This document shows positions 1-64,000 of a DNA stretch of 64,000 nucleotides, one piece after another (position 1 is the first letter of the stretch; the number at the start of each line of letters is the position of its first letter). The DNA lies in contig OZ244650.1 in assembly GCA_965218785.1 (NCBI GenBank), positions 672,001 through 736,000 on the forward strand, given 5' to 3'. The notes below the pieces were generated by a model. That model made no database searches. It saw nothing but the letters and a program-made list of their open reading frames with translations, and was not told where the DNA came from. Source of the DNA: Nitrosopumilus sp. Its GTDB lineage: Archaea; Thermoproteota; Nitrososphaeria; Nitrososphaerales; Nitrosopumilaceae. Position numbers and translations under genes: made by a program.

Positions 1-1
1 T

Positions 2-1444
2 GAAACCGTATCTACTGACTATGATATCTGCACACGGCTGTACTTTGAGGAACTAACACAGGAACGCCTTTTGGATATCACCGAATTTGAAAATCCCAAA
101 GGCGTCATTACCTGTGTCGGCGGTCAGACTGCAAACAGTCTGACTCCCGGTCTTGCACAACACGGTATCAACATTATGGGGACTAGCGCAGATGATGTTG
201 ACCGTGCAGAAGACCGTTCAAAGTTTAGTGCCGAACTTGACAAGCTGCATATTCAACAGCCGCGCTGGCAGGCATTTTCAAATCTTATCGAGGCAAAAAA
301 CTTTGCACAAAAAGTCGGGTTTCCCGTAATTGTCAGGCCCTCCTATGTTCTGTCCGGGGCCGCAATGAAAGTCGTGTGGTCTCAGGCCGAATTAAAGATG
401 TATGTAAAGGAAGCCACCGATGTCTCGCCTGATCACCCTGTTGTAATATCAAAATTCATGCTGGACTCGCTTGAAGTGGACGTTGATGGAATCAGTAATG
501 GAAAACAAGTTATCATTGGCGCCATAGTAGAACACATTGACAGTGCCGGGGTACATTCGGGCGATGCAATGATGTGCATTCCACCATGGCGTCTAAGTAA
601 TAAAACCATTGAGACGATAAACGATTATACAAAAAAGATTGCGCTGACTTTTAATGTCAAGGGCCCGTTCAACCTGCAATTTTTAATTCATGATGACCGC
701 GTCTATGTGATTGAACTAAACATTCGGGCATCACGTTCCATGCCGTTTGTATCAAAACTTGTCAGAATAAATCTGATTTCACTTGCATCCAAAGCTATTT
801 TGGACAAGCCATTACCCAAAATCCCTGAAAATAAATGGCAAAAGATCCACAATTATGGAATCAAGGTTCCACAGTTTTCTTTTATGCAGTTGGATGGTGC
901 TGATATTAGTCTGGGAGTTGAGATGCAGTCAACTGGCGAAGCTGCTTGCTTTGGAAACAGCTTTTATGATGCGCTATCCAAGGGACTGACATCTGTTGGT
1001 TACAACCTGCCAAATAAGGGAACTGCATTAGTGACTGTCGGCGGAGCAATAAACAAGGAAAAACTCGTTCCAACCATTGCCAAACTCAGATCCCTTGGCT
1101 TTAAAATTTTGGCAACTGAACATACTGCGGAATTCTTTGAAGAGAAAATCGGGCAGATAGAAATCGTCCACAAAATCTCAGAACCCGAACGAAAACCAAA
1201 CATATCTGATCTTCTTTATGAACGAAAGATTGACTTTATCATAAATATTCCTAGCACTTTATCCTTGGAAAAATATGTCGGAATGCTAGATGATGAATAC
1301 CAGATAAGAAGAAAATCCTTGGAGCTGGGAATTCCCGTACTGACTACCATTGAACTAGCAGACTCTTTTGTGAAAACCCTAGAGTGGTTAAAGGATAACC
1401 AAACCACCAGGGATCCAATTGAGCCTTATGATAAAATGGAATAG
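2..1444 (+). CDS. carB: Carbamoyl-phosphate synthase large subunit, C-terminal part (5' truncated by window edge)
   Basis: Open frame from window start (ETVSTDYD...); VRPSYVLSGAAM, GVHSGDA, ELNIRASRS and EMQSTGE motifs; C-terminal MGS domain. Confidence 0.97.
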   Translation, partial: ETVSTDYDICTRLYFEELTQERLLDITEFENPKGVITCVGGQTANSLTPGLAQHGINIMGTSADDVDRAEDRSKFSAELDKLHIQQPRWQAFSNLIEAKNFAQKVGFPVIVRPSYVLSGAAMKVVWSQAELKMYVKEATDVSPDHPVVISKFMLDSLEVDVDGISNGKQVIIGAIVEHIDSAGVHSGDAMMCIPPWRLSNKTIETINDYTKKIALTFNVKGPFNLQFLIHDDRVYVIELNIRASRSMPFVSKLVRINLISLASKAILDKPLPKIPENKWQKIHNYGIKVPQFSFMQLDGADISLGVEMQSTGEAACFGNSFYDALSKGLTSVGYNLPNKGTALVTVGGAINKEKLVPTIAKLRSLGFKILATEHTAEFFEEKIGQIEIVHKISEPERKPNISDLLYERKIDFIINIPSTLSLEKYVGMLDDEYQIRRKSLELGIPVLTTIELADSFVKTLEWLKDNQTTRDPIEPYDKME

Positions 1445-1651
1445 CTGAAAAACACAAACGTGATTTTGCTGATAATTAACGATCATATGAGATTGACAGG
1501 ATGTTTTTCATTGGTGTGTGTATGCCGGGCAAGGAACAACAAGCACACATCTGTTTGGATCTGATCTCTAGGCTAATTTCCTGTCATTATATAATGAAGC
1601 ATCCTTTACAATTAATGTTTATAAAGGGTGGGGGGCGGAGCAAAACATACA

Positions 1652-3643
1652 ATGTTACAATATACCCTTATCGCAATGGCAGCATGCCTTGTTGTGTTAT
1701 CTGCAGTAGTGGTACCTATGGCATATGCGCAGGTAGCGATAGATACTCGAATCATATACGGACCAGACGCTAATGATGATGATCCAAATACACCATATGG
1801 TCCTGATCAAAATGATAGATTCCTTGTATTCTCTGGTAGCGAACACACGAATATAGATGCGTTTGGAGGAATTAGACACAGTTCATATGATATACAATAT
1901 ATCACTGCAGAGATTCGTCTACAGAATGTGCATACCGGTTCTGTCAATTATGCGCAACGGGTCTCAATTGATACCGCACCTGGATTTACCCTTGATAAAT
2001 GGGCCATAAGAATAACTGGTCCTGACGATACGCACCGTTATTTATCCTGGAAGTGTGATGAACCACCTCCATTTAATGGAGATAGTATGAGTGCCTCGCC
2101 TCTAGGGGTTGGTTCTAGCGTTCCTGAGGTTTTCAAATTTCTCCCATACGCGAGAGTCATCACAGAGATACATGACAATGGTACTGAACGTGACCTCTGT
2201 ATTGCACCAGAGGGCTTGGAAATTAATCCACGTTATGAAAGATCTAGTACGGGTGGTACAAATGTAGGTGGTGTACCTATGTTTGATCCTGTACCCGCAT
2301 ATACTTCGCCAGACGGATGGGAAATAAAACAGGAATCTATAGACAACATCAACATAATGTATCCTGAAAACGGAACTAGCATAGTATTAACTGCACAAGC
2401 ATTTGGTGCTAGCGGTGCTGGTGCTACTCTTCGTCTTGGAGACGCATTAACAACCGAATTTGTTGGCACAGTCACATATCATGAAGATGGTGACCATACA
2501 GGAAACGCAGTTGCAGCCCTGTCTACAAGCTGTTCCGGGATACCAGAGTTTATAGGTACTGGTGAGGATAGGATGCCAATTGGCAACGAGTTTTGTGACA
2601 GACCTCACACGCGTGGACTAGGACCAATAGCTCCACGAAGTGGCGGTGGCGGCGGTGACAGCGGCAACATTGATCAGTCAAGACCACACTTTGGCAAGTC
2701 CCCACTGAAACAAAACCAGCTAGTCTCCTGTGGATTCAGCATGGACGGCACATGCCGTGATGTGATGGAGTACCACACGGAATACCAGAGACAGACGATA
2801 CAGGCAGGTACAGTACACGACTTTACACTAAAACCATACAGCAACTACCCATTACAGATGCTCCAGCTGGGATTCGGCGTAGAGGAGGTGGGAGCATCGA
2901 TAAACACTGCTGAGGCACTAATCGTAGTAGAATTATCCCAGGACTCTAAATCTGATACGGGATATGCAATAGAATCAGTAGATACGCAAAACAACCTAGA
3001 GAATGTAATTGATGTCGTGGATGAATCAAACATATCACTTAGTACAGAGTCCTGTATAGAGGGTATTGAAAAGGACTGTCTTGTGGTCCACATTAACGAT
3101 GTAATGTTCCGTGACGTGTTTTATTCAGAACCATTTGTAATTGAAGTAGTTGATACCAAGAGACTCTCCTCTACAAACTATCTTAATGAGGGACTGGCCA
3201 TAGTCGGAGAATCGCTAAATGCCCCGCCGGAATACACCTTCCATACCGGTAAAAAGATAGAGGGCAGTAATGTTCAGGTGCTGGATCTGGTAAGAACAGA
3301 CAAGGTAAAAGACATTTGGACTGACAACAACGGCAACACCTGGACCCAAAACGATCATGATACCTGGTTACAATTAACACGCACGCCATATGTGGAACCA
3401 AAAGATTCTACAATGTCTGTCATGACCCGAATCAACAACAACTTTGATGAGCTAGTACGATACGAGGCAGAGCGTGCAGTGCTGGTGTGGGATAGCAGCA
3501 GCATACAGAGCACGCCGGATCCGGCATTTTCCTACCAGTACAACGCCAGAATTGACAAGTTAAATGATCCCGAGATAATACAAAAGATGCAAAGCGAGGC
3601 CGCAAAGGCGCTGTATCTGCTAGAAAAGGATCAAACGCGTTAG
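1652..3643 (+). CDS. Secreted/surface hypothetical protein with two parts joined by a Gly linker
   Basis: Long ORF; hydrophobic signal after ATG 1652 (TATA-like TTTATAAA at 1618-1625); SGGGGGD linker near 2640. Confidence 0.75.
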   Translation: MLQYTLIAMAACLVVLSAVVVPMAYAQVAIDTRIIYGPDANDDDPNTPYGPDQNDRFLVFSGSEHTNIDAFGGIRHSSYDIQYITAEIRLQNVHTGSVNYAQRVSIDTAPGFTLDKWAIRITGPDDTHRYLSWKCDEPPPFNGDSMSASPLGVGSSVPEVFKFLPYARVITEIHDNGTERDLCIAPEGLEINPRYERSSTGGTNVGGVPMFDPVPAYTSPDGWEIKQESIDNINIMYPENGTSIVLTAQAFGASGAGATLRLGDALTTEFVGTVTYHEDGDHTGNAVAALSTSCSGIPEFIGTGEDRMPIGNEFCDRPHTRGLGPIAPRSGGGGGDSGNIDQSRPHFGKSPLKQNQLVSCGFSMDGTCRDVMEYHTEYQRQTIQAGTVHDFTLKPYSNYPLQMLQLGFGVEEVGASINTAEALIVVELSQDSKSDTGYAIESVDTQNNLENVIDVVDESNISLSTESCIEGIEKDCLVVHINDVMFRDVFYSEPFVIEVVDTKRLSSTNYLNEGLAIVGESLNAPPEYTFHTGKKIEGSNVQVLDLVRTDKVKDIWTDNNGNTWTQNDHDTWLQLTRTPYVEPKDSTMSVMTRINNNFDELVRYEAERAVLVWDSSSIQSTPDPAFSYQYNARIDKLNDPEIIQKMQSEAAKALYLLEKDQTR

Positions 3644-3851
3644 GCTATCTGATTCCCAGAAAAATTATTAGTCTGGTCTTTACCAACTGACTGATCGCAT
3701 ACGTGCATTAGTAGACTGTTTTCAGAATATGTTATACCAAAGTATGTATTTTCCTAGCATGCTAACTGACTGAGATGTACAAATAACCTGAAAATTAGAT
3801 GAAAGGATATGTGTATGTGAATTAGCCGACAATTTTTTGCACAAAATTTGA

Positions 3852-4604
3852 TTAAATCACCTGTTCTATTATTGACTCATTTCCAATAATGGAACCATCA
3901 AGCGTAACTATTCTTGCAGCAGATACTGATTTTATCCTGTCAATTATGGGGGAGATTGATTTTTTGTATTTTTTCCTTCGAGTCGCATAAAAATACCTGT
4001 TAAATGAGGGAATTATGATGATCTCCAACTCCCCTGATTTGTCTGGAAAAATTTTCTCCTTTTGGGTTTTTAATGATACCCACACTCTTTGCCCATTTAC
4101 TACAGAGTCTTCTTGAAAAAATACAGGATGTACATGGCCCATAATAATTTTATCTACATGTGAAAAGTTCCCTGAAGGCATTGTATGCCCGTGTGTTAAC
4201 AGCACATTTTCTTCAACCATTCCAGTTGAGCTAATCAAGGAAATATTTTCAGGAATCAGCCTCTGGATATTCCCATCATGATTTCCAGGAACTAAAATTA
4301 CGTCACATCTCTCCCTAATCTTTTCAAAAAACATTGGAACCTCGTCCCATTCATTTTTTGAGATGCTCTTTATGCTTGATTTTACATCCCCTAACAGAAT
4401 CACCGCGTCTGGATTTTCCACGTCAATAATTCCCAAAAGATCCTGAATTGTTTCCTGAATTGTAGAGTTTTTACCTATGAAAATCTCATTTGCACTCATA
4501 CTGCTTTCAAAGCCTATGTGGATGTCTGTAACGACTAGATACTTCCTTTTGCCCTCTAGAATCAGTGCCGGTTTTGAGGGAACCGGCCTTGTTTGCAACA
4601 TCAA
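3852..4604 (-). CDS. Calcineurin-like metallophosphoesterase
   Basis: DIHIG, LGD, GNHD, HGH and GHVHP motifs. Confidence 0.9.
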   Translation of the reverse strand: MMLQTRPVPSKPALILEGKRKYLVVTDIHIGFESSMSANEIFIGKNSTIQETIQDLLGIIDVENPDAVILLGDVKSSIKSISKNEWDEVPMFFEKIRERCDVILVPGNHDGNIQRLIPENISLISSTGMVEENVLLTHGHTMPSGNFSHVDKIIMGHVHPVFFQEDSVVNGQRVWVSLKTQKEKIFPDKSGELEIIIIPSFNRYFYATRRKKYKKSISPIIDRIKSVSAARIVTLDGSIIGNESIIEQVI

Positions 4605-4635
4605 AGTTATACCTCAGGTATGTGATTAAATCCTT

Positions 4636-4959
4636 GTGAATGTAAATTCGGAGAAAATAGAGTCGACTGTATCTGAAAAGCGTGTAAAATTACATGTTTT
4701 TGAGCCCAGTAAAAGAAGGATCTGGACGATTGTAGGAAAAGAAAAGGAATACTGGCTTGATCCTACGGGCAGTTATTGTTCCTGCCCTGCATTCTATTTT
4801 GGCAAATTAAACGGAAAAGATTCCTGCTATCATCTGGAATCTGCCAGGTTGGCTTGCAATGAAGAGAGTTTTGAAAAAATCAGTTTTGCTGATGTCGAAT
4901 TTTCAGATTTTATTTCCGGATTAATTTCAGATCTTCAATTCGAACGTGTTAATAACTAG
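4636..4959 (+). CDS. SWIM zinc-finger protein
   Basis: CSCPAF...CYH (CxCx_nCxH). Confidence 0.8.
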   Translation: MNVNSEKIESTVSEKRVKLHVFEPSKRRIWTIVGKEKEYWLDPTGSYCSCPAFYFGKLNGKDSCYHLESARLACNEESFEKISFADVEFSDFISGLISDLQFERVNN

Positions 4960-4976
4960 AAATTTCACTGAAAGTT

Positions 4977-5228
4977 ATGGATGAGGCACAGCGCAACTCT
5001 GCAATTGAAAAGATTGCAAATCAAATGATTCATGATGACCTGCCCGTAGATGAACAAGACGCCTCAAAATTAGAAAAATACAAAAACCGAATCAAAAATG
5101 ACTGTGATCTTGGTGATGAGGATGCAGCAAAACTAGTTTATGAAGCACTTCTTTACAGGAAATTAAAAAATTCTGATTCTGGAGATATATTAGAAAAAGG
5201 TAATGACTTTGGAGCTGGATTTAGCTGA
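4977..5228 (+). CDS. Hypothetical protein
   Basis: 83-aa ORF with normal composition, filling the gap between genes. Confidence 0.7.
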   Translation: MDEAQRNSAIEKIANQMIHDDLPVDEQDASKLEKYKNRIKNDCDLGDEDAAKLVYEALLYRKLKNSDSGDILEKGNDFGAGFS

Positions 5229-5233
5229 GGCTA

Positions 5234-5530
5234 CTATAGTGGGATGGTCTCAATATCGTCTTTTGAAACACCCTTCCAAAGACCGATCATTCCTTCTGGT
5301 TCTACCTCTTCGACCTTGGTGATTTGTTGAATCTTGATATGATCTGGGTTTGGAGGCATCCATAACATTGCCATGTAATCTCCGATACTCCCAACCTTGC
5401 TTGGCAGGGCCATGATGACCTTGTCTTTTACAAATCCTTTTCCGGTGAGTGCATTCATTGCCTTTTCATTTAGATCCATCCTTCCATGTAGGAATAGATA
5501 GACGTCTTTTCCTGTATCAATTTCTGTCAT
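5234..5530 (-). CDS. Hypothetical protein
   Basis: 98-aa ORF convergent with its neighbour. Confidence 0.7.
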   Translation of the reverse strand: MTEIDTGKDVYLFLHGRMDLNEKAMNALTGKGFVKDKVIMALPSKVGSIGDYMAMLWMPPNPDHIKIQQITKVEEVEPEGMIGLWKGVSKDDIETIPL

Positions 5531-5690
5531 GAATTACGTGGTTTTTTAAGCTAAATCAACCTTGCTGATGGGTCTTGTGAATAAAAAACGAAATTCAGCT
5601 GGTGCTTGATGCCATTGGCACGATATGTTTGGAACTCTGATCTGATTAATGCCAAAAAGGGTTAAATTAGAATGAACAAAAATTCTAACT

Positions 5691-5984
5691 ATGAAAATCT
5701 TTACCGTAGGAAGCAAGTCCTTTGTAACTAGTTTTCAACTGGCCGGAGTTCCAGGAATTATCTCTGGTACCCCACAAAACGCCCTGCAAGAAATTACAAA
5801 ATTGACAGATGATTCTGATGTGGGACTAATTCTTGTCAGTGATGATATTACCAAGGAAATCAACGATGAATTGACCGCACTACGATCTGAGAAATCCACT
5901 CTTGTTTTTGCATTGCCTGCAGCTGGAAGTGAAAAGACCGAAGTTGATTACAGGGTAATGCTCAAGAAGATTCTTGGTGTATGA
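5691..5984 (+). CDS. atpF: A/V-type ATP synthase subunit F (outside the atp operon)
   Basis: MKIFTVG...SFQLAGVPG, DVGLILVSD, C-terminal KKILGV. Confidence 0.88.
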   Translation: MKIFTVGSKSFVTSFQLAGVPGIISGTPQNALQEITKLTDDSDVGLILVSDDITKEINDELTALRSEKSTLVFALPAAGSEKTEVDYRVMLKKILGV

Positions 5985-6024
5985 TCTTTTAATCTACTTA
6001 TAATCAACATTCTGATGTTTTAGC

Positions 6025-7053
6025 ATGAAAACTGCATCTATTAAAGAACCCTCGATAATCTCTGTTGATGAAACAGAAAAACCCACCCTGAACTCTGGTG
6101 ATATTTTAGTTCAGATGCAAGCCTGTGGAATTTGTGGTTCTGATTTGGAAAAAGTATTTGGTCAGTATGGACGGCCGTCCATGCAGTTAGGCCATGAACC
6201 TGCCGGAATAATTTTGGATGTTGGATCTGATGTATCAGAATTCAAAAAGGGTGATCGGGTGTTTACCCATCATCATGTTCCTTGTTATGATTGCCACCTG
6301 TGTAATCATGACAATGAAACAATGTGTCCAAAATACTCTGAAACAAATCTCGTGCCATGTGGTCTATCCGAACAATACGTTGTACCTGCTTGGAATGTTT
6401 CCCACGGCGGTGTTCTCAAAATTTCTGATTCCCTAAGTTTTGAAGAGGCTGCCATGATTGAACCCCTTGCATGCTGTGTGAGGGCATGGAGAAAATATCC
6501 TTATCAAGAAGGCAATTCAATTGCAATTTTTGGCGTAGGTCCGACAGGAATGATGCATGTAATGCTGGCACATGCTAAAAAATTCTCCAAAATCATCTGT
6601 TTTGATGTCAATGATTTCAGGTTGGATTTTGCAAAAAAATTCAATGTTACTGAATCAATTAGTTTTATGGATGAAAACAGAAAACAAAAGATTCTGGATC
6701 ATACTGATAACAGGGGAGTAGACGTGGCAATTGTTGCAACTAGCAGTATGGGGGCTTTGGAGGATGCAATTGACATGGTAAGAAAAGGCGGTGCAGTTAT
6801 GATGTTTGGTGTTCCTTCAAAAGGTGCCAGATTGGATTTAGATATGAGTAAAATCTACTCCAAAGGAGTTACCCTTGTTACTAGCTATGCTGCTTCTGAT
6901 AAAGACACCAAAGAAGCACTAAAACTCATAGAGTCTTCCCAAATTAATGTTAAAGAACTAATCACCCATACATATCCTATTGCCGATTCCCAAAAAGCGT
7001 TTAATCATGCGCGCAGCGGTAATGACGCGATGAAAATAATCATCACAAAATAA
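6025..7053 (+). CDS. Zinc-dependent (MDR) alcohol dehydrogenase
   Basis: CGICGSD, GHE, CxxCxxC...C, GVGPTG. Confidence 0.92.
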   Translation: MKTASIKEPSIISVDETEKPTLNSGDILVQMQACGICGSDLEKVFGQYGRPSMQLGHEPAGIILDVGSDVSEFKKGDRVFTHHHVPCYDCHLCNHDNETMCPKYSETNLVPCGLSEQYVVPAWNVSHGGVLKISDSLSFEEAAMIEPLACCVRAWRKYPYQEGNSIAIFGVGPTGMMHVMLAHAKKFSKIICFDVNDFRLDFAKKFNVTESISFMDENRKQKILDHTDNRGVDVAIVATSSMGALEDAIDMVRKGGAVMMFGVPSKGARLDLDMSKIYSKGVTLVTSYAASDKDTKEALKLIESSQINVKELITHTYPIADSQKAFNHARSGNDAMKIIITK

Positions 7054-7090
7054 GAAAGGCTTAAGAAAGGTATTTCAAAATCGAAGAGAC

Positions 7091-8377
7091 ATGGATTGGG
7101 GATTAAAAAATCGACTGTCTGGCATTATTAAACCGCAAGATAATCGTGCGTTAATGCTGGCAGTTGATCACGGGTATTTCCTTGGACCTACTGAAAAATT
7201 AGAAAACCCAAAAAAAGTAATCGGACCTCTTTTGAAATATTGCGACTCTTTGATGCTTACAAGAGGCATCCAGAGGACGTCTGTTCCTGCAACCACCGAC
7301 ACTCCGATGGTATTAAGAGTCTCTGGCGGTTCTAGCATTATCGGTGAGGATTTATCCCAAGAAGAAATTACAGTTTCTATCCGGGATGCAATTAGACTTA
7401 ACGCTAGTGCACTTGCAATGTCTATCTTTGTTGGCTCAAAATATGAACACCAGACTATTGTAAATCTTGGAAAATTAGTGAATAAGGCAGAACAATACGG
7501 GATTCCTGTTTTAGCCGTCACTGCAGTTGGAAAGGACATGGGAAAGGATGCACGATATCTGTCACTGGCATGTAGAATTGCAGCAGAACAAGGCGCACAT
7601 ATTGTTAAAACATACTATTGTGATGATTTTAGAAAAGTTGTGGAATCATGTCCTGTCCCAATTATTGTTGCAGGTGGAAAGAAAATCCCTGAACGTAATG
7701 CGTTACAATTAACATATGATTCAATCAAAGGTGGTGCAGTCGGAGTTGACATGGGTAGAAACATCTGGCAGTCAGAACATCCGGTGGCAATGATCCGTGC
7801 AGTTAGGGGCATAGTTCATGAAAATCTAGATGTTGATCAGGCATTCAATCTTTACAAGCGTCTGTCTAGTAGTAACTCAAAGAACAAACCTCAAAACAAT
7901 TCACAAAACAAACCTCAAAACAATTCACAAAACAAACCTCAAAACAATTCACAAAACAAACCTCAAAACAATTCACAAAACAAACCTCAAAACAATTCAC
8001 AAAACAAACCTCAAAACAATTCACAAAACAAACCTCAAAACAATTCACAAAACAAACCTCAAAACAATTCACAAAACAAACCTCAAAACAATTCACAAAA
8101 CAAACCTCAAAACAATTCACAAAACAAACCTCAAAACAATTCACAAAACAAACCTCAAAACAATTCACAAAACAAACCTCAAAACAATTCACAAAACAAA
8201 CCTCAAAACAATTCACAAAACAAACCTCAAAACAATTCACAAAACAAACCACAAAACAATCAACAAAACAAACCACAAAACAATCAACAAAACAAACCAC
8301 AAAACAATCAACAAAACAAACCTCAAAACAAACCACAAAACAAACCACAAAACGATCCAAACAAACCGACTGAGTAG
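7091..8377 (+). CDS. lsrF: Class I aldolase, LsrF/FbaB-like, with expanded N/Q-rich C-terminal tail
   Basis: MDWGLKNRL N-terminus, AVDHGY, VKTYY, IVAGGKK and DMGRNIWQ motifs. Confidence 0.85.
   Translation: MDWGLKNRLSGIIKPQDNRALMLAVDHGYFLGPTEKLENPKKVIGPLLKYCDSLMLTRGIQRTSVPATTDTPMVLRVSGGSSIIGEDLSQEEITVSIRDAIRLNASALAMSIFVGSKYEHQTIVNLGKLVNKAEQYGIPVLAVTAVGKDMGKDARYLSLACRIAAEQGAHIVKTYYCDDFRKVVESCPVPIIVAGGKKIPERNALQLTYDSIKGGAVGVDMGRNIWQSEHPVAMIRAVRGIVHENLDVDQAFNLYKRLSSSNSKNKPQNNSQNKPQNNSQNKPQNNSQNKPQNNSQNKPQNNSQNKPQNNSQNKPQNNSQNKPQNNSQNKPQNNSQNKPQNNSQNKPQNNSQNKPQNNSQNKPQNNSQNKPQNNSQNKPQNNSQNKPQNNQQNKPQNNQQNKPQNNQQNKPQNKPQNKPQNDPNKPTE
7883..8350 (+). repeat. In-frame tandem repeat: 15 x 24 bp (NKPQNNSQ), 3 variant 24-mers (NKPQNNQQ) and 3 x 12 bp (NKPQ)
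   Basis: Unit AACAAACCTCAAAACAATTCACAA read directly from the sequence. Confidence 0.97.
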
Positions 8378-8379
8378 AA

Positions 8380-8784
8380 CTAGACTTTTATCTGTGATAG
8401 ATGAATATGCGCAATCTTCCATGTGGGTTGTTTTACCAAGACAAATGTCGCACGTCCATTAATCGTCATATGCTCTCCGGTGTATGCCTTGTTGTCTACT
8501 AGCATTCCTTTCTGAGTTAACCCAAATGCAACAACTGCGGCATTTCCAAATATGCTGATTTTAGGATTTTTTATTTCATAAGTATAATCTGAGATACTTA
8601 TAAATCGCAATTCTTCTAATTCTATCGTTGTTTGATAGTCTTTTAGATCATATGGCGGCAAATCACTAAAACTTGAAAATTTTGGATCGTTGAGATGTAT
8701 CTCTTTTAGTGCGGATAGATCCTTTGTTATTCCAGCTTGGAACAGCGTTTCAATAATTTTTATAATTTCTGCGCTGTCTGACAA
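8380..8784 (-). CDS. NTF2-like/SnoaL-like protein
   Basis: About 134 aa ending GRATFVLVKQPTWKIAHIHLS, typical of this fold. Confidence 0.8.
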   Translation of the reverse strand: MSDSAEIIKIIETLFQAGITKDLSALKEIHLNDPKFSSFSDLPPYDLKDYQTTIELEELRFISISDYTYEIKNPKISIFGNAAVVAFGLTQKGMLVDNKAYTGEHMTINGRATFVLVKQPTWKIAHIHLSQIKV

Positions 8785-8862
8785 CTATTCATCTCAAATA
8801 CAGAAATTGGTTTAAGTCTTCTGTATGATGATGCGTAAATCACGGTCATTTTTCTGAGAATC

Positions 8863-8870
8863 TTTATTAA
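8863..8870 (+). promoter_or_regulatory. TATA box of the ilv-leu operon leader
   Basis: TTTATTAA preceded by purine-rich GAGAA (BRE-like), about 28 nt upstream of TTG 8891. Confidence 0.55.
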
Positions 8871-8899
8871 TTGTCGACTTGCCACTACATTTGATTTCA

Positions 8900-8956
8900 A
8901 TGGACACAAAATTAACTCGAATTACTAGCAAAGGCTTGCTAGTTGTACTACTGTAG
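8900..8956 (+). CDS. Putative ilv-leu leader peptide (uORF) MDTKLTRITSKGLLVVLL
   Basis: ATG 8900 (in-frame TTG at 8891) to TAG 8954-8956; last six codons TTG CTA GTT GTA CTA CTG; overlapping hairpins. Confidence 0.55.
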   Translation: MDTKLTRITSKGLLVVLL

Positions 8957-8998
8957 TGTGTACAATTTTAACACATTAAAATTATGGAGATTGAATTG

Positions 8999-10696
8999 AT
9001 GAATAAAATGGAAACTATGACTGGTGCCAAGGCCCTGATGACGGCCATGGAAAAGGAGGGTGTCAAACAAGTGTTTGGCCTGCCTGGAGGTGCAAACCTT
9101 CCGATGTATGATGAATTTGCTAGATGTAATATTAGACATATTCTGGCAAGACACGAACAATCTGCTGCCCATATGGCTGACGGTTTTGGCAGAGTCAGCA
9201 GAAAACCGGGTGTCTGCTTTGCAACATCCGGACCCGGTGCCACCAACATACTGACTGGAATTGCAACAGCACAAGCTGATTCTGCACCGATGATTGCAGT
9301 AACCGGTCAGGTGCCAGTTGCGATGATCGGAAAGGACGCATTTCAGGAAAGTGATATCATTGGAATGGCAAACCCCGTTGTAAAATATGCATACCAGCCA
9401 AGAACAGCCGCTGAAATTCCAGAAGCAGTAAAAAAAGGATTTTACATTGCAGAAACTGGCAGACCGGGACCTGTATTAATTGACATTCCAAAGGACGTTC
9501 AAACAGAAAAGGCGGAGATGAAATTTCCAGATGAATTTAGGATACAAGGTTATCATCCCTGGACTGATCCTGATATTACTGCATGTGAAAAAGCAGTTGA
9601 CATGTTACTTCATTCAGAAAAACCAATCATCCTGGCCGGAGGTGGAACTATCATCTCATCGGCATTTGCTGAATTACAATCTATTGCTGAAACCCTTATG
9701 CTTCCGGTAGTTACTACATTCAAAGGCAAGGGGGCGTTTCCTGAAACCCATCCTTTGTCCTTGGGTCCGATTGGAATGCATGGACATGCAGAGGCAAACA
9801 AAATGATGACAGAAGCTGACTGCGTCCTGGCAATAGGAACCCGTTTCTCTGATAGATCAGTTGGAACCTTTGAGACATTTGAAAAGAGACTCAAAATTAT
9901 CCACATGGATGTAGATCCCGCAGAGATTGGTAAAAACCAAACGGCCCAGGTTGCAGTAGTTGGCGATGTCAAGGCATCCCTCCGAATAATGATAAAATTA
10001 CTTTTGCAAAGGGCAGTCAAAAAAACCGAAGAGAATACCTGGATCAAACATGTTAAAGAGACCAAAGCATACTGGAAGGAGAACCTGAAACTTCATCCCG
10101 GCGAAATGGGCGCAGCTAAAATTTTACGCAAGCTCCGTGAACTGTTACCTCCAAAAGCCATTGTAACTACTGAAGTGGGACAACACCAGATGTGGGCGTC
10201 ATTATTTTATGATGTAATTCAACCCGGTACTTTTTTTAGCTCCACCGGACTTGGTACCATGGGCTGGGGATTTCCGGCATCAATTGGTGCCAAGGTGGCA
10301 CGCCCTGACGTTCCCGTAGTTGATATTGCAGGTGATGGCAGCTTTGCGATGACTGAAAACTCTCTTGCAACCTGCATACAGGAGGATATTCCGGTGATTG
10401 TATTTATCCTAAATAATTCCTCATTAGGAATGGTGGCTCAATGGCAGAGAACCTTCTATCAGAGAAGAATGATCGGAGTGGAGCAAAATCACTGCCCTGA
10501 TTATGTTAAACTGGCAGAATCCTACGGAGCTCAGGGAATCCGTGCACAGTCCATGGATGAGCTTGACAAGGCAATAAAATCGGCACTAGGCAGTGAAGTT
10601 GCCACCGTAATTGATATTCCAATTGATCCAGAAGAAGACGTATTGCCATTTGTAGCCCCGGGAACTTCGCTTGAGGATATGATCCTGCCATCATAG
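8999..10696 (+). CDS. ilvB: Acetolactate synthase large subunit
   Basis: FGLPGGANLP, RHEQ, TSGPGATN, GDGSF TPP motif; GGAG at 8986 supports ATG 8999 (alternative start 8984). Confidence 0.97.
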   Translation: MNKMETMTGAKALMTAMEKEGVKQVFGLPGGANLPMYDEFARCNIRHILARHEQSAAHMADGFGRVSRKPGVCFATSGPGATNILTGIATAQADSAPMIAVTGQVPVAMIGKDAFQESDIIGMANPVVKYAYQPRTAAEIPEAVKKGFYIAETGRPGPVLIDIPKDVQTEKAEMKFPDEFRIQGYHPWTDPDITACEKAVDMLLHSEKPIILAGGGTIISSAFAELQSIAETLMLPVVTTFKGKGAFPETHPLSLGPIGMHGHAEANKMMTEADCVLAIGTRFSDRSVGTFETFEKRLKIIHMDVDPAEIGKNQTAQVAVVGDVKASLRIMIKLLLQRAVKKTEENTWIKHVKETKAYWKENLKLHPGEMGAAKILRKLRELLPPKAIVTTEVGQHQMWASLFYDVIQPGTFFSSTGLGTMGWGFPASIGAKVARPDVPVVDIAGDGSFAMTENSLATCIQEDIPVIVFILNNSSLGMVAQWQRTFYQRRMIGVEQNHCPDYVKLAESYGAQGIRAQSMDELDKAIKSALGSEVATVIDIPIDPEEDVLPFVAPGTSLEDMILPS

Positions 10697-10704
10697 TGAT
10701 TATC

Positions 10705-11187
10705 ATGTGGGCGATTCTTTCTCTAGTAGTTGAAAACAAACCTGGAATCCTGTTTAAGGTAACGCATCTTTTCCGCTCAAGAAACTTTAACATAGACAGC
10801 ATTTCTGTAGGTGTAATGGAAAATCCAGAATACTCCAAAATGACCATAACGACTTATGGCAATGAAAAACAGGTGGCACAGATCGTAAAGCAGCTTGATA
10901 AAATGATAGACACCATAGAAGTCAAGCACCTAGATGAGCACAAAACAGTGTATAGGGAACTCTGTCTTTTTAAGATAAAACTATGTAATGCAAATGACAG
11001 CATGGAAGTAAACAAGATCGCCAATGCATACGGCGGCAAAGTACACGATGTGAAAAAAGAGTCACTTATGGTGGAACTGACTGCCACTCCTGATCAAATC
11101 CATGCATTTGAGGAATTAGTAAAGCCGTTTGGAATACTTGATGCTGCACGTACCGGTGTTGCCGCATTACAGAGAAGTGGGGCATGA
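10705..11187 (+). CDS. ilvH: Acetolactate synthase small (regulatory) subunit
   Basis: ACT domain VENKPGIL...NIDSISVG, KQLDK, ARTG. Confidence 0.95.
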   Translation: MWAILSLVVENKPGILFKVTHLFRSRNFNIDSISVGVMENPEYSKMTITTYGNEKQVAQIVKQLDKMIDTIEVKHLDEHKTVYRELCLFKIKLCNANDSMEVNKIANAYGGKVHDVKKESLMVELTATPDQIHAFEELVKPFGILDAARTGVAALQRSGA

Positions 11188-12689
11188 ACGTCAGAATATT
11201 TGATACGACATTACGTGATGGAGAGCAAACCATCGGTGTTTCGTTATCCCCGGATCAAAAATTAGCCATTGCAAAAAGACTCGACGAACTCGGAGTTGAT
11301 GCAATAGAGGCCGGTTTTCCAGTAATTTCCGAAGGTGAATTCAAGGCAGTAAAAATGATTGCCAGTGAAGGACTGTCTTGCGAAATTGCAGGACTGGCTA
11401 GAACCATCAGGAAGGACATCGATGCTGTAGTAGATGCCAGATTAAACTACGTCCACACGTTTATTGCAACTTCTGATATTCATCTAAAAGACAAGCTCCA
11501 TATGAGCAGGGATCAGGCATTGGAAAAAGCAGTTGAAGCAGTAGAGTATGGAAAATCCCGCGGACTGCAGGTGGAATTTTCTGCAGAAGATGCTACGAGG
11601 ACTGACAGGGAGTTTTTGAAAAAAGTCTTTGACAAAGTCGCCAAAGCTGGAGCTGACAGGGTCAACATTCCTGATACCGTGGGGTATTGCACCCCTGAAT
11701 ACATGGCAGAACTAACAAGGGATACAGTCAAAGTGACAAACCTTCCGGTAAGTGTCCACTGTCATAATGACTTTGGACTGGCAGTCGCCAACGCCCTATC
11801 TGGAATTCATGCAGGAGCCACGTGTGCACATGTTACAATTAATGGAATAGGCGAACGTGCAGGAAATGCATCGCTAGAAGAGTTCTCCATGGCATTAAAA
11901 TGCCTCCCATACGAGCAAAAATATGAAACTGGCATCAAATCCAAATTAATCTATGATACATCCAGATACATTTCAAAGGTTGTAGGCATCAAAGTTCAGC
12001 CAAACAAGGCAATTGTTGGCGATAACGCGTTTGGACACGAGTCTGGAATTCACACTCATGGTGTGCTAAGTAATCCGCTTACTTATGAGCCAATCAGTCC
12101 CGAACTGGTTGGAAGACGGAGGCGATTAAAGATTGGAAAGCATGCGGGAATCCACGGAATGAATGCGATGCTTGCAGACTTTGGTGTCAAACCAACTGCG
12201 GAGCAATCACAACAAATCTTAGAGAGAGTCAAGACAATAGCTGATCAAGGAAAACTGATCACTGATGTTGAATTGCTCTCTATTGCAAGCAAAGTTTTAG
12301 GCGAGGAGGGAATCAAAAGAATTGTCCAACTGACCGGGTTTTCAGTATCTACTGGAATCGGAACAATGCCTTATGCATTTGTCAAATTAAATATTGATGG
12401 AATCGAGTACGTCGGAACTGATCATGGTGTCGGTCCAGTTGACGCATCGCTTAATGCAATTCAAAAGATTACCGGAAAAATTTCAGAGATTAGAATCAAA
12501 GACTATGCCCTGGAATCAATTTCCGGCGGTTCTACTGCATCGTGCGGGGTTACAATCAGCGTAGAGGACGCACATGGCAACAGGGTCTCTGCAAAATCAG
12601 TCGGTGAAGACATTGTGACTACAAGTGTCAAGGCAGTTATTGACGGTATTAACAGAATTATGCTCAAAAAGATGCTTAAAGACAAATAG
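11184..12689 (+). CDS. leuA: 2-isopropylmalate synthase (LeuA/CimA family)
   Basis: DTTLRDGEQ, HCHND, GERAGN, HESGIH; C-terminal regulatory domain; could be citramalate synthase. Confidence 0.88.
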   Translation: MNVRIFDTTLRDGEQTIGVSLSPDQKLAIAKRLDELGVDAIEAGFPVISEGEFKAVKMIASEGLSCEIAGLARTIRKDIDAVVDARLNYVHTFIATSDIHLKDKLHMSRDQALEKAVEAVEYGKSRGLQVEFSAEDATRTDREFLKKVFDKVAKAGADRVNIPDTVGYCTPEYMAELTRDTVKVTNLPVSVHCHNDFGLAVANALSGIHAGATCAHVTINGIGERAGNASLEEFSMALKCLPYEQKYETGIKSKLIYDTSRYISKVVGIKVQPNKAIVGDNAFGHESGIHTHGVLSNPLTYEPISPELVGRRRRLKIGKHAGIHGMNAMLADFGVKPTAEQSQQILERVKTIADQGKLITDVELLSIASKVLGEEGIKRIVQLTGFSVSTGIGTMPYAFVKLNIDGIEYVGTDHGVGPVDASLNAIQKITGKISEIRIKDYALESISGGSTASCGVTISVEDAHGNRVSAKSVGEDIVTTSVKAVIDGINRIMLKKMLKDK

Positions 12690-12731
12690 TTGGGCTAAAT
12701 CCTAAAATTCCCTTTATTTGTAGGGGTATAC

Positions 12732-13745
12732 ATGTACAAAATATCGTTAATTACCGGTGATGGAATTGGTCCGGAATTGTCTGATTCTGCAGTCTCTGTT
12801 TTAGAAACAATCCATGACAGGATGGATCTAAAGTTTGATATTACAAAACTGTCTGCCGGTGACAGGGCCCTGGCAGAAACCGGTAAGGCACTACCTGATC
12901 AAACAGTCGAGACGATCAAAAATTCCGATGCCTGTATCAAGGCACCTGTTGGAGAATCAGCAGCTGATGTCATTGTTGTGTTGCGGCGAATGCTTGACTT
13001 GTATGCCAATATACGTCCGGCAAAGTCATACCCGCACATGCCTGCACTGCGTGATGATATTGACATGGTAATAGTCCGTGAAAACACCGAGGATCTTTAT
13101 ACGGGAAAGGAATTCAGCTTGGGGGATTCTGCAGTTGCACTGCGGATAATTTCTACACGTGCTTCAAAAAGAATCGCCAAATACGCGTTTGAAACTGCCA
13201 AACAGCGCGGTTCTATGAAAAAAGTAACATGTGTTCACAAATCAAACGTAATGAGAGTGACTGACGGATTGTTTGCCAAGGCATGCACTGATGTATCTGA
13301 AGATTATCCTGACATTGCGTTTGAGGAGATGTATGTAGATGCGTGTGCGATGAACCTGATTCGTCAACCAGAACAGTTCGATGTTATAGTAACTACCAAT
13401 CTGTTTGGGGACATCTTATCTGACGAGTCCTCCCAGGTTGTCGGTGGATTGGGAATGGCCCCTGCTGCCAATATTGGCGATAACTTTGCATTGTTTGAGC
13501 CGGTTCATGGAGCTGCATTTGATATTGCCGGACAAAACATTGCGAATCCCTCGTCTTTCTTGCTTTCCATCAAAATGATGTTTGATTGGCTTGGAGCAAA
13601 ACATAATGATTCCAGGTGTCTTCAAACAGGTCAAAAGCTGGAATCGACAATATTTGATCTGGTAAAATCCGGTGTTAAAACCAAGGATATTGGCGGGAAT
13701 ATGAGCACTACAGAGTTTACCCGGGCAGTTACAGACTGCCTTTAA
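12732..13745 (+). CDS. leuB: 3-isopropylmalate dehydrogenase
   Basis: GDGIGPE, VRENTE, NLFGDILSD and FEPVHGAA motifs; operon context. Confidence 0.9.
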   Translation: MYKISLITGDGIGPELSDSAVSVLETIHDRMDLKFDITKLSAGDRALAETGKALPDQTVETIKNSDACIKAPVGESAADVIVVLRRMLDLYANIRPAKSYPHMPALRDDIDMVIVRENTEDLYTGKEFSLGDSAVALRIISTRASKRIAKYAFETAKQRGSMKKVTCVHKSNVMRVTDGLFAKACTDVSEDYPDIAFEEMYVDACAMNLIRQPEQFDVIVTTNLFGDILSDESSQVVGGLGMAPAANIGDNFALFEPVHGAAFDIAGQNIANPSSFLLSIKMMFDWLGAKHNDSRCLQTGQKLESTIFDLVKSGVKTKDIGGNMSTTEFTRAVTDCL

Positions 13746-13909
13746 CTGATTTTTTTTCTGTCAATTCTGGGATGTTATCATCCGGACTGAGAATTCTTTG
13801 ATGGAATTTGCAAATCTATTTCTGTCATTACAAGATCTGATCTTGGTACCCCCCCACCATCTTACAGAATAATTTCTAGTCTTTTTTATTACATCGGTGC
13901 TGGCTGATT

Positions 13910-14105
13910 TAATGACTCAAAAAGACTTGCGCCTTATTTGAATGCAGTAGAGATCTGGCATCAGGCAAAGAGGCGTTGCAGGTCTGAATATGCATCAATG
14001 TTTGATGTGCTATATCGGGTTTCCGAATATTTTAGTATGGTATGATCCTCTAAATGTTGAAAAACATCTGAAGAATTTTGATTGACGTCCTGAACTTTTG
14101 ATTGT
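13910..14105 (+). mobile_element. Decayed 3' fragment of the IS630-type element
   Basis: Aligns by eye to 15950-16160 (ccttatttgaatgcagtagag...tggcatcaggcaaag...tttccgaatattttag...aacttttgat). Confidence 0.7.
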
Positions 14106-14126
14106 CTGGACTGTTTTTCATCGGAT

Positions 14127-14308
14127 CATCTTGAATCGTGTCCACAGTGTTTGCACATGTTTGGCAGTGATGCCAGAGTCTGCTATCTGTGTGGGTGTCA
14201 TTCCTTTTTACGCCCTCTGATCAGATATTGAAGGATTTCTCTGTCCATCTTTTTTATGCTTTTTTATGATCAGTGCAGTCAAATAATCCATTATCCTCCT
14301 TGGATCCT
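14127..14308 (-). mobile_element. Decayed 5' fragment of an IS481-like element
   Basis: Aligns by eye to 46300-46490 (ggcagtgatgcca, gctatctgtgtgggtgt, aaataatccatta, ggatcc). Confidence 0.65.
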
Positions 14309-14384
14309 AGACTGACCTCTTTATATCATTGAAAATCTATCTTTACGTACAATCCTTTTTATAATCTGTTATATTATAACAACT

Positions 14385-14510
14385 ATGAACAGAAATACCA
14401 AGTTTCTACCATGTACAGATTCTTTTGGAAAAGAGGCAAGTATGCTTTCATGTTCATACAAGACTGTAGCAGAAGCGAAAAAGGCTATCTTAGAGGATCT
14501 GTCTGAATAG
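14385..14510 (+). CDS. Putative 41-aa antitoxin
   Basis: MNRNTKFLPCTDSFGKEASMLSCSYKTVAEAKKAILEDLSE; TTTATAA about 28 nt upstream; directly precedes a RelE-like ORF. Confidence 0.5.
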   Translation: MNRNTKFLPCTDSFGKEASMLSCSYKTVAEAKKAILEDLSE

Positions 14511-14529
14511 ATAACATCAGTGAGTTAAC

Positions 14530-14817
14530 ATGTATGAGCTGAAGTTATCTAAACTTTTTAATAATCAAATTAAAATAATAGCCAAAAAATCCCAAACTAC
14601 TTTTTTAAATATTTGTGAAAGCTGGGATAACGTACACAAAATAATCAATGAATTGGGAAGGAAAGGAAACCCATTTCAAGTAGTCAAATTTGCAGAAAAA
14701 GTAAAGGGTAGAAAACTGTACATTATTTATCGTTTAATTGAAGACAAGAAACAACTTTGGGTAGAAACAATTGTAATAAAAAAATCTAAAGATAAATTTG
14801 TTATTTACCGTCCGTAA
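14530..14817 (+). CDS. RelE/ParE-like toxin (divergent)
   Basis: 95 aa, very basic; MYELKLSKLF..QIK start, GNPF, YIIYRLIEDKKQLWV end pattern. Confidence 0.55.
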   Translation: MYELKLSKLFNNQIKIIAKKSQTTFLNICESWDNVHKIINELGRKGNPFQVVKFAEKVKGRKLYIIYRLIEDKKQLWVETIVIKKSKDKFVIYRP

Positions 14818-15064
14818 AATTAATCATTGGTTACAACAATTCCCTTATCTTTCACTATAAACTTTATTCTATCTGATCTTCACAACATTTTACCTATGGT
14901 TTTGACAATCTATAGTCAAAAGACAAAGTTGTGAATTAAAAATCATTCAAAAACAAAAGATTAGATGATTTTACTAAGATAAATACAAATAAGCAAATTG
15001 GAATATCTTGAAAATAACTCACAAACTTATGATTGTCATTATGAGAGAATTCTTTACTCATCTA

Positions 15065-16162
15065 TAGTGACACGCAAATGTTTTTGAGATCAATTGCATC
15101 AAACCAAAAACTACAAAGATCATCTTTCTCTTAAAACAGCATGAGATCAATCATACCGGAAGATTTCAAAAAAGCGTACAAAAAAGAAAAAGATCCAAAA
15201 ATAAGGCCAAGAATGCTTGCAGTACACATGTATTATGTACGTAACAAGGATGTGCAGGAGATAGCACAAGATCTACTGCAATGTCCCAACTGGGTCACTC
15301 GGTGGGTAGAACGCTTTGAAAAGGAGGGTCTTGATGGCTTCCGAGATCTTCCCAAATGCGGAAGACCTGTAAAAATTTCACACAAAAAAATGGATCAGAT
15401 AATCCTCAAAACATCCAGTGAACACATCACGCCGGTACAGCTGCAACAAATTTTATTTACAGAGACTGGAATTACACTTCACATAACACATGTTAGAAAG
15501 ATCATGCACAGATACAACTTGTCTCCAAAAAAACCAAATCTAATTAATGTAAATCGTGCAAATAAACGTACAGTATCCAACTGGAAATACCATCTAAAAA
15601 AGAAGATCCCACGCCTAGAAAAGAAATGATATGCCATATGTGTCGAGGACGAATCAATAATGATCCATGATCCGATGGTTGGCAACAAATACTGGTCGCT
15701 TGTAAACCATTCCATATCGATGCCGTACACCAGAAAGCATCAAAGAATCATTATGTATGGTTCTATTACAAAAGATGGAAGACAATTTTTTAGAGCATGT
15801 GAAAAATTCAATGCAGATACATTTGTGTCGTATCTTAAGAAATTAAAAAGAAAATGTGGCAAAGTTGCAGTAATCTTGGATAGGGCGCCACAGCATCGCG
15901 CAAAAGTTGTCAGGAAATTTTTTTAAGAAAAAATCCAAATATTAAATTAATTTACCTTCCAAAAGGTTCTCCATATTTGAATGTGGTAGAAGAGTGCTGG
16001 CATCAGGCAAAGCGGGAGTTGCTGGTCTCTGAATATTATGTATCAATGTCTGAGATGACGTATAGGATTTCCGAGTATTTTAGAACTGCGATTCTATCTG
16101 GATATTGAAAAATATCTGAATAGAATTCCTATATTGATCTCATAAACTTTTGATCGTCACTA
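15065..16162 (+). mobile_element. IS630-family insertion sequence (full length, inactivated)
   Basis: Imperfect TIRs TAGTGACACGCAAATGTTTTTGAGATC / TAGTGACGATCAAAAGTTTATGAGATC; flanking TA at 15063-15064 and 16163-16164. Confidence 0.88.
15141..16108 (+). pseudogene. IS630 transposase pseudogene
   Basis: HTH (RWVERF...GRP) then DDE triad (EDES, LDRAPQH, SPYLNVVEECW); in-frame TGA at 15627 and a frameshift in the T-run near 15920. Confidence 0.88.
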
Positions 16163-16689
16163 TATGTACAGAAATCCGTGATATAGATTAATAGTGATGG
16201 GAGTGTAGATTTCATATCATGAAGAGGTACAAAAACACATTCGGTCCACCCCATCTAAAAACCGAATGGCTTACGTTGCCCAACATTTTGCAGGGTCTTA
16301 CTATGGGACTGTTCAAATACGAGGACATTCCAGAAGAGATAAAGTCAGACCAGCAGCCGTACCTTGCCAAGAGAAAAGAAACCGCTACGTAATTTCTTGA
16401 ACCTAAAGTTGACAAAAGTACTGTATAATCTTCGGGATCTAACTCTAATTTGGGTGGATCAAATCACATGTAACTAGGAGCGTTCAGGAACAGATCTCAT
16501 GAATTTGAATACTGCAAGAATAGTAAGAGATCGTAACCCACTCTGGTTTATCTTCGTTCATATCAAATTTTCTCTCCTTATCTTTTAATTATGCCATTTC
16601 ATATATCGTAATTAGTATTTATTCAGATCCCTGTACTTCACAGTACCAAAATTACCAATTTTTATTAATTGGGGTTTTCATGTCATATT

Positions 16690-16821
16690 ATGACAGTTTG
16701 CTGCATCTGTAAAATCGCTGAGGCTACACTCAAAATCACTGACGGCAATCCAAAATACAAGGGAAAACCAATATGCAAGGAATGCAGTGATTATCGTAAA
16801 TTACTAAAAGACACAAAGTAA
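16690..16821 (+). CDS. 43-aa zinc-finger microprotein (not in ORF track)
   Basis: MTVCCICKIAEATLKITDGNPKYKGKPICKECSDYRKLLKDTK; two CxxC; TTTATTAA about 29 nt upstream. Confidence 0.7.
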   Translation: MTVCCICKIAEATLKITDGNPKYKGKPICKECSDYRKLLKDTK

Positions 16822-17067
16822 CTATTCCACTTTTGGCTTGTTCTTTTTCACCCACTCTTCATACATTTTGATCAATTCATCTACATCCTTTCCGTCTTCA
16901 GAATATGTCAGAATTACCCCAAACGTCCCTTTCCCATCATGCCCTCTTGCAAAATACCCCCAGAAGGAATCAGGTAATTTTTGAAAGCTCTTCGAGTCGT
17001 GTGATACGCCAATCAGGTTGTTCCCAATTACCTCGACTACTTTTTTTGCATCATCTGGTTTTATCAT
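16822..17067 (-). CDS. Hypothetical protein coupled to aspS
   Basis: 81-aa ORF starting just after the aspS stop. Confidence 0.7.
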   Translation of the reverse strand: MIKPDDAKKVVEVIGNNLIGVSHDSKSFQKLPDSFWGYFARGHDGKGTFGVILTYSEDGKDVDELIKMYEEWVKKNKPKVE

Positions 17068-17068
17068 A

Positions 17069-18355
17069 TTACGGACTCAGCCTGTCGGGATCCCTTGGGT
17101 ATAACACCACTTCACGTACGTTGTCAATTCCAATAAGCGTGGTCATCAATCTGTCCAACCCCATCCCCCATCCGGAATGTGGTGGCATTCCCCAATCAAA
17201 TGTCTTTAGATGGTCTGTAAACTGTGCCGGATTCAACCCCTGCTCTTCTAGTCTGGCTTTTAGCATATCTGAATTGTGAAGTCTGGTTCCACCAGATGAT
17301 AATTCCAGATATCCAAACTGTAAATCAAATGACCGTGACAATGTCGGATCCTCGTCTTTTTCCCTGATGTAAAACGGTTTTAGCTTCATTGGCCAGTCAG
17401 TCAGAAAGAAAAATCCAGGATGCGCGTCTCCGATAATTCTAAGATGTGAATCAAGCAGGTCATCTCCAAATTCTATCTTTTCACCTGCCTTCTTGAGCTC
17501 CTCTACACATTGACTGTATGTGATTCTCTCAAATGGTGATTCTGGAATCTCAATAGTGTGGCCAATAACATGCTGTTCTGCCTTGCAGTTCTCTGCTGCC
17601 ATCTTGTATACCTCCATTACCAGAGATTCTAATATATCCATAACGTCATCGTAATCCATAAACGCCGCTTCAATGTCAACACTGGTAAACTCACTTAGGT
17701 GCCTTCCCGTATGGGAATTTTCTGCACGATAAAAGTTTGAAATCTCAAACACCCGCTCCAATCCTATCGTCATCTGTTCCTTGTATAACTGCGGACTCTG
17801 TGCAAGATATGCGGTTTTTCCAAAATAATCCAGTGAAAATAAATTTGCACCGCCTTCGCTTGCACTACCTATGATTTTAGGGGTTGTAATTTCTATGAAT
17901 TTTTTTTCAGTCAGGCTTTTGCGTAATGACTGCAATACATGGTGTCTGAGTTTAAAAATTGAAGCGGTCTTTTGATTTCTCATATCCAATGCGCGGTGGT
18001 TTAACCTCGTATCGATGTTGCTCTCTAGCCTGCCGATGGGGTCTACTGGCAACGGATGTACTGCTTTTCCTAAAACTTTTATCTCCTCTGCCTTTATTTC
18101 AAATGAAAAATCCCTCGCCTTGGTTTCTTGTACGATCCCTTTCACACTAACAGCGCTTTGGCGGTTGATTTCACCGAGATCATCGTTGAGTTTGTCTTTT
18201 ACAATCACCTGAGAGATTCCTGAAACATCGCGCAATGTGATAAATGACATTTTGCCCAGTCTGCGAAGATCCTCGATCCATCCTCCCAACACGACTTGTT
18301 CCCCAATTAGTTCTGATGTAAGATCTGCAATATCGTGAGTTTTGACAAAAACCAT
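17069..18355 (-). CDS. aspS: Aspartyl-tRNA synthetase (archaeal type, probably non-discriminating)
   Basis: OB fold, LAQSPQLYKE, YRAENSHTGRHLSEF, PPHSGWGMGLDR, YPRD. Confidence 0.96.
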   Translation of the reverse strand: MVFVKTHDIADLTSELIGEQVVLGGWIEDLRRLGKMSFITLRDVSGISQVIVKDKLNDDLGEINRQSAVSVKGIVQETKARDFSFEIKAEEIKVLGKAVHPLPVDPIGRLESNIDTRLNHRALDMRNQKTASIFKLRHHVLQSLRKSLTEKKFIEITTPKIIGSASEGGANLFSLDYFGKTAYLAQSPQLYKEQMTIGLERVFEISNFYRAENSHTGRHLSEFTSVDIEAAFMDYDDVMDILESLVMEVYKMAAENCKAEQHVIGHTIEIPESPFERITYSQCVEELKKAGEKIEFGDDLLDSHLRIIGDAHPGFFFLTDWPMKLKPFYIREKDEDPTLSRSFDLQFGYLELSSGGTRLHNSDMLKARLEEQGLNPAQFTDHLKTFDWGMPPHSGWGMGLDRLMTTLIGIDNVREVVLYPRDPDRLSP

Positions 18356-18358
18356 CGT

Positions 18359-18871
18359 CTATCTTTTATCCTCAAATTCTATCTCAATGTCAAGGTTTCG
18401 GGCATTTTTTACAATTTGCACGACTTTTTCCGTATCTATTGGAAATTTACGTGTCCATTTGCCGGAAATCACGGCTTTGGTCTTTTGAACTCCGCCAGGC
18501 ACCCAGACTGAGTTTATTGATAGAACCTTGGTCGGAAAAAGGAGGTCCTCTATGAATTTTTTATCTGTCTCCTCTGCCTCAATAAGCCAAAGCTTGTCTT
18601 CAAACTGGTCCTGAAGTATCCCATACAAAGTACGGCTTTGCCTTATCTTCATTATGTCGTTTTTTGCCAGCGTTAAAACGAAATTTCCCTCAACTCTACT
18701 GCAAGAATACATGGTAAAATCCTCGATTTTATTATTTGACTTTGCAATTTTTGCAAGAATAATTGATGCATCCACGTCAACTTGCGTGATCTCCTTTGAT
18801 TCCACCTTTCCTTCACATTGGGGACATAAAACAGCATTTTTTGCATCAAAACCACAAATTGGAAGCTTCAT
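18359..18871 (-). CDS. NusA-like KH-domain zinc-binding protein
   Basis: MKLPICGFD...LCPQC N-terminus, typical of the archaeal NusA paralogue family. Confidence 0.7.
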   Translation of the reverse strand: MKLPICGFDAKNAVLCPQCEGKVESKEITQVDVDASIILAKIAKSNNKIEDFTMYSCSRVEGNFVLTLAKNDIMKIRQSRTLYGILQDQFEDKLWLIEAEETDKKFIEDLLFPTKVLSINSVWVPGGVQKTKAVISGKWTRKFPIDTEKVVQIVKNARNLDIEIEFEDKR

Positions 18872-18953
18872 TTAATCAACTTTTATCATTCTGATAATGT
18901 TGTTTATATCCCTTGGTGCAAAACAAAAATTCTAGTTTGGATCTAACAAAGAC

Positions 18954-19892
18954 ATGACTTTTCTATCAGTGAGCGGATTATCTGCCAAATACCACACATC
19001 TAGGGGACCAGTTTATGCAGTCGATGACGTAGATTTTCAACTGCAAGATGGCAGATCAATAGGAATTGCAGGTGAGAGCGCATGTGGAAAAAGCACGCTG
19101 GGACTCTCAATTATACGGATGCTTTTGGGAGGAAAAACAGACGGAAAAATCCTCTTTGAGAACCAGTCGATTTTAGATATGAGCGAGTCTGATTTTAACA
19201 GGCAATACCGGTGGAAGAAAATTTCCATGATTTTTCAAGGCGCGATGAATTCGCTGGATCCTGTATTTACTATCAAGGCACAGTTTTTAGAAATTTTAAA
19301 ACAACACAGCTTTGATGGTGATTCTGATAAGGCAGTTTTAGATGCAATAAAGTCAGTCAGTCTGGATCCTGCCGTCCTGAAGAAATATCCGCACGAACTC
19401 AGTGGAGGTATGAAGCAACGCGTAATTATTGCAATGGCCCTGCTTCTCAAACCAAAATTTGTAATTGCAGATGAACCAACTACCGCACTTGATGTGCTGA
19501 TTCAAGCTCAAATTGTAAGTTTGCTCAAATCTCTCAAAAAAGACGGCATGTCTTTTATGCTGATTACACACGATTTGGCAGTGCTCTCTGAAATTGCCGA
19601 TGATATTGGAATTATGTATGGCGGCCAGATGGTTGAATTTGGAACTTCGCAGGAAATTTACAAAAATCCAAAGCATCCGTACACGCAAGGACTTTTAGAA
19701 TCAATTCCTACATTGAGGGGAAATACCCCAAAACACATCAAGGGAATCCCCCCTAGTCTGCTTGATGCGCCCACTGAATGCAGGTTTATAGAAAGATGTC
19801 CTCTGGCCATTGAAAAATGCAAGCAGCTTCCCCCTAAATTTAAAACAAAAACCGGCTATGTTAGGTGCTGGTTATATGAAGATCAAACATAG
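18954..19892 (+). CDS. oppD: Oligopeptide/dipeptide ABC transporter ATP-binding protein
   Basis: GESACGKST, YPHELSGGMKQR, DEPTTALD, HPYT, CRF..RC tail. Confidence 0.9.
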   Translation: MTFLSVSGLSAKYHTSRGPVYAVDDVDFQLQDGRSIGIAGESACGKSTLGLSIIRMLLGGKTDGKILFENQSILDMSESDFNRQYRWKKISMIFQGAMNSLDPVFTIKAQFLEILKQHSFDGDSDKAVLDAIKSVSLDPAVLKKYPHELSGGMKQRVIIAMALLLKPKFVIADEPTTALDVLIQAQIVSLLKSLKKDGMSFMLITHDLAVLSEIADDIGIMYGGQMVEFGTSQEIYKNPKHPYTQGLLESIPTLRGNTPKHIKGIPPSLLDAPTECRFIERCPLAIEKCKQLPPKFKTKTGYVRCWLYEDQT

Positions 19893-19944
19893 TTGTACTG
19901 GCAATCGAATCTACCGACTTTGGCATTTCAAATTTGTTTGACAC

Positions 19945-20319
19945 TCAGGTGTGTTTCTTTACAATTGGCAGACACGCATCTATTATTCTTAGCATCTCTG
20001 ATCTAATTACTTTTTTATCGATTGATATCCACACCCTTGATTTATTTATTGCAAAAGAGATGATCTGCACCTTTTTTCTTTCCTCCCAAACAAATTCAAC
20101 TGGTCCCAAATTTTTATCAAAAAATCCCTCCAAATCCGTCTTTATGGCAATATGTGAAAACTGATACTGGGTATTTTTCTCATTTAGCAGCGGAATCAGA
20201 TCCGGTCTTCTTCTATACGCCAACAACTCCCCCCTCTCTCCGATTACTCCTGCAAACCTGATAAACGGACTAATTGTGCTGACTGCATCACAGATTTGCT
20301 GCAAGTTTTTGTCTGTCAA
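19945..20319 (-). CDS. Conserved thaumarchaeal hypothetical protein (profilin/roadblock-like)
   Basis: IRFAGVI..RG.L...R.....PLL motif. Confidence 0.65.
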   Translation of the reverse strand: MTDKNLQQICDAVSTISPFIRFAGVIGERGELLAYRRRPDLIPLLNEKNTQYQFSHIAIKTDLEGFFDKNLGPVEFVWEERKKVQIISFAINKSRVWISIDKKVIRSEMLRIIDACLPIVKKHT

Positions 20320-20488
20320 TTGATTGGGTTGCTACAGTATGATATTTTAATGATCGTTGTAGGCGGCAAATCACCGTTATCAAATAATTACCTGTCTGGC
20401 CTGGCTCTGTTCTATCTGTTAATCCTAATTTTTTGTTCAAGCTTTTATCTGGTGCCATGTCTACTTTTTCCATAGCCCATATCGTATG

Positions 20489-20580
20489 TTGCGAATTTAA
20501 CTCTTTTTTCGCAATATTTGTTCGTAAAATTATAAAATACATGTGTATATTATAATGCGAAATTAGGTTGATTTTCGCAA
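20489..20580. promoter_or_regulatory. Pair of palindromic operator-like sites TGCGAA-N12-TTCGCA
   Basis: 20489-20514 and 20555-20580, 66 bp apart, around TATA-like sequences. Confidence 0.5.
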
Positions 20581-20801
20581 AATAGTCGTGAAATAGTACG
20601 GGGAGATAACAGAAAAACAACAGAGACGAAGCAAAATAGCCAAGAAATGCTGAGTAGAGTACACCACAGATGCCTCAAATTATGGGATGTTTGTCAGTAC
20701 ATGCTGAATGAGAGCCGTTTAACTTGGCATAATATTGAAGAACCACACTGCCTCTTTTCTTTGGTTTTAATTAAAATAAAGCCTGTAACACACATTGATT
20801 T

Positions 20802-21455
20802 GTGGATTTTGTTGATCTGTTTCCGTTTGCGCCAGAAGTAGGTTATCTGAGTCTGGCTCTAGTTAACTTTTTTGGTTCCCTGGTGCCGTTTGTACCATTA
20901 CCCGGATTTCTGTTACTAGCTACAATGTCTGTAGGTGATCAGTTTGATTTGCACGTATTGGCAATATTGTCGGCACTTACTGCCACTGCTGCAAAGCAAA
21001 TCATATTCTATGCAAGTTATGGCGGACGGAAGATTGTCAGTGAAAAAACCAGAAAAAGAATGCGCCCCTTTCAGAGACTCGTTAAGCGGTATGGTGCCGG
21101 TGCGGCGTTTTTTGCAGCTGCCACCCCAATTCCAGATGATCTGGTGTATGTCCCGCTGGGATTGGCAAAGTACGATCCAAAAAAATTCTTTATTGCAACT
21201 GTTACTGGCAAACTGGTTCTAAGCTATGTCATTGTTTTTATTTCCCACTATCTTGGTCTGTCTCTGGCAGAGCCTTTACTGGAAAATATTGATAATGCTG
21301 CCCCCGTCTACATTGGAATTATAATCTTTGGTGCAATGATGACTTCGGTTGTAATTTTATTATTAAGATTAGACTGGAATAGAATCATGGGACGGTTTGC
21401 CCCATGGACATTGGATGAAAACAACAAGGATGAAGACAACGATGATGAAAACTAG
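20802..21455 (+). CDS. DedA/VTT-family membrane protein
   Basis: Hydrophobic; PFVPLP, ATPIPDD.VYVPLG motifs. Confidence 0.85.
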   Translation: MDFVDLFPFAPEVGYLSLALVNFFGSLVPFVPLPGFLLLATMSVGDQFDLHVLAILSALTATAAKQIIFYASYGGRKIVSEKTRKRMRPFQRLVKRYGAGAAFFAAATPIPDDLVYVPLGLAKYDPKKFFIATVTGKLVLSYVIVFISHYLGLSLAEPLLENIDNAAPVYIGIIIFGAMMTSVVILLLRLDWNRIMGRFAPWTLDENNKDEDNDDEN

Positions 21456-22009
21456 CTTTTTATTTTGAAATTCCATAATTTGTCAGTTGCCTCTCGAATT
21501 CCAATTCTTGATGATGCACAAATCCTCTTTGGTTTTATTCCATCTGTGATGGACAGGCCGGGATGTTTTGTTAAATCAATCCCATAATGTTTTTTTGTGA
21601 TTTTTAATGCCATAGTCAATTTTGCCGGACCGTCTGTGAGAGTTTTCATATTTTTATTTTTTCTGTTTTTTTGCATGGTTTTGATTCCCTTTTCAGGTTC
21701 AATTGCACGAATGAGGACCGCCCCTGCTAAAATTTTGGGATGTCTTGCCACCACGTTAAAGCAGTAATACATTCCATAGGTAAAATAAACATAAGCCATT
21801 CCTACGTCTCCGAACATGGCCTTGTTTCTGTTGGTGACTCCCCTAAATGCATGGCTTGCAGGATCATCCTCGTGCCTGTATGCCTCTGTTTCTGTAATCA
21901 TTCCTGAAACCTCCTGACTGCCAATTTTTCTTACAATTTTTTTCCCCAAAAGATTTTTTGCAACTTTGACTGTATCTTGCAGATAAAATTCCCTAGGCAG
22001 CCTGTTCAA
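21452..22009 (-). CDS. mpg: 3-methyladenine DNA glycosylase (AAG/MPG)
   Basis: ETEAY, DPASH, YVYFTYGMYYCFNV, AVLIRA, GPAKL. Confidence 0.93.
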   Translation of the reverse strand: MNRLPREFYLQDTVKVAKNLLGKKIVRKIGSQEVSGMITETEAYRHEDDPASHAFRGVTNRNKAMFGDVGMAYVYFTYGMYYCFNVVARHPKILAGAVLIRAIEPEKGIKTMQKNRKNKNMKTLTDGPAKLTMALKITKKHYGIDLTKHPGLSITDGIKPKRICASSRIGIREATDKLWNFKIKS

Positions 22010-22580
22010 TATCTACTGTAATCTCCCCCTTGTTTTTTAATTCTCTGATTAACTCAAAAAGTTTTTTGATGTCTTCTTTGAGCACCTCGATTAATTCTTG
22101 ATTATAAATTGTTGCAGCAGGGTGGATTGTCAGAAAATAAAGCTGGTTTCCCTTTCGAACCACCTTGCCTCTAAATTTTGTAATCTCAGAACCTCCTAGA
22201 ATCGAATTAAACGCGGTGTTGCCTAAAATACATATTATTTTCGGCTTTATTATGGAAATTTCCTGTTTTAGATAGTCATGACATGTCTCACGCTCTGTCG
22301 TGTTTGGCACCCTGTTGTTTGGCGGCCTGCATTTTACTACATTTGTAATGTATACTGCATCCCTTAGGACACCTGCCTCTTTTAGTGCCAGTGAAAGTCT
22401 CTTTCCTGCCACTCCTACAAACGGCTCGCCATTTTTATCCTCGTTTCTTCCGGGTGCCTCTCCGACAAAGATCACCTCTGAGTGAAAATTCCCCTTGCCT
22501 GGAACTGAATTGGTTCTCGTCTTACAGAGATCACACTTTGTACATTCTATGACCTGTTGCCTTATCTTCTCTAGATTCAT
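21993..22580 (-). CDS. udg: Uracil-DNA glycosylase family 4
   Basis: CTKCDLC, GEAPG, PFVG, KCRPP, HPAA. Confidence 0.93.
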   Translation of the reverse strand: MNLEKIRQQVIECTKCDLCKTRTNSVPGKGNFHSEVIFVGEAPGRNEDKNGEPFVGVAGKRLSLALKEAGVLRDAVYITNVVKCRPPNNRVPNTTERETCHDYLKQEISIIKPKIICILGNTAFNSILGGSEITKFRGKVVRKGNQLYFLTIHPAATIYNQELIEVLKEDIKKLFELIRELKNKGEITVDIEQAA

Positions 22581-23992
22581 TATATCACACTCTTTACTGT
22601 CGCTGTTCCCCTAATTGACGGTCCGCCGTTGCCCATCATCATTGACTGCATGGGATCCCCCTTGCCGCAATTCGTTATCGGTCTTATGGTAAAATCGTTT
22701 CCACACGCATCAATTGACTCAAAAAATTCCGGCGCGCTGCCTGTCACAATTACGTCTCGTAGCAGGTCAGTTACCTCCCCGTTCTCTATTTTCTGTGCGT
22801 ATTGACATGAAATACTCCAGTTATACCGCCTCATGTCAATTGAGGGAATTTTCATATTTGATATCAAATAACCATCTCTGACTTCTTTTATCATCTCCGA
22901 TACATTCCGGTCCCCATTACTGATGCATGTACATGCCATACGAATCAAAGGCATGAATCGATAGCTTGTCGCCCTCATGTTTCCGGTAGGCGGCGCATCG
23001 AAAATTTTCCCAGTCTCCCTGCTTTGCATGTGGTTTTTTAAAACCCCGTCTTTTATCAGGGTTGTTTTCTTTGCCTTGATTCCTTCATCATCGTAGTAAT
23101 ACCATCCCAGACTCTCTTTGATGGTTGGATCATCGAAGACATTTAATTTTTCAGAACCTATTTTTTCACCGATTCTTCCCTTCCACCATGCACCTCCGGC
23201 CCATGCCATCTCTTTTCCCAACACCCTGTCTGCTTCTGATGGATGACCTAGTATCTCATGTGTAAGTAATGATACAAAATCCGGATTCATTATGACTGTG
23301 GCTTTTTCTTCCTTTGCTGGCCTTGCATCAATTAGCTGTGACGCTTTAAGGGAGATCTCTTTTGCACTTTTCATAATCTTGTCATCTTGCATAACCTGCT
23401 CCATTCCTCCCCTTCCTCCCTCTGTGATGTTTACTGACTGTGTCAATCCGGATTCATGTGCCGTAGCTGTCATCTCTACTACCGTATCTGTAAAGTTTTG
23501 TAAAATTTCTGAACCCTCGCTATTTGCAAAATATTTTGAATTCTTTGAATACCATGGATTTACAATGGACCTGATGATTTTTGGCGTATCTGAAATAACC
23601 CGACTGCATTCAAATCCGGTCTTTATCAATTCATCCAACTCTGGTTTTTCTAAAACCGGAAAATCCACCCTGGTTTTATTGCCTGGGTTGGGATGTAGAA
23701 TATCTTTATTTTTTTTACCATATGCGGAATTTCTCAGGGATCTGTCAACTGCATCTTTGACCTGCTCAAACGAATCTGGATTTGTAATCGAAGAAAAACC
23801 CCACACCCCTCCTTTTAGCAGTCTTATGCCGATTCCGGCATCCCTGTTATTTCTAACATGCTCGATTTTCCCGTTATCGATCAGGGCTGATCTTGTTTCC
23901 TGCTGTTCTGCCCTTGCATCGCAGTATTGGGCGCCGGATTTTGATGCGTGTGTAACTGCCTTATCTGCTAAATCCTGCAGGCTCAAATCCAT
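22580..23992 (-). CDS. tldD: TldD/PmbA-family metalloprotease
   Basis: HEILGHPSEAD, DDEG, CGKG...GGP. Confidence 0.9.
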   Translation of the reverse strand: MDLSLQDLADKAVTHASKSGAQYCDARAEQQETRSALIDNGKIEHVRNNRDAGIGIRLLKGGVWGFSSITNPDSFEQVKDAVDRSLRNSAYGKKNKDILHPNPGNKTRVDFPVLEKPELDELIKTGFECSRVISDTPKIIRSIVNPWYSKNSKYFANSEGSEILQNFTDTVVEMTATAHESGLTQSVNITEGGRGGMEQVMQDDKIMKSAKEISLKASQLIDARPAKEEKATVIMNPDFVSLLTHEILGHPSEADRVLGKEMAWAGGAWWKGRIGEKIGSEKLNVFDDPTIKESLGWYYYDDEGIKAKKTTLIKDGVLKNHMQSRETGKIFDAPPTGNMRATSYRFMPLIRMACTCISNGDRNVSEMIKEVRDGYLISNMKIPSIDMRRYNWSISCQYAQKIENGEVTDLLRDVIVTGSAPEFFESIDACGNDFTIRPITNCGKGDPMQSMMMGNGGPSIRGTATVKSVI

Positions 23993-24032
23993 GATTAATT
24001 AAATCCAAAGGTATTCCTAAGTCTTCTGTATT

Positions 24033-24170
24033 TTACCTGCTTGAAATTGCAGGCATTGTAAAGTAGTATTCGTCCTCAAATTCATAGTCAGTTCTGCCTT
24101 TTTCACGCAAAAACTCGAAATATCCGGTACAATTTTCATAAAACTCTCTATTTACCTCGTCTTCTTGCAT
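24033..24170 (-). CDS. 45-aa acidic, aromatic-rich small protein (not in ORF track)
   Basis: MQEDEVNREFYENCTGYFEFLREKGRTDYEFEDEYYFTMPAISSR, upstream of tldD on the same strand. Confidence 0.6.
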   Translation of the reverse strand: MQEDEVNREFYENCTGYFEFLREKGRTDYEFEDEYYFTMPAISSR

Positions 24171-24448
24171 ATGTTTTATCTTTTATTCTGCATTTTTTCA
24201 AGAGAGTGAGTAATTTTAGTTCTGAATGTGTGTTTTATTTGAGCAGGGTGGAAAAACCAAGGTTGGTCACACGCATAACACAGTCGTTTCAGACCAAAAA
24301 TTGTTTTAATTACCCCAGTCATGATCAAAAACCCACCAACTCTCTAATGTGGCGCATCAGCATTCAAAATCCTGATTTGCGTCTTAAAAGCAATCATCTG
24401 TAATTTAGCAAAGTAATTTATGGCATTTACCTGTGATCAAATCAAACA

Positions 24449-26269
24449 TTGTCAAAAATCGTCGCAGATACTAGTGTTATAATAAATGGCCAGTTGATTG
24501 CCCAGATAGAGGCAGGCTCTATTAGAAATTCTGAAATCATAATACCTCAAGCGGTTTTTGATGAACTACAATCACAGGCCTGTACTAAAAAAGAACAGGG
24601 ATTTGCAGGACTAGAAAAAATTCAAAAGCTAAAAGAACTATCTGGAAGCCACGGTTTGGAGATTGTTTTAAAGGGACCGCATCCGTCCAGTGATGACATT
24701 AAACTTGCCAGAAACGGCAGAATCGATGCGCTCATTACTGACATGGCCAAACAAAATGATGCCATTCTTTACACTTCAGATAATGTACAACATCTGGTGG
24801 CAAAGGCAGAAGATGTGGAAACAGTCTTTCTCAAATCCGTAATCAAGGACGAAAAACTGGAGTTTCTAAAATTTTTTGATGATAAAACAATGAGTGTCCA
24901 TTTAAAGGAAAACCAATACCCGCTGGCCAAAAAAGGAAAGCCCGGCGCTTTTATCCTGACTAGAATCAGTGATGATGCCCTTTCAAAGAATTATCTGGAA
25001 CTAGTCTCATCACAAATATTGGATGTTGCAAACACGTCTGATTCAAGTACCATTGAAATCTCAAAAACCGGGGCCTCGGTGGTCCAACTTGATGACTATC
25101 GTATTGCCATCACTTATCCGCCCTTCTCCGAATCCCTTGAGATAACAATCGTTCATCCCATAGTAAGGATGTCCCTTGAGGACTATCAAATATCTGATGA
25201 ACTAATGAAACGCTTCACTGACAGGGCCGAAGGCATTGTCATCTCCGGCGCTCCAGGCTCTGGTAAAAGCACGCTTGCATCAGGTCTTGCTAATTTTTAT
25301 CACAATACGGGAAAGATTGTCAAAACATTTGAATCCCCACGTGACTTACAAGTTGATCCGGGCATTACCCAATACAGTAAACTTGATGGAAGTTTTGATA
25401 ATACGGCTGATATCTTGTTGCTTGTCCGTCCTGACTATACTATTTTTGACGAAGTACGAAGGCGGGAGGATTTTGGCACGTTTGCAGATTTACGATTAAC
25501 CGGTGTTGGAATGGTCGGCGTAATTCATGCAAATTCCCCGATAGATGCCATCCAGCGTTTTATTGGAAAAATCGAGCTTGGCATAATACCGAGCGTGTTG
25601 GATACCGTAGTCTTTGTGAGGGATGGCAGGATTGACAAAGTCTATGATCTGGAACTCAAAGTCAAGGTTCCCTCCGGAATGACTGAATCGGATCTGGCCA
25701 GGCCTGTTATTGAAATCAGGAATTTTGCAGATAACGTACTAGAACACGAGATATACACATTTGGCGAGGAAAACGTCATCGTACCTATCACCCAACGAGC
25801 TTCAAAAATTGGAATTGAAAAACTAGCCGAGGAGAAAATACGTGAAACTTTCAAAAGATATGACCCTCGTGCCGAAGTTGAGATTTTATCTGATAACCGG
25901 GTCAAAGTTTTCGTAAATGAACAATGCATTCCATTAATTATAGGACGCGGAGGCAGCAACATCAACGATATTGAAAAATCCCTTAACATTCACATTGATG
26001 TTGTTCAAAAAGACTCTGATAACGTCCCACAAATAACAGGTGATCTTCCTTTTACTTTTTCAGAATCAAAAACCACGTTACTTTTAACTGTCAACCGGGA
26101 ACACACCTCGAGGCATGCTGATGTCTTGGTTAATGACAAACACGTCACATCTGTACGTATTGGCAAGAAAGGCCAGATAAAAATTCCAAAACGCTCCGAT
26201 GTTGCAAGAGATCTTATGAACCGCGTCTCCTCACAAAATGACATTAAACTTTATCTCAAAGATTTTTAA
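24449..26269 (+). CDS. PIN-domain P-loop ATPase with KH domain (PINA-like)
   Basis: N-terminal PIN (VADTSV, ELQ, IDA), GAPGSGKST, DEVR, IIGRGG KH. Confidence 0.92.
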   Translation: MSKIVADTSVIINGQLIAQIEAGSIRNSEIIIPQAVFDELQSQACTKKEQGFAGLEKIQKLKELSGSHGLEIVLKGPHPSSDDIKLARNGRIDALITDMAKQNDAILYTSDNVQHLVAKAEDVETVFLKSVIKDEKLEFLKFFDDKTMSVHLKENQYPLAKKGKPGAFILTRISDDALSKNYLELVSSQILDVANTSDSSTIEISKTGASVVQLDDYRIAITYPPFSESLEITIVHPIVRMSLEDYQISDELMKRFTDRAEGIVISGAPGSGKSTLASGLANFYHNTGKIVKTFESPRDLQVDPGITQYSKLDGSFDNTADILLLVRPDYTIFDEVRRREDFGTFADLRLTGVGMVGVIHANSPIDAIQRFIGKIELGIIPSVLDTVVFVRDGRIDKVYDLELKVKVPSGMTESDLARPVIEIRNFADNVLEHEIYTFGEENVIVPITQRASKIGIEKLAEEKIRETFKRYDPRAEVEILSDNRVKVFVNEQCIPLIIGRGGSNINDIEKSLNIHIDVVQKDSDNVPQITGDLPFTFSESKTTLLLTVNREHTSRHADVLVNDKHVTSVRIGKKGQIKIPKRSDVARDLMNRVSSQNDIKLYLKDF

Positions 26270-26720
26270 AATTTTCAATTATCTTGGGATTTGCTTTGAG
26301 AAAAGTAATGAATTTTCTTAACTGCTTTGTTGTTTTTGGATTTAGATGGTGCTCGATACCTTCTGTATCCTGATTTGCAGTGTCATAACCGACTCCTAAA
26401 ATCTCAAAAAACTCCAGCAAGATTCCATGTCTTTGCCTGATTCCTTCTGCCACCTGCGTTCCTTTGTCTGTGAGATTGATTCCGTGATATTTTTCATATT
26501 CTAAAAATCCGCCCTCATCGAGCCTCTGCAGCATCTTGGTAACACTTGGCGCACTAACTCCCATGTACCTTGAAATATCTAATGTGGTCGCATAGCCTTT
26601 CAATTCTACTAGCTCTGAAATTACCTCCAAATAATCCTCCATTCTTGTACTTGATTGGGTTCTTTTTGACTGGTGTGCCGCTTTTATCGAATCTAGCCTT
26701 TTGGAGTTTTTGGTCTTCAT
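26256..26720 (-). CDS. mntR: DtxR/MntR-family metal-dependent repressor
   Basis: EDYLE, VSAPSVTKML, LT.KG, RH.LLE.F, EGIEHH. Confidence 0.9.
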   Translation of the reverse strand: MKTKNSKRLDSIKAAHQSKRTQSSTRMEDYLEVISELVELKGYATTLDISRYMGVSAPSVTKMLQRLDEGGFLEYEKYHGINLTDKGTQVAEGIRQRHGILLEFFEILGVGYDTANQDTEGIEHHLNPKTTKQLRKFITFLKANPKIIENFKNL

Positions 26721-26824
26721 GTAATCTTTGTATCTGTATTCAATCTAGTATAATTGGTTGTCTCTTCAGCCTTTTACTGTACAAAAAGTAGTCCACTCTT
26801 ATAATCTGACAGAACCCTTGATCG

Positions 26825-27332
26825 GGTTCTGTGTAATCTTCGGTTCATAGGCTGAAATATGATCTTCTCAGATTGAAAAATTTTGCCATTCCTTATTGGT
26901 AGATGGTAAGAACAAGTGGAAGACTAATCGCCAATGCCTCATTAGATGTCAAATCACGGGACTGATAAGGTGTGCGATTCCAAAAAAATGGAATTGTACG
27001 ATCCACAAACAAACTGAAAACTATTGTGGTTAGAATCAGGGGAAATAAGAACATTTGACCTGTCAGTCAGTGCCACACGTTAAGATTAAAACATATCCGA
27101 ATATGATGTTTGATGCAAAGCACCGGCAACCATCCCCGGAATTAATCACATGGGACTTGCCAAAAATGATGCCTATCGAGACGACCATCATAGGGAGTGA
27201 TTACCCTGTGACTTGTCTCAATTTTCATATTTTATGGGTTCAAAATAAAAGTCAGAATTCCAGACGTGAAAAATTTTTCAATCTGGAGAAGATCGTGATT
27301 TCGTGCCTAGCACACGATAACTCTGCAGTGCC
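26825..27332. mobile_element. Internally deleted IS6-like element (left module)
   Basis: Right end reads GGCACTGCAGAGTT...GAAATCACGATCTTCTCCAGATTGAAAAATTTT on the minus strand, matching the left-end subterminal motif; interior is decayed. Confidence 0.65.
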
Positions 27333-27453
27333 GTTTGGACTTTTAGAATAAATCCCAGTACAGGATCGTGGTTCAAAACAGACTGTCTGATCCGTGTCGG
27401 TACACCGCATTCACCGGACGTGGCAGGGTGCAAGAAAAAAATTTATTCTAGTG

Positions 27454-27717
27454 CTAGTCTTTGCCATAAACGGACTTGTGGTCGCATACCCGAAGCAGTT
27501 CTACGATTCCCTCGTCATATCGGATTGAATACATGATACGATATTTTTTGCCAAGCTCATAAGAAAAAGTTCTCATGTTTTGCTTGTACACTCCAAGATT
27601 GGAGGGGTTTGTAGAGGATACAATGTCTGCAAGCGCATTATCTACAATATGTTGCGTGTTGGAGTCCAGTTTCTTATATTGCCTAGTAAATTGATTTGTC
27701 CATTTTAGATCCCACAA
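27454..27717 (-). CDS. RelE/StbE-family toxin
   Basis: 87 aa; W.LKWT.QF.RQYKKL, YRIMYSI, ELLRVCDHKSVY. Confidence 0.85.
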   Translation of the reverse strand: MWDLKWTNQFTRQYKKLDSNTQHIVDNALADIVSSTNPSNLGVYKQNMRTFSYELGKKYRIMYSIRYDEGIVELLRVCDHKSVYGKD

Positions 27718-27720
27718 CTT

Positions 27721-27858
27721 TTAATCACTGTGTAGTTCGTCAAGCAATTCTTTTAGAGTCCCAACTTTGTGATCTTTTGGATTGCTGTAAAATTCCTTAA
27801 TGTCTGCAATTTCTTCGTCTGAAAGTGGGGGAGAATCAATTTGTTTTATATCGGACAT
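27721..27858 (-). CDS. Putative 45-aa acidic antitoxin (not in ORF track)
   Basis: MSDIKQIDSPPLSDEEIADIKEFYSNPKDHKVGTLKELLDELHSD; stop codon 3 nt before the toxin start. Confidence 0.75.
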   Translation of the reverse strand: MSDIKQIDSPPLSDEEIADIKEFYSNPKDHKVGTLKELLDELHSD

Positions 27859-27900
27859 GTATCGCTTATGCAACCTTCCCTTAAAAAAGATATGAATCAA

Positions 27901-28117
27901 GGTTCTGTAAAGTTACGGAGGCCTGAAATCACGATCTTCTCCAGATTGAACTTTTGTGCCTGTTGGAAATTATCCTCTAAATACATGAAAAAGTGCAGAA
28001 GGGATTAGATCCTCTGCATTTTTTCATGTTTTTTAGATAACAATTCCCAACAGGTAGGAAATTTCAATCAGAAGAAGATCCATATTTCAGCCTATGAACC
28101 GAAGATTACACAGAACC
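27901..28117. mobile_element. 217-bp fold-back MITE with IS6-like ends
   Basis: GGTTCTGT...ACAGAACC ends; nearly whole-length inverted repeat (CCTGTTGGAAATT/AATTCCCAACAGG, CATGAAAAAGTGCAGA/TCTGCATTTTTTCATG). Confidence 0.85.
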
Positions 28118-28161
28118 CTTGATCGTTATATTTTTATCCACACCGACAAATCCAATTCATC

Positions 28162-29673
28162 TTGAAAAGTACCGGCATGATTCTGACGGGTGTGGCATTT
28201 TCATTAATTTTACTCTCCGGCATTACCATACCATCCTACTCTGATTATACATCTCCAAAAAAACAACTAGAATCAGGCGTATTACCTGAGGATGTGACGT
28301 GTAAAGAGAATAGAATCTTGGTGATTCGAGATAACGGATCCCCTGCCTGTGTAACAGAAAAGACTGCAGAAAAGAAGGGATGGAGGATGGTTGCCGGCAA
28401 TCCTGCAGATGAAGTGATTGCACAAGAGTTACAGCTTGATGAGAAAATATCAATACCCGATGATGCAAAAGCAGTGGATCTTATCCCAGATGTGGATGGA
28501 AAACAAAGCCAACTAACAAGATCACAGTATATTATAAAATATAATCAAATGATTTTACAGCAAAATACCTTAAAACAAGAACAAGATAAACAAAAGGATT
28601 CTCAATTACAATATTCTCAAAATCTACCAAAACCGCGTTTTGAAACAGAATTGATCTTGGATAAAATCCCCTCGTTGGGTGAAACAGTTGATTTTAAAAT
28701 AATTAAAACCCCGACAACAGAATTTTTTGAGAAATGGGATGAAACAAAAGACGCAATAAAAAAAGATGCTGAATATGCTCACCGAGTAAATAATGATGCT
28801 AAAAGAACACTTGAATTTTTTCTTGATCCAACCTTTATTCTACATGTAGATGACTTGCCAGAAAACATAGAATCAAAATATAAAGAAAATAACCGTGCAA
28901 TAGAATCTATTTTTACTATTATGTTCCCTATTGATGCATTTGACTATGTGGACTCTTTGAGTATTCCTGGTGCTGCTGAAATCATTACAGGAACTATTAC
29001 CCCAACTAAGGAAGGCGATTATTACTTTGGATTACATGAAACTAGTGGCGGCGGTGATAGTATCGGCTTGCACATAGATGTTGTTGATTCTTTTATCCTG
29101 ACCTGGCCTTATCAACTAACATCCCACTATGAAGGGGATTCAGAAAAGATAAAGCCGACACCCAGAGTAAAAGCAATTGATTTTGATGAATTAATTGCCA
29201 GTAGCGAATATTCAACTTTTGATGAAATAGATAAGGCCATAGAAGGTGGTAAATTAAAACATGAATATTATACATCTTCAGAGATGAACTGGATCAAGTT
29301 TAAAGACAGTAAGCGGGATATCTTAACTTATTTGCCTCTATCTGAGAATGCGCAACATACAACAGCCATACCTGAAAAGATAACAGTTAAAGAAGTTACA
29401 ACAATCACTGTTGATTTAAAATCCCCAAATAATACTGACGAGTTTATAGTTTATGATGCATACTTGGGTCCTGGGTTGGACTTTAAATCAACGTCATATG
29501 CCATGTCTGTTCCACAAGAAACAAACGATCCACCAAAACGATTTAGAAACATATTTTCAGATGGAACAAGGACATTCACCTTTGAAATTGTAGGTTTAGA
29601 ACCTGGTGTATGGATGTTTAAGGACAAACTCAATGACCAAGAATTTCATCGTAGCACGATTATAGTGGAATAA
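28162..29673 (+). CDS. Secreted hypothetical protein with N-terminal SPxKQ...C...PACV module
   Basis: Signal peptide, then SPKKQLESGVLPEDVTCKENRILVIRDNGSPACV. Confidence 0.75.
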   Translation: MKSTGMILTGVAFSLILLSGITIPSYSDYTSPKKQLESGVLPEDVTCKENRILVIRDNGSPACVTEKTAEKKGWRMVAGNPADEVIAQELQLDEKISIPDDAKAVDLIPDVDGKQSQLTRSQYIIKYNQMILQQNTLKQEQDKQKDSQLQYSQNLPKPRFETELILDKIPSLGETVDFKIIKTPTTEFFEKWDETKDAIKKDAEYAHRVNNDAKRTLEFFLDPTFILHVDDLPENIESKYKENNRAIESIFTIMFPIDAFDYVDSLSIPGAAEIITGTITPTKEGDYYFGLHETSGGGDSIGLHIDVVDSFILTWPYQLTSHYEGDSEKIKPTPRVKAIDFDELIASSEYSTFDEIDKAIEGGKLKHEYYTSSEMNWIKFKDSKRDILTYLPLSENAQHTTAIPEKITVKEVTTITVDLKSPNNTDEFIVYDAYLGPGLDFKSTSYAMSVPQETNDPPKRFRNIFSDGTRTFTFEIVGLEPGVWMFKDKLNDQEFHRSTIIVE

Positions 29674-29709
29674 ATTAAAAAATGCTTTACACATACCCTT
29701 GCATGCAGT

Positions 29710-30681
29710 CTATCCCAGGTTTGCTTTTAAAAATTCAATGGTTTTCTTCCATGCATCATCTGCCTCTTCTGGAGCATAACGCTGGCCTGTCGGGTTTGCA
29801 AATGCATGATCCACATCTGAATAGATATGAATGTCATTTGGAACCCCTGCTTTATTTAACGCAGCTTCAAATTCATCTACCGTTTCTGGTGGTATCCCCT
29901 GATCTAGTCCTGCAAAAATTCCAAGTACCGGCCAGTTAATTGATGATAATACTTTATGGTCTGTAACCAACCTGCCATAGTAAATTACCGTAGCGTCCAT
30001 TTCATCGTTGTTTAATGCCAGGGTCAGGGACTGCTTTCCGCCAAAACACCACCCGATAGAGCCGATGGATTCTACTTTGTATTTGGTCTGCAGGTAACCC
30101 ACTGCACCGTTCATGTTTGCTATTGCATCATCTTGTACAAACGCCCCGGTCAGTTCTACTGCAGTCTGTGCGTCGTCTGCGACTTTGCCATCAAAGAGAT
30201 CAACTGCCAAGACGACATATCCCTGCGAAGCTAGTTTTTTGGCAGTCTGTTTGATGTTCTCATTTAGTCCCCACCATTCATGAATCAGTATGATTCCCGG
30301 ATGGGATTCATCTGATATCGGGCTTGCAATAAAACCAACACCTCCATCATAGCTGACACTGTCTGTCTCTACCTGATATACGCCCTCCATCATTGATTCA
30401 GAATTCTGCACTGCACCTGGATTCACATCTGCTAAAACATGTTCTGCCCAGCCACGTTTAATCAGCTCCTCGATGCTGCCCTGCTTTACACATGCAGGAT
30501 TTCCCGTAGATGATTTTAACACCAGTAACAGTCCCTCCGTACAGGTGACATCTGTTGTTTTTATCCCGTCGTTGATCTGTTTTAGCGGAGACATTTGATG
30601 TGTGACTGATTCTGCAAATCCTAGATGTGAGCCTCCAAGGACTGCAACGAATAGAAAAATCACAATTATCGTATTATACAC
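29710..30681 (-). CDS. Secreted dienelactone hydrolase-family protein with SPxKQ...PACV module
   Basis: HEWWGLN, GWCFGG nucleophile motif, D and HAF; N-terminal signal plus module. Confidence 0.88.
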   Translation of the reverse strand: MYNTIIVIFLFVAVLGGSHLGFAESVTHQMSPLKQINDGIKTTDVTCTEGLLLVLKSSTGNPACVKQGSIEELIKRGWAEHVLADVNPGAVQNSESMMEGVYQVETDSVSYDGGVGFIASPISDESHPGIILIHEWWGLNENIKQTAKKLASQGYVVLAVDLFDGKVADDAQTAVELTGAFVQDDAIANMNGAVGYLQTKYKVESIGSIGWCFGGKQSLTLALNNDEMDATVIYYGRLVTDHKVLSSINWPVLGIFAGLDQGIPPETVDEFEAALNKAGVPNDIHIYSDVDHAFANPTGQRYAPEEADDAWKKTIEFLKANLG

Positions 30682-30820
30682 AACATGCCTTGATTCTGTC
30701 TATATTTTATTATATTCAATTTTTGTCACGCATTTGGGATATTTTTCAAAAAACTTCGGTGGGATGTGATGTGTATAGGGACACCGATCTCCTTAAATTC
30801 TAGAATCGCATTGGAATATC

Positions 30821-31288
30821 ATGAGCAAAATGCTGATGCCAACCGTGCTGTTATCTGTGATGGCAGTTGTAATGGTTTTTGGTTCTGCATCACATGTCTT
30901 GGCAGACTCTGACGGTGAGGCAAAGTCATACAAACGACATTGGGCAATCCCGATCGGAGATGCGTCTGGTTCACTAGAAATTACGCCAGATACTGACAAA
31001 GCCGAGCTTGAAAAAAGCGTATTGCCGCTAGAGATAGCAGCTGCGGAATATTCTGATATCCACAAGGCAAAACTTGGAAAGGCAGTCAATGATGAAGGCA
31101 GGTATTTTCTTGTATGGAATCTTGTAAGTTATGGCCACGATACAGAATCTGATACAAAATTCAAAACAATATACGTACTTGATGCTGGTACGGGAGAGCC
31201 GTTAGCTGATCCAATAACAAAAGAGGGAGGCGGTTCATGTGGAGATAAGGACAAGCCACAAACAAAACGTACCGGGGCAAACGCCTAG
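30821..31288 (+). CDS. Secreted PepSY-like protein
   Basis: Signal peptide; VLDAGTGE C-terminal motif. Confidence 0.6.
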   Translation: MSKMLMPTVLLSVMAVVMVFGSASHVLADSDGEAKSYKRHWAIPIGDASGSLEITPDTDKAELEKSVLPLEIAAAEYSDIHKAKLGKAVNDEGRYFLVWNLVSYGHDTESDTKFKTIYVLDAGTGEPLADPITKEGGGSCGDKDKPQTKRTGANA

Positions 31289-31555
31289 AGTCCTTTTTTA
31301 ATAATTGGGACTATTGATTCAAATTTAATCAAATCATTAAATCAAAAGCGATTTTCTTACTCGTATCTTAACTGCGATATATTGGGGATGCATATCGTGC
31401 AACTAAACACTACAAGACGGCAAAACCGGTGCGTGACTGAATATCTGATGACAGGCGTGGCAACCACTTTGCGATGATCTGATTTTAGTTACTCTTTGTT
31501 GACTTGGATGTAACCGTAATTGATCCTTGAATCTTAACTAATTTTTTCTAAACGT

Positions 31556-31915
31556 ATGGTTGGAATGACTGATCCTTTAAAGGCACGACTGGAAAAATTC
31601 AAGAAAATCTCCGAATCTGCCACCCGCAGGGCAAATATGTACGGCGAAATTGCCCAGTTCAACGACAAACACACTGCTGATTCACTGGGCGCCCTCCAAA
31701 AGGCACCCGCACCTGGTAAAAAACTCCAAAAAATAGGATTTATGATGTTGTGGATTCCTGAACCTACCGGCGTTACCTGTGCAGTAGGCGGTCCGATGAT
31801 AGTCGCCGGACGATACCTTGAAAAAAAATACAACAGTGCCACCATCCATGATGTCGGTCATGAGACAAAAAACACCATCTCAACAATTCACGACTTTAAG
31901 AATTCCATAATGTAA
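31556..31915 (+). CDS. Hypothetical membrane-associated protein
   Basis: 119-aa ORF with a hydrophobic hairpin around PEPTG. Confidence 0.65.
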   Translation: MVGMTDPLKARLEKFKKISESATRRANMYGEIAQFNDKHTADSLGALQKAPAPGKKLQKIGFMMLWIPEPTGVTCAVGGPMIVAGRYLEKKYNSATIHDVGHETKNTISTIHDFKNSIM

Positions 31916-31951
31916 CACTTGGTTTTTAAATGGATTGATCCAAATTAATTC

Positions 31952-32443
31952 ATGACCACCAGGACCCAGGTAATAGTTCCAATCTTTATTGCCGCAGTAA
32001 TAGTGGGCTCTGCCGGATTACTGTCCCTTCCAGGCGATACCCCGTTGGAACCACTTGAATTTCCAATGGGTACGATAAAAGTCGATGATGTCGTCCTTCA
32101 AGTACAAATCGCCGATTCAAAATCCAGACAAATTCATGGGCTGATGTTCCAAGAGCAACTGCCATACGATCAAGGAATGATCTTCGTATTTGATCAACCC
32201 GGCGTGTATTCGCTGTGGATGGCCAACGTCCAATTCCCGCTTGACATGATCTGGTTTGACCAGGACGGCAAGGTTGTACATATGGAAACGGACGTTCCTC
32301 CATGCAAATCCGCCCTGGAGATCGCAGCCTGTGAGAGCATCATCCCTGACGGCGAGGCAGTTTATATTTTAGAGGTCACCTCCGGATTCGTCGATCAAAA
32401 CAATATTACAAAAGACTCTGTTTTGAGCATAATCTCAATTTAG
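31952..32443 (+). CDS. DUF192-family protein
   Basis: GLMF...GMIFVF...WM.NV.FPLDMIW...LEV.SG. Confidence 0.9.
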   Translation: MTTRTQVIVPIFIAAVIVGSAGLLSLPGDTPLEPLEFPMGTIKVDDVVLQVQIADSKSRQIHGLMFQEQLPYDQGMIFVFDQPGVYSLWMANVQFPLDMIWFDQDGKVVHMETDVPPCKSALEIAACESIIPDGEAVYILEVTSGFVDQNNITKDSVLSIISI

Positions 32444-32483
32444 AATTGCAAAACCTTATCTTTGAATCCATCATTTCCAGATC

Positions 32484-33119
32484 ATGAACAAGTTTATCAT
32501 TCCAATCATAATTGGCATTGCGGCCGTTGTTTCTGTATCTGTAATTTTCGTGTATGAGAAATCCTTTGAACCACAGTCAGATCAAATTTATGATTATGCA
32601 GATTTTACTTATAATGATATAGAGTCAATTCAAAAAATTCTGGCCAAACAAGACATCTTTGTATCTGTGCCTACTGCGATAACTGATCAAACTACGGATA
32701 TGTACTGTACATATTTTGATGAGGGAATCCAAAGAAGCGTGGATTACTGCACCACCACAGTCGTGCTTGATTCTAAAGGAAATACTTTGGGAAACATCAA
32801 CATTGGAGGTGATGCAATTTCCCCGATTATGGCAATAGCCAACATTGAAACTGCCACCTTGGAATCCAACCAGGTTGAATCGCTTGCAATAATTAAGACC
32901 GTGATTGAAACCCTTGTTTGCGACTGCTGGGAGGAAGAAAAAGACGACGACGATATTGAATCAATTGCTGCCTGGTTGGTCCTTACTCGCGAATTTTATT
33001 ATGATTCTGATCAACGTGGCATCAAATCACAGATAGATGATCTGGGGAGTTATCTGATAACTTTGGAGATTACGCCTAAAGAAAACTCGGTCTTGCAGAC
33101 ACTGATTATTCTAGTCTAA
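32484..33119 (+). CDS. Membrane-anchored hypothetical protein
   Basis: N-terminal TM segment; YC..YC..CDCW. Confidence 0.7.
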   Translation: MNKFIIPIIIGIAAVVSVSVIFVYEKSFEPQSDQIYDYADFTYNDIESIQKILAKQDIFVSVPTAITDQTTDMYCTYFDEGIQRSVDYCTTTVVLDSKGNTLGNINIGGDAISPIMAIANIETATLESNQVESLAIIKTVIETLVCDCWEEEKDDDDIESIAAWLVLTREFYYDSDQRGIKSQIDDLGSYLITLEITPKENSVLQTLIILV

Positions 33120-33155
33120 TTATATATGACAGACTTTGCTAGTTGACGAATTGCG

Positions 33156-33929
33156 ATGATTGATCAATTATGGCTGATTCCCCTTGGATTTGCCGCCGGC
33201 ATACTAGGTTCGATGATTGGACTTGGCGGTGGAATCATCGTCGTTCCAGTACTGACATTTTTGGGATTTCCTCCAACTGCCGCTGCAAGTAACAGTCTTT
33301 TTGCCGCACTAAGCAATGCGATCGCCTCCACCATTTCATACTCTAGACAAAAGAGAATTGAATACTCGCTGGGTGTCAAGCTTGGACTACTTTCAATTCC
33401 GGGGACCGTTCTGGGCGCAATTATTTCCACTGATGTGACTCCCGGTGTCTTTAAGATATTATTTGGACTGGTCTTGATTGCATCTGCTGCTTATATTTTT
33501 CTGAGAAAAAAGTTCGAGGGCAGAGACAGGAGACTGTCTGTACAAATGACCGTGTTTGTAATCGGGGCCAGCTTTTTTGCGGGAATCATCTCTTCTTTTT
33601 TTGGAATAGGCGGAGGTACAGTCTTTGTCCCGTTAATGGTAGTCGGGATGGGAATGGCAATGAAAAAAGCCGCCCCAACGTCACAGCTGATTTTGTTGTT
33701 TGCATCATTATCTGGTGTAATCGCACACAGTCTTTTGGGACACCCTGATCTTCTTCAGGCTGGATTTTTGGCAATCGGTTCGTTTTTTGGCGGATTACTT
33801 GGGGCAAGACTGTCAATAGATATCAAAGAACGCTACCTGCAAGTCCTAACATCCGTTGTAATCTTGATTGCAGCTGCCAAGTTGTTCCTTGATTCTGCGG
33901 CTGAATTCGGTGTTGGTATTCTAGACTGA
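33156..33929 (+). CDS. TauE/SafE (TSUP) family exporter
   Basis: Duplicated G.GGG..VP motifs, polytopic membrane protein. Confidence 0.9.
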   Translation: MIDQLWLIPLGFAAGILGSMIGLGGGIIVVPVLTFLGFPPTAAASNSLFAALSNAIASTISYSRQKRIEYSLGVKLGLLSIPGTVLGAIISTDVTPGVFKILFGLVLIASAAYIFLRKKFEGRDRRLSVQMTVFVIGASFFAGIISSFFGIGGGTVFVPLMVVGMGMAMKKAAPTSQLILLFASLSGVIAHSLLGHPDLLQAGFLAIGSFFGGLLGARLSIDIKERYLQVLTSVVILIAAAKLFLDSAAEFGVGILD

Positions 33930-34023
33930 CTTTCCGTGTTTATGATGGCATGCAGCATCGTTTGCCTTACTGAATGCTGCACGTTGAAAAAAAGACTCTA
34001 TCCAAACTCGGAAATTTTCCTTA

Positions 34024-35793
34024 TTACCGTGATTCATCAACACAGAAAATAACTTCAGCTGATGATGCTGCATTATCTGATACAAGAAAATCAAATGCAT
34101 CTGCTATCTTTTGATCATCTGGCTCTCCTCCTGCAACCGTACCTGGAAGTATTGTAAACATCCTGATCCTTGACTTTAATACATCGCTTAATTCCTGGTT
34201 GACCGTAGTTGTAAATGGTCTTAGCGCCCCTCTGAAAACCTCCACCTGGGCTCTTTGTGTCCCTGTCACCTTTCTTCCAACTGGTAGATCCGGACCGATT
34301 ATCATGATTGCACCACTTGCATCCTTGTAAAGACGGGGATCCCTGCTGCCTCCGGGAACAAACTGCTCAAGCGCTTTTTGTGCTACTGTGGCCGGAGTCA
34401 AAATGAATTTCTCAGTCAGTGCCTCCCATTCTGCCCTTGTTGATTCGGTTAATTTTGATATTTCCGGCATGCTGCCTGTAACGTGAATAACACTTAGAAT
34501 TTTTCCCATGTTTGTTTTGGCAGTGTTTAGCCATCTTTCCATCTCCTGAGGATTCCTGATGTCCACTATGTGAGAATGAAACTTGCCGCTGATTGATTCT
34601 TGCAATTCCTTTGGCGTTTCTTGTGAAATAAAACATGCGACCTTTCCGCCGTTTTTCTCTACGTGCTGTGCCAAAAACTCCACCCTTTTGGCGTCTGTTT
34701 TATTGGTGGCATCAACTGTAATTACAACTGTCTTTTTCTCAAGGTCCGGTCTGTGAACTCCCGGCACTGCATTTCCAACATGGGCCTTGACAGGATAAAA
34801 CACCCTGTCACCTGGAATGACCTTGCCGTTTAGAATTTTTGCTATCTCATCATCACACAAGTTTAGCACAAATTCTGCAACCTGTGACTGTGATAGGAAC
34901 TCTTGGTTTGCAATCATGTGTGATGTATTGTTTTGAACCTTTTCTGCGATTGCTTGAATCTTGTCTAGCAAATTCGTAAACGTGCTGGCAAGCTTGCTCA
35001 CGTCCCTGCCGTCTGCCAGTTTTTCTGAAGCTTTTAGAACTCCTTTCTTTACCACGTCATCCCCCTCGCCTAACAATGGAAGCAGCTCCCCGTTTGCGGC
35101 ATCCACCTGTGTCGGATCCAGATCCTCAAATCCCCCGACTCTCATAAATTCTGCAGCGGCCTTTGGATAAACCGTCTTGTAAATTCTGTCAGAGTGAACT
35201 GGTCCGGGGTTTGTTGCAATTGATATGATTCCCCTGTCCACTAGTTCCCATGACATTGCCTCGGCCAGTCTGTTTTTTGCACCCTGTGATGCGGTGTATG
35301 GACTTCTAAATCTGTAAGGCCTCTGTTCTAACGGTCTTTCTTCTGTAAAGAATGTTGAAATTGTAATAATTTTTCCACCTTCCTTCATTACTTTTAATGC
35401 CTGTACTGATCCCCAGAACGTACCTGTCAGATGTATTCCTACGGTGCTTTTGAATTCATCTATTGGCGCATTTGCAAAACATGTGACAGGACCTGAAATT
35501 CCTGCATTATTAATCATATAGTCCACTGTGATACCATCCTTTTTCAGCGCATCAAACATGTCATTTACTGCAGTCTCCTCAGATACATCGACTCTTGAAA
35601 AAATTCTAACCGTAGCTGCACAGTCTTTGGGAATTTTTCCTTCAAGATCTCTTGCTGCCTCTTCCAAAGGTTCTTTTCTTCTTCCAAGAATAATCACACT
35701 TGCCCCATTTTCGACAAATTTTGTGGCAATGGCCTTGCCTATGCCTGTCCCGCTACCTGTAATCAGTGCAACTTTATCTTGGAATTTTAACAT
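34024..35793 (-). CDS. Tandem-domain SDR oxidoreductase
   Basis: TGSGTGIG, NNAG, PGPV; degenerate second Rossmann-like half; likely start MLKFQDK at 35793. Confidence 0.88.
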   Translation of the reverse strand: MLKFQDKVALITGSGTGIGKAIATKFVENGASVIILGRRKEPLEEAARDLEGKIPKDCAATVRIFSRVDVSEETAVNDMFDALKKDGITVDYMINNAGISGPVTCFANAPIDEFKSTVGIHLTGTFWGSVQALKVMKEGGKIITISTFFTEERPLEQRPYRFRSPYTASQGAKNRLAEAMSWELVDRGIISIATNPGPVHSDRIYKTVYPKAAAEFMRVGGFEDLDPTQVDAANGELLPLLGEGDDVVKKGVLKASEKLADGRDVSKLASTFTNLLDKIQAIAEKVQNNTSHMIANQEFLSQSQVAEFVLNLCDDEIAKILNGKVIPGDRVFYPVKAHVGNAVPGVHRPDLEKKTVVITVDATNKTDAKRVEFLAQHVEKNGGKVACFISQETPKELQESISGKFHSHIVDIRNPQEMERWLNTAKTNMGKILSVIHVTGSMPEISKLTESTRAEWEALTEKFILTPATVAQKALEQFVPGGSRDPRLYKDASGAIMIIGPDLPVGRKVTGTQRAQVEVFRGALRPFTTTVNQELSDVLKSRIRMFTILPGTVAGGEPDDQKIADAFDFLVSDNAASSAEVIFCVDESR

Positions 35794-35974
35794 AGATAAA
35801 CTGTAAAAATTTTTGCGATATTTAATTGGATTGATCCATGTAAAAAACAACCTCTTGGATTCCAGTAGGTCTATTCTGATACTGGATATTCTGATACTGA
35901 TATTCTGATATCTATACAAGTCAGATCAAGAGTCATCATTTATCCGTATTTTTGCCACCAAAGATTCATCTTGT

Positions 35975-36298
35975 ATGCGATTTCTCAAAGTTGGCATGTT
36001 CTTACAGGACAACCGTGGAATATTCCTCTCTTCGCACAGTGACATGACATATGGCATTACTGTAACATCAGGCGATGATAAATCCGAGCCTGTAGACAAG
36101 ATTGATCCAGAACCAATACCAGTAGATCCAGAACCAATACCAGTAGATCCAGAACCTGACCCAACACCAACGGATCCAGAACCTGACCCAACACCAACGG
36201 ATCCTGGATCTGACCCAACACCAACGGATCCTACACTCAAACCAGACTATGGCATATTTGAGCAGATCATAAGATGGTTCCAATCTTTATTTGGATAA
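35975..36298 (+). CDS. Pro/Asp-repeat protein, possibly the C-terminal remnant of a surface protein
   Basis: DPEPIPV x2 and DPEPDPTPT-type x3; C-terminal GIFEQIIRWFQSLFG; no signal peptide. Confidence 0.5.
   Translation: MRFLKVGMFLQDNRGIFLSSHSDMTYGITVTSGDDKSEPVDKIDPEPIPVDPEPIPVDPEPDPTPTDPEPDPTPTDPGSDPTPTDPTLKPDYGIFEQIIRWFQSLFG
36104..36236 (+). repeat. Tandem 21-bp (x2) and 27-bp (x3) coding repeats
   Basis: GATCCAGAACCAATACCAGTA and GATCCAGAACCTGACCCAACACCAACG units. Confidence 0.9.
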
Positions 36299-36379
36299 AC
36301 ATGATAAATACGTCCATGTTGCCCATTAAACCGGATACATCTTGATATCTTTATTTGTGGGTCTGATTCATGATTTTTC

Positions 36380-36616
36380 ATGCATGATGTGGAACCAGAC
36401 ACCTTTGTTCTTCAAACATGGCCTGAAAAATTCAGCGACATGTTAAAGGCGATTGGAATAGATTCACAATCAAAAGAGATAGGAACAGACGATGTTGAAA
36501 AAGGCGAATATTATAGCAGAAATTTTGCTCAAACCCCCAGGATGATAACTAACAGGGGCTGTCTTGATATTATGAATTCCAACATTGATGTGGTACAAAT
36601 TATTCAAAAGGGATGA
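36380..36616 (+). CDS. Hypothetical protein
   Basis: 78-aa ORF with ATGA overlap to the next gene. Confidence 0.65.
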   Translation: MHDVEPDTFVLQTWPEKFSDMLKAIGIDSQSKEIGTDDVEKGEYYSRNFAQTPRMITNRGCLDIMNSNIDVVQIIQKG

Positions 36617-36996
36617 GAATGCAAGATCCAAATCCTATTCCCTGGGGTGCACTAGACAGATTTCAGGCACATTTTATCGTAAGAAAGGAGACCGGTGCAT
36701 CTGTCGGAGATTATCTTGCAAGAACACAACTTACCACCAAAGGCCATTTTGCCGCCAAAACAGTTCTCAAAGTCCGATGGAACGGTCCTGGCAAATTATC
36801 CTCCAAACTCAATGAAGATTCACAACTCAATGAAATGATTGCAAAACAGTCAATCAAGGATGCCACTATCTATGTTGAACCCACTGATGATGTGATTCGA
36901 ATTAGAAGCAAATGGGATAACCATCTCGCATTTGGCATTACCAAAGAACTCTTTGAAATTTATGACCGAATAGCAGGTCACATAAAATCAATCTAG
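36613..36996 (+). CDS. Hypothetical protein
   Basis: 127-aa ORF, translationally coupled to the previous ORF. Confidence 0.7.
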   Translation: MRMQDPNPIPWGALDRFQAHFIVRKETGASVGDYLARTQLTTKGHFAAKTVLKVRWNGPGKLSSKLNEDSQLNEMIAKQSIKDATIYVEPTDDVIRIRSKWDNHLAFGITKELFEIYDRIAGHIKSI

Positions 36997-37544
36997 GCCC
37001 TCCACCAATCCAGGGCAAGAAAATCTATCCTGTCTTTTCCCTTTGGAATTGCCAAAATGAATTGTTTTTTGACCGTGGTTGCAAGTCTGCCGGCAAGAAC
37101 AATCCCTGTGGATGTAATTTGTTCGCTTCTGTTATACACCTGAATCAAATATGGGGCATGATCAATTCCCGGCCCCTTTTCATACACTGCAAAATCACAA
37201 CCGAATTTTATTCCGGGATTGATGATGTATCCCTTGTCCCTAAAATTTTTGTAAACTAGGTATTTTTTATCAAAATCATAGTATTCCTTTTTGCAAATCT
37301 CAACCATCTGTCTTGCAGTTACCGTTTGTTTGTTTTTTGTAACCGTTATTTTCTTGTTTTCTAAAAGATACAGGCCCTCGATTAGATCCAAAATCAACGG
37401 AGCGTCAATCTCCTCTATCTTCGGCTTTGGTATTCCTATTGGTTTTCCATAGTAACCACTGCTAAAGAGTTTGCGTGAATCATCAATATTCCAAACTATG
37501 ATTCTATTTTCTATCAGTTCACCCTTCATGTGTTTGTGAAACAT
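36993..37544 (-). CDS. endA: tRNA-splicing endonuclease catalytic subunit
   Basis: YLVYKNFRDKGY, GIKFGCDFAVY, HA.Y, RLA..VKK. Confidence 0.93.
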   Translation of the reverse strand: MFHKHMKGELIENRIIVWNIDDSRKLFSSGYYGKPIGIPKPKIEEIDAPLILDLIEGLYLLENKKITVTKNKQTVTARQMVEICKKEYYDFDKKYLVYKNFRDKGYIINPGIKFGCDFAVYEKGPGIDHAPYLIQVYNRSEQITSTGIVLAGRLATTVKKQFILAIPKGKDRIDFLALDWWRA

Positions 37545-37625
37545 CCAGCGTATATGAATTCTCTAGTTGAATCAGTCACTACTGAGGAATCAAAAATAAG
37601 GTAAAAATTCGGGGTAATATTCTGT

Positions 37626-38291
37626 TTACAGGCTCAATGCCAGCAATATGAAAGAATCCGATACTCTCTGGCATTTGTCTGCCATCTCTTCAATTCCCTC
37701 AATTACATCCTTGATCAACAACAATTCCTTTGTGTTTGATACCTCGGTCAAAAGTTTTAGTGTCGCATCCCTGTATTTGATGTCTATCTCCCTTTCTATC
37801 GTCTGCGTTTCCTGGGCCAGTTCTATGGCATTTGCAGTGTTGTTGTTCAGACTCCGAATGATCTCATTTAGCTTGTAAACCTGGTCTACTACTAGTTCAA
37901 TCAACTTTGTGATGTCCTTGTCGAGTTTTGCACTTTTCAGCGTGGTTACCTTTACGTTTGAGAGCTTGAATGAAATACCAGTGATATATCCTGCGATCTC
38001 ATCCATGGTATATGCCGTGTTGAGAAGATTCTCCCTGTTCATGATTAATCCTCCCACGTCTGCCACCTCCCGCGTGATCTTTCTTCTCAGATTTTCAACC
38101 TCTTCCTCGATTGTTGAGATCTGCTCTATTGCATTTTTGATCCCTGCCTTGTCTTTTTTCATCATAAGCTCGGGTATTGTTGCAAGTTCTCTGGAAGCAT
38201 TTAGAATTCTATTGATTTCATCTTGTAAAACTGCTATTGCCTTTCTTTTTGCCTGAACTTCAAGCTCTCCACTATACATAACAGAAAACAA
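37626..38291 (-). CDS. DUF47/PhoU-like protein
   Basis: Two repeats with E.E.D / E..AD motifs. Confidence 0.85.
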   Translation of the reverse strand: MFSVMYSGELEVQAKRKAIAVLQDEINRILNASRELATIPELMMKKDKAGIKNAIEQISTIEEEVENLRRKITREVADVGGLIMNRENLLNTAYTMDEIAGYITGISFKLSNVKVTTLKSAKLDKDITKLIELVVDQVYKLNEIIRSLNNNTANAIELAQETQTIEREIDIKYRDATLKLLTEVSNTKELLLIKDVIEGIEEMADKCQRVSDSFILLALSL

Positions 38292-38341
38292 ATAATCCTA
38301 AGGTAATTTAAATCCTCTATGATTCTTGATATTGAGCATGA

Positions 38342-40108
38342 TTATATCAAATTTTTATCATGTGCGACTTTATTCTGTCCTTTGTATAGCGTGATGACTT
38401 CCTCATTTGTGGAGGCATCCTCGACTGCCTTTTCAACTCTGATCTTGCCAGTAAATTTTGGGAATCTCAAAGCAAGCCCCGCATCCTTTCTTATGGCGTC
38501 TTTTGCCGCTTTGTGAATCGGACTGAGTGTGATTTCAGAGGCCACCACCTCTATTACCAATTCCGGCTCAAACCAGACATCTGCCTCCATTTCACTGTCA
38601 ATACGCGGGTTTTTTTTGATTGTGACCTTTGGATTCAAAATCTGATACAACTGATCCAAATGTTCATCTGAGAATCCGGTTCCCACCTTGCAGATGCTGG
38701 TAAAGACATCCTCGTCCTCATCATACGTTGCAAGCAGCAGCGTTCCATAACTTCCGGTTCTTCTCCCCTTTCCAAAAAATCCGCCTATCACAACAAGATC
38801 CAAACTGTCTCCCAACTCGTTTTGATATTCACGTTTTAGTTTCAGCCAGTAACTTCCCCTCGAACCTGCCTGGTATGGCTTTTCAAGCATTTTTAGCATT
38901 ACCCCCTCACTGCCTGCATTGATACTGTTTTCCATAAAGTCCTCGATCTCACCGCTGTTTTTGATTACTGCCATTGGAATGTGTTTTGCAAAATCATCCT
39001 CCCTTACAACTTTTTCCAGCATCTCCCTTCTGTTTTTGTAGCTTGATTCCAAACAGCTTTTCCCGTTACAGTACAAAATATCAAAAAAGTTGACTGTAAT
39101 CGGATACCGTATGACTGCCTCTTCTATTTTGTATTTCCGTCTTCGATGCATTAATTCTTGAAACGGCAAAAACTCCCCGGTATTTTCGTTGATTGCAACT
39201 GCCTCTGCCTCTAGTATTACATTCTCCGCGCTGACTGCCTTGGGGATTTTTTCAATAATGTCCGGGTAGTAACTTGAAATATTCTCCAAGCTTCTGGAGA
39301 ACAACACTACTTTTTCACCCTCGATGTGAATCTGCACCCTTTCACCATCTAGTTTGTACTCTGAGGCAAATTCGGTTCCCATCTTCTCCATTGCCTCCTG
39401 CTCGCTTTTTACTCTGTCTGCAAGCATGGGTCTAATCGGATTAAACAAAATGATTTCAAATTTTTCTATCCCCTTCAGACCGTTGGTTGCTATGGTCTCT
39501 GCAACCTTGCCTAAATCACTTGACACGTTATATGCATGCTCCAGAATCTTTCTGTTATCCTTGCTTCCTGAAAATGCGATTGCCAGTGCGTCCATTACGG
39601 TATTTTCTGCAATTCCCAGTCTTAGTGAACCCAGTAAAATCTTTAGAATGTAACTTGCCTCTAATGGATTTGCATCATTTAGCAGGCTTGAGATGTATTT
39701 CATTTTCATGTCTTGTGAACGCGCACCTTCCAGCTTGGCAATCCTGAATAATGTCTCATAAACCCTTTCCACTGTTATGTCTTCTGCGAGAAAAGTAGTC
39801 TGTGTCTTTTGTTCTAGTATGATAGATGCGGCATGTCCTAAATCCCCCTCCTTTTTGTATTCCTCCTCGATTTTTTTGACTGGAATTCCAGACGATTTTG
39901 AAATTGCCCTTATTGCAAGTTTTTCTGCAACCCCTAGTTCTATCCCTTCAAAATCAGGCCTTAGTTTTCCTTGCAGAAGATAAGCAATTTTGGAGACGAC
40001 TGTATGCGGCGTGTCTTTGAAGAGCTCCACTAGAAACTGCGTCAACTCCAATCTTTTTCTAGTTGACTCCATTTTGTTAAATGATTCGGCTAAAATGGAG
40101 AATTTCAT
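38342..40108 (-). CDS. lig: ATP-dependent DNA ligase
   Basis: EYKLDGER, EGVMLK, WLKLK, LRFPKF. Confidence 0.97.
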   Translation of the reverse strand: MKFSILAESFNKMESTRKRLELTQFLVELFKDTPHTVVSKIAYLLQGKLRPDFEGIELGVAEKLAIRAISKSSGIPVKKIEEEYKKEGDLGHAASIILEQKTQTTFLAEDITVERVYETLFRIAKLEGARSQDMKMKYISSLLNDANPLEASYILKILLGSLRLGIAENTVMDALAIAFSGSKDNRKILEHAYNVSSDLGKVAETIATNGLKGIEKFEIILFNPIRPMLADRVKSEQEAMEKMGTEFASEYKLDGERVQIHIEGEKVVLFSRSLENISSYYPDIIEKIPKAVSAENVILEAEAVAINENTGEFLPFQELMHRRRKYKIEEAVIRYPITVNFFDILYCNGKSCLESSYKNRREMLEKVVREDDFAKHIPMAVIKNSGEIEDFMENSINAGSEGVMLKMLEKPYQAGSRGSYWLKLKREYQNELGDSLDLVVIGGFFGKGRRTGSYGTLLLATYDEDEDVFTSICKVGTGFSDEHLDQLYQILNPKVTIKKNPRIDSEMEADVWFEPELVIEVVASEITLSPIHKAAKDAIRKDAGLALRFPKFTGKIRVEKAVEDASTNEEVITLYKGQNKVAHDKNLI

Positions 40109-40140
40109 TCTAATCTATTTCTCTCAGGCAAAAGCTTGAA

Positions 40141-40554
40141 CTAAATGTATCTGAAAATTGTTGGTTTTTCTGATTTTGGATTCTCAGAAACGAGTGCAAA
40201 ATTGTATAACGGGTATTCCTTTTTGTACTGTTTCATAAAACTCCATGCAACGTCATGTGTTTTGAATTCAGTCCTAATCCCGTCGATCCGGCTCTTTTTT
40301 CCAAATACGTCAAAGACTATCATTGAATACTGCCTGGGACGACTGTGCGGCTTTGCCTTGACAAGCCAGATAAGCGCAAAAACAAAGACTGATCCCAAAA
40401 CCACATATTCTCCGGCAACCTTGAAAAATGCCATAATCACCCCTGGTATGGTCTGGCCAAACAGGACTGCCATAAAGTTTGAAAATGAGATAACTGCTAA
40501 TGCCGTTATAACGTAGGTCTTCCAGTCAAATATCCTTGCAAAGCCACCTGACAA
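40141..40554 (-). CDS. Membrane hypothetical protein
   Basis: Two TM segments plus a soluble tail. Confidence 0.7.
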   Translation of the reverse strand: MSGGFARIFDWKTYVITALAVISFSNFMAVLFGQTIPGVIMAFFKVAGEYVVLGSVFVFALIWLVKAKPHSRPRQYSMIVFDVFGKKSRIDGIRTEFKTHDVAWSFMKQYKKEYPLYNFALVSENPKSEKPTIFRYI

Positions 40555-40822
40555 CTATTTCTATAATCTCTTTTTTGATTTAACTTTTTCCCATGATAAA
40601 TAATAAGCACAACTATCTGATCCGGATCTTTAATTTCCTCTTTTATGGCAAACACCTGCTCTAGGCGTCTTACCTTGATGTGTGTGTGATTTTAGATTGC
40701 TGGGAAACGAATTCAGGACTGATTTTTGATGTTTCTGTTGATCATGAGCGGCGATGATTCAAGAGGGGATTGCTCTGATAAATAGTGCCGATAACTTTGG
40801 CAACATTTGATCTTTGTATTGT

Positions 40823-41968
40823 CTAATCCGGATCCTCGTAATTTTCCTTCTTTTGAGTGCCGGAGCTGCTTTCTTTCATCGGTTTCATCTTGCCATCTAG
40901 AACATCCATTCTAGCTCTGTACCCTTCAGCATACTCTAGTTCTGATGGAACAAGTGTTGCCGGGTGAATGAATCCCTGGCTTCTGATTGCCATTGCCTTT
41001 TTTGTTGCAATCTCCCGTATGTAATCCCAGTCCGGAGTTGAGAATCCGTCAAACGGACCGGTAAACCGTCCGTTATGCATGCTAAACACCAGTGACTCTA
41101 CAATTGGAATGCAAAAATTGATGGTTGCCGCAGAGTTTAGTTTTACAGGCATTAACGGCATGTTGTGACTGCCTCTTGTATTTCCTGCTACATAATGGGG
41201 ATTGTTAAATACACTGCCGACCTCCTCTGTTGCAGGAAACTTTTTTTGCGTCCTAACCAGACAAACCGGATCATCTTTTCCGACATATGTTCCTGCAATG
41301 TTGTGCAGTCTGTCCGTTGATGCTACAAGGATTGGCTCTCCGTCTTTGGTTGTCACTGAATCTACCACGTATCTTCCAGGATACATCAATGCCGCCTCTA
41401 TCGTTGGTTTATCCTGCCATAATTCAAGTTCTGCAATCCTTCCTTTTTCAACATCCATGATGTTCATCTTTACTCCCTCTGCAAGACTTTTGTTGACGAT
41501 TAATCCCGTATTACTTAGTGCGTCTACGAACATTCTATAAATCGGATAGTTAAACGCACCCGGCTCTGTCTTGTCTGCTGCAAATACAGTAAACGCCTCG
41601 TTTGCCCTCTCTTCAAACTCCATTTCGGCAACTCCCGGACCCATGCCTTTTACATTTCCTGAAAAGGAATCTTTTAGCAGGTCCTGTCCTGCACCATACA
41701 GCCCCTCCTCTTTTGCGACCTGGGTTCCTGCCATGAATGCATCCCATGTCATTTTGTGAATCTGCTGGTTGTCTACCCCGTGTGTATGTGACATTACAAT
41801 GTGGGTGTCATCCCCACAATAGCCAATGTAATAATCGATTAACAAATCCGAGGAATTTTTAACGGTATTTTTAATTGCATCTAGCAGTCTATCACTTGGT
41901 TTTGTGTGGCCCCCAATTCCTCCCACGTCTGCTTTGATGACTGAAACTGTGATCTTCATAATTCTCAT
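40823..41968 (-). CDS. fbp: Bifunctional fructose-1,6-bisphosphate aldolase/phosphatase
   Basis: IKADVGG, GDD, LYGAGQDLL, DKTEPGAFN, YVGKDDP, RGSH. Confidence 0.96.
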   Translation of the reverse strand: MRIMKITVSVIKADVGGIGGHTKPSDRLLDAIKNTVKNSSDLLIDYYIGYCGDDTHIVMSHTHGVDNQQIHKMTWDAFMAGTQVAKEEGLYGAGQDLLKDSFSGNVKGMGPGVAEMEFEERANEAFTVFAADKTEPGAFNYPIYRMFVDALSNTGLIVNKSLAEGVKMNIMDVEKGRIAELELWQDKPTIEAALMYPGRYVVDSVTTKDGEPILVASTDRLHNIAGTYVGKDDPVCLVRTQKKFPATEEVGSVFNNPHYVAGNTRGSHNMPLMPVKLNSAATINFCIPIVESLVFSMHNGRFTGPFDGFSTPDWDYIREIATKKAMAIRSQGFIHPATLVPSELEYAEGYRARMDVLDGKMKPMKESSSGTQKKENYEDPD

Positions 41969-42102
41969 TTTTACTCCTTTGATTTATGTGCTTTTAGGAA
42001 AACACTTGACTGCAATTAATTGAAATTAACTGGTTTTTTTTCAAAAATTCAACAGAGTCAAAATTCATAACAGTAATAAATGACCTCAAATAGGCACTTG
42101 TT

Positions 42103-43401
42103 ATGGCAACTAAACCCCATCTGAACATGATTGTTACAGGTCACATTGATAATGGGAAATCGACTACTATGGGTCATTTCTTGATGGATCTAGGCGTTGT
42201 AGATGAAAGAACCATCGCAGCACATGCAGTTGAATCTGAAAAGACCGGAAAAGGTGATACTTTCAAGTATGCGTGGGTTATGGACAACATTAAGGATGAA
42301 AGAGAAAGAGGCATTACAATAGATCTAGCTTTTCAAAAATTCGAATCTGCAAAGTATTTCTTTACTTTGATTGATGCTCCCGGTCACAGGGACTTTATTA
42401 AAAACATGATTACCGGCGCTTCTGAGGCAGATGCGGCCATCTTGGTGCTTTCAGCAAAAGAAGGCGAGACTGATACTGCAATTGCAGCAGGAGGACAAGC
42501 AAGGGAGCACGCATTCTTGCTAAAAACACTCGGTGTAAGCCAACTAATCGTTGCAATCAATAAAATGGATGACAGCAACTATTCTGAAGATGCATTCAAG
42601 GCAGCCAAAGCAAAAGGTGAAAAACTGGTACAATCCGTAGGCTACAAGCTAGATAAAGTGCCTTTCATTCCAATCTCCGGATGGAAAGGCGATAACCTGG
42701 TTAAAAAATCCGAAAACATGTCATGGTACGCTGGTAAAACACTTCTTGAAGCATTTGATGACTTTATAGTGGCAGAAAAACCAATAGGCAAACCACTACG
42801 TGTTCCAATTCAAGACGTCTACACCATTACAGGTGTGGGTACTGTTCCTGTAGGCAGAGTTGAGACGGGAGTCATGAAAGCAGGTGACAAAATCGTCGTC
42901 ATGCCTTCTGGCGCTCCTGGTGAAATCAAATCTATTGAGACTCACCACACGGAAATGCCATCTGCAGAGGCAGGTGATAACATTGGTTTTAACTTGAGAG
43001 GTGTTGAAAAGAAGGATATCAAAAGAGGTGACGTACTTGGAACTCCTGACGCACCACCAAATGTTGCAAAAGAGTTCAAGGCACAAATTATAGTTATTCA
43101 CCATCCGACGGCAATTGCACCTGGCTACACGCCAGTCATGCACGCACATACTGCGCAAGTTGCAGCGACTGTTACAGAGTTTCTCCAAAAGATAAATCCT
43201 GCAACCGGTGCAGTTGAGGAAGAGAATCCAAAGTTCCTCAAAGTTGGTGATTCTGCAATTGTAAAGATCAGACCGGTGAGACCCACATGCATCGAAACCT
43301 TCAAAGATTTTCCTGAAATGGGTAGATTCGCTCTAAGAGACATGGGCGCAACTATCGCAGCAGGTATCGTTAAGGAAATTACCGAAGAATACAAGCCATA
43401 G
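42103..43401 (+). CDS. tuf: Elongation factor 1-alpha
   Basis: GHIDNGKST, ERERGITI, DAPGHRDF, NKMD. Confidence 0.98.
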   Translation: MATKPHLNMIVTGHIDNGKSTTMGHFLMDLGVVDERTIAAHAVESEKTGKGDTFKYAWVMDNIKDERERGITIDLAFQKFESAKYFFTLIDAPGHRDFIKNMITGASEADAAILVLSAKEGETDTAIAAGGQAREHAFLLKTLGVSQLIVAINKMDDSNYSEDAFKAAKAKGEKLVQSVGYKLDKVPFIPISGWKGDNLVKKSENMSWYAGKTLLEAFDDFIVAEKPIGKPLRVPIQDVYTITGVGTVPVGRVETGVMKAGDKIVVMPSGAPGEIKSIETHHTEMPSAEAGDNIGFNLRGVEKKDIKRGDVLGTPDAPPNVAKEFKAQIIVIHHPTAIAPGYTPVMHAHTAQVAATVTEFLQKINPATGAVEEENPKFLKVGDSAIVKIRPVRPTCIETFKDFPEMGRFALRDMGATIAAGIVKEITEEYKP

Positions 43402-43411
43402 GCGGATTTTA

Positions 43412-43720
43412 ATGACGCAGACAGCCCGTGTTAAACTGACTTCAACTAGTTTGGAAAAGTTACGGAGTGTTTGCGGGGAAATCATGGGTATTGGCAAAAA
43501 AACCGGTGTTAAAGTAAAAGGTCCCACCCCTCTTCCTGTAAAGAGACTGCATGTTGCAACTAGAAAGTCCCCCTGTGGCAGCGGTACTGAAACCTATGAA
43601 AAATGGGAGATGAAGATGCATCGAAGAATCATAAACATTAATGCCGATGACAAGGCCATAAGACAGTTAATGAGATTAAAAATCCCAGATGACGTCTATA
43701 TTGAATTGTCCCTGACATAA
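43412..43720 (+). CDS. rpsJ: 30S ribosomal protein S10
   Basis: GPTPLP, RKSPCGSG, EMKMHRR; follows tuf. Confidence 0.97.
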   Translation: MTQTARVKLTSTSLEKLRSVCGEIMGIGKKTGVKVKGPTPLPVKRLHVATRKSPCGSGTETYEKWEMKMHRRIININADDKAIRQLMRLKIPDDVYIELSLT

Positions 43721-43757
43721 TTGGAATCCTTAAATTATAGAAATTTTGATGATAAAC

Positions 43758-43952
43758 ATGGCTGAAGAAAACCTTGATGAAATAGAAGAAACCCCTGCAG
43801 AGACATTTGATGTAAATCATTCCTGTCTTAGATGTGGGACAGTCGTCTCCAATATTGAATTATCCCGCCTGCCTGAAATCAAGTGCATCTGCGGATTCAG
43901 GGTATTTACTAAAGTAAGACCCCCTGTTGTAAAAACAGTAAACGCGATATAA
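43758..43952 (+). CDS. rpoP: RNA polymerase subunit P (Rpo12)
   Basis: CLRCG...KCICGFRVFTKVRP. Confidence 0.85.
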   Translation: MAEENLDEIEETPAETFDVNHSCLRCGTVVSNIELSRLPEIKCICGFRVFTKVRPPVVKTVNAI

Positions 43953-44150
43953 TCATCTGTCTTTTTTGTAACTGTGTTCTCTTTGCAGGTGTGTTCTCAT
44001 ATCCTCCATGTTTGGGAAATACATGTTGCATTCCCTGCAGTCGTACTGTAGATCCTTGCCATGAATGATTTGTTTGTGATTCATCATCTCTTCTTCTTTT
44101 GAAAATTTTTTCCCACAAACATCACATGTAATTTTTTTAAAAAATCCCAC
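43953..44150 (-). CDS. Two-finger C2H2 zinc-finger protein
   Basis: CDVC..F.....M.HKQIIH and CREC..F......HLQREH. Confidence 0.85.
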   Translation of the reverse strand: MGFFKKITCDVCGKKFSKEEEMMNHKQIIHGKDLQYDCRECNMYFPNMEDMRTHLQREHSYKKDR

Positions 44151-44152
44151 TT

Positions 44153-44563
44153 TTATCCAAACTCTGTTTTTTTCTCATCCCAGCACTTTCTACACAGCTG
44201 GCCCTCAATATTCCATTTCCCCTTTGGATTATACCTGATCAGCCCCATCTTTCCGCCGCACAGCGAACAAAAGTTCTTTCTTTTGCCATGATCTTCTTCT
44301 TTTTTATCAAAGCATGCCTTGCACAACAAACCTTCCATGTCCCACTGCCATCGCGGCTCCCACAAATCTGTGATCTTTTGGGTCGTTTTGCATTCTACAC
44401 ATGGCTGCCTTACCTTTCCCTCATAGTATTCCTTTGATTTATCAAAATGACAATCACCGCAAAGTGAACCCTTGAGGTTCCATTCCTTTTTTGGTTTGTG
44501 TTTGTGGGTTAGTTCCTTATTACAAACAGCACAGTATGTCGGTTTTTTACTAAACAGTCCCAT
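44153..44563 (-). CDS. Triple zinc-finger (6 x CxxC) protein
   Basis: Three internal repeats CxxC...P...W...G.LCxxC. Confidence 0.85.
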   Translation of the reverse strand: MGLFSKKPTYCAVCNKELTHKHKPKKEWNLKGSLCGDCHFDKSKEYYEGKVRQPCVECKTTQKITDLWEPRWQWDMEGLLCKACFDKKEEDHGKRKNFCSLCGGKMGLIRYNPKGKWNIEGQLCRKCWDEKKTEFG

Positions 44564-44832
44564 GTCTATGATATTTTAAATAATTTCATCTATTAAATGT
44601 AATAAAAAATAAAAGATGCCAAATTAGAGCGATTCTTCCCCTGTATCCTGGATTGTAATACCATCTGGATTTAGCTAATTACTGATGAGATGTGTGATTT
44701 TTGAGCAATGTCTACAAAATTGATTCCAGATATATCACATTTCAAAAGCGCATGATATCTAATGATAATATTAGCTGATCTCATGACTATCATAACTTGC
44801 GTTAGATCAGATCATAAAAATAATAAAATTTT

Positions 44833-44955
44833 TTATCTGCCTAGAATTTTCTCAAGGGCCTGACTTGCATTAGTCATGCCATTTCTCTTGGCAAATTTCT
44901 CGATCATTTTGTATTGTTTTTCAGTAAAACAAACCGGCATTGAACGTCTTTCCAT
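44833..44955 (-). CDS. 40-aa ribbon-helix-helix (CopG-like) protein (not in ORF track)
   Basis: MERRSMPVCFTEKQYKMIEKFAKRNGMTNASQALEKILGR. Confidence 0.7.
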   Translation of the reverse strand: MERRSMPVCFTEKQYKMIEKFAKRNGMTNASQALEKILGR

Positions 44956-44997
44956 GAATATGGTCAGATATTTTACCTAATATCTTTTTCTCTTGGA

Positions 44998-45187
44998 GGT
45001 TTTGTTGTAAATTGGCGGTATAGGCATGAATGTGAATCTTCTCAAAAATCAAAAATCCTGTCTATTGGAAATTAACTTGCAGTATCTTGAATCAGATTCT
45101 GTAGCATTATAGAAATCTAAAATTTGAATCTGGAGAAGATTTGTATTTCATGTCTCTTGCCCCCGTATCTGATAATTTTACAAACCC
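44998..45187. mobile_element. Degenerate MITE of the same IS6-like family
   Basis: Ends GGTTTTGTTGTAAATT / GGGTTTGTAAAATT; shared subterminal GAAAT...ATCTTCTCCAGATT motif in inverted orientation. Confidence 0.65.
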
Positions 45188-45290
45188 TCTAAAGCGGCAT
45201 GTTGTAATGCTACGTCGGAATCTGTAAAAGTTGTTACAGAGAAAACAGTCAAAATGACAAGCAAAATAGCAGGATAACTCGAATCATGAT

Positions 45291-45998
45291 TTATTGGGAT
45301 TCATTAATCACAATATCCATAGATATACTCGTGTCACGGTGGTTATCATATACTGTGTTGTTTTTTATTGTGTATTTTGAGTGTTCTCCCAACACTGAAC
45401 TATAAAATGGTATGAACTGTTCTACGCGAGTAATGTCATCCACTGCATAAAAAGTATAATCATAAACCGGCACGGCAGATATATGCACGATTATTTCTTC
45501 ACCTATCTCATATTGAGCATTTTCTGGCAATGTGAGATAAACCTTGTTTGGATCATACAATGACGCAGTTGCATTTTTAAAAGCATATACAAAATCACCA
45601 TTATCATCTAATGTATAATACCACACATGACTAACAACTGTAAAAATTTTGCAATTCCAAGTGCCTTTGTAAATTTCATCTACAGATAGGATGACTGGAA
45701 ATGCAGCATTACCATGATGTGCGTTCCCCCTGGGAATCCAGTGTAATGGTTCTCCAACAGAAAGTACGGTGCCACGAATTGTATATAATACCGCATCTGC
45801 AATGTCTGACACAGACGTAGTCCTCCAAGAAGCACCGCCACCGCCGCCTCCAACATCGAGATTTTTTCTTGCATCATAATTGTAAATGAAATCCTGCGAT
45901 TCTACATCTGAACATCCATCAGGAGCATATGTAAAAACGAACGCGCCAACCGCCGCCATACCAACAATGGCAGAAATAATGTAATACTGTTTGTTCAT
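45291..45998 (-). CDS. Membrane-anchored/secreted hypothetical protein
   Basis: N-terminal TM segment, G6 linker, I.GTV..V motif. Confidence 0.7.
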   Translation of the reverse strand: MNKQYYIISAIVGMAAVGAFVFTYAPDGCSDVESQDFIYNYDARKNLDVGGGGGGASWRTTSVSDIADAVLYTIRGTVLSVGEPLHWIPRGNAHHGNAAFPVILSVDEIYKGTWNCKIFTVVSHVWYYTLDDNGDFVYAFKNATASLYDPNKVYLTLPENAQYEIGEEIIVHISAVPVYDYTFYAVDDITRVEQFIPFYSSVLGEHSKYTIKNNTVYDNHRDTSISMDIVINESQ

Positions 45999-46277
45999 GA
46001 AAAAAGGGATTTTTTATTACTAATAAAGAATGATAAAGACACATTGTAAGGAGAGGGGGGGGGGGAGAGATCTTACTAGTCACAATATCCAATGTTTTCG
46101 ATCAACCCACACTCTAAATATAATTCAGCATCAATTCTGACAACTGCCAAATTTAGAAATTAAGATTTTACGGGATGAGATTGCCAAACCTATTACAGAG
46201 AACAAGAAAAATGTCTCCACACAAAAAGATTTATTGCGAATAAAAGAAGAACAAAAACTTGAAAACACGAAATTACA

Positions 46278-46516
46278 TCATCTTGCATGGATTGTTCCTG
46301 TCGTCTTGAACCGTGCCCACAGCCTTCGTACGTGTCTGGCAGTGATGCCAAGATTCTTTGCTATCTGTGTGGGTGTTATTCCGTTTTTGCACCATCTGAT
46401 TAGATACTGTATGACTTTTCTGTCGGTCTTTTTTTCATGTTTTTTTGTGATCGAAGCATCTAAAATAATCCATTACTGTCCTCGGATCCGGGGAGGATTA
46501 CTTTTCGTACCATAGA
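46278..46516 (-). mobile_element. IS481-like left end with truncated transposase HTH
   Basis: Minus frame ITKKHEKKTDRKVIQYLIRWCKNGITPTQIAKNLGITARHVRRLWARFKTTG; end TCTATGGTACGAAAAGT resembles the end at 52500; family assignment tentative. Confidence 0.65.
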
Positions 46517-46629
46517 CTAAGGTTACCTGTAGCAAGACACGAAAGCTTGTTTAATTTAGCATGGATTTGATCATAAAATGATTCATAACGTAAGAACGAA
46601 TTTTTGTGTCTTCCTAGTGTAATCTTTTA

Positions 46630-46935
46630 TTATTCAAATGAAAGGCGATTTCCAATGCTTATGATAAACCACCATACATACCAGGCGATCACAAATGGGT
46701 ATGCTTTGGAAGATTTCCAAAACCATATTCCTCCCATAATTCCAAAAACTGCAAAAGGTACTATAATTAAAAGCGCATCAATTCCATTGTATTTTTCTCC
46801 AAAAAAACGTGCTTCTGCACTAATCATAATAAACACAAATACAAATGTTGCCCACACCGTTTGTATAAGCGATGCTGTCTTTCTGACTAAATACAAAAAG
46901 AATGAAAAGGTTAGAACAGCCATCCCTCTTCTCAT
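46630..46935 (-). CDS. Small membrane protein
   Basis: 101 aa with 3-4 hydrophobic segments. Confidence 0.55.
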   Translation of the reverse strand: MRRGMAVLTFSFFLYLVRKTASLIQTVWATFVFVFIMISAEARFFGEKYNGIDALLIIVPFAVFGIMGGIWFWKSSKAYPFVIAWYVWWFIISIGNRLSFE

Positions 46936-47132
46936 CCTCTGGTATCAGCATTAAAATAGATATTGAAGTTATAACCGGCATTTTGTTTGTATAAATCATT
47001 AGAACTACCTAACATTACTTCATACAAGTAACGGTATTATTTTTCAGAATAAACCCAATCTAACAGTTATAATATTATGATAAATTATCCTTTTTAGAAA
47101 GATATTTCAAACCATTTTTTTTAATATTCTCT

Positions 47133-47645
47133 GTGGCAAGAAAACGACAAATCCTGGTAATTGGAAATAACACAAATGGCTGTACTCCAAAACATGAAAA
47201 AATAGCTTATGATATTGGATATGAAATTGCAAAATCCGGCTCTGTTTTGATTAATGGCGGTTTGGGTGGCGTGATGGAGGCCGCATCACATGGCGCACAT
47301 GATGCCAAAGGTTTGACCATCGGAATAATCCCCCAAGATGACTCTTCTTTTGCAAATGAATTCTGTGATGTTGTAATACCCACCGGCATGGGTCTTACCC
47401 GTGACTATCTTAATGCACTGAGTGCCGATGGAGTCATTATTGTTGGCGGTGGTTCTGGAACTTTGTCTGAAGCATGTGCATCATACATGTACAAAAAACC
47501 CATGGTTGCAATCAAAAACCTGGGAGGCTCGGCTGATTCATACATCGACGGATACATTGATCACAGAAAAAACATCAAAATAATAGGTGTTGATACTGCC
47601 AAACAGGCAGTAAGGAAAATCTTGGAATTAATTAGTGCGCGTTAA
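47133..47645 (+). CDS. SLOG/LOG-like protein (TIGR00725 type)
   Basis: GGLGGVMEA, TIGIIP, TGMG..R, GGGSGTLSE. Confidence 0.88.
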   Translation: MARKRQILVIGNNTNGCTPKHEKIAYDIGYEIAKSGSVLINGGLGGVMEAASHGAHDAKGLTIGIIPQDDSSFANEFCDVVIPTGMGLTRDYLNALSADGVIIVGGGSGTLSEACASYMYKKPMVAIKNLGGSADSYIDGYIDHRKNIKIIGVDTAKQAVRKILELISAR

Positions 47646-47769
47646 TTTCTTGCATCTTTTTGTAAAATACCGCCTTGTCTGATGTTATTGCACCGATCGT
47701 AGATGGGAGATCTGATGACTGCCTGTACTAAATAACAATTCTTTTGCTAGTTTTGTTGATTATGATGTT

Positions 47770-47800
47770 ATGATGAATCTGCCTTGTGCTGAACTGATTA
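47770..47800 (+). ncRNA. Candidate C/D box guide RNA (partial)
   Basis: ATGATGA, 12-nt guide ATCTGCCTTGTG, CTGA; guide complementary to 16S at 59645-59655; second half unresolved. Confidence 0.3.
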
Positions 47801-48937
47801 TTGCATGGAAATTAGCAGCGGATCCGGCCTGTAAAACTCGCCGTGTTTGTCTGCAAGTTTGTTTAATTCATCAGTAATTCTCTTTATTCCGATTTCTTTT
47901 GCAGTTTCAAATAACGGTTTTTTAAGACCCAGCCCCAGCCGTGCTGCTTTTTCAATCTCTTCGATGTCACTTGCCCCATTTGTGACAAGCCATGCGGCAT
48001 TGTTTAAAATATTTGCAACCAGTTGAATCGGATCATATTTTGCCGCCAGTTCTTCTGAAAGTGCTACACGCTCGTATTTCTCATCAGAATACTTGTAGTA
48101 TCCCTCTCCTGATTTTTGTCCCAGCCTTTTCTCATCAAACATCTTGCCAACTAGCGGATGAGGATTGATGACCTTGCCGTCTCGCAGATGCATCTCCACG
48201 GTTGCTTTGTGAATCACATCCATACCCGTAAAATCTGCCAGCTCAAAAATGCCCATTGGAAACCCCAGCTTGAATTTAACAGCAGAATCAATTTCCTCTA
48301 GTGTTGCGCCTGTCCTGTCTTTTACAAAACATGCCTCATGAACCATTGGAATAAACAGCCTGTTGATTATGAATCCCGGAACGTCTTTTCTGCACAGTAC
48401 TGCCTGCTTGTTGACTGATTTTACGTATTCCAGTGTCAAATCAGTTATCTCCTGTGCTGTTTTTTCTCCCGGAATCACCTCGACTAGTTTCATGAGTTGT
48501 GGAGGATTGAAAAAATGAATTCCTATGAATTTTTCAGGACGCGATGTAGTGTTTGCTATTTCGGTGATTGGTAACGTGCTGGTATTTGATGCAAAGATTA
48601 CCTGCGGTCCTGCAACCTCGTCTAACTCTGCATATACCTTCTTTTTTAGATCCATTATCTCCGGCACTACCTCGATGACCATCTCTGCATCCCTTACTGC
48701 CTCATTCAAATCCACAACGGGTCTGATTCTTGAAAATATTGCGTCTCCTTCTGATGCTGTGATCTTTTCCTTGGTGACTAGTTTGTCCAGACTCCATTTT
48801 ATTTTCCCCATGGCCTTATCTAGGAATCCCTGTTCAATATCCCGCAATACCACGTTGTATCCTGCAGTTGCTGAAACCTGGGCAATGCCGTGACCCATGA
48901 CGCCAGAACCTAAAACCGTGATATTTTTTATCATCAC
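47798..48937 (-). CDS. hbd: 3-hydroxybutyryl-CoA dehydrogenase (3HP/4HB cycle candidate)
   Basis: GSGVMGHG, VPE...K, SNTST, HFFNP, PGFIINR, PMG. Confidence 0.92.
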   Translation of the reverse strand: MMIKNITVLGSGVMGHGIAQVSATAGYNVVLRDIEQGFLDKAMGKIKWSLDKLVTKEKITASEGDAIFSRIRPVVDLNEAVRDAEMVIEVVPEIMDLKKKVYAELDEVAGPQVIFASNTSTLPITEIANTTSRPEKFIGIHFFNPPQLMKLVEVIPGEKTAQEITDLTLEYVKSVNKQAVLCRKDVPGFIINRLFIPMVHEACFVKDRTGATLEEIDSAVKFKLGFPMGIFELADFTGMDVIHKATVEMHLRDGKVINPHPLVGKMFDEKRLGQKSGEGYYKYSDEKYERVALSEELAAKYDPIQLVANILNNAAWLVTNGASDIEEIEKAARLGLGLKKPLFETAKEIGIKRITDELNKLADKHGEFYRPDPLLISMQ

Positions 48938-49291
48938 GATCCTCCAAAAACCGTATATCCTTTATAATGTATTTGAAGCGAGGTTTGGAATCTCGGTTTA
49001 TGACTAATGATCATCGATTCCATGTGATAAAGTAATGAATACTAGGACTTGTGTGTTTGACCTATCAAAAAGACTGACATCAGATGCAGCTGGCGGTGGG
49101 TACTATCGTTGTTGATTTTGATTCATCCGGATGCCCAGCATCCATAAAATGCGATCTATCCACATTTTCCCTTAGGAAATGAGAAAAAAGCCTCTTTGAT
49201 TTAAGCGATCAGATACCTTGCGTCTTTTTCTCAAATCTGTGGGGAAGACATTTCGCATCATTTTTAATGTATCTTAAATTTTCATAAAATC

Positions 49292-49459
49292 ATGGGTTTG
49301 TTCAAACGCAACAAAGACGACGATAACAAAACAAAATGTGACACGTGTGGGACAGAACTGCATGATCCTGAGCGTTTAAAAAGACACATGAAAAAAGCAC
49401 ACGGAAATGTACCTGCAAAGAAATTGGATCCAAATGCCGGTGATGGTGGAACCTGGTAA
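49292..49459 (+). CDS. 55-aa C2H2 zinc-finger microprotein (not in ORF track)
   Basis: MGLFKRNKDDDNKTKCDTCGTELHDPERLKRHMKKAHG...; stop abuts the next ATG. Confidence 0.8.
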   Translation: MGLFKRNKDDDNKTKCDTCGTELHDPERLKRHMKKAHGNVPAKKLDPNAGDGGTW

Positions 49460-49750
49460 ATGGAACTCAATTCAAGTCAGAAAACCAGTCTGGTTTTTGT
49501 GGGTGCCTTTGTTGTCGCCGGAGTAATTTTATCAACTCTTGTTTTTCCATTCTGGAATCTAATTCGTGAGGATGTCTTTGAGGAAGTAGTGATCCTGATT
49601 AACGATGATGGGGTTTGCTATGTCGAAACCGCAGATAACGTCCCCAAGACCATTTATGACTGTACGTTTAATTCAGGCGAGAATGTCACGATCAAATTTG
49701 GCAAGGGTCTTGCGTGGGCGACAATTGTTTCTCCAGAACCGACGGCTTAA
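49460..49750 (+). CDS. Membrane-anchored hypothetical protein
   Basis: N-terminal TM segment, two Cys. Confidence 0.7.
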   Translation: MELNSSQKTSLVFVGAFVVAGVILSTLVFPFWNLIREDVFEEVVILINDDGVCYVETADNVPKTIYDCTFNSGENVTIKFGKGLAWATIVSPEPTA

Positions 49751-49775
49751 TATTCTGAAAACCCTGTAAAACCGC

Positions 49776-50183
49776 ATGGAGTGTGTCTTTTGTAAAATTA
49801 TCGCCGGTGAAGTTCCTGCAAAAATTCTCAAGGAGACATCAAAGTCAATGTCATTTTTGGACGCATTTCCTCTTGCAGAAGGACACGTACTTGTAATTCC
49901 AAAAAACCACCATCAAAAAATTCAGGAACTGGACTCTGAAGAAAACGCTGATCTGTTTTCCCTTGTACATCAGATGATTCCCAAGGTGGATGAGTTGACT
50001 GGCGCTACTCTGGTTGCAGTACATGATGGAAGAGGCGCCGGCCAGGAGGTGCCACACGTTCACGTGCATCTGGTTCCCAGAAGTGCAGGTGACTCTGCTG
50101 GTACGATTCACAGCATGTTTGGCGCCACATTGAAACTATCTGAATCCAAAATTGAGGAACTTTACAATAAACTAAAAACCTAG
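49776..50183 (+). CDS. HIT-family hydrolase
   Basis: CVFCKI, GH.LVIPK, GQEVPHVHVH. Confidence 0.95.
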   Translation: MECVFCKIIAGEVPAKILKETSKSMSFLDAFPLAEGHVLVIPKNHHQKIQELDSEENADLFSLVHQMIPKVDELTGATLVAVHDGRGAGQEVPHVHVHLVPRSAGDSAGTIHSMFGATLKLSESKIEELYNKLKT

Positions 50184-50185
50184 AT

Positions 50186-50857
50186 TCAATAAGGAAACAG
50201 CCTTTCCTTTACGTCGATATCATCTACGATGATTGCCTTTGTTGGACATGTTCTTGCCGCGTTCATTATCTTGTTCATTCCCGCACCCTTTTGATTAATC
50301 ACTGATGATTTTGGATTTGACTTTGTTTCTCGGTTTATGTGAAAAACATCCGGAGCTATCATTTCACAGCTGCAGCAGCCAATACACAGACTCTCATCAA
50401 CATTTACAAACAGATTTGGCTGCTTGTTGGGCTCTCTTGCCTTGTCATATTCCCCGTTTTTACCGTCTGGTCGTATGCGTTCATTGTAATCTTTCCAAAA
50501 CTTTTGTTCATACTCTTTCCAAAAGTCGGGTTCTCCCTCTTCGAACTCTTTGGTGTATTTGCCCCAGTCTTGTTCTGGAATCTTTTCTTCCTTTGTAGCC
50601 CCCCACTGAGGTTTTCTGGCAAATCCCGCATTGGCTTTGTTTTTGGAATATTCCTGACGGGTTTTCTCCTCGCCACGATTCTTTTTGAGATGGGTGTATG
50701 CCTCTGTAATTTTTTTAAATTCGACATCATCCTCTTGGGTTCCGTTTTTTTTGTCCGGATGCATTTTTAGCGCCAATTTTCTATAGGCTGCCTTGATCTC
50801 ATCCTGGGATGAATCCTGCCCCACATCGAGTACTCTGAATGCCTGATACGTGTTCAC
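50186..50857 (-). CDS. DnaJ-ferredoxin (DnaJ-Fer) protein
   Basis: J domain with HPD; C-terminal CIGCCSC...CP ferredoxin. Confidence 0.92.
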   Translation of the reverse strand: MNTYQAFRVLDVGQDSSQDEIKAAYRKLALKMHPDKKNGTQEDDVEFKKITEAYTHLKKNRGEEKTRQEYSKNKANAGFARKPQWGATKEEKIPEQDWGKYTKEFEEGEPDFWKEYEQKFWKDYNERIRPDGKNGEYDKAREPNKQPNLFVNVDESLCIGCCSCEMIAPDVFHINRETKSNPKSSVINQKGAGMNKIMNAARTCPTKAIIVDDIDVKERLFPY

Positions 50858-50906
50858 TAAAGATAGAAACTAGTAATATGTTAAAAACAATTACACCATT
50901 TTGCCC

Positions 50907-51269
50907 TTATTCAAGCAAAATCTCGTTCTCTGCCTTCCATGCAGGCTCTACTATGCACAAAAACCTCAAATCCACCGAGCCGGTATTTTCAATAAACTGC
51001 CTGGAATTTGGCGGAACATATGCCGAATCGTCTTTTTCAAGATGGTATGTCTCCTCGTCGATCCTCAGCGTTCCCTCCCCGTCTAATATGTAGTATATCT
51101 CAGACGAGCTGATTTTATGAAGCCTGGTTTTTCTTTGAGGCTCTAGTGTAAACTGTGCAATGCTGTAGTTGATTCCGTTTAGGGTGTTGTGCGGATGAAA
51201 ATACTGCCTGATTTTACTTCCCTCATTTCCCTGTATGATGTCTATCTCGGAATTTTTTCTCAGTGACAT
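50907..51269 (-). CDS. Cupin-domain protein
   Basis: H.....E.YYIL.G.G, VPP motif. Confidence 0.85.
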   Translation of the reverse strand: MSLRKNSEIDIIQGNEGSKIRQYFHPHNTLNGINYSIAQFTLEPQRKTRLHKISSSEIYYILDGEGTLRIDEETYHLEKDDSAYVPPNSRQFIENTGSVDLRFLCIVEPAWKAENEILLE

Positions 51270-51274
51270 GCCGT

Positions 51275-51730
51275 TTAAATGATCTCTGAAACTTTGGTCT
51301 TAAAATCAGATTCATACCACACCGTTTTATACGTCGAATTTTTCCTAGGCAGGATGTTTATTGCAATATGGGAAAATGTCTTTTTCTTATTTGTTGAGCC
51401 GTGGATATGAAGCGTCTTTGATGGAATATGTACAATGTCCCCCTCCCTTAGTGGGATTTTCTGCATGCTTTTAATTTTGAAACTGGTTTTATTTGTTCCA
51501 TACCTTTTAAAAATTTCAAGACTGCCACTACCTCTTGTCACAATCAACACCTGGTTTCCATCATGTGTGTGAAGCTTTGTTTTAGATCCCAACTCAAAAT
51601 GAACATGATAGATATCCTGCCCGGCAGTTTCTATCTTTTTTGATAAAACCCTCATCCATGTTTTATTGGTAAACCAGTTTGGATTGATCTCTCTCCTGTC
51701 ATCTGCTCCGTAAATATTTGATTTTTTCAT
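51275..51730 (-). CDS. Cupin-domain protein
   Basis: HTHDGNQVL, GD.VHIP...HIHG. Confidence 0.85.
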   Translation of the reverse strand: MKKSNIYGADDRREINPNWFTNKTWMRVLSKKIETAGQDIYHVHFELGSKTKLHTHDGNQVLIVTRGSGSLEIFKRYGTNKTSFKIKSMQKIPLREGDIVHIPSKTLHIHGSTNKKKTFSHIAINILPRKNSTYKTVWYESDFKTKVSEII

Positions 51731-51731
51731 G

Positions 51732-52097
51732 TTAAATTCTGCCTAAAATCTTTTTTTTCTTTGCTTGGAATTCTTTTTCTGTAATTACTTTGGATTCTCT
51801 CAACTCTCCGAGTTTTTTTAACAACTCTAAATCCTCCTGGGTATTGTAAGTCATGTTTTTAGCAGCAGTTATTCCCTCGTTAATCTTTTTAATTCCTTTT
51901 TTATGCAGCGCCTTGCTCTCTTTTCTTGCCTGACTGTGAAGTTCGCCGCTTGTTTTTTTAGCCTGTTTTGCAGTTATTATGCCAATCTCCACTGCACCGT
52001 CTATTATCTCATCGGCCTTTTTGACTCCGTCTTGTAATGCATTGTCTGCTTTTTTTAGGAATTTTTCAATATAACTGCCTTTTTTTGCGGTCTTCAT
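51732..52097 (-). CDS. SHOCT-domain protein
   Basis: C-terminal LKKLGEL....ITEKEF.AKKKKIL. Confidence 0.8.
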   Translation of the reverse strand: MKTAKKGSYIEKFLKKADNALQDGVKKADEIIDGAVEIGIITAKQAKKTSGELHSQARKESKALHKKGIKKINEGITAAKNMTYNTQEDLELLKKLGELRESKVITEKEFQAKKKKILGRI

Positions 52098-52399
52098 GTT
52101 TATTGTATAATGTCAAATCTATTATCTCTTTCTTTCGTATGTATTTTGTACTCCGGGAGGCATTTGTGTGACTGATGGTATTTTGCCTGTTTTACGATTT
52201 TAGTAGGATGTGACTTGCTTCTTTTAACACAAGGATCAGACCCTGTATTTGCTGGCCTTCAAACCTAACACTTGATATATCTACTTTTAATTATATTATG
52301 ACTGTCTTTTGATTATCACATTTTAGCTACAAGATATATCGCCTATACATAATTGAATTTTCAATTGTGTTTTTGATGATTTCCCTAATGTAATAATGA

Positions 52400-52500
52400 T
52401 TTTTTTGTCCGTTTTTTTCATGCTTTTTTGTGATCGGCAGTCTAGAATAATCTGTGATTCTCCTTCGGATTCGGGGCGGACCTACTTTTCGTGCAATAGA
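52400..52500 (-). mobile_element. IS481-like left-end remnant (third copy)
   Basis: Matches 46420-46516 (ttttttcatg.ttttttgtgatcg...cggat.cgggg.gga...tacttttcgt...ataga). Confidence 0.65.
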
Positions 52501-52552
52501 TAAACTCGACAAAATACAGTCTCTTATATTGATGAATGTCCTATGCTGTATT

Positions 52553-52726
52553 ATGACAGGCAATATGGATAAAACAGAAGACATCAAACTTCCAGGTATT
52601 TTGATACTTTGTGATGAAGAATCAAAAATATTTGAAGAATATGACAAGCGACCATTATCCAAAAAGGAACAAGATATTTTAGAGGATGCAGACAAGTTTT
52701 ATCAAGCTCAATGTGCTAAAACATGA
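52553..52726 (+). CDS. 57-aa acidic protein, putative antitoxin
   Basis: TATA-like CTTATATT about 30 nt upstream; ATGA overlap with the downstream pseudogene. Confidence 0.45.
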   Translation: MTGNMDKTEDIKLPGILILCDEESKIFEEYDKRPLSKKEQDILEDADKFYQAQCAKT

Positions 52727-52877
52727 ATAATGCACTACTTGCAAATCCTACAGACATTACCATAAGAAGTATCTAGATGACGATGATTTTACCAAATTAG
52801 ATCTTACTGATGCAGATGGGTCTGATCCACTATTTGTTGACAAGTTCTTTCACACCAAGGCGATCACATCAAAATAA
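52723..52877 (+). pseudogene. Frameshifted, truncated ORF, possibly a GNAT-toxin N-terminus
   Basis: MNNALLANPTDITIRSI / DDDDFTKLDLTDADGSDPLFVDKFFHTKA. Confidence 0.3.
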
Positions 52878-52956
52878 CAGATTATGTTCCATTTGGTTGG
52901 TTCTAATGATATTGGTAGGACGCTTTACATTGACCATGCATTCAATAATAAATAAT

Positions 52957-53100
52957 AAACTGGAAGAAACATAGGTGATGAATTTGCTTGACAATGCAGA
53001 AAAATTCAGCGGTGGCAAAAACACTTCTAAAAGACACGAACCGGGTCTAATTCCATGTGTGGGGCATTTCCAAACCCAGTGATTCTGGCATAAAATGATG
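52957..53100 (+). pseudogene. Histidine-kinase HATPase fragment
   Basis: KLEET*VMNLLDNAEKFS resembles the N-box; the rest is deleted or decayed. Confidence 0.35.
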
Positions 53101-53227
53101 CCATGACTGGAAAAACGGACTACACTGCAAGGCTGATAACTGCCACAAATTTTCAATTCATAGAAAATTCCCGTTTTCCCCTCCCTGCCAAATATCTGTA
53201 AAGACATCAATAGAATTGATTTAATAG

Positions 53228-53959
53228 ATGGAAACGTGTATTTTGTTTAGTTTGACAAAGAACACCCGTAATGTAAAAGTCACAGTTCTCAGAAAAAACA
53301 TGGATGACATACAGGCCATGGGGATTGTCGAAACAAAGAAGCTCAAACCATTCAAATCCCTATTCTCAAGGCCAAAGCAAGACGAGGTCCACATTCACTC
53401 TCTGAAATTATACTATGAATGCATTTTGATGGTTTCAGGAAGATACGTGGCTGACTATTACAGAAAAGCAACCAATAGAATATCTGTTGATTATAACGTT
53501 CGTGATGTGGTGTTAGGCGATGGCCTCTTTCCAATACGCTCAAAGTCAGAGTTTGCAAAGAAATTTTCTAGAAGACGCGGTAAAAACAAGATCGACTTGA
53601 AACTAGAAGAACACGTATTTATCGAAGAAGAAGACGAGATGGTCTTTGACCAACACGGGCACAAGAGCAAGCCGTTCTTTAAGATAAACTCCAAGACCAT
53701 TGAGAACTATCCAAAAAAGATTCTTAAAAAAAACTCCCAGAACATCAGAAAATCCGAACTGACATATGATGCGGCGCTAGACCGACTTCAAACCATGCTA
53801 AAAAAGCCGTTGGAAACTGACGTCCGGGACTTGTCTGATGAATTTATTCTGCAGGGCATCACCGAGGTTTACGTGCCAGTCTTTGAGGCAAGACTGATTG
53901 GTCCAAAAAGAAAGGTCGGCATCATCCGAATAGACGCCGTCAGAAATAAGGTGTTATAA
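53228..53959 (+). CDS. Hypothetical protein
   Basis: 243-aa basic ORF ending YVPVFE...IDAV. Confidence 0.7.
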   Translation: METCILFSLTKNTRNVKVTVLRKNMDDIQAMGIVETKKLKPFKSLFSRPKQDEVHIHSLKLYYECILMVSGRYVADYYRKATNRISVDYNVRDVVLGDGLFPIRSKSEFAKKFSRRRGKNKIDLKLEEHVFIEEEDEMVFDQHGHKSKPFFKINSKTIENYPKKILKKNSQNIRKSELTYDAALDRLQTMLKKPLETDVRDLSDEFILQGITEVYVPVFEARLIGPKRKVGIIRIDAVRNKVL

Positions 53960-54778
53960 CTTTACTAGCGCCCTGAACCTGATATCATTGTGCATCTGGG
54001 TAAATGCCTTTTCTTCTTTTGCCCATGAACGAATGATTTTTGGGTTTTTTGAGACGGCACGTTTTAACAGATCCATCGCCTCAGAATACTGGCCCAATGC
54101 CGCCTTGCTTCGTGATTTTGCATAAATGACATTTACATTGTCCTTGATTTTTAAGAGAATCTCATCGAATATCTTGATTGCCTTTTCATGCTGTTCCAAC
54201 TCTGCCAATTGAACGCCTTTTTGAAAAAACGCATCCTGATGTTTTGGATATTTTTTGCATACCGTTTGAAAACAATTTAATGACTCTTCGTGTTTTTTCA
54301 TCTTGGCCAGCACTATTCCTTTGTAGAACAACGCATTTGGTTTTTTTGGATCCGTAGATATTGCCTTGTTTAACATTTCAATGGCCTGCAGATGTTCCCG
54401 TAATTTGTCAAGCAGCACCCCCTTGTTAAAATAAGCCGCGGCATACTTTGAATCTGATTCTATTGCCCTGTCATAGCATTCTGCGGCATCCTGTATATTG
54501 CCCATTTCTGCCAATGCGATCCCCTTGTTGTTGAAGGCCTTGGCGTCTTTTGGATTGATATCTAGCAGCCTGTCAAAACAGGTAACTGCATCGCTGTATT
54601 TTTTCATCTGATTGAGGGCCAGACCCTTGTTAAATATCGCCGTAGTATTTTTTGCATCCTGTTTTATGATCTTGTCAAATAATGACACTGCTTTTTTTGG
54701 CTTGCTCTTTTGTATCATGACCATTGCATCATACAGCAGATCCTCTGCCTTTTCATTACTAGAGCCAAACAATCCCAT
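53954..54778 (-). CDS. TPR-repeat protein
   Basis: About 7 repeats of A.FNKG.AL......A..CFD. Confidence 0.92.
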   Translation of the reverse strand: MGLFGSSNEKAEDLLYDAMVMIQKSKPKKAVSLFDKIIKQDAKNTTAIFNKGLALNQMKKYSDAVTCFDRLLDINPKDAKAFNNKGIALAEMGNIQDAAECYDRAIESDSKYAAAYFNKGVLLDKLREHLQAIEMLNKAISTDPKKPNALFYKGIVLAKMKKHEESLNCFQTVCKKYPKHQDAFFQKGVQLAELEQHEKAIKIFDEILLKIKDNVNVIYAKSRSKAALGQYSEAMDLLKRAVSKNPKIIRSWAKEEKAFTQMHNDIRFRALVKL

Positions 54779-55051
54779 GATTTTTACAAAATGGCACTTT
54801 TAATGAAAGTTTGGTTCATCGCACAATTTCCTGACTGCTTTTCTGCCGTTATCTGTCTTTTGGTGTATCTGATGGATTATGCGCGCTTTTTATGCATGCG
54901 CCGAGCTTGTAAAAACGTGGTCTGGAATGCCTTGCCGTCTTTGCATAAGGTACAAATTCCTGAATACGCCATCTTTTAGTATAAATCAATTACCCATGAC
55001 TTGTGCGCAATCCGTTAAATGACATCTGCCTAGTATCGTTGTAAACGTAAA

Positions 55052-57280
55052 ATGAAACGCATCAAACCCGTCCTTACCATGATCTTTTTACTCGGGGTGG
55101 CCGTCATTTTAGCCTCAACTAGTAGTAGTACGGCATATGCCGCAGATGCCGATTCGTATAAGACAATACTGAGAAAAATTGACGCCCTGAGCCTGGGTAT
55201 GACAGACAGCCTCCAGGCAGACATGAGAGACAACTGGGATGCGGTATACTCAAAGCAGTATTCGGTAACTAACACCATGAATTCCATTGACCGACTCGGT
55301 GAGATTTATCAGCAAAAACAGTATCCTCAAATCACAGACTCGATAAGATCGCTTGGCGCATCAATAAGGAATGCCAACACCGTGGATCAGATTATGGAGT
55401 ACCGTGATGATATAGCAAAGCTGGAACAGTCAGTTGAGGTACTAAATAATTCAAATGACATGGAGCAGCTGTTGCTGCATGAGGATGTCTCGGATTTAAA
55501 GACATACCTGCATGGCATATGGACGCCGATACATGCAAACATCCATGAATCAAGAACAGCAGATGACGTCTTGTCATTTCAGACAGACGTTGAGGATATG
55601 GAGCGAACGATACGGTATACTTCAAGCATTTATGAAAACACGCACTCTCCGGTATTTACAATAATAGATCCCCACATAAAGTCAGTGTGGAACAGCTTTA
55701 GGCATGAGGTGCCTGATACCGAGTCCTTGGAGGATCTGGCAAAAGTCACGGCACAGTATTATCATAAGGTAGGCCAGATTGACGGCAAGATAATATCCCA
55801 ATGGGATGCAAAGATTACAGAACTTCAGGTGCATGCCGGACGGCAGGGAAACGCCAAGGATCTCATACTCGTAGAAAATAACATCAAAACACTGGACATG
55901 GTAAAGCACCTGGAAAAAAACGCGAATCCATTTGATGATACGCAGTCCAAAGCGATTCTGAAAAACATAAGCCAGAATTACATAAAGATCAAATCCGACC
56001 TTAAAGAATACGATCTGTATCTTGATGGAAAAAACCAGATGGCACAAAAGGTAACCCAGCTTCTGCACATGGCAAATGACAAATCCAACATGAATAAGAT
56101 GCCTGAATTTGAGTCAAAAATAAAAAACACGCTAAACAGCGTATCACACATCAAAAATGTCTTAAAAACAAACGACTTTAGATACGCGCAACAGCTGCTT
56201 GGTGCCCTGGAACAGCAGTGGCTCAACTTTGAACGATTTTATCCGGAGATACGAAGTTACACGCCCACCTACGAGCAGCAGGATCTCTCAACTGCACAGA
56301 AAAAACAGTTCTATCTCAAACAGATCTCGCAAATCAACTCGCTGGTAAAAAGCCTCAATCTCAACCAGACATCCGCAGACTATATGCAATACAAAAAATC
56401 ACTGCAGGAATCCAGGGCATCCATACTGTATGGAAATTTTCAGACAGGCCATGAAAAAATCTACAAGATCATTGATTTTGCAGGCCAGAAATTCCTGCCA
56501 CACGACCCCAGAATAATCATGGATGTCAGTTATGATGATTCAAACATGTTTACCGTTGCAGGCGCAGTATACAAGCACCATATGAATTCCCGAGACCCCG
56601 TGTCGTTTTATCTTTTTAATCATGATGGTCAAATCGCCAAATTTGATTCTAGAACCGCCCGATCCGGCGACTTTCAGATATTGTGGCGCGCTGACATACA
56701 GCCTGGATTATACATTGCAGAGATACAGCACGGGTCTGCCCGGGAATCACAAATCATCTCAATCTCAGACGGACATCATGAGATGGTCTTCAACCAGGAT
56801 GAAATTGCCATGATGGAGGTGGCAAACACGTTTGAAAATCTGGAGGGTTTTGTAGACAGATTTGAGAGTTCCGGTTCGGGGAGCATGGGAAAGATGCAAT
56901 TGGTCATAAATAAAATCAGAGGGGATCTTACATCTGGACAGCTTGATACGGCTGCAGTGTCCATTCATAAATTCAAAAACAACATAAAATTATACATGCC
57001 CATACAATCATCGACGATTAACATAGATGCGTCTCAAACAGACAGCACGGTGAGGGTCACTGGAAGTATTGCAAAGACTGTAGAATACCGTGAACGGATA
57101 TTTTTAACGGTTTTTGACCATGATGGAAAAAGGGTGTATGAGCAGATTACATATGATGACAAGTACGGCAACATCAATATTGAAATTCCAAAGCACGCTC
57201 TTGCGGGACTGACGGTAATACAGGTGGAATACCACGATTCACTGGCAAGGGACATTATTGAAATAAGTCGGAATCTGTGA
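55052..57280 (+). CDS. Large secreted hypothetical protein (helical N-terminus, two beta-rich repeats)
   Basis: Signal peptide; 742 aa; repeated helix + V.G....R..(V/I)....F.HDG...T...G unit. Confidence 0.8.
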   Translation: MKRIKPVLTMIFLLGVAVILASTSSSTAYAADADSYKTILRKIDALSLGMTDSLQADMRDNWDAVYSKQYSVTNTMNSIDRLGEIYQQKQYPQITDSIRSLGASIRNANTVDQIMEYRDDIAKLEQSVEVLNNSNDMEQLLLHEDVSDLKTYLHGIWTPIHANIHESRTADDVLSFQTDVEDMERTIRYTSSIYENTHSPVFTIIDPHIKSVWNSFRHEVPDTESLEDLAKVTAQYYHKVGQIDGKIISQWDAKITELQVHAGRQGNAKDLILVENNIKTLDMVKHLEKNANPFDDTQSKAILKNISQNYIKIKSDLKEYDLYLDGKNQMAQKVTQLLHMANDKSNMNKMPEFESKIKNTLNSVSHIKNVLKTNDFRYAQQLLGALEQQWLNFERFYPEIRSYTPTYEQQDLSTAQKKQFYLKQISQINSLVKSLNLNQTSADYMQYKKSLQESRASILYGNFQTGHEKIYKIIDFAGQKFLPHDPRIIMDVSYDDSNMFTVAGAVYKHHMNSRDPVSFYLFNHDGQIAKFDSRTARSGDFQILWRADIQPGLYIAEIQHGSARESQIISISDGHHEMVFNQDEIAMMEVANTFENLEGFVDRFESSGSGSMGKMQLVINKIRGDLTSGQLDTAAVSIHKFKNNIKLYMPIQSSTINIDASQTDSTVRVTGSIAKTVEYRERIFLTVFDHDGKRVYEQITYDDKYGNINIEIPKHALAGLTVIQVEYHDSLARDIIEISRNL

Positions 57281-57541
57281 GACTGCTCAGATCAACATCA
57301 TTTGAAATTATCTGCCTTTGTTTCTTCAGATGGGATCAAAGATGCACAAACATTATTGATTTTTGTATTTTAACATACATGACGTGTTGGTGGAGCCGTT
57401 ATTTCTTTGATAACACCCCCAAAATAAATCAGAATCTGATGGCTCTGCCGGCATTAATTATGATACCTGCATCATACTGGCGTATTAAAGCCGTGATCAA
57501 AAAAGGACATTATACCGGTCATTGGAAAGACTTATGCTGGT

Positions 57542-57910
57542 ATGCCCCCGCCTGATTTTGAGATGCGATACCTGGCCAAGAAGGTGCACGTGCATAGGTG
57601 GCCTATGGAGTCTCTGCCCTGGGATGATTCCATAACTGGGAAGATAAACGAGTCAATTAACAAGAATCCTGCAAAAAAGGAGATCACAATCGAGGATAAA
57701 ACCATCCAAATTCAGGGCGTTGAGTTTGGCTCCCTTAAAAAAATCGGAATCTCCGTGCCTTTCTTCAAGGAAGAATGCACGCTGATCTTTGAGGCACAGT
57801 TCGGGGAAGGGTTCTTTGCACATGTCCACATCACCATCAAATCTGTAAATTTTCCTGATGTGTTTGAGCAGCTGATATCCTGGAAACGCAGGTCTTTTCC
57901 AGACGACTAG
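57542..57910 (+). CDS. Hypothetical protein
   Basis: 122-aa ORF convergent with hemL. Confidence 0.7.
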   Translation: MPPPDFEMRYLAKKVHVHRWPMESLPWDDSITGKINESINKNPAKKEITIEDKTIQIQGVEFGSLKKIGISVPFFKEECTLIFEAQFGEGFFAHVHITIKSVNFPDVFEQLISWKRRSFPDD

Positions 57911-57911
57911 T

Positions 57912-59210
57912 CTAAATATTTTCTGATGCCGATGCCATCTTCCTGATGTCCTCCTTGGTGTGTGCGTATGAAACTGCGCCAAGCTTGCCTGGCAGGAAGA
58001 ATATGCCGTCATGGGCAATCATCTTAAAGTGGTATTTTGCAAGCATTGCAGAATCACACTTTGCAGCCTGTGCCGGATTTGTGATTTCAGTCATGCCGTT
58101 TTTTAGAAAATGGGTCATAAACAGCGAGCCCTTTCCAGTCACTGCGACTTTGCCATCAAATGCATTGCCTATCTCTTTTCTTGCAAAATCCCCCAGTGAA
58201 TTTATCCTCACATAAATCTCCTTTTTTGATTTTAAAAGATTCAGTGTTGCAAATCCTGATACCATTGAGGCCGGATTTGCAGAAAACGTACCCCCTCCGA
58301 TATAGGAGCGCTCTGATTTTTTCTTTGCAGTAGTGTCTGCATATTCCATGATCTCTTTTTTCCCACATATTACTCCGATTGCCATTCCCCCACCGACAAT
58401 CTTTCCCAGAGTTACAATATCAGGATCCAGCTTCATGGTGGGATAAAGACATCCATATCTGAATCTAAAGCCGGTAACTATCTCATCTAAAATAAACAGG
58501 GAACTGTTTTTGTGTACAAACTCCTGGATACCCCTGAGATATTCCCCGGTGGCCGGAATACATCCGCCTCCCCCCAGCACAGGCTCGATAATCACACCTG
58601 CCAGATTTTTTGCATGTCTTTTTAGAATTTTTATAGACTCTTCCAAATCATTGTATGGAATTGATATGATCTTCTCCTCGTTGATTATCCCGCTGCTCTC
58701 TGATTCTGAAAACGGCCAGTTCACACTCTTTAACAAATCCGAGGTGTATCCGTGCCATCCCCCGTCAATCTTTGCAATCACATTCCTGCCGGTAACTGAG
58801 CGGGCTAGTCTTACCGCATACATTGTGGCCTCTGTCCCTGATGTGACATAACGGATCTTCTCTGCAACCAGAACCGCCTTTGAAATCAGATCTGATAGTT
58901 TTATTGTCTGCTCATTTACCGTCCCGTACATCCAGCTTTTCTCGATCTGTTTTTTCAGGGACTCTTTGACATTTTTTGGACCGTGTCCCAGAATCAAAGA
59001 CCAGTGTCCCATCCAGTAATCGGCATACCTGTTGCCATCCACATCAACCAGGTTTTTTCCTGCAGATGATTTTACAACAAACGGATATGGATCATAAAAT
59101 CTTATATTGTGAGATACCCCATTGACATGAAGTTTTGAAGACCTTGCAAACATCCTTGCAGACATCCTTGTCTTTCTTTTGTACTCTGAAATGTAGTCCC
59201 TCAAAAGCAA
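57912..59210 (-). CDS. hemL: Glutamate-1-semialdehyde 2,1-aminomutase (class III aminotransferase)
   Basis: [43 protein letters not shown]. Confidence 0.9.
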
Positions 59211-59357
59211 TTTTCAAAATGGGATCTGCCATTTTAACTATCAAAATAACCATATCTGCGTGTTCTGAGCCATTTCCAGGATCCGGATAAATTCATAAAG
59301 ATAAAATGTGTAATTTTTTCAATTTTTTGAACCGATCAGGCGTGATTTCACGCATGG

Positions 59358-59365
59358 TTTATATG
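59358..59365 (+). promoter_or_regulatory. Probable rRNA operon TATA box
   Basis: TTTATATG about 215 nt upstream of 16S. Confidence 0.5.
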
Positions 59366-59575
59366 GATTCTCTATTCTTTACCTTCTGCATACGTAACGC
59401 AATAGGCGGCGCTTGTGATGAAGTATGGCATTATGCCATTTTGTGATTCATGGGCCTCCAGTTACGCATACAAGAATGAGGATTTGATCAAGTGATCAAT
59501 ATCTGAAATGTGAAGATTATGTGCATCCGTCAATTCCAATAAAGTACAAGTGTACTTCAATAATCAAAATTTCAG

Positions 59576-61046
<1,471 letters not shown>

Positions 61047-61191
61047 TAGACATGGAAGTGTACGGATGCACTAGTCTTCACAATCATCGATGCAATGCAT
61101 CACGAAAGTGATGTATGAAGGATGTAGCAGGTCTCCGCCAGGGGACTTGCAATGATCGTCGTGCATAGTCGTGTAATATGTGGCTGAATAT

Positions 61192-64000
<2,809 letters not shown>

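Follow-up and report, generated by a model that had tools for sequence, protein, structure and literature searches.

A conserved uORF ending in Leu, Val and Ile codons precedes ilvB in Nitrosopumilus and most of its relatives and probably encodes a leader peptide

Leader-peptide attenuation, a textbook form of gene control, relies on the coupling of transcription to translation and is regarded as bacterial. A stretch of DNA from Nitrosopumilus sp. (contig OZ244650.1, positions 672,001 to 736,000; 64,000 nucleotides, hereafter the window, to which all coordinates refer) raises the question of whether an archaeon might hold such a control as well. A sequence-only reading of the window had proposed that a short upstream open reading frame (uORF) encodes a Leu/Val leader peptide for an ilvB-ilvH-leuA-leuB operon, and that no archaeal attenuator of this type had been characterised; a literature search likewise found no published case of an archaeal leader-peptide attenuator. 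All the elements named in that reading were found at their coordinates when the sequence was re-checked, and the identities of the four genes, all on the forward strand, are backed by Pfam. These are ilvB, the acetolactate synthase large subunit (9008..10696; TPP_enzyme_N/M/C), ilvH, its small subunit (10696..11187; ALS_ss_C, ACT_AHAS_ss), leuA, 2-isopropylmalate synthase (11184..12689; HMGL-like, HCS_D2, LeuA_dimer), and leuB, 3-isopropylmalate dehydrogenase (12732..13745; Iso_dh).

The uORF (8900..8956, forward strand) lies directly upstream of ilvB on the strand of the operon, has its own ATG, and comprises 18 codons plus stop, encoding MDTKLTRITSKGLLVVLL. As proposed, it closes with six consecutive Leu/Val codons (8936..8953; TTG CTA GTT GTA CTA CTG), the putative regulatory run, which adjoins the TAG stop at 8954-8956. 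The run shows no rare-codon bias (CTG and CTA make up 24% and 14% of the Leu codons of this genome). Only 9 of the 1685 intergenic ATG-initiated small ORFs (sORFs) of the genome have Leu, Val or Ile in at least six of their last eight codons, and 5 of the 715 genes preceded by a long non-coding stretch, ilvB among them, have a uORF of this kind. Apart from the one before ilvB, the sORFs with such tails lie ahead of unrelated genes (HsdM, LarC-like, cyclase, AbiEi).

Whether the uORF or its Leu/Val run is kept in relatives had been set beforehand as the test on which the proposal could fall, and the outcome is clearly in its favour. An ATG-initiated uORF with Leu, Val or Ile in at least five of its last eight codons precedes ilvB in 83 of the 129 loci compared in the class (67 at a threshold of at least six), counts in which related genomes are not independent samples and in which one probably spurious uORF of 45 codons (L104) is included among the 83. 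The same procedure applied to other genes of the own genome yields 22/715 and 5/715, respectively, and the reverse complement of the same ilvB-upstream stretches yields 8/129 and 1/129. By this comparison, the uORF is not a chance ORF. Within the same genus, 20 of 27 loci carry it; at higher ranks it is present in 20 of the family's 25 genera, in 13 of the 15 remaining families of the order, and in 3 of 7 families from other orders. Named carriers with six to seven of the eight codons include Nitrosopumilus spp., Nitrosarchaeum sp., and Ca. Nitrosotalea devanaterra, and in Ca. Nitrosotenuis a homologous uORF begins at an internal ATG (6/8). On the other hand, the tail reaches only 4/8 in one Nitrosopumilus metagenome-assembled genome, and the uORF is absent from 5 of 27 genomes of the same genus and from whole genera (g18, g21, g24, g28, and g34). 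Outside the class, with GTG and TTG starts also allowed, 23 other families of the phylum were represented by 40 loci, of which six reached 5/8 and two reached 6/8 (L231 and L235). The only convincing family among them is f43, where L231 reaches 7/8 and L232 5/8, with a strong hairpin after both. The 10-codon ORF of L235 ends 137 nt upstream and was not taken to be a leader, and no Leu/Val/Ile uORF was found before ilvB in seven Methanosarcinales or Methanobacteriota loci.

What is conserved in these peptides is their tail. Across the 83 loci, the fraction of Leu, Val and Ile is 0.78 in the last eight codons, versus 0.26 in the remaining peptide, and the run adjoins the stop codon in 63 loci and is separated from it by one codon in 18. 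Two unrelated leader types occur within one genus, and the N-terminal half of the peptide is not conserved between genera. In the leader type to which the uORF of the window belongs, the last two codons specify Leu in 16 and 17 of 17 loci, through five and four different codons, respectively. The tail is written with CTC, GTG and ATC in a G+C-rich family (GC3 of 0.81), and with ATT, CTT and TTA in an A+T-rich one (GC3 of 0.24). Retention of the residue class despite this change of codons suggests that selection acts on the message as read by the ribosome.

The uORF appears to have a promoter of its own. The TATA box that had been noted ahead of it is present (TTTATTAA, 8863-8870) and, together with a purine-rich BRE-like stretch, constitutes the distal promoter P1 (8855..8870, forward strand). 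The box begins 37 nt before the ATG at 8900, a spacing that recurs in relatives: in 66 of the 89 loci that carry a uORF, a TATA-like hexamer begins 41 to 31 nt before its ATG. The positions peak sharply at -38 to -36, and a second group at -31 to -29 makes the uORFs of that group leaderless. Considering that the genome-wide distance from TATA start to ATG peaks at 29-31 nt for leaderless genes of the own genome, transcription from P1 is expected to leave a 5' leader of approximately 6-9 nt without a Shine-Dalgarno (SD) sequence (8891..8899), which includes an in-frame TTG at 8891.

The sequence-only reading had drawn three overlapping stems in series as a structural switch, of which only the first is conserved with compensatory changes. 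This inner hairpin (8924..8943, forward strand) pairs ACTAGCAA with TTGCTAGT (8924-8931/8936-8943) in a perfect 8 bp helix, and its 3' arm consists of the first Leu-Leu-Val codons of the run. In a genus-level alignment its core pairs are conserved, with two-sided changes in 4/8 pairs, and the equivalent hairpin of the other leader type has 86% of its cells paired. Comparison also brings out an outer stem that would close the whole uORF (8903..8963, forward strand), in which 8903-8908 (GACACA, codons 2-3) pairs with 8957-8963 (TGTGT.C) after the stop codon; in the genus-level alignment it shows two-sided changes in 6/7 pairs and 82% of cells paired, and it amounts to only 5-6 bp in the own genome. 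Inner hairpin and outer stem together hold 22 two-sided cells, versus 10.9 in shuffles, and none of 500 shuffles reaches 22, although a hand-derived structure favours the observed register and slid controls are the fairer comparison. These structures were entered by hand and then counted, as RNAalifold gave almost no consensus on MAFFT alignments (four pairs in A1 and none in A2).

Stem 2 (AGTTGTAC/GTACAATT; 8941..8967, forward strand, arms 8941-8948/8960-8967 with one G-U pair) is present in the window, but it is not a conserved pairing, and relatives pair the bases after the stop codon with the start-codon region rather than with the partner in stem 2. Stem 3 (AATTTTAA/TTAAAATT, arms 8964-8971/8976-8983) falls in invariant columns of the genus-level alignment without covariation, and is retained in relatives that lack the uORF, G+C-rich ones included. 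Moreover, the three stems are not truly exclusive, because the minimum-energy fold holds all of them, slightly trimmed. Mutually exclusive terminator/anti-terminator pairings (1:2, 2:3, 3:4) were not found, nor did the loci compared reveal any conserved pairing as an alternative to the post-stop hairpin.

In the own genome, the fold of the leader (8893-9012) has an energy of -18.7 kcal/mol (z = -0.74; 38 of 200 shuffles are at least as stable), and neither the uORF alone (z = -0.1) nor the post-stop stretch (z = +0.1) folds significantly. This weakness of the own-genome structures counts against the leader-peptide reading. A scan of positions 8780-9060 with Rfam release 15, including Leu_leader, Thr_leader, His_leader, Trp_leader, and all other models, gave no match at gathering score; its five matches are all to snoRNA or miRNA models (E of 1.8-6.1), far below gathering.

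Given its invariance, its presence in uORF-less relatives, and its position, stem 3 makes better sense at the DNA level, as a second TATA box or a palindrome, than as a pairing in the RNA. The palindrome AATTTTAA-N4-TTAAAATT (8964..8984, forward strand) has a right half (8977-8984) that lies 31 nt before the ATG at 9008, which is the leaderless spacing of this genome. To judge from invariance and spacing, this right half probably serves as TATA box for a proximal promoter, P2, giving a leaderless ilvB mRNA. A P2-like motif occurs at -36 to -27 in 17 of 25 family loci without a Leu/Val/Ile uORF, the G+C-rich genus g18 also shows it in two of its five loci, and the five genomes of the same genus that lack the uORF retain P2. 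Among uORF-bearing loci with P2, 30 of 39 have no SD directly before the conserved ATG. Where a P2-like TATA is missing, 17 of 24 uORF-bearing loci have an SD; these 24 include 16 family loci where the uORF stops only 29-38 nt before ilvB, a spacer so short that co-transcription of both is close to forced. In the own genus, the probable P2 means that ilvB could be expressed independently of the leader.

The start of ilvB itself bears on this point. The positions of ATG 8984, GGAG (8986-8989), and ATG 8999 were verified in the sequence. The first of these ATGs is ruled out as the ilvB start by an in-frame TAA behind it in three relatives, and the start common to all relatives compared is ATG 9008. 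GGAG and ATG 8999 (8986..9001, forward strand) would constitute an SD-led alternative start, usable only on long P1 transcripts, and its ATG is kept together with the uORF within g1: an in-frame ATG 9 nt upstream of the conserved ilvB start is found in 20 of 21 listed uORF-bearing g1 loci, versus 0 of 5 uORF-less ones. The association is weak family-wide (23/44 versus 3/12; Fisher p = 0.11). Similarly, several P2-bearing genera retain a GGTGA 7-8 nt before the ilvB ATG, a signal usable only by a transcript longer than that from P2. In the window, uORF and ilvB lie 43-52 nt apart (51 nt to ATG 9008), with the probable promoter between them.

Regarding the region where stalling could be converted into an effect on ilvB, the post-stop arm begins 1-3 nt after the stop codon in the leader type of the window, and 47 of 83 loci have a hairpin of -5 kcal/mol or below whose first base falls in the interval from 12 nt upstream to 8 nt downstream of the end of the stop codon, inside the footprint of a ribosome on the last codons. 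Along with the run adjoining the stop codon, this places the stall site within the ribosome footprint of the 3' element. The absence of a classic hairpin-plus-poly-U terminator, already stated in the sequence-only reading, is agreed: no G+C-rich hairpin with a long U-run is present, and the own genome has only the 5-6 bp outer stem and a T4 run (8966..8969, forward strand, 10-13 nt after the stop codon), a candidate weak archaeal termination signal. Of 82 loci, 39 have four or more consecutive T in the interval that separates the stop codon from the ribosome-binding site of ilvB, generally at a distance of 9-19 nt from the stop codon, and 11 have five or more; the enrichment is weak, the T-runs being only slightly longer than in shuffles (3.4 versus 3.0). 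In L140, from another order, the uORF is followed by a textbook G+C hairpin and T6.

The earlier suggestion that stalling controls ilvB initiation, taken as a freeing of the ribosome-binding site, finds no support in folding tests, which are a thermodynamic model only. Sequestration of the ribosome-binding site, the basis of translational attenuation of the type of ermC and the mycobacterial Cys sORFs, was rejected here, as the mean unpaired probability of the site is 0.46 both in the free RNA and when a ribosome is fixed on the tail, and 0.43 when the ribosome is placed at codon 4, and a stalled ribosome raises accessibility by more than 0.15 in only 7 of 83 loci.

Taken by comparison, the elements that are conserved are the uORF, its start near a private promoter, the Leu/Val/Ile run at the stop codon, and the pairings that involve the run and the bases after the stop. 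From these, the uORF is probably a translated leader peptide, acting in cis as a gauge of charged Leu-, Val- and Ile-tRNA for ilvB-ilvH-leuA-leuB. The original proposal therefore holds as regards a Leu/Val leader that is real, conserved, and matched to the products of the operon, but not as regards the structural switch as drawn. How stalling would be converted into ilvB expression is inferred, and control of termination at or near the T-run at 8966-8969 is one possible, likewise conjectural, route. P1 transcripts would begin approximately 6-9 nt before ATG 8900 and be translated at once. When branched-chain amino acids are plentiful, the ribosome would finish the uORF and depart. The inner hairpin would then form, as would the outer stem beside the short U-run, a place taken in other genera by a hairpin immediately behind the stop codon, and with the leader thus closed most P1 transcripts would terminate or remain unproductive upstream of ilvB. 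Under a shortage of Leu or Val, the ribosome would stall on the last six codons with its footprint over the stop codon and the bases behind it, the closing stem would be blocked, and transcription would continue into ilvB, the long mRNA being translated from GGAG and ATG 8999. In the own genus, P2 would probably supply a basal leaderless mRNA starting at ATG 9008, to which the leader would add an amino-acid-responsive share. Since a ribosome at the stop codon also covers the post-stop arm, this on/off logic needs fast release, which is assumed.

The complete model can be put forward only tentatively: an archaeal ribosome-read attenuator, in which a near-leaderless Leu/Val/Ile mini-gene gates P1 transcripts into ilvB across the class, the stalled ribosome sterically blocks a closing stem by a U-run without any bacterial type of switch, and termination is either intrinsic or FttA-dependent. 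The own genus would combine this with the second promoter, giving two mRNAs, a responsive one with SD-led ATG 8999 and a constitutive leaderless one with ATG 9008. Against this model stands that termination by archaeal RNA polymerase is not known to be established as hairpin-dependent.

The closest counterparts are the enterobacterial leader-peptide attenuators of ilvBN (ivbL), ilvGMEDA (ilvL), and leuABCD (leuL). The arrangement resembles them in having a short uORF directly before a branched-chain amino acid operon, a cluster of product codons, pairings that involve these regulatory codons, and a candidate stem and U-run before the first gene, as well as in the proposed sensing by ribosome stalling on uncharged tRNA. 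Unlike them, it has an archaeal TATA/BRE promoter, a near-leaderless uORF with the run at its very end adjoining the stop codon, and a probable second promoter between leader and gene, and neither a conserved anti-terminator alternative nor a strong G+C hairpin with a long U-run was found; in the Rfam scan it also shows no similarity to such leaders. A stall site at the extreme 3' end of the uORF, beside the element that it would mask, is reminiscent of tnaC from E. coli, where a ribosome held at the end of the leader ORF masks an adjacent site for factor-dependent termination, although tnaC senses free tryptophan via the nascent peptide and not tRNA charging. Such a logic is compatible with archaeal factor-dependent (FttA/aCPSF1) termination, which the sequence-only reading had proposed, the resemblance being entirely inferred.

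Two further bacterial systems share the (near-)leaderless arrangement. In the ilvBNC leader of Corynebacterium glutamicum (PMC11857589, PMC10272879, PMC13158618), a leader peptide without a ribosome-binding site, rich in Val, Ile and Leu codons, is reported to precede ilvB and to be followed by hairpins, in a three-hairpin model; that system is bacterial and ends in an intrinsic terminator, whereas here an inner hairpin is combined with a stem closing the whole uORF. The leaderless polycysteine sORFs of mycobacteria (Canestrari et al., bioRxiv 10.1101/834739) are also reported to form a sensory first cistron, where a stall at the codon tract physically blocks an mRNA structure and amino-acid supply controls the operon as a whole. 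Here, by contrast, folding with a stalled ribosome brought no mean gain in accessibility of the ilvB ribosome-binding site.

Several other explanations of the locus were weighed. In the own genus, the uORF could be an independent mini-gene or small RNA, whose P1 transcript always ends before P2, with ilvB expressed only as a leaderless mRNA from P2 and the leader persisting as a relic of the fused arrangement of other genera. The leaderless spacing of P2 and its retention in uORF-less relatives, the loss of the uORF from five genomes of the genus that keep P2, and the prevailing lack of an SD before the conserved ATG where P2 and uORF coexist are all in agreement with this idea. It is nevertheless unlikely, as a relic would decay, and the run, the frame, and the stems are kept in the genus with synonymous and compensatory changes; besides, the SD-led ATG 8999 accompanies the uORF in g1, and the GGTGA kept in several P2 genera would serve only a longer transcript. 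A DNA-level or non-coding element, such as operator palindromes (e.g., Lrp-type) around the promoters or a structured non-coding leader with the reading frame as a by-product, could account for stem 3 as an invariant palindrome over the probable P2 TATA, and for the inner hairpin, whose arms flank an A+T-rich loop that is TATA-like in short-spacer genera and whose compensatory changes are equally expected of a palindrome in DNA and of a stem in RNA. In the hairpin of the other leader type (eight pairs, columns 25-33/49-57), however, 12 one-sided changes stay paired, all as G-U, versus five unpaired cells, which favours RNA on the sense strand. Nor does a palindrome explain the fixed distance from P1 to the start codon, the stop right after the run, or the coding of Leu, Val and Ile across very different base compositions, and the reverse strand is without such ORFs; this is the least probable of the explanations considered.

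The uORF might also deliver ribosomes, which would re-initiate at ilvB after termination, with a tail that is incidental or tunes the rate. The distance of 29-38 nt and the SD in the 16 short-spacer loci would suit termination-reinitiation, but the conserved class of the last eight residues amid a drifting peptide is left unexplained, stalling would cut ilvB synthesis in starvation, which is the wrong sign, and in the own genome the distance is longer with a probable promoter between, all of which makes this reading improbable. Still more improbable is a function of the peptide itself, as a small protein with a hydrophobic tail that works in trans, e.g., on acetolactate synthase or at the membrane. 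In favour of this, annotation often overlooks small proteins, and the C-terminal motif is conserved (e.g., LLLVDLML, LLLEVLN, VVLL); yet this hydrophobic tail of only 6-8 residues, often with Asp or Glu, is too short for a membrane helix, only the residue class and no sequence is conserved, the N-terminal half differs between genera and two unrelated types occur in one genus, and the place directly before ilvB is kept across orders.

If the leader-peptide reading is true for ammonia-oxidising archaea and sister orders, it would be physiological evidence that archaeal ribosomes communicate with the transcription or termination machinery, and it would offer a short, defined natural substrate for testing how archaeal termination is modulated (U-run, hairpin, FttA). 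It would also show how globally abundant nitrifiers with few known regulators tune their amino-acid synthesis, and the ilvB leaders flag a class of unannotated mini-genes overlooked by gene callers.

Analogous uORFs before his and trp genes were not found in the own genome, where direct inspection upstream of ilvC, ilvD, leuC-like genes, trpE, and hisG revealed no leaders. An unbiased scan of the 1685 intergenic sORFs for single-residue runs was followed by Pfam analysis of 18 downstream genes, namely those behind the top single-residue runs and behind eight of the nine sORFs with Leu/Val/Ile in at least six of the last eight codons (the ninth preceding ilvB), and no cognate pair of run and biosynthetic gene appeared among these 18. 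In that scan, His-run sORFs precede chorismate synthase, a methyltransferase, and a luciferase-like gene, and a Thr-run sORF precedes inositol-1-phosphate synthase.

The leader mini-gene ahead of ilvB is an 18-codon uORF, MDTKLTRITSKGLLVVLL, opened by ATG 8900 on the plus strand and preceded by the TATA-like element TTTATTAA at 8863–8870 (plus strand). Its six last codons, TTG CTA GTT GTA CTA CTG (8936–8953, plus strand), form a Leu/Val run immediately followed by TAG. The sequence agrees with the uORF, TATA box and codon run described in the sequence-only reading, and the three stems that it proposed at 8924–8943, 8941–8967 and 8964–8983 do exist. Downstream of the uORF, ilvB, ilvH, leuA and leuB were identified with Pfam. 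The host genome comprises 1.99 Mb with a G+C content of 40.6%. The named records nearest to it in ilvB belong to Nitrosopumilus and Nitrosarchaeum, with 89–90% protein identity, which places the host among the ammonia-oxidising Nitrosopumilaceae. Comparison with relatives argues that this is a real, conserved and product-matched leader mini-gene, the archaeal counterpart of the bacterial branched-chain leader peptides, with an anatomy unlike the one initially proposed.

Divergent from the leader, a SnoaL-like gene starts at 8784 (TTG, minus strand). The site GGTTTAAGTCTTCTG (window 8809–8824, minus strand; ilvB loci L150–L155), located ~50 nt upstream of P1, the distal promoter of the uORF, is kept in Nitrosopumilus, Nitrosarchaeum and Nitrosotalea records. 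Since its minus-strand reading places CTTAAACC 32 nt ahead of the TTG start, it is probably the TATA box of the SnoaL-like gene, with a leaderless mRNA.

Conservation was surveyed upstream of ilvB in 129 genomes belonging to the same class, of which 81 are members of the family, 26 belong to the order but not to the family, and 22 lie outside the order. A uniform rule considered ATG-initiated ORFs of 9–45 codons ending 15–135 nt ahead of ilvB. ORFs with at least five Leu, Val or Ile (L/V/I) codons among the last eight were found in 83/129 regions, and with at least six in 67/129, compared to 22/715 and 5/715 (the latter counting ilvB) for genes of the own genome that are preceded by a long non-coding region, and 8/129 and 1/129 when the same stretches are read as their reverse complement; as the loci come from related, non-independent genomes, these counts are descriptive and not a statistical test. 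Both the uORF and its Leu/Val run, on whose conservation the original proposal depended, are therefore retained in relatives. In the own genus, 20/27 loci qualify, two more hold a homologous uORF at 4/8 L/V/I, and five lack any. Among the Nitrosopumilaceae, the uORF is present in 20/25 genera, those without a qualifying one being g18 (0/5, G+C-rich), g21 (0/3), g24, g28, and g34. It is also found in 13/15 of the remaining families of the order and, in other orders, in families f21 (5/5), f22 (5/5), and f18 (1/2); none qualifies in f23 (0/7), f24, or f25, and the candidates in f26 and f13 have a TTG start only. Named records holding the leader include several Nitrosopumilus MAGs (one of them with a homologous uORF of just 4/8 L/V/I), Nitrosarchaeum sp. 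LAS73, Ca. Nitrosotalea devanaterra, and a Ca. Nitrosotenuis MAG, whose uORF reaches 6/8 whichever in-frame ATG is used. Within the own genome, 9/1685 intergenic ATG-sORFs hold at least six L/V/I codons among the last eight; one is the ilvB leader, and the other eight lie ahead of unrelated or unknown genes, as judged from Pfam searches of the downstream genes.

The peptide sequence itself is not conserved, and the own genus alone has two unrelated leader types, M(S/D)TKLT...VVLL* and M.P.V...LLLEVL(N/Y)*, with a third, MKLGGS.SISSILLLVDLML*, predominating in other genera. What is retained across leaders is the start codon, a median length of ~19 codons, and a tail rich in L/V/I, which account for 0.78 of the final eight residues versus 0.26 of the remainder of the peptide in the 83 loci; the stop directly adjoins this tail in 63/83. 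In the own leader type, the final two codons specify Leu in 16/17 and 17/17 loci, by means of five and four different codons, respectively. For the tail, one G+C-rich family (GC3 0.81) employs CTC/GTG/ATC, and one A+T-rich family (GC3 0.24) employs ATT/CTT/TTA. Selection acting on the class of amino acid that is decoded predicts such a pattern, which would not arise from selection for a nucleotide motif by itself.

The second leader type, M.P.V...LLLEVLN/Y*, is truly leaderless, with its own TATA element, TTATAAAC, and its own hairpin, CCAGTAG/CTACTGG. It substitutes for the own type in the same-genus loci L004, L014, L020, L022, and L099, and recurs in L055 (genus g20) and L070 (g29). Exchange or replacement of the leader cassette seems to take place independently of ilvB.

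A TATA-like hexamer starts 41–31 nt ahead of the uORF ATG in 66/89 loci (the 83 uORF-bearing survey loci and six named records), with a sharp peak at −38 to −36; in the second leader type it lies at −31 to −29. In the own genome, the distance from TATA motif to next ATG peaks at 29–31 nt, the signature of leaderless genes, and GeneMarkS-2 places 11/11 Thaumarchaeota in the leaderless class (PMC6028130). Taken together, this would put the uORF directly at the 5′ terminus of a transcript of its own, or 6–9 nt away from it. Another element, ...ACA(T)TTAAAATTATGG, is near-invariant in the genus and is also retained in uORF-less relatives, being conspicuous in the G+C-rich ones. Its TATA-like core (8977–8984) lies 31 nt from the universally conserved ATG 9008, a spacing and conservation that point to P2, a probable proximal promoter of a leaderless ilvB mRNA.

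Among 88 loci of the family, 39 combine the uORF with a P2-like TATA (spacer of 44–60 nt; 30 without a Shine–Dalgarno sequence, SD), 24 hold the uORF and no P2-like TATA (16 with spacers of 29–38 nt; 17 with an SD), 17 hold a P2-like TATA and no uORF, and eight have neither. In the short-spacer genera, leader and ilvB can hardly have separate transcripts. Within the own genus, a GGAG-led ATG located 9 nt ahead of the conserved start (here 8999) is found in 20/21 listed uORF-bearing versus 0/5 uORF-less loci, a co-occurrence which suggests this ATG as the translation start of long P1 transcripts. Family-wide, the link between the uORF and such an ATG is not significant (p = 0.11).

At the RNA level, this sequence alone exhibits no exceptional folding (z −0.74 for 8893–9012, −0.1 for the uORF, and +0.1 for the post-stop stretch), and Rfam holds no family matching the leader. 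Over the 89 loci, the uORF RNA modestly exceeds shuffles in stability (median z −0.97, with 14 loci below −2), and folding is very strong in one G+C-rich family (z −4 to −6). Covariation was counted for structures entered by hand on alignments of the own (25 sequences) and the other leader type (20 sequences). In the former, 79% of cells are paired versus 30–47% with the partner slid, and both-side changes occur in 22 cells versus 10.9 in shuffles, 0/500 of which reach 22; they affect 6/7 pairs of an outer stem, joining the start-codon region with the bases directly after the stop, and 4/8 pairs of an inner hairpin. In the other type, 85% of cells are paired, with one clear GC-to-AU switch in six sequences. 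Its eight pairs at columns 25–33/49–57 show 12 one-sided changes that remain paired, all as G-U, versus 5 unpaired cells, which favours an RNA hairpin over a DNA palindrome. The third of the proposed stems (8964–8983) is present, but all of its columns are invariant and thus carry no information on RNA pairing. A separate hairpin of −5 kcal/mol or stronger, starting from 12 nt before to 8 nt after the stop end, is found in 47/83 loci; the stop and the Leu codon nearest to it often fall inside this hairpin, and TTT to TTTTTT follows. One locus from a different order bears a textbook G+C hairpin and T6 immediately ahead of its SD. T-runs are hardly longer than in shuffles (3.4 vs. 3.0).

In a translational model of the control of ilvB initiation, a stalled ribosome would free the ilvB ribosome-binding site. 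Folding at 83 loci gave this site a mean accessibility of 0.46 both in the free RNA and with a stalled ribosome, and only 7/83 loci improved, so this model finds no support. Comparison among relatives shows that the stall-prone codons close the uORF, and that the conserved hairpin, or the conserved pairing partner, starts no further from them than a ribosome footprint reaches. The best remaining mechanism would be steric: by sitting on the final codons, a stalled ribosome would block the closing stem, or the hairpin beside the U-run, and P1 transcripts would extend into ilvB, whereas a ribosome that terminates and leaves would allow the leader to close, leading to intrinsic termination, termination dependent on the archaeal factor FttA, or another outcome. 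Against this steric model, a ribosome at the stop codon would cover the element too, this genome has weak structures, and P2 could free ilvB from leader control.

The analogous uORFs sought before his and trp genes were not found in this genome, where no cognate leader precedes hisG, trpE, ilvC, ilvD, or the leuC-like genes, and an unbiased scan of its sORFs gave no cognate leader/gene pair. Outside the class, sampling of 23 families across the phylum gave a convincing L/V/I leader in just one, and such a leader was seen in 0/7 ilvB loci of Methanosarcinales/Methanobacteriota. Full-text literature searches yielded no published archaeal leader-peptide attenuator, although lists of unannotated sORFs that accompany archaeal Ribo-seq papers could contain relevant cases, and no ilvB leader in ammonia oxidisers, the attenuator literature found being bacterial. 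In the text of a Methanosarcina Ribo-seq paper, uORFs are treated in general and the term "attenuat" is absent (PMC11456600); PMC13158618 cites attenuation for bacteria only.

Several families from other classes of the phylum (loci L244, L246, L253, L258, and L259) hold a mini-uORF of 8–11 codons ahead of ilvB, M..GG.(T/I)LQV(..)*, exemplified by MRDGTLQV*, MSGGTLQVH*, MIGGYTLQV*, and MMGGRILQVGY*. It sits inside a GAGGGAT...CCCTCCAAGT hairpin and has a conserved peptide motif with no L/V/I run, being possibly another kind of ilvB leader. In L168, L169, L173, and L177, from Methanosarcinales/Methanobacteriota, the region ~60–200 nt ahead of ilvB contains a conserved block common to these loci, ..CCATATATAACATGATTGATTATGAT.., together with a hairpin that is likewise conserved, ACTGGAAA...CCAGT. 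These may represent a different leader element, given that no L/V/I uORF is found there. Elsewhere in the own genome, outside the window, an ORF of 39 codons that includes two CxxC pairs, MEPVRACPICPNCGSKRF...CRSCDKIIKI* (G000:C1:773040-773160), ends 5 nt ahead of the ilvC start and would encode a zinc-ribbon-like mini-protein. Two simple-repeat intergenic ORFs, also outside the window (G000:C1:376352-376495 and G000:C1:1199745-1199879), adjoin unrelated genes; one of the repeats is a (CA)n tract, which reads as (AC)n residues, and the other consists of eleven Leu codons in a row.
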